Source: Nostoc punctiforme PCC 73102 (lineage in GTDB: Bacteria; Cyanobacteriota; Cyanobacteriia; Cyanobacteriales; Nostocaceae). From it: a DNA stretch of 32,000 nucleotides. The translations under genes and the position numbers were made by a program. Positions 1 to 32,000 of the stretch are shown piece after piece. Numbering within the stretch: position 1 is the first letter of the stretch; each line of letters opens with the position of its first letter. The DNA lies in contig NC_010628.1 of the NCBI RefSeq assembly GCF_000020025.1, positions 5,160,001-5,192,000 on the forward strand, read 5' to 3'. Below the pieces are notes generated by a model, which saw nothing but the letters and a program-made list of their open reading frames with translations, was not told the origin of the DNA and did not search any database.

Positions 1-90
1 ACCTTGGTCAAACCAGAAATTTGCGCCACTGATACCTGTTAGATTGAAACTTTCATCGCCTAGATTTGAATCATCTGATGAATTTTCCAT
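1..90 (-). CDS. Possible 5' end of a pstC-like phosphate ABC transporter permease gene, truncated by the window edge
   Basis: ATG at 88-90 (minus strand) is followed by 30 open codons to the window edge (MENSSDDSNLGDESFNLTGISGANFWFDQG). It lies directly downstream of pstS on the same strand, so pstC is expected from operon order. The fragment is too short to identify from sequence. Confidence 0.3.
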   Translation of the reverse strand, partial: MENSSDDSNLGDESFNLTGISGANFWFDQG

Positions 91-209
91 TACAAATCAA
101 TAAAATAGATTTTTATTGCTACTAGAACGAGTTATTAACTTACTCTAGTAGGAGAGAAGATTATTAAGATAATTCCCCTATTCCCTCTTTTTAAGGGAGA
201 ATTTTAAAA

Positions 210-235
210 TCCCCCTTTTTAAGTGGGTTGGGGGA
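210..235 (-). terminator. Hairpin downstream of pstS, a possible intrinsic terminator or attenuator
   Basis: tccccc (210-215) pairs with ggggga (230-235) around a 14-nt loop. On the minus strand the hairpin is followed by TTTT. It sits about 30 nt after the pstS stop. Confidence 0.35.
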
Positions 236-266
236 TATTTTCTACGTAAGTCCTAAAGATTGCAAA

Positions 267-1310
267 TTAAGGTTTGACAGAGCTATTCACTGTTTGAAGC
301 ACCCGATTTGCTACATCAGATGGAATTTTGGTGTAGTTGAGGTCATCGTTATACTGTTGACCGTCCTTCAATACCCAATTAATCCATTTCTTAATTGCAT
401 CAGCTTTAGCAGCATTAGCATACTGTTTGTAAACCATCATCCAAGTAAGGCCAACGATCGGATAACCTTGTGCTGGTTCTCCTACAAAAACACGGTAATT
501 GTCTGGAAAAGTGACAGTTGACAAAGCTGCATTTGCAGACTCTAAAGAAGGAGCAACAAATTCTCCTTTCTTATTTTGTACTAGTGCTGATTTCAGATTG
601 TTTTTGACGGCGTAGGCATATTCTACATAACCAATAGAACCAGGAGTACGAGATACTATAGCAGCTACGCCTGGATTGCCTTTGCCTTTCAGGACGTTTG
701 GCAGATTCCATTTTGGAGCAGTGTTAGCTCCAACTCTGCCTTTAAAATAACCGCTGGTAGCACTTAAGTGGTTAGTGAAAATGAAAGTTGTACCGCTACC
801 ATCAGCGCGAACAACAAATTTAATTGCTTGACTTGGTAGATTGACACCGGGATTATCAGCTTTAATTTTTGCGTCATCCCATTTGGTAATTTGACCTGAG
901 AAAATTTCTGGTAGTGTCTTACGGGACAACTTGAGATCGTTAACACCTGGAAGATTATAAACAACAGAAACGGCACCACCTGCTGTAGGTACTAAGATTA
1001 CACCGTTCTTGACTTTACTGATTTCATCATCTTTCATTGCAGCATCACTACCACCAAAGTCAACGGTTCCAGCGGTGACTTGACGAATACCGCCGCCACT
1101 ACCAATTGCTTGATAGTTAATTTTCAAGTCTGGATATTTCTTCTTCACTTCACGAGCATACCGTTCGTAAAGCGGAGCCGGAAAAGTTGCTCCTGCACCA
1201 TTGAGAGTTTCAGCTTGTGCGATCGCACCAAAAAATGGACTAAGTGCAACAGAAGTTGTCACCAATGAAGTAGCAATGACACGATTCAAGGTGGTGGTCG
1301 AAAAAATCAT
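267..1310 (-). CDS. pstS: Phosphate ABC transporter substrate-binding protein PstS
   Basis: 347-aa ORF with an N-terminal signal peptide and the PstS-typical GAGATFPAPLYERYA and GSGGGI motifs. A GAGG Shine-Dalgarno-like sequence lies 5 nt upstream of the ATG. Confidence 0.9.
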   Translation of the reverse strand: MIFSTTTLNRVIATSLVTTSVALSPFFGAIAQAETLNGAGATFPAPLYERYAREVKKKYPDLKINYQAIGSGGGIRQVTAGTVDFGGSDAAMKDDEISKVKNGVILVPTAGGAVSVVYNLPGVNDLKLSRKTLPEIFSGQITKWDDAKIKADNPGVNLPSQAIKFVVRADGSGTTFIFTNHLSATSGYFKGRVGANTAPKWNLPNVLKGKGNPGVAAIVSRTPGSIGYVEYAYAVKNNLKSALVQNKKGEFVAPSLESANAALSTVTFPDNYRVFVGEPAQGYPIVGLTWMMVYKQYANAAKADAIKKWINWVLKDGQQYNDDLNYTKIPSDVANRVLQTVNSSVKP

Positions 1311-1353
1311 ATTACCTCTGATTAAAGGAATATCTTCCTGCTGTAATTCCAGC

Positions 1354-1438
1354 CTTAATCAAGTTACATTTATTATGGTTAAGTTTTCTTTAACAATTGA
1401 TAAATAAAAAATTAAGATGCGTTTAAATCCTAATTTAA
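1354..1438 (-). promoter_or_regulatory. Pho-box-like array of phased TTAA octamers upstream of pstS
   Basis: TTAA cores at 1379, 1390, 1412 and 1423 fall on an 11-bp phase (intervals 11, 22 and 11), and the slot at 1401 is degenerate. Further cores occur at 1355 and 1435. Minus-strand octamers CTTAACCA and CTTAATTT fit the Synechocystis SphR consensus PyTTAAPyPy(T/A). The array lies 66-130 nt upstream of the pstS ATG. Confidence 0.35.
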
Positions 1439-1667
1439 AATATTTTTTACTTGTTGATATTTGATTGATGGGATTAGTTAGGAAAAAGATCCCAATAAAA
1501 ACTTAAATCCAATTTAAATAATTAAAAATGAGTAAATCACTAAACTTAAAAAATATAACTTTGCTAGAAAATGAATAAAAATCTGTGTTTATCAGTTAGT
1601 TCGGTAATGATGCGTTTTGGCATATTTTCAGTGCAATAATATTAGATAGGCTTGAACAAAATATTTG

Positions 1668-2237
1668 TTACGCAGTCACCTTTAACCATCCAAAAATATC
1701 ACCTACCTTCAACTGTAACCCCTGACAAAATTCTGGCACTGGTAAAACAGACTCAATTTCCTCAAAAGGTAAAGGTTGTTGTCCCGCAGGATAAGCAGCA
1801 ATGAATCGCTCATCAGGATCAATTAACCAACCCATTTGAGTTCCATGATTGAGAGCGTGTAAGATTTTTTTTGTAACTTTTGTATGGCTTTGTTCGGGTG
1901 AGAGAATTTCGATTATCCAGTCGGGTGCTACAGTAAATGTATTGGCAATATCACCATTTTCATCTACGGGAAGCCTTGCCCAAGAAAATACAGCGACATC
2001 GGGAACTATAGAACGTCCTGCAAAAGTGCAACGCAATTCTGGAAAAGCCCAACCCATTTTTTGGATTTTGATAACAGAATTGATTGCGGGACAGAGTTCT
2101 CCTTGAATAGTACTATGTTTTCTTTGAGGCATAGGTTTTGGAACAATTTGACCGTCAATGTATTCACAGTACGGTTTAGTTTCTGGTAGTGCGAGAAACT
2201 CTTCTAGAGTCAATCTTTTATTTGATATTTGTACCAT
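1668..2237 (-). CDS. Uma2 family (DUF820) restriction-endonuclease-fold protein
   Basis: 189-aa ORF with the typical Uma2 N-terminus (LTLEEFLALPETKPYCEYIDGQIVPKPMP), a PDVAVF motif and an IIEILSP motif. This family is highly expanded in cyanobacteria. Confidence 0.8.
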   Translation of the reverse strand: MVQISNKRLTLEEFLALPETKPYCEYIDGQIVPKPMPQRKHSTIQGELCPAINSVIKIQKMGWAFPELRCTFAGRSIVPDVAVFSWARLPVDENGDIANTFTVAPDWIIEILSPEQSHTKVTKKILHALNHGTQMGWLIDPDERFIAAYPAGQQPLPFEEIESVLPVPEFCQGLQLKVGDIFGWLKVTA

Positions 2238-2338
2238 GATTATCCTAGCTTCAACTTATGAGGAGTTTTTGATATAGTTAATATTTACCTTATTATAAAA
2301 TTTTTTCAATCTCCCAATCAGCCAACATCTAAATTATT

Positions 2339-3292
2339 TTATGTTTGCTTGCGGCTACAATACATTACCAAAAGTATAAACAACCCCATTCCTGCTAAAT
2401 ATTTAATTGCATCAGGTATGCTCGGATTAGGTGAAAAAAAGCCTTCGATCGTACCAGCAATTATCAACATTGGTACAATGCCAAATACTAGCTGCACCGC
2501 CTGAGAACCATAAAATTTCAGTGCATCTCCACGGCGATATTTACCAGGAAATAAAATTGCTCTTGCTAATAAAAATCCTGAACCCCCAGCAAAAAAGATT
2601 GCGGGTAATTCCAAGGAACCATGTGGAAATACAAAAGCCCAAAAAGGATAAGCCAGATTATTTTGACCAACCAAAGTGCCAACAGCACCAATTAATAAGC
2701 CATTAAAAATCATCAAATAGGCTGTATATAGCCCGACGGTGATACCACCAGCAACAGCACCAAAAGAAACGGACAAATTGTTGATCGTGATACTGCTGGA
2801 TGCCAGAGGTTCAACACCGACAATTGACCCCATCCATAATTTATGATCGTCTCGCACCTTGGTAATCAAACTTTCAGGTACGATCAAAGCCATAAAGCTG
2901 GGGTTTTGCCAAGAATACCACCAAGCCACTAGTGCCCCTATTAGGAATAGTGCCGTGGCTACAGCAATATATGCAAATGTTTTCTGGACTACATCTGGTA
3001 ATCCCCATTTGTAAAATTCTAGGATTGCTTGCCATTCCTGTCGCCGCGAACCTTGGTAAATCTGCGTATAGGCACGAGTTGTTAAAGATTGTAAACTTTG
3101 TATCAAAGTATTGCCGATTTGCTGGGTACGGGCACGAGCCAAATCTGCCGCTACTGAACGATATAAACTCGCTAATTCTCTAATTTCTGCTGCCCGTAGA
3201 GACTTTAGCCCTCTTTTTTCTATCTGCTTTAATAAGGCATCCAGACGTTGCCAATTTGGTTCTCGTCGCGCAATCCAACGTTGAATATTCAT
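2339..3292 (-). CDS. SpoIIM-like (DUF95) polytopic membrane protein
   Basis: The ORF has a cytoplasmic helical N-terminus (RWIARREPNWQRLDALL...LASLYRSVAADLARART) followed by about 5 TM segments. The ATG at 3292 is preferred. A GTG at 3307 would add 5 codons. Confidence 0.6.
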   Translation of the reverse strand: MNIQRWIARREPNWQRLDALLKQIEKRGLKSLRAAEIRELASLYRSVAADLARARTQQIGNTLIQSLQSLTTRAYTQIYQGSRRQEWQAILEFYKWGLPDVVQKTFAYIAVATALFLIGALVAWWYSWQNPSFMALIVPESLITKVRDDHKLWMGSIVGVEPLASSSITINNLSVSFGAVAGGITVGLYTAYLMIFNGLLIGAVGTLVGQNNLAYPFWAFVFPHGSLELPAIFFAGGSGFLLARAILFPGKYRRGDALKFYGSQAVQLVFGIVPMLIIAGTIEGFFSPNPSIPDAIKYLAGMGLFILLVMYCSRKQT

Positions 3293-3372
3293 GAATTTTG
3301 GGAACACTGAGTTTAACTTAGCTTAAGATAGCCTCAAATTCATCTCCGTAGTTTCAAGGGAAATTTGCCATT

Positions 3373-4218
3373 ATGTCTGAAAATTTTGGATCTTCCGGCC
3401 AGATACAACCACTGAGTGTAGGAAATGTTGTCAGTGCTGCGGTGCGATTGTATCGTTCTCATCTTAAGACTTATCTGAAACTGGCTGCGATCGCTCACTT
3501 GTGGGTTATCGTTCCGATTTATGGCTGGGCAAAATATGCAGCCATCTCTGGACTAATTTCACGCTTGGCTTTTAGAGAATTGATTTACCAACCTGAAAGT
3601 GTCCAAGCCGCCAGCAGCCATGTTAATCCGCGTCTGTGGTCATTTTTAAGAGTTGGTTTTCAGGTAGGAGTATCTTTGCTGCTAGTTTATTTAGGATTGG
3701 CGATCGCAGGTGGTATTCTGTCTGCTTTGCTGGTAGCGTTATTGGGAGGGATATTAGGTACTGCGGGTGTTATAGTCACAACCACATTGACAATAATTTT
3801 AATGGTAATTATTTTACTGTTGGGACTAACCTGGTTCTACTCTCGTTGGATAGTAGCTGAGGTACCGCTAGCAGTTGAAGAAAATATTAATGGTGGCGAA
3901 AGTGTTGCTAGAAGTTGGGAATTAACTAAAGCCTCAGTACTTCGCATTCAGGGCGTTGTTTTAGTTGCTTTTTTCGTTACACTGCCATTAGTGTTTGTAT
4001 TAAACTATATACCTAGCTTATTCCTCATCAAGCTTGAGCCAGGTACTGTCATCTACGGAATTGTGTATTTTATTTCTGTGATTGGCAGCTTAGTAGGTGG
4101 AGTTTTGATAATGCCATTCTGGCAAGCACTAAAAGCTGTTTTATACTTGGATTTGCGGACTCGGCGTGAGGGTCTAGGTTTGCAGTTACGGCAACCTCCT
4201 ACACAAGATTTTCGTTAA
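3373..4218 (+). CDS. Polytopic membrane protein of unknown function
   Basis: 281-aa ORF with multiple long hydrophobic segments. It is divergent from the SpoIIM-like gene and ends 44 nt before the RDD gene, so the two are probably co-transcribed. Confidence 0.6.
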   Translation: MSENFGSSGQIQPLSVGNVVSAAVRLYRSHLKTYLKLAAIAHLWVIVPIYGWAKYAAISGLISRLAFRELIYQPESVQAASSHVNPRLWSFLRVGFQVGVSLLLVYLGLAIAGGILSALLVALLGGILGTAGVIVTTTLTIILMVIILLLGLTWFYSRWIVAEVPLAVEENINGGESVARSWELTKASVLRIQGVVLVAFFVTLPLVFVLNYIPSLFLIKLEPGTVIYGIVYFISVIGSLVGGVLIMPFWQALKAVLYLDLRTRREGLGLQLRQPPTQDFR

Positions 4219-4262
4219 CCAAGGTCTTAATTCAACTCTATTAATTTTCAATTGGTTAAAAT

Positions 4263-5048
4263 ATGCGCTTTTTTAATCGCATCACATTCCAGACTCCAGA
4301 AAGTGTAGAGTTGGAATTTACTTTAGCGGGAATTGGTAATCGAGCTTTAGCGCTGCTGATTGACTATGCAGTGTTGGGTATAACTTTGCTTCTGTTTGTC
4401 TTTACCTGGACTGTCTTTTCAACGCAGCTGGTAAATTTTCTTGAAGACTTTTTTACGAGTTTACCAAATTTAGACATTTGGTTGTTAGCAATTTTCTTCA
4501 TTATTACCTTTGTAATTTACATCAGCTATTTTGTATTTTTTGAAACCTTATGGTTTGGGCAAACCCCTGGTAAACGGGTTGCTAAAATTCGCGTAGTTCG
4601 AGATGATGGCAGGCTCATTGGGTTACAACAAGCAACTCTCCGTGCCCTATTGCGACCCTTTGATGAGATTTTATTTATTGGCGCTTTTTTAATTATGTTG
4701 GGTAGTCGTGAAAAGCGTTTAGGTGATTTGGCTGCCGGTACAATTGTAATTCAAGCTGAAATACCCATCGCATCGGCGACATTGACAATTTCAGAACAGG
4801 CAAAGGAACTTCATGAACAGTTAATCCAAATCGCCGATTTATCGAAATTATTGCCCGATGATTTTGCAGTTATTCGTGAATATTTGCAGCGACGGGCTGC
4901 AATGTCATTAAAGGCAAGAGCCTCACTATCTCTAAAGTTAGCCGAGCAAGTAGTAGCTATTATTAATTTAGAAAACTTGCCAGAAGCTGTTACACCTGAT
5001 GTATTTTTAGAAGCTGTTTATCTCGTATATCAAGAACCTAAATTTTAG
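4263..5048 (+). CDS. RDD family membrane protein
   Basis: 261-aa ORF with an N-terminal RDD-type TM domain (ALALLIDYAVL ... GQTPGKRVAKIRVVRDDG) and a soluble helical C-terminus. Confidence 0.8.
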   Translation: MRFFNRITFQTPESVELEFTLAGIGNRALALLIDYAVLGITLLLFVFTWTVFSTQLVNFLEDFFTSLPNLDIWLLAIFFIITFVIYISYFVFFETLWFGQTPGKRVAKIRVVRDDGRLIGLQQATLRALLRPFDEILFIGAFLIMLGSREKRLGDLAAGTIVIQAEIPIASATLTISEQAKELHEQLIQIADLSKLLPDDFAVIREYLQRRAAMSLKARASLSLKLAEQVVAIINLENLPEAVTPDVFLEAVYLVYQEPKF

Positions 5049-5109
5049 GCGAGAGATTTTATTTACAGCATTGACAAAAAGTTAAGTTTATCTAAAAGAC
5101 AAAATCATA

Positions 5110-5160
5110 ATCAGTAGTTAGTTGCCAGTAAGTGGAAACTACTGGCTACTAACTACTGAT
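5110..5160. terminator. Long hairpin between convergent genes, a probable bidirectional terminator
   Basis: The 21-nt arms 5110-5130 and 5140-5160 (atcagtagttagtTgccagta / tactggcTactaactactgat) are complementary with one mismatch and enclose a 9-nt loop. The hairpin lies between the RDD gene stop (5048) and the stop of the 5168-5959 gene. Confidence 0.6.
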
Positions 5161-5167
5161 TAATGAC

Positions 5168-5959
5168 TTAAAAATCTAAAATCGGCCAATCTGGTTCACG
5201 ATAATAGTGTGTCATGTTGTCAAATTTTCGCAATTCGACACGATTGATCGAAAATTCTGGCAAATTAAACAGCCATTTTTCATTCAATTCCGAAAGCTTT
5301 GTGCTGAAACTTGTGCGATCTAAGTCAGATGAAACCTCCCCAAAATAGGCTAATGTAACATGGGCAGTGAAATGATAATGCTGCTCAATACCCAAGGCAA
5401 TCAACTTGGGATTTTGATAAATTGTTCGGCGGAACTTAATAATTTCCTCATAGCAGCTTTCATCTTGAGGTACTAAACAAACAGCTATAGCTCTTGGCAT
5501 CAGTATCAGTCCCAGCATTTGCCATTTAATCGGATGACTCCTATTTGTCATCAATTGTTGATATTGCTGAAACATTTCGGCTAAACAAGAGGGTAACTCC
5601 TCGTCAAATTTAGGATTCTTTTCGCGGGCATCAAGGTAAGCATGATCCCAAATTAAATCCGCTAAAGTTACATGGAAGCTAGCAGGAGGTACAGGTATAA
5701 TCAAATTACGGTTTACAGGCAACTGCAAAAGTTCCTGTTGGTAAGTCTGTAATTTGGCATAGAAAGCAGAATTTTCTGATTCTTCTTCTGCCGCAGGCGG
5801 TGTAATTAGCGTATACCCAGGAAAAGACGCTGCTTCTCTCAAGCCAGAATTTGGCTGAAATTTAGAAGATTCCTGAATATGCTGGGCTTGGGATCTGTAG
5901 GCTTCTGGCAGCGTCAGTCGTGCTAACCGATTTAAGTAAGTTTGATAGTTGTCGTCCAA
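5168..5959 (-). CDS. 2H-phosphoesterase-superfamily-like protein (LigT / cyclic phosphodiesterase-like; possibly DUF1868)
   Basis: 263-aa ORF with two H-x-T-x motifs in the expected arrangement: FHVTLADL in the N-terminal half and AHVTLAYFG in the C-terminal half. Confidence 0.6.
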   Translation of the reverse strand: MDDNYQTYLNRLARLTLPEAYRSQAQHIQESSKFQPNSGLREAASFPGYTLITPPAAEEESENSAFYAKLQTYQQELLQLPVNRNLIIPVPPASFHVTLADLIWDHAYLDAREKNPKFDEELPSCLAEMFQQYQQLMTNRSHPIKWQMLGLILMPRAIAVCLVPQDESCYEEIIKFRRTIYQNPKLIALGIEQHYHFTAHVTLAYFGEVSSDLDRTSFSTKLSELNEKWLFNLPEFSINRVELRKFDNMTHYYREPDWPILDF

Positions 5960-6124
5960 TCTTCATAGCCTCACGCTCTCACTTGATAGATTTTAGGGAA
6001 AATTACCCCGAATAAGAGAATGATTTTAAAAGTATTTAGTTTTTGGGGCTGAGGGAGTTAGCAGTTAGGAGTTTTAAGCATTCTTCCCCAATGAGCCATT
6101 CCCCATGCCCAATGAGGTTTATCT

Positions 6125-7114
6125 ATGCCAATCTATGTTTACTGGGGTGAAGATGATTTTGCGATGGAAAAGGCGATCGCTGTTTTGCGCGATCACGTTC
6201 TCGATCCCAATTGGATAAGTTTTAATTACACTGCATTCACCCCGGATCAAGCTGATGCTGCTATCCAGGCGTTAAATCAGGTGATGACACCTACTTTTGG
6301 CGCGGGTGGACGCTTGGTATGGCTGATAAATACAACCCTGTATCAGCACTGTCCAGAGAATGTCTTAGCGGAACTAGTGCGATCGCTATCTGTCATTCCC
6401 GAAAACTCATTTTTATTACTCAGCAGCCGCAACAAGCCAGATGAACGCCTCAAATCCACGAAATTGTTAAAACAATTTGCTACCGAATTCCGAGAATTTC
6501 CCCTCATCCCTCCTTGGAAAACCGAATTACTAGTGCAATCTGTTAATCAAGTAGCCCAGACTGTGGGCGTAAAACTCACTGCCAATACTGCCCAACTGTT
6601 GGCAGAATCCGTCGGAAATGATACGCGATTGCTCTACAATGAAATAGAGAAATTACGGTTATATGCCTACGGTAGCAATAAGCCTTTAGACGTAGATACC
6701 GTTACAAAGCTAGTAAGAAATACTACTCAAAATAGTTTACAATTAGCAGCAGCAATCAGAATAGGAGATACAGCGAAAGCTTTGACAACCTTGGCAGATA
6801 TGATCAATGCTTCCGAACCGGGATTACGGATAGTGGCCACACTGATTGGACAATTTCGCACCTGGCTATGGGTCAAGATTATGATAGAAAGTGGTGAGCG
6901 CAACCAACAAGCGATAGCTATTGCTGCTGATATCGGTAATCCCAAGCGGATCTACTTCTTACAGCAAGAAATCAAACTGCTTTCTGTGCAACAGTTAATC
7001 TCATGCTTACCTCTACTATTGGAGTTAGAAGTGAGCCTTAAGCAAGGAGCATCAGAAATGTCAACCTTTCAGACTAAAGTCATCGAACTTTGTCAAGTAT
7101 GCCAAGGAAGTTGA
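6125..7114 (+). CDS. holA: DNA polymerase III delta subunit (clamp loader)
   Basis: 329-aa ORF whose N-terminus (MPIYVYWGEDDF...) and overall length and pattern are typical of cyanobacterial HolA. Confidence 0.75.
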   Translation: MPIYVYWGEDDFAMEKAIAVLRDHVLDPNWISFNYTAFTPDQADAAIQALNQVMTPTFGAGGRLVWLINTTLYQHCPENVLAELVRSLSVIPENSFLLLSSRNKPDERLKSTKLLKQFATEFREFPLIPPWKTELLVQSVNQVAQTVGVKLTANTAQLLAESVGNDTRLLYNEIEKLRLYAYGSNKPLDVDTVTKLVRNTTQNSLQLAAAIRIGDTAKALTTLADMINASEPGLRIVATLIGQFRTWLWVKIMIESGERNQQAIAIAADIGNPKRIYFLQQEIKLLSVQQLISCLPLLLELEVSLKQGASEMSTFQTKVIELCQVCQGS

Positions 7115-7223
7115 CAATCAAATATAAAAACTTGATGTACTGAACAGTTGCTGGAACTTCCAACTCCGAAAATAATTCAAAGTCCTTATAATATCCCTGA
7201 TGTAGTTTTGTGTCACACACTAT

Positions 7224-7706
7224 ATGAATAAAATTTCCAATTTTCTTTCCCGATCCAGCCGAAAGCGAATCCTTTGCCAATCATTCTTTTTCGGCGCGAT
7301 CGCTACTACGAGTGTCATTTCTAACGCTTTTTCAGTTAATTCAAAAGCTTATGGTCAAACTCCATCACCAATAGCTAACAATACTCAAATTGACAGCTAC
7401 GCTCAAGCAGTGCTAGCAATGGAACCAGCACGCCAAAAGGCTTTTGAAACCATTAAAAACCTTATTGGCAATGGAGAAGTTCCTAAAATTGTTTGTAACG
7501 ATTCTAACAGCATAAATGGTCTTCCTAGAAAGGCTCAAGATATCGCAGTAAATTACTGTAATAACTCTCAAAAAATTGTCCAAGATAATGGTTTGAGCAT
7601 CGATCAGTTTAACAAAATCACAATAGAACTACAAAATAACGATCTTTTAAAACAGCAGGTTTATAATACCTTACTGCGTCTGCAAAAAACTCCTGATTCT
7701 CCGTAG
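7224..7706 (+). CDS. Secreted protein, DUF4168-like
   Basis: 160-aa ORF with a signal-peptide-like N-terminus and a helical repeat pattern (SYAQAVLAMEPARQKAFETIK ... QFNKITIELQNNDLLKQQV). The family assignment is tentative. Confidence 0.5.
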   Translation: MNKISNFLSRSSRKRILCQSFFFGAIATTSVISNAFSVNSKAYGQTPSPIANNTQIDSYAQAVLAMEPARQKAFETIKNLIGNGEVPKIVCNDSNSINGLPRKAQDIAVNYCNNSQKIVQDNGLSIDQFNKITIELQNNDLLKQQVYNTLLRLQKTPDSP

Positions 7707-7757
7707 TTAAAATTTGCATCAACCTTAAAATAAGAGAGGATCGCGGTTAAAAAACTA

Positions 7758-7790
7758 CCCTTGTTATGAAAGCGAGGGCTGGTATTTTTT
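7758..7790 (+). terminator. Weak candidate intrinsic terminator after the DUF4168-like gene
   Basis: cccttg (7758-7763) pairs with cgaggg (7773-7778) with one mismatch. A T6 run follows at 7785-7790. Confidence 0.3.
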
Positions 7791-7900
7791 ATCTAAAAAA
7801 CAATCAAAGATTGATTCATAAAATCCTTGTTTGTCGATAATAGGTTAATAAGTAATAATCTCTTGTATTTACGAATAAATTTTTATTACCATCCTATTAT

Positions 7901-8512
7901 TCAATTATCAGAAAGGTTTGCTTGTCGTTTAGTGTGAATATTTTTCATGTGCTTCTTCACAGTGTTTATGGTGATGTAAAGCTTCATAGCAATTTCTTTG
8001 TAGCTGTAGTTGCTTCTATAGAGAAACCAAATTTCAGCTTCTCGTGGCGTGAGGTCAAATTTTTTAACTTCAGTGAGTGCTACATTTTTTACAGACTCAT
8101 ATTGATTTTCTATGGTAACTAATAAGCAAGGCACTTCAAACCCATCTAAATCTAGCAGTCTCACCCTAATCCGAAAAATATTTGACTTATCAAGTACAAT
8201 TTCATCCGACAAAATCAGAAGTTTATCAGAAAACAAATACTGGCTACTGAGTAAAGATTCACAAAGATTCCAGATAGCTGGCGGTACAAAATTCGGGTTG
8301 AAATTATCTTGATTGAATTGGCAACAAAGGCGATTAGCAGACGCATTACTATGTACTACTTCACCCGTTGGGCTTAAAATTAATATACCGTCTTCTAAGC
8401 CCTCAATTACTTCTTGTAAAAAATTAGCTCGCTTCGAGTTAAGTAAATCAATATTCTCTAGCTGTTCTGGTTCTGCTACTGTTTTTACTAATGTCTTTGT
8501 TAGGGCAATCAT
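7901..8512 (-). CDS. LuxR-family transcriptional regulator with a PAS-like N-terminal domain
   Basis: The 203-aa ORF has a C-terminal LuxR HTH (LTPREAEIWFLYRSNYSYKEIAMKLYITINTVKKHMKNIH). The N-terminus (LQEVIEGLEDGILILSPTGEVVHSNASANRL) is PAS-like. Confidence 0.8.
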   Translation of the reverse strand: MIALTKTLVKTVAEPEQLENIDLLNSKRANFLQEVIEGLEDGILILSPTGEVVHSNASANRLCCQFNQDNFNPNFVPPAIWNLCESLLSSQYLFSDKLLILSDEIVLDKSNIFRIRVRLLDLDGFEVPCLLVTIENQYESVKNVALTEVKKFDLTPREAEIWFLYRSNYSYKEIAMKLYITINTVKKHMKNIHTKRQANLSDN

Positions 8513-9035
8513 AGGAGATAGATTAATGTATAAAATCGTGCTTGTTTGTTAGATTCGTGCAACTTAGAAGATGTAATAATCTATTTTTTGGATGATTATC
8601 TGAATAAATTGGCTGAATATTGCAGACTAATCATACCGATCAAAGTAAGTACAAGTGTTCTTTCTAAAACAAATTCCTGAGAATACTCAATCAACAATTC
8701 ATCTATTTTGTTTGAATTAATTGAGGTTACACATTTTAAATACAACTCTGAAATAGCCTATTTCGGAAGACGCAAAATTTAATTCGGCTGGACTTAGCCT
8801 CGCTACGCTAAGGTGTCATTGCTAGATTAATTGTCTAAAATTAAACGTATTGTTTTGTTGAATATGAGCCACTTCTACAAAATAGCTATCACCCCAATAA
8901 ATAAAAATTATTCAGATGTAAATAAAAATATACACATAAATATTTGTATGTGCGTGTATCCACCAACTATGCTAAATTGCAGACTAAATTTTACATTGAT
9001 GAAAGCGGTTTTCATCTATTTGAACTAGATCTGTC

Positions 9036-9063
9036 CTAGGTGCAATTCATGAATTGCACCTAG
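9036..9063. repeat. Perfect 28-bp palindrome with an AATTCATGAATT core
   Basis: ctaggtgcaattcatgaattgcacctag is its own reverse complement. It lies 22 nt upstream of the recR ORF start and abuts a TGnTATAAT motif. Confidence 0.85.
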
Positions 9064-9067
9064 CGCG

Positions 9068-9076
9068 TGGTATAAT
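9068..9076 (+). promoter_or_regulatory. Extended -10-like element TGGTATAAT
   Basis: This is an exact TGnTATAAT match. It ends only 9 nt before the ATG at 9086, which would imply a nearly leaderless recR mRNA if both are used. Confidence 0.3.
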
Positions 9077-9085
9077 TACCTAAAA

Positions 9086-9829
9086 ATGTCTGTAAGTAAG
9101 CGATCGCATCTTACAGTTAACCTCGCCAACTTGATAGGCTCAAAAGCTTCCATAATAAACGCCATACCAGACAGATGGAAGTACCTGAAAAATGTCATCA
9201 TAGTTAAGGTAAAACATTCTGGAGATAAGACAACGGTTTACGCACGCCCTTTAGCACGGTTAATTGAGCAATTGCAACGCCTGCCGGGAGTTGGCCCTAA
9301 ATCTGCCCAAAGACTGGCTTTGCATATTTTGAAGCGTCCAGAAGCAGAAGTAGAAGCTTTGGCACAAGCTTTAATTGAAGCCAAAAAACAGATAGGCTTG
9401 TGTTCTGTTTGCTTTCACTTATCTGCTGAACCTGTTTGTGAAATCTGTCGCAATGCCAACCGTGACAACAATACTATCTGTGTCGTAGCAGATCCCCGCG
9501 ATGTAATTGCGCTGGAAAAAACCCGCGAATACAAAGGCAAATATCACGTTTTGGGTGGGGTGATTTCTCCAATTGATGGAATTGGGCCAGAACAGTTGAA
9601 TATACTGGCTTTGCAGCGACGGGTGAATCAACAAAAGCCTCAAGAAGTGATTCTGGCAATTAGTCCCAGCGTAGAAGGGGAAACAACAACACTATATATA
9701 GGTCAGCTACTGAAACCATTTACCAAGGTGACGCGGATTGCCTTTGGTTTGCCTGTAGGTGGTGATTTGGAATACGCCGACGAAGTGACCCTGGCAAGGG
9801 CATTGGAAGGACGCAGGGAGTTAGATTAA
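9086..9829 (+). CDS. recR: Recombination protein RecR, with an unusual N-terminal extension of about 45 aa if the start is 9086
   Basis: The ORF carries an HhH motif ([13 protein letters not shown]), a C4 zinc finger ([18 protein letters not shown]) and Toprim motifs ([29 protein letters not shown]). The conserved RecR core begins near 9230. No ATG or GTG lies in frame between 9086 and that point; the only in-frame alternative is a TTG at 9131. Confidence 0.85.
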
Positions 9830-9859
9830 GCTTAATTAAAAGGTTTATAAACATTTTGA

Positions 9860-9889
9860 GGTAGGGGTAATTCATGAATTGTCCCTACC
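9860..9889. terminator. 30-nt hairpin with the same AATTCATGAATT core, between the convergent recR and CHAT genes
   Basis: ggtaggggtaattcatgaattgtccctacc pairs along its full length as RNA, with two G-U pairs. It lies between the recR stop (9829) and the CHAT gene stop (9898). Confidence 0.6.
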
Positions 9890-9897
9890 CCAAAGTA

Positions 9898-12800
9898 TTA
9901 ATTAGGCTTACCCGTAATTGTAAATGCTGCCCAGTAGTAAGGATGATTATAAAGATTTTTATCTGATGCCATTTTACTATTTCTATATAGTTGCGTCGCT
10001 AAATAAGTTTGAATCCGTAATTCTTCAGGATGCAGATTATTCAAAATATCTTCATACCATTTTGTCAGTTCTCCAGCAGTTAGTTCTTTCAGCCACCGTG
10101 TTGCTTCCGCTAAGGCAGTAACTGCTGATTTATTAAGCTGTAATCTCCGATAAAATTCTATCATTACCAAGGCACTAGCTGAAGATTCTACACTCCAGAG
10201 AGTACTAACTATATGAGGCACACCCTGACTTACAAAACTACTGGCTAAACTCACATATTCACTGCTGATAGTGTGGTTGTTAATACTTAAATTTTCACAC
10301 GCAGAGAGAGTAATCAGGTTGTAAGTTGATAGATTTTGTTGATAAATTTCATCTAGAGTCAGTTTTTCTTCACCTGCTAATGCTAATTCTGACTTTTTGG
10401 GTTCAGCTAAATTATTAGTGACATGACCTGTAAAATGAAAAATATTGTAATTATCAAACAAGGCATTTTCAACAATATTTTTTGTAGCTTCTGCTCCCTG
10501 AATTCGTTGGATATTATTGAACATCTGGCTCACAACTTCAGATTCGAGTTTGGCAAATTTTAGTGGAGGATAACCTGCACTTTCAGGATGTTCAACACTG
10601 AGCAATAACTGATTTTGCCATTGCCAAATATCTTCAGTTCTTATTGATAAACCTATTTGGGCACTAGGTAGATAGGTGACGGTGAAATTGGACTCCACAT
10701 TCGGCAACTCTTCTTGGGATGGGGAAGAAAGATGAAAAAGCGTATGAATGGGCAATCTGTACAAGTCGCGGTGAGGAATTAAAACCAGTTGGGTGATGCC
10801 TTCGAGTTCCTGGGCAATTGTGGAAATATTCAAGATGCCATACAACTGCACTAGCTTCTGTTCCATATCCACTCGCCAAGAATGCTGGCTTTTACTTTCT
10901 TTGTCTTGGGCTGTGGTGCGATATTCTTGGTATTGTTGATGCCAATCTTCTAGCCAATTTTCAAATTCAATTAGGCGTTGCACTGCTTCAGGTAGCGGCA
11001 ATTCATTGAGACGAATAGCGTCTTCTCCTAAAGGTATTGCCCCAGCATCTTGCATGGGTGTAAACAGGAGAATCGGTGATGGCGCTTGGTCTTTGAGAAT
11101 GAAAGTATGTAGGGCGACTGGACTAATATGCCAGTAAATAATTGCTGTTGTGGGATTAAATAGTTGTTGAATTGCGCCATAATGGGGCGAGTAAAAATTA
11201 TTATTCCAGCCAGAAAGTAGCCAGTTTAAACAAGCATTTTTGCCCTGTTCGGCAATTTCCCAAGCTTCAACTAAATCACCAGACTCTACTGCTAAATCAA
11301 CTGCCAATTGATCAAAGCCTGCAAATTTCAAAGCTAGCTGTTTTTTACTTTCGTCTGAGCGAGTCTCTTCACTCAGCAATTGTCGCAATAAATCTGTACC
11401 GCGTTGTAGCAATTCTTGAACTTGTGTTGTTTGTCCCAAACCCATCAGTACTTTGCTTAGAGATTGCAAAACCTCAAGGTGGAACAGGGGAAAATATTCT
11501 AGTGTCAGCGTTAACAACGCCTGATGGTACTCAGATGCAGCTTTGCGCCAATAATCGCGGGGATTGGGATGTTTCTTGCCTTGGTCGTAATAAGTATTAG
11601 CGATCGCCAGATGCAATCTACCCCAACCTTCTGGGTGGGTATCTGTCCGCAGATGTTTTAACCCTTCTTCGTAGCTGGCTAATTTTCCTTCGTAGCCGCC
11701 CTGTTGTAGGGCGGGATTTGCCGCCGTTATATTACTCGACAAATTCAGCAATGCGTCAGAATTTACTAAATTACCGATCGCAGTTCCCCGACCAATCCAA
11801 GCTTCCCAATAATCTTGTTTAATTTCCAAAGCGTTATCATAACAAGCGATCGCTTCGGCAAATTGTTCTAAATAAAACAGCGCTACTGCCTGATTATACC
11901 AAGCTAAGTGGAAGTCAGGTTTGATGGCGATCGCTTGGCGATAGGAAGCGATCGCTTCTTGGCGACGACCTAAGTTGTCTAATGCTATACCTCGGTTGTA
12001 CCAAGCTAAGTAGAAGTCGGCTTGAACTGAAAGGGCTTTATCCCAGGAGGCGATCGCTTCTGACCACCTTCCTAGATTAAACAGCACTACACCCCGGTCT
12101 ATCCAAACTTCGTGGTACTCTGGGTTAATTTCTAGGGCTTTGTCGTAGGATATAATCGCCTCTGCAAATTGTTCGCCTACAGCTAGGGCTATCCCTCGGT
12201 GATACCAGTTTTCCTGGTCTTCTGGTTCCAAATGCAGCGCTTGATCGTAACTATAAATAGCTTCTGGTAGCCAACCTAACTTCAGTAGCGCCAAACCCTT
12301 GCTAGACCAAGCTTCTTGGTAGTCTGGCTTGACTTCTATGGCTTTGTCAAAAGAAGCGATCGCTTCTTCAAAATATCCTAATTCCCCGAGAGTTCCACCC
12401 CGGTTGTACCAAGCTTTGTAGAAGTCGGGTTTTAGTTCTATGGCGGTTTCGTAAGATGCGATCGCTTCTTCAAAACGTTCTAAATGGAACAGTATCAAGC
12501 CTCGATTAAACCAATACTCTGAGAATTCAGGTTGAAGTTCAATAGCTCGATCGTAAGATGCGATCGCGCCTAACAAATCACCTGTTTTCGCTTGGCTTAG
12601 ACCTTGGTAAAACCATCCTTGAGCGTTAGTAATCGGATTATTGCTATGTCGCTCAATAATACCAGGAGAATTACTGCTTTGAACTGCCAAGTTAGAAGCA
12701 AGCTGCTGGACTAAATTGGTACTCTGATCCAATTTCACCCACAACTCATCTAATGTATTAGCTACATTTGGCTCTAAATTTGTCAAAGCGCTATCCCAGT

Positions 12801-13866
12801 TTTCCACTGAGGGAGAAGAAGTTGTTAATTCACTTCTTGGCCTAGTAGAAAGGAGATTTACTCCTGTTGTACTTTGAACAACTTCTTCATCATCGAACCT
12901 CAGTTGGGCTAATGAGGTGATTGAATCTTCCTTTGCGGGGAGAGGGAGATTTGCGGGTATTGTGGTTTGGGCTTCTTCCCTTTCATACTCCAATACCAGT
13001 TCCTCTAAATTTTCGGTGAATGTTTCCTCAAAAGAGACATTTTCAGATGCTGGCGTGATTGGTTCAACATCTGGCACATTATATTCCCATAACTGCTCAC
13101 CTAAGCTACGAATTAGCTCTTGCCCAGGCGAAATTGGGATAATTTCTTCATCGGTTGTGATTTCTACAACATCTGGCTCATCATACTCCCATAACTGCTC
13201 GCCTAAATTGCGGATTAGTTCTTCCCCAGGAGTGATTTCTACGACATCTGGCTCATCATACTCCCATAACTGCTCGCCTAAATTACGGATCAGTTCTTCC
13301 CCAGGAGTAGTTTCTATGACATCTGGCTCATCATACTCCCATAACTGCTCGCCTAAATTGCCGATCAGTTCTTCCCCAGGAGCGATTTCTACCCCATATT
13401 GTTCAGGAGTAATTTCTAAGCCCGCTTCTGGATAATTCTCCTCATCCTCTATCTGTGTAGGTGAGTTTTGCATCATTCGGATGCCAATGTCATAAGCAAC
13501 ATCTCCAATTCTGCCAACACCAAGTTCCCCCAATTGCACCATCTGTGATGCTAAAAGAGGATTCGGCGCAGGTGAAGCTAGCAAGCTTTCGCCAAACGTC
13601 ACCAACCAATCTATCCAGCGTTCAGCCGGAATTCGATTTTCGACCCGTTGCAGATACCTCAATGCCCACTGTCGTCCTCGTGCTTGATGCACGCCTTCTA
13701 ACAATTGGATAAACAATTGTTCCAGATCCGCATTGGTTAGTTCTGGTAGTATCTCCACCAGATTGTGTCCTCTTGCACCCTTGAGAGAACTAGCCTGCTT
13801 ACTTTCAATGAGGCGCTTTAAAAGCCTTTTAAGCGACTGCGATATCCGCCTGAGCATCTGCCACAC
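9898..13866 (-). CDS. Large multidomain protein: N-terminal module, WEY tandem repeats, 8 TPR repeats, a helical region and a C-terminal CHAT (caspase-like protease) domain
   Basis: The 1322-aa ORF has eight 34-aa TPRs with conserved (E)AIASY..A(I/L)E..P. The C-terminal CHAT hallmarks are LVLIPHRDLYRLPIHTLF, a His motif (FHFTGHV) and a Cys motif (ITLSACEN). Confidence 0.9.
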   Translation of the reverse strand: MWQMLRRISQSLKRLLKRLIESKQASSLKGARGHNLVEILPELTNADLEQLFIQLLEGVHQARGRQWALRYLQRVENRIPAERWIDWLVTFGESLLASPAPNPLLASQMVQLGELGVGRIGDVAYDIGIRMMQNSPTQIEDEENYPEAGLEITPEQYGVEIAPGEELIGNLGEQLWEYDEPDVIETTPGEELIRNLGEQLWEYDEPDVVEITPGEELIRNLGEQLWEYDEPDVVEITTDEEIIPISPGQELIRSLGEQLWEYNVPDVEPITPASENVSFEETFTENLEELVLEYEREEAQTTIPANLPLPAKEDSITSLAQLRFDDEEVVQSTTGVNLLSTRPRSELTTSSPSVENWDSALTNLEPNVANTLDELWVKLDQSTNLVQQLASNLAVQSSNSPGIIERHSNNPITNAQGWFYQGLSQAKTGDLLGAIASYDRAIELQPEFSEYWFNRGLILFHLERFEEAIASYETAIELKPDFYKAWYNRGGTLGELGYFEEAIASFDKAIEVKPDYQEAWSSKGLALLKLGWLPEAIYSYDQALHLEPEDQENWYHRGIALAVGEQFAEAIISYDKALEINPEYHEVWIDRGVVLFNLGRWSEAIASWDKALSVQADFYLAWYNRGIALDNLGRRQEAIASYRQAIAIKPDFHLAWYNQAVALFYLEQFAEAIACYDNALEIKQDYWEAWIGRGTAIGNLVNSDALLNLSSNITAANPALQQGGYEGKLASYEEGLKHLRTDTHPEGWGRLHLAIANTYYDQGKKHPNPRDYWRKAASEYHQALLTLTLEYFPLFHLEVLQSLSKVLMGLGQTTQVQELLQRGTDLLRQLLSEETRSDESKKQLALKFAGFDQLAVDLAVESGDLVEAWEIAEQGKNACLNWLLSGWNNNFYSPHYGAIQQLFNPTTAIIYWHISPVALHTFILKDQAPSPILLFTPMQDAGAIPLGEDAIRLNELPLPEAVQRLIEFENWLEDWHQQYQEYRTTAQDKESKSQHSWRVDMEQKLVQLYGILNISTIAQELEGITQLVLIPHRDLYRLPIHTLFHLSSPSQEELPNVESNFTVTYLPSAQIGLSIRTEDIWQWQNQLLLSVEHPESAGYPPLKFAKLESEVVSQMFNNIQRIQGAEATKNIVENALFDNYNIFHFTGHVTNNLAEPKKSELALAGEEKLTLDEIYQQNLSTYNLITLSACENLSINNHTISSEYVSLASSFVSQGVPHIVSTLWSVESSASALVMIEFYRRLQLNKSAVTALAEATRWLKELTAGELTKWYEDILNNLHPEELRIQTYLATQLYRNSKMASDKNLYNHPYYWAAFTITGKPN
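13077..13393 (-). repeat. In-frame tandem repeats inside the CHAT gene (three near-identical 75-bp units plus one longer degenerate unit)
   Basis: The units 13169-13243, 13244-13318 and 13319-13393 differ at only a few positions. Each encodes TPGEELIRNLGEQLWEYDEPDVVEI. A degenerate unit lies at 13077-13168. Confidence 0.9.
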
Positions 13867-13887
13867 TATTGGATTTTGTTTTTCTAG

Positions 13888-13893
13888 ATTGTA
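13888..13893 (-). promoter_or_regulatory. Candidate -10 box (TACAAT) of the CHAT gene
   Basis: The minus-strand GCTACAAT lies 21 nt upstream of the ATG. The same CGAT-GCTACAAT block occurs at the same distance upstream of the paralogue at 14748-14753. Confidence 0.3.
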
Positions 13894-14027
13894 GCCATCG
13901 TTGTGTTAAAAAAATCATCAATTACGTAAAAATCCATTAGATTAGGACAGCGCTTCCGTCGCAGGTTAGCAAAAAATATACCAAAATTCAAGAGTAAAGC
14001 ATTACAACGTTACAATTCCCGATTCGA

Positions 14028-14726
14028 CTAATTTTCTGTTTGCTCTGTAGTCGATTGACCAGCAGGATACAATTGATTTATCAATGCCTGGACAAGCACT
14101 TGTGGATCGTCTGTCTCAACGGCAAGCTGTTGGGCAATCTGCTGGCGTAAGTTTTCATCCTCCTGCAACATTACAAACAACTCTTCTAGGGTGACAGTTT
14201 GATATTCTCCCTCTGGGGGATTCTCTGGCGCATCTGCTGACTCTGATATGGGAGCGGTTGGCTCAGATTGTAAAGTCGTGCTAAAAGCATCTGGCCCTTC
14301 ATATTCCCAAATTGGTTCGCCTTGATTGCGTGTCAATAACTGCATTCCAATACTATAGGCAACATCTCCAATTTCTCCAATGTCCAACTCACCTAGTTGT
14401 ACTAGCCGTGCAGCTATTTCATTATTCGGTGTCGGTGATGCTAGCAATTTTTCACCAAAGCGCCCTAACCACTGAACCCAATCTTCAGTTGTAATCCGAT
14501 GTTCAATATTATGCAGCCACTTTTGCGCCCAGGCTTCCCCTCGTGCTTGATGTACTCCTTGCAACAGCTCGGTGAAGAGAAATTCCAAATCCGTATCGCT
14601 TAGGGGTGGTGCTGGTTCTTTTGGGATATTCCCTCTAGATTTTGAGACATTCTGTTTTCCACCGAACAAGCTCTGAAAAAGCTTTTTGAGCCATTGAAAT
14701 AGCCGCTTGAGCATCTGCTGCACCAT
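14028..14726 (-). CDS. Stand-alone paralogue of the N-terminal module of the adjacent CHAT/TPR protein
   Basis: The 232-aa ORF aligns by eye with residues 1-135 of the CHAT protein. Matches include a basic amphipathic N-terminus, DLE(F/Q)LF..LL.GVHQARG, W..W...FGE.LLASP.PN, QLGEL.(I/V)G.IGDVAY.IG and one WEY motif (GEPIWEYEGPD). Confidence 0.75.
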   Translation of the reverse strand: MVQQMLKRLFQWLKKLFQSLFGGKQNVSKSRGNIPKEPAPPLSDTDLEFLFTELLQGVHQARGEAWAQKWLHNIEHRITTEDWVQWLGRFGEKLLASPTPNNEIAARLVQLGELDIGEIGDVAYSIGMQLLTRNQGEPIWEYEGPDAFSTTLQSEPTAPISESADAPENPPEGEYQTVTLEELFVMLQEDENLRQQIAQQLAVETDDPQVLVQALINQLYPAGQSTTEQTEN

Positions 14727-14747
14727 CGAGTTTTGCTTATTTATAAA

Positions 14748-14753
14748 ATTGTA
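14748..14753 (-). promoter_or_regulatory. Candidate -10 box (TACAAT) of the N-module paralogue
   Basis: The minus-strand CGATCGCTACAAT lies 22 nt upstream of the ATG at 14726 and is paralogous to the block at 13888-13900. Confidence 0.3.
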
Positions 14754-15067
14754 GCGATCGCACTGGACTATGACGTTAGTTCTTTGTCATTTGTCATTAG
14801 TTCTTTTTTCCTAACTTCCGACTCTTGACAAGAACAAATGTACTAAATGCTATGCTATAATTCCGATACATTGATGTTGAAATCATAGTAAAAAATTATG
14901 ATCTGGTTGTTTGCTTTCCTGAGTGCCAAAATTGACGGCATTAGTTGAGTGTAAGCGCTATAGCAACATCGATGAAGAAAGCAGGTACGAGAGTTTAAAA
15001 TAATTGAATCCCAAACTCGACTCGGTGCTACTAATTAACGTTGAAAGGCATTGAAGTCTATTTTTCC

Positions 15068-17191
15068 ATGTCTTACGAACCCCTGCACCATAAATATCGC
15101 CCCAAAAGTTTTGCTGAACTCGTGGGACAAGAGGCGATCGCTACCACCCTCACGAATGCGATCGGCACATCCAAAATCGCCCCCGCCTATTTATTCACTG
15201 GGCCAAGAGGTACGGGGAAAACTTCTAGTGCCCGGATTTTAGCTAAATCTCTCAATTGTCTCAAAAGCGATCGCCCCACTGCTGAACCCTGCGGCGTGTG
15301 TGATGTTTGTCAAGGAATCACCAAGGGTTACGCCTTAGATGTAATTGAAATCGATGCTGCTAGTAACACTGGTGTCGATAATATCCGTGAGTTGATTGAA
15401 AAAGCCCAGTTTGCTCCTGTGCAGTGTCGTTACAAGGTTTATGTAATCGATGAATGTCACATGCTCAGTACCCAGGCATTCAATGCGCTACTTAAGACCC
15501 TAGAAGAGCCACCGAGACACGTAGTTTTTGTATTGGCGACAACAGACCCGCAACGGGTGTTACCAACGATTATTTCGCGCTGTCAAAGGTTTGATTTTAG
15601 ACGTATTCAATTAGAGGCGATGGTTAAGCATTTAAGTGCGATCGCCTCTAAAGAAAATATTCATATTTCACCCGAAGCTGTAACCCTGGTAGCCCAACTT
15701 TCTCAGGGAGGGTTGCGAGATGCCGAAAGCTTGCTCGATCAATTGGGTTTGTTAGCAGGTGTTGTGACACCAGATAGAGTTTGGGATTTGGTCGGGACGG
15801 TAAGCGAACAGGACTTGCTGGGACTTCTAAATGCGATCGCTCAAGATAAACCCGAAGCAGTTCTTGACAGTACCCACAAAATTCTCGATCGTGGTCGAGA
15901 ACCCCTAACTTTTCTGCAAAATCTCGCCGCTTTCTACCGCGATTTACTCATAGCCAAAACAGCACCCAACCGCCACGATTTGGTTGCTTGTACTCAGCAA
16001 ACCTGGACGGCGTTGGTTGAGTTTGCTCAATACTTCGATATGACCATGATTTTGGCAGGACAGGAACACCTGCGAAAAGCTGAAGTGCAAATTAAAAACA
16101 GTACTCAGCCGCGTTTATGGTTGGAAGTAACATTACTAGGATTGTTACCTAGTGCAACGACGAATATTCAACCACAAGCCCCAAATATCGCGCCGCGAGT
16201 TATCCCACCTGCTGTATCTCCAAGCTATCCTCCAGCAGTTACCCAAAATCATGCAGTCTCTTCTTTACCGGTAGCGGAACCGCAAACAAATCATAATTCT
16301 ACACTTCGACAAGGCTCTGTTACCACAAACCATCATGTAGCGATTGCCCAAAATCAGCCTGTCACTTCATCTGGCGCAGTTGAACAGCAAAAAAATCACA
16401 ATTCTGCTGCAAACTCAGTTTCACCACCAACCCCAGAACCTGTTGCTGTTCCTGTACCATCTGCGATCGTTGAAGCAGTAACTTCAGAAGTTGTTGGAGA
16501 AGCACAATATGATTTAACTCAGGTTTGGCAACAGGTGCTTGCTAACCTCCAGCCAAAATCAAGGCAAGAAATGCTGCGTCAAATGAGCCAACTTATAGAG
16601 TTCGACGGTGTTATGGCTCGAATTGCTATCAAACAGGCATGGTATGACAAGGGTAAATCTTATCTACCGATGATTACGGCAGCTTTCCAGCAGACTTTCC
16701 AGCGTGAAATCCAGATAAATATAGAAAAAGGAATTTCTTCAAACTCCACTTCAGCTAAAAAAAATCCTCCGCCAAAAGACTCTAGTCGCGTTCAGCAACC
16801 AGCTACTCCTAGTTACAACCAGCAAATTTCGCCTCCAGCGCTAGTACCACAGCCAGCAACGCCAGCGCCACTAAGAACCGAGCCGCTAGCAAAAAATGGA
16901 AATGGAGCAAATGGAAATGGAGCAAATGGAAATGGAGTAAATGGAAATGGAGTAAATGGAAACGGGGCAAATAGAAATGGGGCAAATAGAAATGGGGCGC
17001 AAACTTTGCCTCCACCGCCACAGCGAACACCCGCACCTGATTGGGAAATTGATGAAGTAGCGATCGCAGCTCAACGTCTAGCAGAATTCTTCAACGGACA
17101 AATTATCCGTTTTACTGAGGATTCAACAGAATTCTCCGATTCCATAGCTACACCTGAATGGGTAGAGGAATCGGAAGTTGATGATGAATAA
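15068..17191 (+). CDS. dnaX: DNA polymerase III gamma/tau subunit DnaX
   Basis: The ORF has Walker A (GPRGTGKTS), a Cys-rich zinc module (CLKSDRPTAEPCGVCDVCQ), Walker B (VIDECHML) and an SRC motif (SRCQRFDF). A long P/Q/N-rich linker is followed by a conserved C-terminus. The start is taken at the ATG at 15068 (MSYEPLHHKYRP); a TTG at 15041 is less likely. Confidence 0.9.
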   Translation: MSYEPLHHKYRPKSFAELVGQEAIATTLTNAIGTSKIAPAYLFTGPRGTGKTSSARILAKSLNCLKSDRPTAEPCGVCDVCQGITKGYALDVIEIDAASNTGVDNIRELIEKAQFAPVQCRYKVYVIDECHMLSTQAFNALLKTLEEPPRHVVFVLATTDPQRVLPTIISRCQRFDFRRIQLEAMVKHLSAIASKENIHISPEAVTLVAQLSQGGLRDAESLLDQLGLLAGVVTPDRVWDLVGTVSEQDLLGLLNAIAQDKPEAVLDSTHKILDRGREPLTFLQNLAAFYRDLLIAKTAPNRHDLVACTQQTWTALVEFAQYFDMTMILAGQEHLRKAEVQIKNSTQPRLWLEVTLLGLLPSATTNIQPQAPNIAPRVIPPAVSPSYPPAVTQNHAVSSLPVAEPQTNHNSTLRQGSVTTNHHVAIAQNQPVTSSGAVEQQKNHNSAANSVSPPTPEPVAVPVPSAIVEAVTSEVVGEAQYDLTQVWQQVLANLQPKSRQEMLRQMSQLIEFDGVMARIAIKQAWYDKGKSYLPMITAAFQQTFQREIQINIEKGISSNSTSAKKNPPPKDSSRVQQPATPSYNQQISPPALVPQPATPAPLRTEPLAKNGNGANGNGANGNGVNGNGVNGNGANRNGANRNGAQTLPPPPQRTPAPDWEIDEVAIAAQRLAEFFNGQIIRFTEDSTEFSDSIATPEWVEESEVDDE
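16895..16999 (+). repeat. Seven tandem 15-bp units inside dnaX encoding (NGNGA)n
   Basis: The units start at 16895, 16910, 16925, 16940, 16955, 16970 and 16985 (aatggaaatggagca and variants). The array is in frame and gives NGNGANGNGANGNGVNGNGVNGNGANRNGANRNGA. Confidence 0.95.
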
Positions 17192-17228
17192 AAAAATGCA
17201 AAATTATTTTTGGTAATTTTGCATTTTT
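17192..17228. terminator. Perfect 15-bp-stem hairpin between the convergent dnaX and GT2 genes, a bidirectional terminator candidate
   Basis: aaaaatgcaaaatta (17192-17206) pairs with taattttgcattttt (17214-17228) around a 7-nt loop. T/A runs on both sides suit termination in both directions. The hairpin starts immediately after the dnaX stop. Confidence 0.65.
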
Positions 17229-17257
17229 AATTTTTAATTTTTAATTCCCCAAAGGGG

Positions 17258-18664
17258 CTATTCCACATGCCCCGTATGCAAGGTTTTCACCCATTTTAGC
17301 CGCTTTGGTCTTACTGACATCCGGGCAGTAGTACTGCTCATGACGACTAACCAGTGCAACATATATAAACTGCCACGTAGGGTTTGCACTAGCATCGTAA
17401 GATATGTAGAAAGTGAGAATTTCTGATCTTGACGTATGCGCGTTAGACCTGTGTACATCCCTACCATCGACATAGAAATGGACAAGCCTGTAATGGGACT
17501 TAACATTGGTGGACGATGACGCGCGATCGCCATTAACAAATCTGGTACTGCTGCTGTAGGTAAGATATACATAATCAGCATAAAAATCAGCAAATCCCAG
17601 CTTTTGCGCGTTCCCATACGGTTTTTGAGAATTAAATCCCAATAATCCAGATAGCGTTGATAACCGCCTTCTGCCCACCGGTTACGCTGATGCCAGAGTG
17701 CGATCGCATTTGTCACACCTTCTTCTTGCACTGCTGGATGGAAAACACACTCAATATCCCACTTATCCAAATGCAAGCGGATTGTCAAATCCAAATCATC
17801 GGTAATAGTTTCCTCATTCCAGCCACCACAGCTTTCCAAGGCTGAACGCCGGACAAATTGACCATTACCCCGCAGTTCGCCAATACCACCAAGGGCAGTG
17901 CGCTGTTGCTGAAACCAGGTATCAAGTGCCATTTCGGCCATTTGCCCCTTAGTCCAAAAGTTGTCTTTGGCGTTGGCGATCGCTTTTCGCACCTGCACCG
18001 CCCCCACCTTTTCCCTCTGAAATAAAGGTATTACCTGTTGCAGCAAATCTGGTGTCACTTGAGCATCAGCATCAAATACTGCTATGATGCCGCCCTTTGT
18101 TAGAGGCAACACCTGATTCAACGCCCCTGATTTGCCGCCACTAGCTTCTGCTGAACGCCTTAATACTTTCAGTTGATCGTATTTCTGCTCTAGTTCTGCT
18201 AATAAATGTGGCGTGCTATCACTGCTGCGATCGTCAATAATCCATACTTCATACTGCCCACCTGGATATTCCAGATTACAAAGATTTTTGACTAATTTTG
18301 CAATTACTGCCTCTTCATTTTTCGCAGCCACTAATACAGATACAAAGGGCAAATCTCCCTGTATTTCTTTTGGATAGCGACGGGATTTAGTAAACACGAC
18401 CACCAAGGCATGAAATCCTAGAATGGTGGTCAGTCCTAGAATAAATATGGAAGCCCAAGAAACTAAATGTAGAGCGATCGTGCCACTCCAGACGATAGTC
18501 AAGACTAGAGCTGCTTTGCCTCTACGACCTTGAAACCGGGATGGTAGAGACACAGGATCTGTCTCTAACACTAACTCCTCATCTACTGATAGGTCAGATA
18601 ACAAGGAGTTGAGCGGATCAAGCTCTTGATAAGAATCTTCTTCGGGCCAGGAATTCGCTGGCAT
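17258..18664 (-). CDS. Membrane-embedded processive family 2 glycosyltransferase (cellulose/chitin-synthase-like, D,D,D,QxxRW type)
   Basis: The 468-aa ORF has N-terminal TMs, a GT2 core (VSVLVAAKNEE...IIDDRSSD, FDADA, ITDDLD) and the QRNRWAEG (QxxRW) motif, followed by C-terminal TM segments. Confidence 0.85.
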   Translation of the reverse strand: MPANSWPEEDSYQELDPLNSLLSDLSVDEELVLETDPVSLPSRFQGRRGKAALVLTIVWSGTIALHLVSWASIFILGLTTILGFHALVVVFTKSRRYPKEIQGDLPFVSVLVAAKNEEAVIAKLVKNLCNLEYPGGQYEVWIIDDRSSDSTPHLLAELEQKYDQLKVLRRSAEASGGKSGALNQVLPLTKGGIIAVFDADAQVTPDLLQQVIPLFQREKVGAVQVRKAIANAKDNFWTKGQMAEMALDTWFQQQRTALGGIGELRGNGQFVRRSALESCGGWNEETITDDLDLTIRLHLDKWDIECVFHPAVQEEGVTNAIALWHQRNRWAEGGYQRYLDYWDLILKNRMGTRKSWDLLIFMLIMYILPTAAVPDLLMAIARHRPPMLSPITGLSISMSMVGMYTGLTRIRQDQKFSLSTYLTMLVQTLRGSLYMLHWLVVMSSTTARMSVRPKRLKWVKTLHTGHVE

Positions 18665-19140
18665 AGGTTAGGTTGCTTGATTCAAAAACCAGTATTTGTC
18701 TACAGTTAGTAATTTTACGGACAAATATCCCTAAGCTACTTTTCCCGATTTTTATCGGAATGGGCAAACTGCAATACCCGCTATCCCTAAGCCAAAAGCC
18801 ACCGGGACTACTTTTATTGTCACTGTCACTCTGGGTAATTACTTAGCATTAACCACGTTTACTACTCTTAAACAGAGGCTTGATTCCTGTGATACCCACT
18901 TGGGCAGGAAGCATGTAGAGCCGGACTTTCTCTAATGAGAACTCCGGTTTAGGCAAAGTGATACCAAGGTGACAGCAGCTTGTTGTTGGGAGAAACAGCA
19001 ATAATAACATCCACAACTTTATAGTGTGGGTTTTTCATGTTGTGTTATTGCGCCCATCTGCAATCAAAGTTAATGCAGCCTTATTGTAACCGAAATTTTA
19101 ATATTTCTTAGCAGTAACTTCATTTATGGAGCATGAAAAG

Positions 19141-19335
19141 AGGCAGAGGGGCGGGGAATAGTGGGACAAGGGGAAATTATTGAACAAGTCTTCCCCCTCT
19201 TCCTTGTCTCTTTTTCATGCCCAATTCCCACTTGCCCTGAGCGTAAAGCCTACGGCATAGCTTCGCTTAACGCGTAGCGTCTCGTAGAGAAGCCGTTCGC
19301 GTAGCGTCCCGCAGGGAAGGGATTCCCAATGCCAC
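19141..19335. repeat. Cluster of Nostoc-type short dispersed or tandem repeats
   Basis: A G-rich/C-rich inverted repeat lies at 19141-19210 (gacaagg...ccttgtc). Two 27-bp tandem units lie at 19271-19297 and 19298-19324 (cgcgtagcgtctcgtagagaagccgtt / cgcgtagcgtcccgcagggaagggatt), preceded by a degenerate copy. Confidence 0.6.
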
Positions 19336-19343
19336 CTGCTGCC

Positions 19344-19458
19344 CAATACTTTTCGGTTAAGGGGGAAAGGGGAAAGGGAAAGGGTTTGAATTTCCCTTTC
19401 CCCTTTAACCTTTCCCCAGACCAAAAGAGAGATTATTGGGTTTAACCGAAAAGTATTG
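19344..19458. repeat. Nested-palindrome MITE-like element of about 115 bp
   Basis: The perfect 17-bp terminal inverted repeats are caatacttttcggttaa (19344-19360) and ttaaccgaaaagtattg (19442-19458). They enclose an imperfect inner palindrome, gggggaaaggggaaagggaaaggg ... ccctttcccctttaacctttcccc. A related partial copy lies at 31663-31749. Confidence 0.7.
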
Positions 19459-19569
19459 CCCTGCTCCCCACTCTCTCTTTCTACTGTGTTCTTTAGACAC
19501 ATCTTTTGGGAACACTACTAATATCCACTAATATCCCTAGTTGCCAGCTAACTTGAGGAATATTTAACC

Positions 19570-19944
19570 ATGTCTATTGAGCAACTCCAGCCTGCTAATC
19601 AACAACAAGCCAGTGTTTACTTACCTTACGTCCAAGGCACTAAGCGCAATTTTTTACCCTATGCCATCAGTCTTTATCAAAAAGGGGTTTTGGAGGGACA
19701 CCGGAAGATAGAAGCTAGCGAACATGTCCCCTTTGTCGCATCTTGGAATGTTGCTACTTTACCCTCAGACTTAACTCGTTGCCGAATTCAGTTTGATGGA
19801 AATGCTGACTTGAGTTACGAACTTATGATGGCCAGTTTCGAGTTTATTAATTTTTTAATTGAAGTTATGGACAACTATAAACGCCATCGCTTGACCGATT
19901 TCTCACAACCGTTTTACCGCAAGCTACTGCGTATAGATGATTGA
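19570..19944 (+). CDS. Hypothetical protein (124 aa), family not recognised
   Basis: This is a clean ORF with an ATG start and a GAGGA Shine-Dalgarno-like sequence upstream. A terminator hairpin follows it. I found no recognisable motifs. Confidence 0.55.
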   Translation: MSIEQLQPANQQQASVYLPYVQGTKRNFLPYAISLYQKGVLEGHRKIEASEHVPFVASWNVATLPSDLTRCRIQFDGNADLSYELMMASFEFINFLIEVMDNYKRHRLTDFSQPFYRKLLRIDD

Positions 19945-19956
19945 TTGATTAAATTC

Positions 19957-19987
19957 AGCCGGACTTCTGCTAGTTCGGCTCGTTTTT
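19957..19987 (+). terminator. Intrinsic terminator candidate after the 124-aa ORF
   Basis: agccgga (19957-19963) pairs with ttcggct (19974-19980), including one G-U pair, around a 10-nt loop. The sequence cgttttt follows. Confidence 0.5.
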
Positions 19988-20029
19988 AAAACTATCCTAT
20001 GTGATTATAAAACTTACAACTTCTCATCT

Positions 20030-20061
20030 TAAAAACATCTTCTTCTATGAAGATGTTTTTA
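20030..20061. terminator. Perfect 13-bp-stem hairpin in the convergent intergenic region
   Basis: taaaaacatcttc (20030-20042) pairs with gaagatgttttta (20049-20061) around a 6-nt loop. The A/T runs are part of the stem on both strands. Confidence 0.45.
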
Positions 20062-20215
20062 AAGTTTAATTTATTACTCACCTGGGCAACTATTAAGTCA
20101 CAGCTACATGAAACCTTACTTACCCAACTCTATAAGTTAGAAAAACCTTGGTTTTGGTTATTTCAGGAGATGGACTCAGCTTTGTGTAGTAATCACTCTT
20201 AGTCATACAATACTT

Positions 20216-21025
20216 TCAAAATATCTTCTTAGAGCAGATGTGTTTTTTTCTTTTCAAAACCATACCAAAACCAGCTACCAAAAAGGTGCCGAGAACGCTA
20301 GCTGGTTCTGGAATAGAAGTTTCATCAATAGGTACTTTGATTCTTAAATTCGCCAGGGTAGCGTTAGTGATGTTCAAGGATGTTACTGTTGGCGAACCTG
20401 GGATATCAGACTGGAAATCAAAAACTGTGGGAGTTGAGTTACCATTGCGATCGCTATATCGCACTCCATATCCACTTACTTCAAAAGTGCCCTGATACTG
20501 CTTTCCGGTGTCTGGATCGGTGACAGTACCACTGTATAAGGCTTTTATGAAATTAAATTCATCCTGAACTACTCCTTGAAATTTGGTTCCAGCTAATTGT
20601 CCTTGGTATTTATAGGGTGTTAACTGACCACCAGAGAGAACCGGCGATGTGAGAACACCATCGAACGAGACAAAGGGAATACCTTTAAAGTCAACAAAGT
20701 AATGCAGACTTCCATCAGAGCGTGTTTCTACCTGTAAATAGTCTGACTGGTATACAGGAACATAATTAGGATTATTGTTAGTACCTAAGTTCCGGTAATA
20801 AGTTCCAGTGTCATCCGTATCAATACGAGTAATACTGTTATTGAAATTGGGATTATTTCTGGGAAGTTCGATTGTTCCTGATAATGTGCCAGTGCTTTCA
20901 ATTGTAATGAATTGAGCGGCGAAAGCACTTGCTCCACTTAAAGCGATCGTCATTGCTGCTAAACAACTTCCGCTAAGAATTGCACCACCTAGCTTAATCC
21001 CTGATGAACTTACTTTCATTAACAA
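20216..21025 (-). CDS. PEP-CTERM sorting-domain secreted protein
   Basis: The 269-aa ORF has an N-terminal signal peptide and a C-terminal PEP-CTERM signature: IPEPASVLGTFLVAGFGMVLKRKK (a PEP motif, a TM helix and a basic tail). Confidence 0.8.
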   Translation of the reverse strand: MLMKVSSSGIKLGGAILSGSCLAAMTIALSGASAFAAQFITIESTGTLSGTIELPRNNPNFNNSITRIDTDDTGTYYRNLGTNNNPNYVPVYQSDYLQVETRSDGSLHYFVDFKGIPFVSFDGVLTSPVLSGGQLTPYKYQGQLAGTKFQGVVQDEFNFIKALYSGTVTDPDTGKQYQGTFEVSGYGVRYSDRNGNSTPTVFDFQSDIPGSPTVTSLNITNATLANLRIKVPIDETSIPEPASVLGTFLVAGFGMVLKRKKHICSKKIF

Positions 21026-21287
21026 CTTGCTCCTTGAAGCGCCGATAAAAACACACCTAATGCGTTGAGATTTATTTAAAATTTTTCTCAGGCACAGTTT
21101 ATTATTCCCAAGTTTGTGAAGTAAGCTTCATCGAAAACAAAAAATATTTTGATCAAAAGCGGGAACATTTTATCTAGATTGTGATTCAATTCAAACAAGA
21201 TTTATCATAAGCCTATTAATTTTAGTTTTTTTAGCTGAATTTAACTAGCGTTTATTCTGTACAATCATGTAATGCAGATAAATTTTT

Positions 21288-21920
21288 CTAACTATTTTCT
21301 AAGCTTAATAAACTACTAATCAGTTTAGGCAAGCCACTACAGCAGGGATTTGAATGCTCAGATAATTCATTCCGTTCTATCTGCTTTGCCATCTTTTCAG
21401 CACGTTGAATTGCTTGTTCAGTTAATGATTTCAAGGGTTTTGGATATAAGCACATTGATTTGTCATAGTTGGGTATATGCTTGCCGAGTAAATTAACTAA
21501 CCTATCACGATTGATTTGTGCAAAATGGTCTTGAAAGTGAATTAGATACCAGAGTTCAAAACAAGGATTTGTAATTGCGAGATTAATCTTTTGGCTTGTA
21601 GCCCGATTTATTGCACTTTGCCAATTTTCCAGACTCTTTTCAATATGCTCATCTCCATCAAAAACAGCCCAAGCCTCATCTTCTTTACTCCACTGCTGGT
21701 TATCTTTTCTCTGCTGTCGTTCTTCGATGAGTCTTTCAACAATGCTACGTGGATCAGTTTTGTTTTGATGAGGCAATACAATAATATCTAAAGTTGATGA
21801 ACGTAATTCATTGCGGATACTATTGAAATAAATTGGTTCTGTTTTACTTCCTTCACAAGCAATTAGTATTTTCTGAGCAATATTCCTGCTAGGTGGGCGA
21901 CGATTTAACTTTCTTGGCAC
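21288..21920 (-). CDS. RloB-like (AbiLii-like, Toprim-related) protein
   Basis: The 210-aa ORF carries the family hallmarks ILIACEGSKTEPIYF, an acidic AVFDGDEH motif and NPCFELWYLIHF. The GTG start at 21918-21920 overlaps the upstream ATPase gene by 16 nt. Confidence 0.85.
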   Translation of the reverse strand: MPRKLNRRPPSRNIAQKILIACEGSKTEPIYFNSIRNELRSSTLDIIVLPHQNKTDPRSIVERLIEERQQRKDNQQWSKEDEAWAVFDGDEHIEKSLENWQSAINRATSQKINLAITNPCFELWYLIHFQDHFAQINRDRLVNLLGKHIPNYDKSMCLYPKPLKSLTEQAIQRAEKMAKQIERNELSEHSNPCCSGLPKLISSLLSLENS

Positions 21921-23221
21921 TGCTCATCACCCTGTAAAATCATTTCCTCTTCAGATGGGAGAAACGGAACGGCTCCAAAACGACCATCTAAATAAGCTTT
22001 ATCAATTGCCAAATCATTTCGCACATGGAAATCAGTCAAAGGATACAACTCAGTGCTTTGATCATCTCGCTTTTGTGTAAACCAAATTTGATCGCGGCGC
22101 AATAAGTTATTTCTTTGTAATGTATTATCGTGACTAGTTAAAATAAATTGAGCGCGTTTGGGATTTGTTTTAGGATTTTGAAATCTTCTGATAATACTTC
22201 TTACAATATTAGGATGAATGTTTGTGCCTAATTCGTCGACAATTGTCAATCCTCCTATTTTAAGAGCTAGTACTATCCGAAATGCTAAACTAAATAAGCG
22301 TTGAGTTCCAAGAGATTCTTCATCAAAAAGCCAAGCCACTAAATTACCGTCATGGGTATTATGTATAGCATATATATTGTAGTCACTTGGATCATCATGT
22401 TTCTTTACCATATCGATTCTTGACAATCCTGTGTCAAATTTTAGTACAATTTTCAATGCTTCTTCAAAAATTTCATTTACTATGGGATTATCAGTACCTT
22501 GCAGTAATGTAATCGAGGTAGTATCGTACTTTTCATTTCCCAAATTAATTCCAAGCCAGCGAGCTTTTAACCAGCGTAAAAAAGACTCAATTACATCTAC
22601 CTTTAGTTTTACTAATGTACTAATAAATAAATCATTTTCTCTAATATTATCCTGGAGTTGATTATGGGAGCCAGCAAAATCGTCCCCAGTTTTCCAGATA
22701 AATTTTTTACTAATTTCATCCCATTGACGATTAAATAAACGACGAGTCCGCTTAGTTGTGTTTAAAGCATAATCTAACTTTTCTGAGATTATATGATTTT
22801 GATTGATTACTAGGGAATAAGTATAAATATTATTATCTAACAAAGTTCTTAATTCAAATCTTGTAGGTTTTTGAGCAGAGATGCTATCTAACTTGAAAGG
22901 ATCTAGTTTTACATGTTTTAAAATTCTCTGGAATGCAACTGCTTGTTGTGTGCCATAAGCCATCATGATTAGTAGATAATCCAGAGCTTGGATAACATTA
23001 CTCTTGCCTGAAGCATTAGCTCCAAAAATTGCAAGAACAGGTAAAAGTTCAATGTCCCACCCTTCAACATGATATCCAGGTGCAATTTCATGATCTGACT
23101 TTACCCGTTTACGTTTGCTGCTTTGGCTTGTCTGACGATCGCTTTGTTTTTGAGCAACCGCACTTAGGGTTACAGGTTCTTTAATTGAGCGGTAGTTTTC
23201 GACTGTAAAATCTACAAGCAT
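21905..23221 (-). CDS. ABC-type (AAA_15/AAA_21-like) ATPase, AbiLi/AriA-like
   Basis: The 438-aa ORF starts MLVDFTVENYRSIKE. It has Walker A (GANASGKSN), a signature-like ESLGTQRLFSLA, Walker B (LTIVDELGTNIHP) and an H-loop (ILTSHD). Confidence 0.85.
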   Translation of the reverse strand: MLVDFTVENYRSIKEPVTLSAVAQKQSDRQTSQSSKRKRVKSDHEIAPGYHVEGWDIELLPVLAIFGANASGKSNVIQALDYLLIMMAYGTQQAVAFQRILKHVKLDPFKLDSISAQKPTRFELRTLLDNNIYTYSLVINQNHIISEKLDYALNTTKRTRRLFNRQWDEISKKFIWKTGDDFAGSHNQLQDNIRENDLFISTLVKLKVDVIESFLRWLKARWLGINLGNEKYDTTSITLLQGTDNPIVNEIFEEALKIVLKFDTGLSRIDMVKKHDDPSDYNIYAIHNTHDGNLVAWLFDEESLGTQRLFSLAFRIVLALKIGGLTIVDELGTNIHPNIVRSIIRRFQNPKTNPKRAQFILTSHDNTLQRNNLLRRDQIWFTQKRDDQSTELYPLTDFHVRNDLAIDKAYLDGRFGAVPFLPSEEEMILQGDEQCQES

Positions 23222-23436
23222 AATTTAACGCCCACAAGTCAGTTTTTTGTGATTTATTCACGTAAATATTATCTTAAAGGTAAGCAAATCTCCACTTCTA
23301 CCACAACAAATCACATAAACTTGCAGCCAGTGTAAGCTATTACTACACTTTAATACACTCATTAATGCAGAACTCACCACCAGATTTAGATCGACAATAG
23401 GAATATAAGCAGTCTAACCAAAGCAGGTATGGGGCA

Positions 23437-25356
23437 ATGGTGCGATTAAAACCGTGGCAGTGGGTGGTTTTGGCAATCCCGATCGCGTTTATCATTATTT
23501 TTTTACTGGTAGCCGCTGGTTCGCAAATTCATGCGTGGGGTATTAGTTGGATTTGGGGTGTGTTTACCCTTTTATTCGTTGGTTGGCGTTGGCTGCTAGT
23601 CAAATGGACTCAACCAGCTGTTAACCAAGTGGAAGCTGTATTAGCTCAAGTTCAAGAAGAATTAGAATCGGCAGCAGAGGATACAGTTAGACCACCAGCA
23701 GGAAGCGATGTCACAAAGCTTGCAGAAGCCGCACTCCAAGAGATTCTGCAAGCGTCACAAAGCGATCGCCCGATTTGGGAAGACTGGCAAACTTTTTGGA
23801 CGCGATGCCAGGATTTGGTCGTAGCGATCGCTCATATCTACAATCCTCAAATTCAATATCCCCTGCTGAACATTTACGTCCCCCAGGCTTACGGGCTGAT
23901 TCGGGGAACGGTGGATGATATGGATCAGTGGATGCAAAAATTATCCCCTGTTCTTAATCAGGTAACGGTTGGACAAGCATACCAAGGATATGAAGTCTAC
24001 CGAAAGTTGGAACCATCGGCTCGAAAATTTTGGAAAGCTTGGAATTGGGCACAGTGGCTTTTAAATCCGGTGGCGGCGGTGGCAAAACAAGCCAGTCAGG
24101 GTTCTAGTAACCAAGCAACTCAACAATTATTGGGGAATTTGAACCAGCTATTTCGGGAAGCTGCCCTGAAAAACTTGTGTCGGCAGGCGATCGCCCTCTA
24201 TGGACGTAGCAAATTACCAGTTTCAGCAACCGTAGTATCCACACCAACTTTATCCAAGGCAAAAACCCAAACACTGCGAGAAATACTGACTCAAGCTCAA
24301 CCAGCCGAGGTAGTTGAGCAAAAACCCGTGAATATTCTGCTGGTGGGGCGCACAGGTTCAGGAAAAAGTAGCCTGATTAACACGCTATTTCAGGCAGATT
24401 TAGCGGCCGTTGATGTTTTGCCCAGTACGGATCGCATTCAAAATTATCAATGGCAAACTCAAAGTGGTGAAACCTTGACGCTTTTGGACACACCTGGCTA
24501 CGAACAAGTCAACCATGCCGATCTGCGAAACCTGGTGCTTGATTATGCTATCGATGCAGATTTGCTGCTGTTAGTCACCCCTGCCCTCGATCCTGCTCTG
24601 CAAATGGATGTAGACTTTCTGCAAGACATCAAAGCAGAAGTTGCGGATTTACCTGCGATCGCGATCGTCACTCAAGTAGATCGGCTGCGTCCCATCCGCG
24701 AATGGCAACCGCCTTATGATTGGGAATGGGGCGATCGCCCAAAAGAAATTGCCATTCGAGAAGCTACTGAGTATCGCGCCAAATTGCTGGGAAAATTCTG
24801 TAATCTAGTTCTACCCCTGGTTACAGGTGACAGCAAAACAGGTCGAGTTGCCTGGGGAGTGGATACGCTTTCACTGGGATTAGTAGATGCGATCGCACCT
24901 ACCAAGCAACTCCGTCTCGCCCGATTTTTGCGTAACCTTGAAGCCCGTACCGTCGCTGCTGCCAAAATCATCGACCACTACACCTTCCAGATGGCGACAA
25001 CTCAAGGACTAACGGCATTGCTCAAAAGTCCCGTCCTCCAGTTTGTTTCTACGCTCTCAACCGGATCTCCAGCGCTAGCATATATGCTGGCAGAACAAAT
25101 TCCCGTGGAACAGTTACCGATTGTGATTGGCAAACTCCAAATGGGATATGAGCTTTTCTCGCTTTTGAATATAGCTAACCCTAACCCGCTCAACTTTGAA
25201 TTGCTATCCCTCTGGCCGCTACTGCTAGAAAATTCCACTTCACCCGATCGCAATGCCTGGGCATTTGGTCACGCCCTAGTGGAGTACTGGACTCAGAATC
25301 TAACGGTTGAACAACTCCGGGAGCGATTTGAGTATTATCTGTCAATTGCCAAATAA
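23437..25356 (+). CDS. Membrane-anchored GTPase of unknown function
   Basis: The 639-aa ORF has two N-terminal TM helices. A central GTPase domain carries G1 (GRTGSGKSS), G3 (DTPG) and G4 (TQVD). The C-terminal domain is uncharacterised. Confidence 0.8.
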   Translation: MVRLKPWQWVVLAIPIAFIIIFLLVAAGSQIHAWGISWIWGVFTLLFVGWRWLLVKWTQPAVNQVEAVLAQVQEELESAAEDTVRPPAGSDVTKLAEAALQEILQASQSDRPIWEDWQTFWTRCQDLVVAIAHIYNPQIQYPLLNIYVPQAYGLIRGTVDDMDQWMQKLSPVLNQVTVGQAYQGYEVYRKLEPSARKFWKAWNWAQWLLNPVAAVAKQASQGSSNQATQQLLGNLNQLFREAALKNLCRQAIALYGRSKLPVSATVVSTPTLSKAKTQTLREILTQAQPAEVVEQKPVNILLVGRTGSGKSSLINTLFQADLAAVDVLPSTDRIQNYQWQTQSGETLTLLDTPGYEQVNHADLRNLVLDYAIDADLLLLVTPALDPALQMDVDFLQDIKAEVADLPAIAIVTQVDRLRPIREWQPPYDWEWGDRPKEIAIREATEYRAKLLGKFCNLVLPLVTGDSKTGRVAWGVDTLSLGLVDAIAPTKQLRLARFLRNLEARTVAAAKIIDHYTFQMATTQGLTALLKSPVLQFVSTLSTGSPALAYMLAEQIPVEQLPIVIGKLQMGYELFSLLNIANPNPLNFELLSLWPLLLENSTSPDRNAWAFGHALVEYWTQNLTVEQLRERFEYYLSIAK

Positions 25357-25657
25357 TTTGTCTGTGTTGAGGAATTAATGCCCGCATTTTCCATTCTGGT
25401 ACGCCTCAATAGCGATTTTACTAGCCACGTTCCCCCAGTCTTATTAAACACCACAAGTTGCATTAGCTCCTTTGGTCAACTAAGCATATTTGCTTAATGG
25501 AGTATATTTATACCTGTAAAAAACAGAACGCAAAATACGGCGATATCTCGTACTATTGACATCAAAGTTAAGATTACGATTAAGAGTAGGTGTCTGTTGA
25601 AACCTACCCGCTTTACCTGAGTGTTTATCCAGACATCCCTTTTGTTCGGAGTTATTT

Positions 25658-27331
25658 ATGAAAAATATATTAGACATCTCCATTTCTCAAGAACAGAATT
25701 TACATCAGAGCTATAGCATTTCGTCTTATAATCGGCTGCTTTTGGTCGTGAAAGATTTGGCTTGTGTGCGGACTATTGAGGAAATTATTGAGATTGTGCG
25801 TTTGGCTGCTAGGGATCTCACCAATGCTGATGGAGTAACTTTTGTACTGCGGGATGGTGAATGTTGCCACTATGTTGATGAAAACGCCATCGGGCCACTT
25901 TGGAAAGGTATGCGTTTTCCGCTCAAATCTTGCATCTCCGGTTGGGCAATGCTCAATAAGCAAGCAGCTGTGATTGAGGACATTTACCAGGATGCTCGAA
26001 TTCCTATTAATGCCTATAAAGTAACTTTTGTTAAGAGTTTAGTGATGGTTCCCATACGGATTGCCGATCCACTGGGTGCGATCGGAGCCTACTGGAGTAG
26101 AACACACCTAGCGACCTCTGAAGAAATAGAACTGCTTGAGATTTTGACCGACACTACAGCAGTGGCGATCGCAAACGTTCAACTTTTCCAGAAACTTACG
26201 AACCAAAACGCCCTGAAAGACAAATTCATTGCGATGCTAGCTCACGAGTTGAGGAATCCTGTTGCCCCCATCTCGAACGGGGTTCAGCTTCTCAAGTTGA
26301 AACTGGGCGAGACTGGCGCAGTTGGAGAAACAGTTTTAATGATGCAGCACCAGATTAAGCACCTCTCGAAATTAATCGATGAGTTACTCGATGTATCGTC
26401 CATCACTTACGGGAAGATTTCATTAAACCTTGAGAAGGTTAATCTAGTAGAATTGGTTCGCCAAAGTCTCAATGACCATGCACAAGCAATAAAGAGATCG
26501 AACCTTAACGTAGTAGAAGACTTGCCAAACACGCCCGTATGGGCTTATGTTGACCCAACGCGATTCTTTCAAATCTTTGGGAACCTTCTTGATAACGCCT
26601 TAAAGTTTTCAAAACCAGATGGGACGATCTGGGTGGATCTCTTATATATTCCAGGTGAAAATGGCTCAGGCAGTTTAGCAGCTTTATCTGTAAGAGACTC
26701 AGGTATAGGGATAGAACCGACAATCTTACCAGAACTCTTCGAGCCGTTTACCCAGGCCGATCGCAGTTTAGACCGTTCGAGAGGCGGGCTAGGTTTGGGA
26801 CTTTCGGTAGTAAAAAGTCTCGTCGAACTTCATGGTGGTAATGTTGAAGCCTCAAGTAGAGGGATCAATTTGGGGGCAGAATTCAAAGTTACTCTCCCTG
26901 TATGCGAAGAGATTACAACCTTGGACAACGATCTGGAGACTATGGAGGCGGCTAAAAAATCGTTGAAGATTTTAGTGATTGAAGATAATGACGATTCCGC
27001 TACAACATTAAAAGCAGTACTTGAGCATTTCGGGCATGAAGTTTCCATTGCCAAGAATGGAATTTCAGGGGTAGAAACAGCAAGGGAGTTGGAGCCTCAT
27101 GTGATTATTTGTGACATTGGACTACCCGAAATGGATGGATTCGCCGTTGCACAGGAACTGAGTAAAGACTCTAAATTTACTCGCTCAATTCTGATTGCAC
27201 TCACCGGCTACGGTGGACAGGAAGATAAGGAGCTTGCGCTTAAATCTGGTTTCAAATGCCATTTGACTAAGCCTGTGGACTTTGAAATCCTTACAGCAGA
27301 AATTGATCGATACTTTCTGGTGAGTGCGTAA
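25658..27331 (+). CDS. Hybrid sensor histidine kinase (GAF - HisKA - HATPase_c - REC)
   Basis: The 557-aa ORF has a GAF-like N-terminal domain, an H-box (MLAHELRNPVAPI), an N-box (LLDNALKFS), G-boxes (DSGIGI, GGLGLGLS), and a receiver domain (VIEDNDD, ICDIGLPEMDG, LTKP). Confidence 0.9.
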   Translation: MKNILDISISQEQNLHQSYSISSYNRLLLVVKDLACVRTIEEIIEIVRLAARDLTNADGVTFVLRDGECCHYVDENAIGPLWKGMRFPLKSCISGWAMLNKQAAVIEDIYQDARIPINAYKVTFVKSLVMVPIRIADPLGAIGAYWSRTHLATSEEIELLEILTDTTAVAIANVQLFQKLTNQNALKDKFIAMLAHELRNPVAPISNGVQLLKLKLGETGAVGETVLMMQHQIKHLSKLIDELLDVSSITYGKISLNLEKVNLVELVRQSLNDHAQAIKRSNLNVVEDLPNTPVWAYVDPTRFFQIFGNLLDNALKFSKPDGTIWVDLLYIPGENGSGSLAALSVRDSGIGIEPTILPELFEPFTQADRSLDRSRGGLGLGLSVVKSLVELHGGNVEASSRGINLGAEFKVTLPVCEEITTLDNDLETMEAAKKSLKILVIEDNDDSATTLKAVLEHFGHEVSIAKNGISGVETARELEPHVIICDIGLPEMDGFAVAQELSKDSKFTRSILIALTGYGGQEDKELALKSGFKCHLTKPVDFEILTAEIDRYFLVSA

Positions 27332-27340
27332 GCGTAGGTA

Positions 27341-27480
27341 GGCAGGGGGCAGGGAGCAGGGGGAAGGAGGAAATTACTTTTACTAGCGAAGTGGTAACAG
27401 AGCTTTATCTTTGGCACAGCCTCTCCAAGAGTTCGATCGAGTCCCCTATTCCCTCTGCTCCCTTCCCCCTGCCCCTTGCC
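27341..27480. repeat. G-rich/C-rich imperfect inverted repeat filling the convergent HK-nifJ intergenic region
   Basis: The left arm is ggcagggggcagggagcagggggaaggagg (27341-27370). The right arm is ctgctcccttccccctgccccttgcc (27455-27480). They are roughly complementary and flank about 85 bp. The structure could act as a bidirectional terminator. Confidence 0.6.
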
Positions 27481-27486
27481 TCTTAT

Positions 27487-30400
27487 TCAAGCTGTGGGAA
27501 TATCACGCTTTGCTAAATATTGATACATCTGCCAACGGGCATTTACCTCAGCTTGCGCTTGTTGTAACAAATGCTTGGCAACGTCGGGTTTGCTCTTGGT
27601 GAGCATTTTGAAGCGATTTTCTTGATACATCGAATGTTCTACAGATTGCGTAGGCGATCGCATATCCAATTGCAAAGGATTTTTACCCTGGTTAAGCAAC
27701 TCTGGATTATGCCGATACAGCAACCAACGACCTGATTCTACCAGAGTTTTTTGATGATTCATCCCTGTGGTCATGTTGATGCCGTGGGCGATGCAATGAC
27801 TGTAAGCAATAATTATTGATGGCCCATCATAGGCTTCTGCTTCCAAAAATGCTTTGAGAGTATGTTCATCTCTAGCACCAAGGGCTACACTCGCTACGTA
27901 GACATTTCCGTAGGTCATGGCAATCATCCCTAAGTCTTTTTTCGGTGCAGGCTTTCCACTGGCGGCATATTTAGCAACTGCGGCTCGTGGCGTAGCTTTA
28001 GAAGATTGACCGCCTGTATTAGAATACACTTCTGTATCCATTACTAGGATGTTCACATTTCGACCACTGGCAATTACATGATCGATGCCGCCAAAGTCAA
28101 TGTCATAAGCCCAACCATCACCGCCAACAATCCAGACGCTTTTTCTCACCAAGTAATTAGCAAGGGATTTGAGATTTTGGATTTTGGATTTTAGACTTCG
28201 GCTTACCTCGGCTCCGCTCAAGGCAAGTCGCTCAGTCGAACGATTGGGGTCGAAAGTTACGATTTCATCTAACTTCTGCTGCAAAAGTTCTATTCTTTCG
28301 CGCTGTTCCCAAATGTCAGCCTCAGATTTTTGTTCAGCTTTGAGGATGGAATAGACAAGGTTTTCATCTATTTCACTTCCCAACTGTTGCAACAATTCCG
28401 CTGCAAACTCAGCTTGTTTGTCGAGGGAGAGACGGAAGCCAAAACCGAATTCGGCGTTATCTTCAAATAAATTATTTGACCACGCGGGGCCGCGTCCTTG
28501 GGCATTTGTTGTCCAAGGAGTTGTAGGGAGATTTCCACCATAGATTGAAGAACAACCTGTTGCATTGGCGATGACGGCGCGATCGCCAAACAATTGTGTT
28601 AATAATTTTAAATAAGGTGTTTCACCACAACCTGCACAAGCACCAGAGAATTCAAATAAAGGTTCTTGCAGTTGTTGTTGGCGAATCTGGTTTAATTTTA
28701 GCGATCGCCTGTCAGGATTAGGTAAACTCAAGAAGAAATCCCAGTTTTTCCGCTCTTGCTCTTGTAAAGGCAACTGCTGCGCCATGTTAATCGCTTTCCG
28801 CAATGGCTCAGATTTATCTTTAGCAGGGCAAATATTTACACAAATCGTACATCCGGTGCAATCTTCTGGGGCTACCTGAATGGTAAATTTTTGATTGGCA
28901 AAGTCTTTATCTTTTGCACCAGTTGACTTAAAGGTTTCTGGTGCATTGACTAACTCATCAGCTTGATAAGCTTTGGCGCGGATAGCACTGTGGGGACAAA
29001 CCATGACGCACTTACCACACTGAACGCAGACATCCGGCTCCCACACAGGTATCTCTTCGGCAACGTTACGTTTTTCCCACTTGGCAGTACCTACAGGGAA
29101 TGTGCCATCAACAGGTAGTGTGCTAACAGGTAAATCATCACCTTCCCACACCATGATTTTGCCCAGAACTTCCCGGACAAATTCGGGAGCAGAGTCTAGC
29201 AATCTTGGGTTGTTGATTGTGGATTGTTGATTTTTGATTGTCTGTGGGACATCTACTTTATGCAAGTTGCCTAATGTGTTATCTACAGCTTGCAAGTTCA
29301 TGCGGACAACTTCTACGCCCTTTTTACCATAAGTCTTCTCAATCGCTTGTTTGATTTTAGCGATCGCTTCTTCTTGCGGCAAGACTCCGGCTAAGGCAAA
29401 GAAACAGACCTGCATAATAGTGTTAATTCTTCCACCCATGCCACTTTCACGGGCAACCTGGCTAGCATTGATTACGTATAACTTCAAATGCTTATCGATA
29501 ATTTGCTGCTGTACCTTCAACGGCAAATTCTCCCAGACGTTATCTGCATTGTATGGACTGTTAAGCAGCAAGGTCGCCCCAGGAATAGCAGCCTTCAAAA
29601 TATCTATGCGTTCTAGAAATCCCCAATGATGACAACCAATAAAGTTGGCTTGGTCAATCAAGTAGGTGGAGCGAATTGGCTCTTTACCAAAGCGCAGATG
29701 AGAAACGGTCATTGAGCCAGATTTCTTGGAATCGTAGACAAAGTAGCCTTGGGCGTAATTATCGGTTTCTTCACCAATAATCTTGATAGAGTTTTTGTTA
29801 GCCCCAACAGTCCCATCTGAACCCAACCCATAGAACATTGCCCTGACAACGTTATCCGATTCTGTAGAAAAGTTAGGGTCAAAGCTCAAGGAAGTATGAC
29901 TAACGTCGTCATTAATCCCAATAGTAAAGTGGTTCTTCGGTTTAACTTCGGCAAGGTTATCAAAAATGCCCTTCACCATCGCCGGCGTAAATTCTTTTGA
30001 AGAAAGACCGTAACGACCACCAATAATTTTAGGGTATGAGAAAGTATTTTCTCCTCCTGCCTCCCCTGCTCCCCCTGGTCCCCCTGCCCCCCCTCCTCTC
30101 TTATCTCCCCACGCCTCATGGATAGTAGCCACAACATCCAAATACAAAGGTTCTCCGGCGCTACCTGCTTCTTTGGTGCGGTCGAGAACTGCGATCGCTT
30201 TTACGCTATTTGGTAATACTGCAACAAACCTTTGGACATCAAAGGGGCGGTAAAGTCGCACTTTCACTACACCCAGTTTTTCCCCACGGGCGTTAAGGTA
30301 ATCTACCGTTTCATGGACGGTTTCACAACCTGAACCCATAAGAACAATAACGCGATCGGCATCGTTAGCGCCGTAATATTCATAGATTTGGTAATGCCTC

Positions 30401-31164
30401 CCCGTGCGTTCTCCAAATTGATCCATGATTCGCTGGATAATTTCTGGACAGGCGTTGTAGTAAGGGTTAGCGCCTTCCCGTCCTTGGAAGTAGACATCGG
30501 GGTTTTGGGCTGTACCTCGTAAGACTGGACGATCTGGGGTGAGGGCACGGCTGCGGTGGGCGAGTATGAGATGATCGTGGATGAGCGATCGCAAATCATT
30601 ATCTGCAAGCAGTTTAACTTTCTGCACTTCATGAGAAGTACGGAAGCCGTCAAAGAAGTGCATAAACGAGACTCGCGTCTCTAAAGTCGCAGCATGGGCG
30701 ATGAGAGCAAAATCTTGACTTTCCTGCACCGAAGCGGAACACAGCAGGGCAAAACCAGTAGCACGAGCTGCCATCACATCACTATGGTCGCCAAAAATTG
30801 ATAAAGCGTGGGTAGCCAAGGAACGCGCGGCAACATGAACCACAGCACTAGTCAATTCACCAGCAATTTTGTAGAAGTTGGGGATCATCAACAATAATCC
30901 CTGAGATGCCGTAAAGGTGGTACTCAGGGAACCTGTTTGCAATGCCCCATGCACAGCACCAGCTGCTCCCCCTTCGCTTTGCATCTGCACGACACTGGGA
31001 ATAGTACCCCAGAGGTTGGGACGACCTTCTGCTGACCAAGCATCTGCCCATTCACCCATTGCTGAAGAGGGGGTAATGGGATAAATGGCAATTACTTCAT
31101 TTAGTTTGTAAGCAACACGGGCGACAGCTTCATTTCCATCAATGGTTGCAAATGTTTTGTTCAT
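27487..31164 (-). CDS. nifJ: Pyruvate:ferredoxin (flavodoxin) oxidoreductase
   Basis: The 1225-aa ORF starts at MNKTFATIDGNEAVARVAY. It has two 4Fe-4S motifs (CVQCGKCVMVCP, CTGCTICVNICP), a TPP-binding GGDGWAYDIDFGG, and MDTEVYSNTGGQSSKATP. The ATG at 31164 is preferred over the upstream ATG at 31197. Confidence 0.92.
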   Translation of the reverse strand: MNKTFATIDGNEAVARVAYKLNEVIAIYPITPSSAMGEWADAWSAEGRPNLWGTIPSVVQMQSEGGAAGAVHGALQTGSLSTTFTASQGLLLMIPNFYKIAGELTSAVVHVAARSLATHALSIFGDHSDVMAARATGFALLCSASVQESQDFALIAHAATLETRVSFMHFFDGFRTSHEVQKVKLLADNDLRSLIHDHLILAHRSRALTPDRPVLRGTAQNPDVYFQGREGANPYYNACPEIIQRIMDQFGERTGRHYQIYEYYGANDADRVIVLMGSGCETVHETVDYLNARGEKLGVVKVRLYRPFDVQRFVAVLPNSVKAIAVLDRTKEAGSAGEPLYLDVVATIHEAWGDKRGGGAGGPGGAGEAGGENTFSYPKIIGGRYGLSSKEFTPAMVKGIFDNLAEVKPKNHFTIGINDDVSHTSLSFDPNFSTESDNVVRAMFYGLGSDGTVGANKNSIKIIGEETDNYAQGYFVYDSKKSGSMTVSHLRFGKEPIRSTYLIDQANFIGCHHWGFLERIDILKAAIPGATLLLNSPYNADNVWENLPLKVQQQIIDKHLKLYVINASQVARESGMGGRINTIMQVCFFALAGVLPQEEAIAKIKQAIEKTYGKKGVEVVRMNLQAVDNTLGNLHKVDVPQTIKNQQSTINNPRLLDSAPEFVREVLGKIMVWEGDDLPVSTLPVDGTFPVGTAKWEKRNVAEEIPVWEPDVCVQCGKCVMVCPHSAIRAKAYQADELVNAPETFKSTGAKDKDFANQKFTIQVAPEDCTGCTICVNICPAKDKSEPLRKAINMAQQLPLQEQERKNWDFFLSLPNPDRRSLKLNQIRQQQLQEPLFEFSGACAGCGETPYLKLLTQLFGDRAVIANATGCSSIYGGNLPTTPWTTNAQGRGPAWSNNLFEDNAEFGFGFRLSLDKQAEFAAELLQQLGSEIDENLVYSILKAEQKSEADIWEQRERIELLQQKLDEIVTFDPNRSTERLALSGAEVSRSLKSKIQNLKSLANYLVRKSVWIVGGDGWAYDIDFGGIDHVIASGRNVNILVMDTEVYSNTGGQSSKATPRAAVAKYAASGKPAPKKDLGMIAMTYGNVYVASVALGARDEHTLKAFLEAEAYDGPSIIIAYSHCIAHGINMTTGMNHQKTLVESGRWLLYRHNPELLNQGKNPLQLDMRSPTQSVEHSMYQENRFKMLTKSKPDVAKHLLQQAQAEVNARWQMYQYLAKRDIPTA
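28173..28193. repeat. Tandem heptamer repeat (gattttg x3) inside nifJ
   Basis: The copies are gattttg (28173-28179), gattttg (28180-28186) and gatttta (28187-28193). The 21 bp are in frame and encode part of SLKSKIQNLKS on the minus strand. Confidence 0.8.
30052..30105. repeat. C/G-rich repeat-like segment inside nifJ encoding a Gly-rich insert
   Basis: The plus strand tcctcctgcctcccctgctccccctggtccccctgccccccctcctctc encodes RGGGAGGPGGAGEAGGE on the minus strand. It shares CTGCTCCC and CCCCCTGCCCC, in the same order, with the intergenic repeat arm at 27455-27480. Confidence 0.6.
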
Positions 31165-31473
31165 AATATGATTTTTGTCCCCGTCTCTCAACTGCATTAT
31201 CAGAACACGTAAATAGAAGAATTAAAAATAGCCAGAGTCAGCTAGGCATTGCCAAGCAAGCAGTTTCTTATGCGCTTTTCAGTGAACTTTAAATAAATAC
31301 TGCATATATGAATATCTCATCTGAAATAGCGCATCTATTAATATGTCTTAATCATGTACTCAATAACCCAAGTATTGATTAGATAAGGCTTTGAGATAAT
31401 TAATTCTTTTTTGTGGGGTATAGGTTCGGGAATCTTTTTGTTCGCTAAACTCAAGCTGAACTGCGATCGCTCC

Positions 31474-31683
31474 ATGTACCAATTGCTGCAAATCCTGACC
31501 TATTCACAAACACAACAGAATGGGTTAGTGTGCCCTAAACGCATTGATACACTTTGGCAGGTATACTATACAGAGAAATTTCCAGATGAGAAAATCAAGA
31601 AAAATATGACACAAAAAATTATTTACGGAACAGTTAGTGATGATGGAATAAAACAGGTCGGTGAAGGATTTGAAAACCTTTAA
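31474..31683 (+). CDS. Doubtful small hypothetical ORF
   Basis: The ORF has 69 aa from the ATG at 31474, or 90 aa from a TTG at 31411. No motif was recognised. Its last codons and stop are supplied by the dispersed repeat at 31663-31749, which argues against a conserved gene. Confidence 0.2.
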   Translation: MYQLLQILTYSQTQQNGLVCPKRIDTLWQVYYTEKFPDEKIKKNMTQKIIYGTVSDDGIKQVGEGFENL

Positions 31684-31749
31684 CCCTTACCCTTTACCCT
31701 TTCCCCCAAACCCGATTCCGAGTTAATAATGCTTAACCGAGAAGTATTG
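31663..31749. repeat. Second, partial copy of the nested-palindrome element
   Basis: gaaggatttgaaaacctttaacccttaccctttaccctttccccc...ttaaccgagaagtattg parallels positions 19378-19458 (aagggtttgaatttccctttcccctttaacctttcccc...ttaaccgaaaagtattg). The left terminal repeat is missing. Confidence 0.55.
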
Positions 31750-31890
31750 TTTCGACACCAACCTACAAAATCTAATACAACATTTTAGCCTTGCCACGCC
31801 AGCAGGGTGTGTTAGCAACAGTGCAACACACCTTCCATTTAGAAATTTCTATTTGTTCATGGATAGAGTATTCATAATTCTGAATTTTGA

Positions 31891-32000
31891 CTAATGCACC
31901 AGATTTCCTTGTTTAAGTTGCTCCTTGGCTAAAGCCAATGCTTGATGAGCATTTTTAAACTTTGTTTCATCCGTAAATTTATGATCAAAACACTTTAAAT
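31891..32000 (-). CDS. Possible 3' end of an unidentified gene entering from the right edge of the window
   Basis: The minus-strand frame is open from the window edge to a TAG at 31891-31893 (..LKCFDHKFTDETKFKNAHQALALAKEQLKQGNLVH*). The fragment is too short to classify. Confidence 0.25.
   Translation of the reverse strand, partial: LKCFDHKFTDETKFKNAHQALALAKEQLKQGNLVH

Follow-up and report, generated by a model that had tools for sequence, protein, structure and literature searches.

The window analyzed here, a stretch of 32,000 nucleotides from Nostoc punctiforme PCC 73102 (contig NC_010628.1), carries on its minus strand a gene for a TPR-CHAT protease and, directly upstream of it, a small gene whose product resembles the N-terminal, non-catalytic part of its large neighbor. 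The features of both genes, in positions of the window, are the following:

9898..13857, minus strand: TPR-CHAT protease gene (1319 aa from its true ATG; Pfam TPR families and CHAT PF12770)
9910..10848, minus strand: CHAT (caspase-fold) protease domain (PF12770)
11770..12636, minus strand: TPR array of the CHAT protein (Pfam; AF2 pLDDT >93)
12661..12762, minus strand: pre-TPR helix TLDELWVKLDQSTNLVQQLASNLAVQ of the CHAT protein, counterpart of the C-terminal helices of the small protein
13157..13392, minus strand: 75-nt tandem repeats of the CHAT gene, encoding LGEQLWEYDEPDV units (TRF)
13459..13857, minus strand: N-terminal module of the CHAT protein (helix, linker, bundle), the paralogous copy (HMM E=1e-47)
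13888..13900, minus strand: leader box CGATGGCTACAAT of the CHAT gene, 30 nt before the true ATG
14028..14714, minus strand: small gene, module-only paralogue (228 aa from its true ATG; ORF list)
14070..14189, minus strand: three short C-terminal helices of the small protein (AF2 pLDDT ~80)
14289..14312, minus strand: single WEY motif IWEYEGPD of the small protein, which ends the module (sequence)
14319..14597, minus strand: five-helix bundle of the small protein, core of the shared module (AF2 pLDDT 80-91)
14661..14714, minus strand: N-terminal amphipathic basic helix MLKRLFQWLKKLFQSLFG of the small protein (alignment and AF2 helix prediction)
14748..14760, minus strand: leader box CGATCGCTACAAT of the small gene, 33 nt before the true ATG

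In the large gene, the CHAT domain matches PF12770 with E=3.5e-41 (142 bits, against a Pfam cut-off of 24). Its putative catalytic residues His1141 and Cys1187, a pair assigned by motif position and not from a structure, are retained, and both are present in 79 of 80 Nostoc orthologues, so that there is presumably an activity to regulate. All 81 CHAT orthologues are intact, the apparent truncation of one of them (L031) being a run of 100 N in its assembly. The N-terminal bundle is predicted with good confidence (AF2 pLDDT ~80-87), and the pre-TPR helix is constrained (dN/dS 0.117). Between the two lies the tandem repeat region (period 75, 3.1 copies, 92% matches by TRF), which is disordered (pLDDT <50) and varies from 0 to 5 copies among the orthologues (n=81); the gene has four WEY motifs in total, the fourth just beyond the repeat array. 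An AF2 model of residues 1-760 left residues 135-405 disordered and docked nothing on the TPRs; with a linker that was of low confidence throughout, it is uninformative as to docking of the WEY motifs or the module.

The small gene is the 232-aa paralogue that the original prediction had placed immediately upstream on the same strand, and it is found there, 170 nt from the CHAT gene. Its product begins with the N-helix (hydrophobic moment 0.64, net charge +4, permutation p=0.002), whose aligned form ML[KR]xIWQWLKxLFxRLFG is the hallmark of a whole family of proteins described below. The five helices of the bundle follow, at residues 44-136 in the 232-aa numbering (about 95 aa, AF2). The WEY motif, a tryptophan-acidic short motif, is single, as had been noticed, and occurs exactly once in each of 81 small orthologues; alignment recovers IWEY[DE]GPD in many distant members of the family. 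None of these 81 orthologues, 224-242 aa long, is broken, and the overall dN/dS of 0.135 falls to 0.05-0.09 in the three structured pieces (0.06 for the N-helix, 0.09 for the bundle, 0.05 for the C-terminal helices). The small gene is therefore a real, functional gene under purifying selection, and the pseudogenization in close relatives that had been named among the possible refutations is not seen in these orthologues.

Correct placement of the gene starts modifies one earlier claim, that a duplicated leader lies 21-22 nt before each ATG. The longest open reading frames extend over 14028-14726 for the small gene (232 aa, minus strand, from the ORF list) and 9898-13866 for the CHAT gene (1322 aa, minus strand, with a GTG start), and a box CGAT(G/C)GCTACAAT is indeed located 21 nt from both of these starts, one of which is thus not an ATG. 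However, an in-frame TAG or a frameshift separates the outer start from an inner ATG in several Nostoc genomes, in Calothrix PCC 7507 and in Cylindrospermum, and all members of the module family start at the Met of this inner ATG. The true starts are therefore the inner ATGs, at 14714 for the small gene (MLKR...) and at 13857 for the CHAT gene (MLRR...), and the boxes lie 33 and 30 nt before them, respectively. The duplication of the leader itself is confirmed. The 13-mer is found exactly at only these two sites in the window, with 0.07 matches expected by chance; the box of the small gene, in which a -10-like TACAAT abuts a HIP1 site (GCGATCGC), is invariant across 80 Nostoc genomes; GCTACAAT lies at an unchanged distance in 80 Nostoc genomes, and likewise in Calothrix, Cylindrospermum and Fischerella; and the leader layout is common across the module family. 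A simple scan called no consensus sigma-70 promoter and no intrinsic terminator between the genes, so that conservation is what argues for the -10 assignment. On this basis each gene appears to have its own conserved, promoter-like -10 box, in agreement with the separate promoters originally proposed.

The 5' ends of the genes also show low synonymous divergence. An overlapping antisense gene was considered as its source and rejected, as antisense frames are not kept open. For the leader and 5' coding region, an RNA element was likewise rejected: Rfam gave no match, the single-sequence fold had z=+1.1, and the alignment fold had an unfavorable covariation term.

Homology between the two products is extensive. 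BLASTP aligns residues 4-151 of the small protein with the CHAT N-terminus (E=6e-41, 42% identity), and over the ungapped 143-residue module the paralogues are 49% identical; the match to the first 135 or so CHAT residues is thus upheld, and all the shared blocks quoted earlier are found in the pairwise comparison. The similarity reaches further than had been seen. Residues 173-206 of the small protein match CHAT residues 366-399, directly before the first TPR (BLASTP E=2e-4), and hhalign on orthologue alignments matches the C-terminal helices to the same segment with E=1.7e-5. The small protein is consequently colinear with the entire pre-TPR region, which consists of five parts: the amphipathic basic N-helix, a disordered linker, the five-helix bundle, the WEY motif and a short helical segment. 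As a tandem copy of ancient origin, the small gene reproduces the whole pre-TPR region of the TPR-CHAT gene, in keeping with the original description of a paralogue reduced to the N-terminal part. In neighbor joining trees, calculated without support values, the small clade is sister to the TPR-CHAT clade, which points to an old event: a single duplication appears to have given rise to the pair before the Nostocales radiation. Gene conversion or concerted evolution between the paralogues was rejected, since identity is the same within genomes (0.6035) as between genomes (0.6027). The age of the paralogues and their identity of only 49% would fit a divergence into separate roles.

The pair is kept in all 80 Nostoc loci, in Calothrix PCC 7507, in Cylindrospermum NIES-4074 and in a Fischerella MAG, and in Scytonema NUACC21 and strain HT-58-2 the two genes have neighboring locus tags; the spacer, 170 nt here, is about 140-2000 nt in orthologues. 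Both genes are kept under purifying selection across Nostocales. In Fischerella sp. JS2, the small gene lies beside dnaX with no adjacent CHAT gene. The dnaX linkage is as conserved as the CHAT linkage and is also present in other clades, where module genes of distant groups (L088, L113, L122, L140) divergently adjoin dnaX; the synteny may therefore be historical rather than functional. A second module gene nearby was absent from all 60 loci examined in the other clades of this family, and in Capilliphycus (L083) the module gene stands alone. Downstream of CHAT, the genes vary (recR, thioredoxin, DUF4114, P-type ATPase). The locus as a whole is a vertically inherited, slowly evolving housekeeping region (holA, recR, dnaX) and not a variable island; the small module is 70-80% identical to its orthologues in other genera and 58-62% identical to members of other clusters. 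A toxin-antitoxin-like pair, in which a small upstream inhibitor and a toxic enzyme would share a tight, co-transcribed operon of mobile or patchy occurrence, is not supported, on account of the 170-nt spacer, the separate -10-like box of the downstream gene and the vertical inheritance in a housekeeping context.

Proteins with this module form a family of some 350 clusters at 50% identity, and all members traced to a source organism come from filamentous cyanobacteria. The module is small, all-helical and devoid of catalytic motifs, and it is always N-terminal, starting at residue 1. Among 150 cluster representatives, it occurs alone, with TPRs, or with TPRs and CHAT, and in no other architecture; it is thus the invariant N-terminal head of a family whose tails are absent, made of TPRs, or made of TPRs plus CHAT. 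Many members lack the WEY motif. The module is so far unannotated, and is described in no database searched. It has no match in Pfam, NCBIfam or PADLOC; Pfam-A gave none for the module and pre-TPR region even at E<=10; a profile search against solved structures in the PDB returned nothing below E=0.25; and all homologues of the small protein (n=579) are annotated 'hypothetical'. A Foldseek comparison of the AF2 model (overall pLDDT 69) with the PDB gave a best E of 0.65, the top matches being generic TPR-like helical proteins. A cryptic or divergent TPR was nevertheless rejected: the module has no Pfam TPR match, and hhalign of the bundle against the TPR array of its own protein gave a probability of 0.75%. 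Among cyanobacterial TPR proteins, All4981 of Anabaena, which is known to form filaments (PMC7002697), may be considered a candidate for a further member.

With its TPR array followed by a CHAT caspase fold with conserved His and Cys, the large protein resembles Csx29, the TPR-CHAT protease of the type III-E CRISPR 'Craspase'; separase is a distant relative of such proteases. The Nostoc locus differs in having no CRISPR or gRAMP context, and we know of no description in Csx29 of a comparable N-terminal module or long disordered repeat region. For the pair itself, a parallel is offered by COP (CARD16), INCA (CARD17) and ICEBERG (CARD18), prodomain-only duplicates located next to CASP1 that act as decoys (PMC3775265). 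Like them, the small gene is a tandem duplicate adjacent to its parent, a caspase-fold protease, and contains only the N-terminal non-catalytic region of that protease. There are also clear differences: the CARD-only genes arose recently, in primates, and share up to 97% identity with their parent, whereas the Nostoc pair, at 49% identity, is older than the Nostocales radiation; moreover, the shared domain here is neither a CARD nor a death fold, and a decoy role would be by analogy only.

Several explanations of the small protein have to be weighed. That it is a functionless leftover of an incomplete duplication, or an ORF called in error, might be suggested by its lack of a catalytic domain and of annotation; this is refuted by the intactness of all 81 orthologues, a dN/dS of 0.135, conservation across Nostocales genera and a conserved leader and start codon, which leave it next to no probability. 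The original prediction compared the module with the effector-associated (EAD) or death-like adaptor domains of conflict systems, the small protein recruiting the CHAT effector homotypically. As defined by Kaur et al. (2020, PMC7159879), EADs are small domains without enzymatic features, mostly all alpha-helical; one copy resides on a core component (VMAP, iSTAND, Ubl or GAP1), further copies reside on varied effector or signaling domains, and copies from neighboring genes resemble each other more than they do any other copy. Systems of this kind typically use effectors such as CHAT (PMC7159879), the lineage is multicellular, and the Nostoc arrangement resembles EAD1-10 and bDLDs in that a helical domain is duplicated at the termini of adjacent products, one of them with a CHAT-type effector. 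This much of the comparison stands: the neighbors share a small, all-helical, non-enzymatic module, a five-helix bundle according to AF2. The analogy goes no further. The locus has no core NTPase, vWA-MoxR, GTPase or STAND gene, and the fusions to other effectors or STAND NTPases that were to be sought elsewhere are absent from the 150 cluster representatives, in which no fusion to an NTPase or signaling domain occurs either. The module does exist in other contexts, alone and with TPRs; recurrent pairing is not found, with 0 of 60 loci in other clades. The adjacent copies are not mutually closest (49% identity, against 58-62% between the small module and other clusters), no Pfam EAD or Death model matches even at E<=10, PADLOC gives no match, and the setting is a slowly evolving one of housekeeping genes. 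The Death-like superfamily (Death, CARD, DED, Pyrin, bDLD) is built on a six-helix death fold, and this fold was rejected for the module, which has five helices in an AF2 model of overall pLDDT 69 and no Foldseek match in the PDB below E=0.65. We consider the adaptor reading improbable. The same low standing is given to a securin-like substrate or pseudosubstrate, in which the disordered acidic WEY[DE]xPD part would sit in the groove of the TPRs or in the active site of CHAT and either be cleaved or inhibit, the repeated WEYDEPD units of the protease acting likewise in cis. A disordered pseudosubstrate restrains separase, which is related to CHAT; the motif is present in 81 of 81 small orthologues, with 0-5 tandem 75-nt units in the protease; and as read from the sequence it ends in D-x-x-D, a caspase-like pattern. 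It also fits the general form of the tryptophan-acidic motifs bound by kinesin light-chain TPRs (PMC5450233), namely a central Trp flanked by acidic residues, disordered, in multiple copies and in a TPR-built family, and the KLC2 TPR-peptide structure 3zfw is among the weak Foldseek matches. However, this resemblance is one of form, the kinesin system being eukaryotic and the hydrophobic residue lying at W-1 here instead of W-2; AF2 predicts no docking, with pLDDT <50 in the WEY region, and the motif is missing from many family members.

Two explanations deserve more weight. The one that we tentatively prefer, at less than even probability and by analogy with the CARD-only proteins, is that the small protein is a non-catalytic co-assembly subunit or a competitor that tunes the CHAT protease. 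The module would be a targeting or assembly head, whose N-helix may anchor the protein at a membrane or on a partner helix (membrane binding being suggested by composition), and whose bundle may bind a common partner or itself. If the module is such a head, the small protein would be directed to the site or partner that the protease also uses, without the TPR sensor or the catalytic domain, and could thereby tune it as a subunit or competitor. The C-terminal amphipathic membrane-targeting sequence of E. coli MinD (...FLKRLFGG) provides a likeness, in composition and motif only, as a short cationic amphipathic Leu/Phe/Trp-rich helix ending in LFG(G); the helix of the Nostoc module is N-terminal and not C-terminal. 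Tuning of the protease is supported by homology colinear along the whole small protein, by the intact and selected small gene, by the persistence of the pair in Nostocales after one old duplication without concerted evolution, by a module always at residue 1 and joined only to TPR or TPR-CHAT, by the amphipathic, cationic N-helix, by the conserved His and Cys of CHAT, by the separate promoter-like boxes with their family-wide leader layout and by the CARD-only precedent; the lack of pairing in 60 loci elsewhere, Fischerella sp. JS2, the dnaX linkage, the age and 49% identity of the paralogues and the lack of AF2 docking on the TPRs count against it. Several of these observations lend some credit to a somewhat less likely alternative, in which the small protein is an independent paralogue with a role of its own (for example, a membrane-associated scaffold or a binder of another partner) and its adjacency to CHAT is inherited synteny: the block of dnaX and the small gene is kept without CHAT in JS2, module genes adjoin dnaX divergently in distant clades, module-only and module-plus-TPR genes elsewhere are unpaired (as in Capilliphycus), the copies are just 49% identical with no gene conversion, and each gene has its promoter-like box. 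Yet the pair survives in several Nostocales families although the genes downstream of CHAT differ, and all four homologous pieces are conserved in both proteins, as expected if they still have a partner in common. A broader and unlikely extension of protease tuning, which would amount to the CARD-only decoy principle in bacteria, is that a membrane-tethered head module defines the TPR/TPR-CHAT family, that a free copy of the entire regulatory front end, retained in Nostocales from before their radiation, controls assembly or activation of the protease, and that the dnaX linkage might tie this control to the cell cycle.

Multicellular cyanobacteria are rich in caspase-fold proteases, and to our knowledge almost nothing is known of how they are localized and restrained. 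An unannotated module, with no relative in Pfam, NCBIfam or the PDB, forms the N-terminus of an entire family of TPR and TPR-CHAT proteins found in filamentous cyanobacteria, and the locus described here holds a natural, conserved, protease-less copy of the CHAT regulatory region. Should the small protein not bind the protease, the pair would be an ordinary old duplication, and the main value of the finding would lie in the definition of the domain family. If it does bind the protease or compete with it, the CARD-only regulators of caspase-1 would have a parallel in prokaryotes, and a single gene of 228 aa would give simple genetic access to what a conserved CHAT protease does in Nostoc.

Upstream of the TPR-CHAT protease gene lies a small gene that encodes the module alone; it duplicates the complete non-catalytic front end of that protease as a separate gene kept under selection. 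The features of the region are:

9898-13866, minus strand: CHAT gene, longest ORF, 1322 aa
9898-13857, minus strand: CHAT gene, real coding region, 1319 aa
13157-13392, minus strand: 75-nt tandem repeat coding for WEYDEPD units, in the pre-TPR region of the CHAT gene
14028-14726, minus strand: small gene, longest ORF, 232 aa
14028-14714, minus strand: small gene, real coding region, 228 aa
15041-17191, plus strand: dnaX, divergent from the small gene across the stretch 14727-15040
within 21288-23221, minus strand: AbiLi-like gene, 438-aa AAA ATPase (PADLOC AbiLi, E = 1.6e-83)
within 21288-23221, minus strand: AbiLii-like gene, its 210-aa partner (PADLOC AbiLii, E = 5.3e-25)

The last two form an AbiLi/AbiLii-like abortive-infection pair with overlapping reading frames (21288-23221). 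The CHAT protein combines at least eight TPRs (residues ~415-690) with a C-terminal CHAT domain (Pfam PF12770, E = 3.5e-41). That the small gene is a tandem paralogue carrying the N-terminal module of this protein was borne out by BLASTP (E = 6e-41, 42% identity across small-protein residues 4-151), and the 143-residue modules are 49% identical when aligned without gaps. The original prediction confined the match to the first 135 or so residues, which proved too narrow: a second, weaker BLASTP segment pairs small-protein residues 179-213 with CHAT residues 371-405, and hhalign confirmed it on alignments of 81 orthologues (E = 1.7e-5). Given these two segments, the small protein runs colinear with everything that precedes the TPRs in its neighbor, so that sharing extends beyond the module. 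The common pieces are an N-helix, a linker, a helical bundle, the tryptophan-acidic WEY motif and a short helical segment. WEY units number four in the CHAT protein, mostly in the 75-nt repeats, and one in the small protein, as the original prediction stated; exactly one is present in 81/81 copies. The repeat differs between strains, giving 0 to 5 WEY motifs among the orthologues of Nostoc loci L001-L080, and identity among Nostoc strains is only ~70% in the pre-TPR region of the CHAT protein versus ~92% in the CHAT domain.

The small gene has 579 homologues. The products of the best 120 measure 199-238 aa, almost all of them 220-238 aa; they are all annotated hypothetical and come from Nostoc, Desmonostoc, Calothrix and Cylindrospermum, among others. 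The CHAT gene comes next in 80/80 Nostoc loci, and pseudogenization of the small gene in relatives is refuted, all 81 copies being intact with an ATG start and dN/dS being 0.135 overall (N-helix 0.06, bundle 0.09, C-terminal helices 0.05, linkers looser). CHAT orthologues are likewise intact, bar one with an assembly gap; the putative catalytic His1141 and Cys1187 are retained in 79 of the 80, and the protein is probably an active caspase-fold protease. In neighbor-joining trees of the module, calculated without support values, Nostocales small proteins form one clade, sister to the module+TPR+CHAT clade that holds the neighbor. Gene conversion between the paralogues is ruled out, as nucleotide identity of the two modules is the same within genomes (0.6035) as between genomes (0.6027). 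Sister clades without conversion therefore point to one duplication older than the Nostocales radiation. In both genes, four-fold-site divergence over the first ~45 codons is 2- to 5-fold below that of the later codons (0.04-0.10 at 13722-13857 and 14580-14714 versus 0.2-0.35, 80 Nostoc orthologues). Neither an antisense ORF nor gene conversion explains this, and a search for an RNA cause detected no Rfam family and no stable or covarying fold.

The leaders of the two genes can also be aligned. CGAT(G/C)GCTACAAT has exact matches in the 32-kb window only at these two leaders (0.07 expected), and is practically invariant upstream of both genes in 80 Nostoc genomes. In several of these, a TAG or a frameshift separates the upstream ATG/GTG from the inner ATG; Calothrix PCC 7507 and Cylindrospermum NIES-4074 have an in-frame TAG ahead of the CHAT ATG, with GCTACAAT at unchanged distance, and the small-gene box is also retained in Fischerella. 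The real starts are therefore placed at 14714 (small gene) and 13857 (CHAT gene). Thus, the duplicated leader box stands, but its spacing is 33 and 30 nt, respectively, rather than 21-22 nt. In many distant family members, a CTAnAAT box precedes the ATG by 33-38 nt, and the G-rich element (A/G)GGKGC..AG stands directly in front of the start codon (for example, L090-L093, L096, L102, L104, L113 and L135), so the layout is a family trait. Lacking a -35 consensus, neither box was called by a simple sigma-70 scan; the phylogenetic footprint nevertheless supports a separate promoter for each gene, as originally proposed. The TACAAT box of the CHAT gene is preceded, at a distance of 30 nt, by a perfect palindrome, TTACGTAA (~13931-13938, minus strand); the block TTACGTAATT(G/C)ATGATTTTTTTAACAC there is nearly invariant in the 80 Nostoc genomes, Calothrix and Cylindrospermum, and could be a regulator-binding site.

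A functional unit is favored by the survival of the pair, with differing genes downstream of CHAT, in Nostocaceae, Calothrix, Scytonema, strain HT-58-2 and a Fischerella MAG; against it, the divergent neighbor dnaX is at least as conserved as the pair. In Fischerella sp. JS2, dnaX and the small gene are retained, and a TnpB gene (IS605 family, L084 8748-9896) and groEL occupy the expected CHAT position, suggesting loss or relocation of the CHAT gene by rearrangement. A module-only protein of Capilliphycus is encoded in an unrelated setting, and among 60 metagenomic loci that represent other clades of the family, 0 have a second module gene in the available flanks. The tandem pair therefore stems from one duplication specific to a lineage rather than from a design that the family uses repeatedly. 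Linkage to dnaX is older and more widespread than the pair: besides those of Nostocales, several module genes of distant clades again lie divergently beside dnaX (L088/L089, L113, L122 and L140). The dnaX-adjoining loci also include L081, L082, L084 and L085, and the neighbor in distant clades is a module+TPR or module-only gene. The window's dnaX has a GNGAN/GNGVN repeat tract in its C-terminal region (16800-17050) and is free of the intein found in Calothrix PCC 7507 and Cylindrospermum. In one clade, a 409-aa module+TPR gene is followed, with ~10 nt overlap, by a gene for an FtsH-type AAA protease, an operon layout (L130 187-3368; also L109, L111, L112, L114, L115, L119, L123-L125, L129, L136 and L139).

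The domain family of the module is undescribed so far: no model in Pfam, NCBIfam or PADLOC hit it even at E ≤ 10, nor did a PDB profile search. A profile search among 1.84 billion representatives gave 352 clusters that carry it; in almost all of the matches listed it occupies the extreme N-terminus. Named sources are all filamentous cyanobacteria (Nostocales, Lyngbya, Capilliphycus, Laspinema, Desertifilum, Kamptonema, Oscillatoria and Potamolinea), Calothrix PCC 7507 having at least three members. The signature comprises M-L-[KR]-x-I-W-Q-W-L-K-x-L-F-x-R-L-F-G, a linker rich in Ser/Pro/Arg, PLxDxDYEFLFxQLLEGV...W..WL.RFGERLLASPxPNxELAxRMVxLGE and often a final IWEY[DE]GPD. For the small protein, AF2 (mean pLDDT 69, alignment of 96 sequences) predicts a helix (2-21), a five-helix bundle (44-136, pLDDT 80-91) and three short helices (180-219, pLDDT ~80), with disorder at 22-43 and 137-179. 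Strong amphipathicity and positive charge mark the N-helix (hydrophobic moment 0.64-0.86, charge +4 to +5, permutation p = 0.002), and its LFG(G) end resembles the MinD membrane-targeting sequence. Profile similarity between the bundle and the TPRs of the CHAT protein is absent.

The original prediction likened the module to effector-associated domains (EADs) or death-like adaptors. EADs are small, non-enzymatic, mostly helical domains; copies are carried both by a core NTP-dependent component and by diverse effectors, and adjacent copies are mutually closest relatives (PMC7159879). Only the small, non-enzymatic, helical character recurs here. Fusions to other effectors or NTPases were not seen, the best 150 of the 352 clusters having only three architectures: module alone (some surely contig fragments), module+TPR (~300-570 aa) and module+TPR+CHAT (~870-1490 aa). 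The setting is a slowly evolving housekeeping region (holA, recR, dnaX and a GT2 glycosyltransferase). The likeness to EAD systems therefore lies in arrangement, and EAD membership is rejected. So is a death-like adaptor, as Foldseek of the AF2 model against PDB gave only generic TPR-like helical proteins (best E = 0.65) and no death fold. The original interpretation is upheld in part, in the shared module and the separate promoters.

The head, that is, amphipathic helix plus bundle, may address a common site or partner, or self-associate; the small protein would share its site without the sensor (TPR) or catalytic (CHAT) part, and could thereby be a co-assembly subunit or competitor of the CHAT protein. 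An independent function is nearly as likely as such coupling. In a variant, WEY[DE]xPD is the active element: it follows the pattern of tryptophan-acidic TPR ligands (PMC5450233) and ends D-x-x-D, but AF2 of CHAT residues 1-760 left residues 135-405 below pLDDT 50 and gave no docking, so the variant lacks computational support. For co-assembly or competition, the closest precedent is the CARD-only proteins, duplicated beside caspase-1, which act as decoys (PMC3775265); those arose recently and differ little from their parent, whereas the modules here are old and 49% identical. The arrangement is a bacterial variant of the prodomain-only-paralogue theme.

Follow-up and report, generated by a model that had tools for sequence, protein, structure and literature searches.

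An AbiL-type ABC ATPase and RloB gene pair, a probable anti-phage module, in a variable chromosomal slot of Nostoc punctiforme

[quoted passage not shown] Its ATPase is encoded first and is followed by an RloB-family protein of about 200 aa, the reported sizes being 453 and 206 aa (PMC13064643). The founding lactococcal system, the only one for which an abortive phenotype dependent on both genes is known, confers phage resistance, by the account of Deng 1999 as cited in PMC10440598 and PMC13064643, and a review table places its action after phage transcription (PMC13064643). AbiLii of F. nucleatum is toxic in E. coli, whereas lactococcal AbiLii is not, and AbiLi supplied from a second plasmid failed to neutralise the toxic F. 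nucleatum protein (Dy et al. 2014, PMC3985639). The trigger, target, stoichiometry and architecture of AbiL are not reported in the literature searched. An ABC ATPase and Toprim logic is common to the OLD family (P2 Old, classes 1-3, Gabija GajA), where both parts are fused in one polypeptide, and to PARIS, made of the ABC ATPase AriA and the DUF4435 Toprim tRNase AriB. AriB and P2 OLD are tRNases in vivo, and a 2026 preprint presents OLD as an abortive tRNase. RloB has itself been placed in the Toprim superfamily (PMC12065111, PMC10440598), and RloB domains serve as effectors of Menshen systems (PMC12065111).

The window analysed here is a stretch of 32,000 nucleotides from Nostoc punctiforme PCC 73102, in which a first-pass annotation had marked an overlapping ABC ATPase and RloB gene pair as a candidate defence cassette. 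The open reading frames are exactly as it described them. The AbiLi/RloA-type ATPase gene, identified by its ORF and by AAA_21 and PADLOC AbiLi matches, occupies positions 21905-23221 of the minus strand (438 aa, ATG start), and the RloB/AbiLii-type gene, encoding a putative Toprim-like nuclease effector, occupies positions 21288-21920 of the same strand (210 aa, GTG start). The end of the ATPase gene and the beginning of rloB have 16 nt in common (21905-21920, minus strand), a putative translational-coupling site, and a purine-rich GGUGAUGAG lies directly 5' of the GTG. All 28 Nostocales loci with an intact pair have exactly this overlap, and an ATG stands in the place of the GTG in Anabaena, Dolichospermum, Cuspidothrix and Sphaerospermopsis; this constancy supports both the GTG start and the overlap. 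On the other side, a divergent intergenic region of 215 bp (23222-23436), common to the cassette and to a GTPase gene, is the presumed location of the cassette promoter. A consensus scan of its minus strand gave no promoter, the matches in the promoter and terminator scan were overall no commoner than in shuffled controls, and neither Rfam families nor tRNA were found in the 32-kb window. The two proteins are exact database matches to N. punctiforme PCC 73102 entries, the ATPase to ACC82507.1 / WP_012410474.1 and RloB to ACC82506.1 / UniProt B2J7R1, and the latter already carries the name "Abortive phage resistance protein".

The ATPase matches AAA_21 at 5.7e-53 (Pfam) and, over residues 1-429, the AbiLi model PDLC02335 of PADLOC at E = 1.6e-83. 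RloB matches PF13707 at 1.2e-47 over its full length (profile positions 1-195 of 195) and the AbiLii model PDLC02337 at 5.3e-25, and it also matches weakly two PDC-M12B models of PADLOC. A search of NCBIfam yielded no usable family for either protein, and sequence and profile searches of the PDB returned nothing for them. The link to RloB and AbiLii that had been drawn from the letters alone is thus borne out, and the profile searches recommended with it gave significant matches for both partners. Since AbiLi and AbiLii stand adjacent, on the same strand and with the ATPase first, as in the AbiL definition of PADLOC and DefenseFinder, the pair is an ordinary member of a family already catalogued; the novelty suggested at first was overstated, the architecture having been named AbiL and the RloB protein having been labelled for phage resistance before. 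We consider it likely that the pair is a chromosomal AbiL (RloA/RloB) two-gene anti-phage module, in which, by analogy with the described systems, the ATPase would sense infection and control a Toprim-like nuclease. Gene order and sizes agree with lactococcal AbiL, which was compared through its published sizes and the PADLOC models, there being no Lactococcus record among the plasmid matches listed. The two differ in that the lactococcal genes are plasmid-borne whereas the Nostoc pair is chromosomal, in a filamentous cyanobacterium and in a fixed syntenic slot across Nostocaceae, and in that the cyanobacterial ATPases add a basic loop of 18 aa.

All the motifs quoted in the first-pass annotation are present. 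In the ATPase (coordinates on the minus strand) these are the Walker A or P-loop GANASGKSN (22997-23023; aa 67-75, with Lys73), the ABC signature SLGTQRL (22295-22315; aa 303-309), the Walker B LTIVDELG (22226-22249; aa 325-332) and the H-loop LTSHD (22127-22141; aa 361-365). Over an alignment of 26 homologues the P-loop is invariant, as are S303, G305 and T306, Asp329 and Glu330, and His364 and D365. By its invariant Lys73, S303/G305, D329-E330 and H364, the protein is, as read from its sequence, a catalytically intact ABC-type ATPase. Its predicted structure has the ABC head fold of the Rad50-SMC-head superfamily: in Foldseek the model matches the heads of P. furiosus Rad50 (E = 8e-9), followed by SMC, RecF and the PtuA-type ATPases of retrons, at TM-scores of just about 0.4 and with a model pLDDT of 67. 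An unusual basic insert of about 40 aa had been noted before Walker A. Of this length, some 20 residues separate beta2 from the Walker A strand in all members of the ATPase family, and the extra insertion is reduced to the approximately 18 aa of SKRKRVKSDHEIAPGYHV (23066-23119, minus strand; aa 35-52), placed in an N-terminal hairpin before the Walker A strand. It is limited to the cyanobacterial clade (Nostocales and Pseudanabaena), conserved in Nostocales, and missing in the homologues of Planctomycetota, archaea, Bacteroidales, Firmicutes and Patescibacteria. It is predicted to be disordered, with pLDDT below 50 at aa 26-46. The cyanobacterial ATPases also lack a segment of 30-60 aa before the signature motif that is present in distant homologues.

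The Toprim character of RloB was judged by the residue criterion of PMC12065111, a catalytic Glu plus a DxD motif. On the minus strand, the motif ILIACEGSKTEP (21834-21869; aa 18-29) places Glu23 right after the predicted beta1 (strand 16-22), at the position of the Toprim catalytic Glu, and VFDGDEH (21645-21665; aa 86-92) places Asp88-x-Asp90 right after the predicted beta3 (strand 82-87), at the position of the Toprim DxD. A third stretch, the family motif NPCFELWYLIHF (21534-21569; aa 118-129), contains the invariant Glu122, Trp124 and His128. E23, G24, T27 and E28 are invariant even among homologues of 24-79% identity, E28, E122 and H128 are unchanged down to 24% identity, and D88 is invariant in all sets while position 90 is either D or E. 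The model, of moderate confidence (pLDDT 70), has the order beta-alpha-beta-alpha-beta-alpha-beta, and its acidic residues fall where Toprim proteins have theirs, so that sequence and model together put a Glu in the loop from beta1 to alpha1 and a DxD after beta3. Comparison of the model with the PDB by Foldseek gave nothing significant (best E = 0.03, to unrelated alpha/beta folds), its sole match in BFVD was an RloB-like phage protein (TM 0.70), and alignment of the RloB profile to P2 Old by hhalign had a probability of 0.1, the aligned stretch being limited to CEGsKTEP / VEGK-TE. Two of 18 diverse RloB proteins also match DUF4276. RloB is accordingly described here as a putative Toprim-like nuclease.

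The comparison with PARIS, OLD and Gabija made at the outset is a fair analogy, yet the pair belongs to none of them. Like PARIS, it has a separate ATPase and small nuclease encoded by coupled genes, the PARIS genes and the AbiL family both occur on phages, on plasmids and in P2-like hotspots, and the variable insertion between the ABC half-domains of the Nostoc ATPase corresponds in position to the trigger-binding site of AriA. RloB, however, has no match to the AriB/DUF4435 models of PADLOC and Pfam, and its 210 aa compare with the 35 kDa of AriB; an AriA-named PADLOC model does match the ATPase (1e-43, profile of 304 positions) and spans the generic AAA_21 core. According to the authors of the PARIS work, AbiL is structurally distinct from PARIS, and the superposition of AbiLii on AriB is poor (PMC13064643). 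Assignment to OLD class 1 or to Gabija (class 2) was likewise rejected: OLD and GajA are single fused polypeptides whereas here there are two ORFs, the GajA match is partial and just 6.7e-06 (PADLOC), and no GajB-type helicase or reverse transcriptase gene is found near the pair. MADS (Mad3/Mad4) and the Menshen NsnB/NsnC variants, whose effector domains are DUF4276 or RloB, also associate an AAA_21-type ATPase with a small Toprim-like domain, and the Nostoc ATPase weakly matches mad3. Unlike the Nostoc pair, these systems consist of several genes, among them methylation or ParB-like sensor components, and no gene of that kind lies near the pair.

The two genes behave as a unit far beyond Nostoc. 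In nearly all bacterial and archaeal genome loci having both, the ATPase stands directly upstream of RloB, the same order is found in 27 of 27 viral contigs, and the genes commonly overlap by 1-32 nt. Mobilizable plasmids of 3.5-5 kb carry the pair as their sole cargo, some of these homologues being annotated 'abiLI' or 'RloA', and a P2-like Klebsiella prophage has a homologous pair at its old/tin position. Gene order and tight junction thus recur in bacteria, archaea, plasmids and phages, and this conservation of a briefly overlapping unit across distant phyla and on mobile replicons supports the candidate-defence reading. The neighbourhoods of the 14 distant loci examined are just partly defence-like. 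Type I RM, Avs4 and PDC-S70 genes occur near some homologues, and this bears on the original meaning of rlo, a 'restriction-linked ORF', since the family name derives from type I RM loci (PMC12065111, PMC10440598). The pair could then be an RM accessory that guards a type I system, for instance by sensing anti-restriction proteins as PARIS does. Type I methyltransferases are indeed close by in two of the 14 distant loci, and the product of one neighbouring gene fits a type I restriction-enzyme model. Such neighbours are missing at most homologous loci, the pair moves alone on plasmids and phages, and the absence of adjacent RM genes noticed at first extends to the entire 32-kb window, where the sole nuclease-like ORF elsewhere is a Uma2-family gene 19 kb away. 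Membership in type I RM-linked rloAB, a feature of a minority of distant loci, was rejected for this locus, and a role as RM accessory is very unlikely.

The pair had been described as sitting alone between housekeeping-type genes, and this is true of its flanks; the pair itself lies in a variable slot and not in core DNA. The slot runs from ebsA to the GTPase gene (about 19994-23418, 3.4 kb) and holds, besides the cassette, a PEP-CTERM-like ORF of 269 aa (20216-21025). Nucleotide homology to genomes with an empty or alternative site ends at 19993 and restarts at 23419, and the GC content of the slot, 0.33-0.36, compares with 0.43-0.49 in the flanks. Its boundaries have just short, chance-level repeat matches and it contains neither integrase nor transposase, so it is not a recognisable mobile element. 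N. flagelliforme has an empty slot, N. commune and N. sphaeroides have toxin-antitoxin-like pairs there, the pairs in other Nostoc genomes being of DUF433/DUF5615 or PIN type, and five other genomes retain internally deleted remnants of the cassette. Nostoc genomes can do without the locus, which is polymorphic among them. At the same time, within Nostocaceae the pair holds one syntenic slot beside the conserved GTPase gene, which is transcribed divergently; a defence gene that moves freely would not usually stay at a single site over the long term, and this counts against the defence interpretation.

The constant neighbour raises the question of a housekeeping function tied to the GTPase. In 33 cyanobacterial loci the pair adjoins the same divergent GTPase, whose identity is 68-99%, and the G domain of this protein is weakly like those of the dynamin-like defence GTPases LeoA/LeoBC of Eleos. 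Co-occurrence speaks otherwise: N. flagelliforme, N. commune and N. sphaeroides keep the GTPase but have no pair, and the GTPase does not accompany the pair in two Dolichospermum loci, in Pseudanabaena or at any non-cyanobacterial locus. The divergent transcription, the differing GC content of the cassette and its repeated deletion point in the same direction. On these grounds the GTPase was rejected as a third component, and the housekeeping proposal, largely refuted, is barely credible. Location of the homologues in a conserved housekeeping operon had been named as an outcome that would speak against defence; synteny beside the GTPase is what was found, yet this is no such operon because the pair is divergent from the GTPase and its position is a presence/absence slot.

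The slot contents have a bearing on a different reading, a selfish addiction (toxin-antitoxin) module that plays no real part in defence and would persist because loss of the ATPase unleashes RloB as a toxin. It would explain a slot that in other Nostoc genomes hosts toxin-antitoxin-like pairs, and the minimal plasmids of 3.9 kb on which the pair is the lone cargo apart from Rop; moreover, NetFlax puts pairs of AAA and RloB/TOPRIM proteins in the toxin-antitoxin network (PMC10440598). The five natural deletions, too, each take the catalytic 5' end of rloB together with the 3' end of the ATPase gene, and the ATPase alone is never lost. This pattern is weak evidence, because deletions of 0.8-1.3 kb in a cassette of 1.9 kb usually cross the junction. 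Nostoc sp. LEGE 12450, with a broken ATPase gene and an intact rloB, had been considered as a sign that RloB is tolerated alone and was discarded because the break consists of one frameshift in an assembly of 7x coverage. Addiction is opposed by the phage resistance conferred by the founding AbiL in the cited account of Deng 1999, by homologues in the P2 old/tin defence position, by the failure of AbiLi to act as antitoxin in trans (PMC3985639) and by hypervariable patches in the ATPase that suit recognition of a trigger more than plain addiction. We therefore hold it improbable as the whole explanation, bearing in mind that toxin-antitoxin behaviour and defence can coexist.

Both genes are under purifying selection, with omega of about 0.1-0.3. 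Against an ATPase core with dN/dS of 0.00-0.09, two entropy peaks stand out on the minus strand. Patch 1 (22907-22966; aa 86-105), where the long helix after the P-loop ends, has a dN/dS of 0.52, and patch 2 (22436-22591; aa 211-262), in a helical insertion between the ABC half-domains with predicted helices at 212-220, 230-241 and 246-260, has 0.57; both values lie below 1, short of a demonstration of positive selection. The patches form discrete allele classes discordant with the flanks, a combination that, at the level of sequence, fits an evolving sensor surface, and patch 2 is the candidate trigger-sensing surface. Between Nostoc and Anabaena the dS of the cassette is low relative to that of the GTPase gene, which recent transfer or an artefact of AT-rich composition could explain. 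A more far-reaching proposal would make the cyanobacterial AbiL clade a distinct sub-type, resident in a single slot since early Nostocaceae, whose long-lived classes of sensor alleles (aa 86-105 and 211-262) would be swapped across species and even genera, as a balanced trans-species polymorphism of an immune receptor. The basic loop and the trimmed helical insertion would be signs of another trigger, for example nucleic acid instead of protein, and RloB would represent a new class of Toprim tRNase. We regard this extended proposal as speculative and doubtful.

Taking PARIS (AriA/AriB) as the template of a sequester-and-release mechanism, and by analogy with P2 OLD as well, we propose the following course for an anti-phage AbiL module in Nostoc: (i) the ATPase and RloB would be produced in constant proportion and form a complex; (ii) an oligomer of the ATPase would hold the RloB nuclease inactive; (iii) a phage-derived trigger would be recognised by the hypervariable helical insertion at aa 211-262, together with aa 86-105; (iv) ATP binding or hydrolysis would release or activate RloB, and (v) RloB would cleave an essential nucleic acid, halting phage production with growth arrest as the cost, that is, abortive infection. 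Its target would most likely be the anticodon arms of host tRNAs, as with AriB and OLD, DNA being the alternative. The basic disordered loop at aa 35-52 may, speculatively, add contacts to nucleic acid. Simple sequestration by an antitoxin is disfavoured because AbiLi does not neutralise in trans and lactococcal AbiLii is not toxic in E. coli.

If DNA were the target, the complex could act directly on invading DNA in the manner of GajA or class 1 OLD. RloB would nick or degrade the DNA of the phage, perhaps once the ATPase has recognised a DNA structure, and abortive cleavage of tRNA would play no part. The resemblance of the ATPase to the DNA-binding heads of Rad50, SMC and RecF is in keeping with this, the basic disordered loop of the cyanobacterial proteins could touch nucleic acid, and class 1 and 2 OLD nucleases have DNA-nicking and exonuclease activity in what is given in PMC10568477 and PMC12392090. 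However, tRNA is what is cleaved in vivo by AriB and P2 OLD, the two closest ABC and Toprim systems of resolved mechanism whose Toprim can be released or activated, lactococcal AbiL acts at a stage past phage transcription (PMC13064643), and the toxicity of F. nucleatum AbiLii shows itself in uninfected E. coli (PMC3985639). Direct attack on DNA is therefore a possible alternative that we consider unlikely, and abortive infection through RloB is retained as the proposed outcome.

AbiL, described in 1999, is among the last systems of ABC ATPase and Toprim-like protein that lack a mechanism in the searched literature, and the Nostoc locus leaves that picture unchanged. For annotation, the pair is a standard AbiL call and is not to be flagged as a new system; what is new here is the survey of the pairing, the Nostocaceae slot, the hypervariable patches with their allele classes and the corrected insertion of 18 aa. 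The locus offers a genetically tractable cyanobacterial member of AbiL. Its approximately 20 natural sensor alleles, combined with a nearly constant effector, together with null alleles and empty sites, could serve to map the determinants of specificity and to test defence against cyanophages.

N. punctiforme carries two intact, co-inherited and tightly coupled AbiL-family genes in a dispensable, polymorphic locus. Both are on the minus strand, and the ATPase ORF (21905-23221, 438 aa, ATG start) and the RloB ORF (21288-21920, 210 aa, GTG start) have in common the 16 nt from 21905 to 21920, as the first-pass annotation had proposed. The same overlap is kept in 28 intact Nostocales loci, and the rloB start is ATG at the same position in Anabaena, Dolichospermum, Cuspidothrix and Sphaerospermopsis, a cross-locus comparison that corroborates the GTG start. 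All the motifs previously quoted were found, namely Walker A GANASGKSN (aa 67-75), the ABC signature SLGTQRL (aa 303-309), Walker B LTIVDELG (aa 325-332) and the H-loop LTSHD (aa 361-365) in the ATPase, and ILIACEGSKTEP (aa 18-29), VFDGDEH (aa 86-92) and NPCFELWYLIHF (aa 118-129) in RloB. In Pfam the ATPase matches AAA_21 (5.7e-53) and RloB matches PF13707 over the whole model (1.2e-47), and the key catalytic residues of both proteins do not vary in alignments of homologues. Because of these E-values, the invariant residues and the corroborated start, the motif set is not a chance pattern.

The ATPase is 100% identical to an N. punctiforme protein and by exact look-up is ACC82507.1 / WP_012410474.1 / B2J7R2, named "AAA family ATPase", and RloB is ACC82506.1 / WP_012410473.1 / B2J7R1 of strain ATCC 29133 / PCC 73102, called "RloB family protein" at NCBI and "Abortive phage resistance protein" at UniProt; no specific NCBIfam model was found for either. 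The PADLOC models agree with the earlier assignment of RloB to the AbiLii family (AbiLii, 5.3e-25; ATPase as AbiLi, 1.6e-83), and standard defence finders would therefore call the pair AbiL. The cassette had been described as AbiL/PARIS-style. The AbiL half of that description holds, since the pair shows every AbiL feature that can be tested computationally, whereas PARIS is an analogue to which the pair does not belong, there being no AriB/DUF4435 match. The pair differs from OLD and Gabija, its genes being split and a helicase absent, and from RM-embedded rloAB, there being no RM embedding in the window. Therefore, it is an uncharacterised AbiL member, already so labelled in public databases.

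The ATPase-rloB pair is a conserved unit. In a genome scan with RloB as query (60 loci), the ATPase gene is directly upstream of rloB in nearly all loci having both genes, the two genes overlapping by 1-32 nt at some junctions and lying no more than 59 nt apart at others, and the order is kept in Planctomycetota, Bacteroidales, Firmicutes, Patescibacteria and the archaea Methanomassiliicoccus and Methanosarcinaceae, as well as in 27 of 27 IMG/VR viral contigs. In mobilizable plasmids of 3.5-5.2 kb from E. coli, Klebsiella and Salmonella the pair, overlapping by 8 nt and in some copies annotated 'RloA' or 'abiLI', is the sole cargo besides Rop. The only annotated genes of the ColE1-like E. coli plasmid pPSS-04_5 (3916 bp) are the pair and rop. 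In the Klebsiella P2-like prophage ST13-OXA48phi12.1 the pair is flanked by the replication endonuclease/DinI genes on one side and the portal gene on the other, the position occupied in P2 itself by tin and old. At 50% identity clustering, the RloB family comprises 9,851 clusters at E <= 1e-3 and 5,038 at E <= 1e-10, the best 150 being mostly stand-alone proteins of ~200-230 aa with some shorter fragments.

Enrichment of homologues in defence islands had been suggested as a test. Tabulation of 14 distant loci, a qualitative comparison only, gave mixed neighbourhoods: type I methyltransferases in two loci, one protein matching a type I restriction-enzyme model, one matching Avs4, a PDC-S70 gene in one locus and extra AAA_21 ATPases in a few, but housekeeping genes for the rest. 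That the pair is an RM accessory, a reading to which those methyltransferases are relevant, is poorly supported; the earlier claim that RM genes do not adjoin the cassette extends to the whole 32-kb window, none of whose genes is an RM gene.

The pair had also been placed alone between housekeeping-type genes. Its neighbours are indeed ordinary (recR, a CHAT-TPR protein, dnaX, a GT2 glycosyltransferase, ebsA, a hybrid histidine kinase and PFOR), but the locus itself is a variable low-GC slot. In 33 cyanobacterial loci, from Nostoc, Komarekiella, Cuspidothrix, Anabaena, Sphaerospermopsis and some Dolichospermum, the pair adjoins the same GTPase gene, transcribed divergently from it (68-99% identity), located in the window at 23437-25356 (+) and encoding a membrane-anchored protein of 639 aa. 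The cassette has a GC content of 0.33-0.36 vs 0.43-0.49 in the flanks. When other Nostoc loci were retrieved via the GTPase, the interval from ebsA held the cassette in Nostoc sp. ATCC 53789 but no cassette and nothing extra in N. flagelliforme CCNUN1, while N. commune NIES-4072 has a DUF433/DUF5615 pair there and N. sphaeroides a small ORF with a PIN protein (around 4800-6000 of the last three loci, L062, L063 and L064). Nucleotide homology to these three stops at 19993 and restarts at 23419, delimiting a slot of ~3.4 kb (19994-23418). In Nostoc, small modules of toxin or defence type are swapped in and out of the ebsA-GTPase interval. Conserved housekeeping synteny had been named as grounds for rejecting a defence role, and a housekeeping function linked to the GTPase would fit the constant adjacency; owing to the GC trough, the polymorphic site and the homology-delimited slot, this synteny does not refute defence, and the housekeeping reading is poorly supported. 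Searches of the slot for a tRNA, an Rfam family, an integrase and meaningful boundary repeats were negative.

Every Nostoc genome examined has the GTPase, whether or not it carries the cassette, and the GTPase's G domain alone (residues 225-384) matches Eleos LeoA/LeoBC dynamin-like defence models (E ~1e-12). The slot also contains a minus-strand ORF at 20216-21025 (269 aa, signal peptide), PEP-CTERM-like in its C-terminus of PEP, hydrophobic stretch and KRKK; it has no match in Pfam or PADLOC and is variably present among Nostoc loci independently of the cassette. An inverted repeat with perfect 14-nt arms around a 6-nt loop, TTAAAAACATCTTC / GAAGATGTTTTTAA (20029-20062), ~85 nt downstream of ebsA and just within the slot boundary, may be a bidirectional terminator. 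Elsewhere in the window, a Uma2-family putative endonuclease (1668-2237, -) and a TPR-CHAT protein of 1322 aa (9898-13866, -) matched no specific defence system, and neither adjoins the cassette. The dnaX gene (15041-17191, +, 716 aa) is intein-free, while the product of the N. flagelliforme gene (L062, 1-2238) is 1117 aa long and contains an Intein_splicing domain. The tblastn match begins only at residue 102-135 in several other Nostoc loci (L002-L004, L008, L010), a sign that Nostoc strains may be polymorphic for an intein inserted near aa 116.

Five other Nostoc genomes bear independent internal cassette deletions of 0.8-1.3 kb with endpoints that are all different, equivalent to window positions 22648-21822 (L030), 22844-21762 (L031), 23161-21836 (L035), 22831-21624 (L036) and 22721-21459 (L045). 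Each removes the 3' part of the ATPase gene and the 5' part of rloB, joining the ATPase 5' end to the rloB 3' part with loss of the RloB catalytic residues; in none of the five was the ATPase lost alone. In one further genome the cassette is frameshifted once, but the assembly is of low coverage and the case was disregarded. A rival explanation to be considered here is that the pair is purely a selfish TA module. NetFlax links an RloB node to AAA 'antitoxins' (PMC10440598) and the AbiLii of F. nucleatum is toxic in E. coli; AbiLi in trans was not antitoxic against AbiLii, and lactococcal AbiLii is non-toxic in E. coli (PMC3985639).

Compared with the window copy, the ATPase has an omega of 0.13-0.30, RloB one of 0.07-0.24 and the GTPase one of 0.06-0.11, so that all three genes are under purifying selection and the pair is therefore functional. 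Within Nostoc, amino acid identity is 73-93% for the ATPase vs 89-98% for RloB and 89-99% for the GTPase. ATPase dS disagrees with the flanks, being 0.43 in two Nostoc-clade loci (L001 and L003) with 0.06 for RloB and 0.2 for the GTPase, and 0.17 vs 0.72 for the GTPase in Komarekiella (L019). Variability peaks at ATPase aa 86-105 and 205-300; among 20 Nostoc-clade alleles, the catalytic core has an omega of 0.00-0.09, aa 86-105 (22907-22966, -) one of 0.52 and aa 211-262 (22436-22591, -) one of 0.57. Across L001-L020 the variable segment comes in a small number of discrete allele classes discordant with the flank phylogeny. These patterns would fit a sensor surface that is diversifying and exchanged by recombination, although omega stays below 1, and they suggest recombinational exchange of alleles confined to the putative sensor gene. 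Komarekiella belongs to the N. punctiforme allele class and a near-identical Nostoc strain to another; rloB is nearly constant beside the variable alleles.

The ATPase model (pLDDT 67) has two ABC half-domains with a helical insertion between them, whose helices, between aa 186 and 260, include the second variable patch; among PDB structures the model matches Rad50 heads best (8e-9), then retron PtuA-type ATPases, SMC and RecF. Rad50, SMC and AriA carry a coiled-coil between the half-domains, at which the AriA trigger binds, and we infer that the insertion is positionally equivalent to it. Of the unusual basic insert of ~40 aa reported earlier, a basic addition is real, but ~20 residues of the region are present in all homologues and only ~18 (aa 35-52, KRKRVK-rich) are added by the cyanobacterial clade; Nostocales conserve these residues (omega 0.09), for which disorder is predicted. 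ATPases of this clade lack a stretch of 30-60 residues that precedes the signature motif in other homologues. In the RloB model (pLDDT 70) strands and helices alternate as beta-alpha-beta-alpha-beta-alpha-beta; E23 follows beta1 and D88-x-D90 follows beta3. Down to 24% identity, no variation is seen at E23, G24, T27, E28, Y31, D88, E122, W124, H128 or Y152. A published analysis places RloB and DUF4276 in the Toprim superfamily, with the Glu and DxD motifs (PMC12065111), and the features of the RloB model and alignment match those criteria. DUF4276 is also matched by 2 of 18 diverse RloB proteins (6e-5). Foldseek of the RloB model against the PDB gave no significant match, profile searches of the PDB were empty, and hhalign against P2 Old was not significant; the sole BFVD match was an RloB-like phage protein (TM 0.70). 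Sequence search of the PDB returned no solved structure for either family.

An 'unnamed two-gene system in Nostoc sp.' is cited in two papers from Makarova 2011. No report of an AbiL trigger, target or architecture was found in the literature searched, up to mid-2026. We propose a model in which coupled translation would produce a complex whose ATPase oligomer holds RloB in check. A phage cue would engage the variable helical insertion, and an ATP-dependent rearrangement would free or activate RloB, which would cut tRNA or DNA, aborting infection. Cleavage of tRNA is preferred by analogy, AriB being an anticodon-arm tRNase and P2 OLD itself another (2026 preprint); the rival is that the pair targets DNA in an OLD/Gabija-like mode. 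Membership of the AbiL family is very probable from the sequences and a role in defence fairly likely, while the specific sequester-and-release and tRNase steps, drawn by analogy, are tentative. What the locus adds is modest, and its clade-specific loop, fixed slot and allele classes do not make it a new system. For work on the mechanism of AbiL it is one starting point among thousands that would serve as well; the minimal ColE1-like plasmids and the P2-like prophage would be convenient enterobacterial models for AbiL-type systems.
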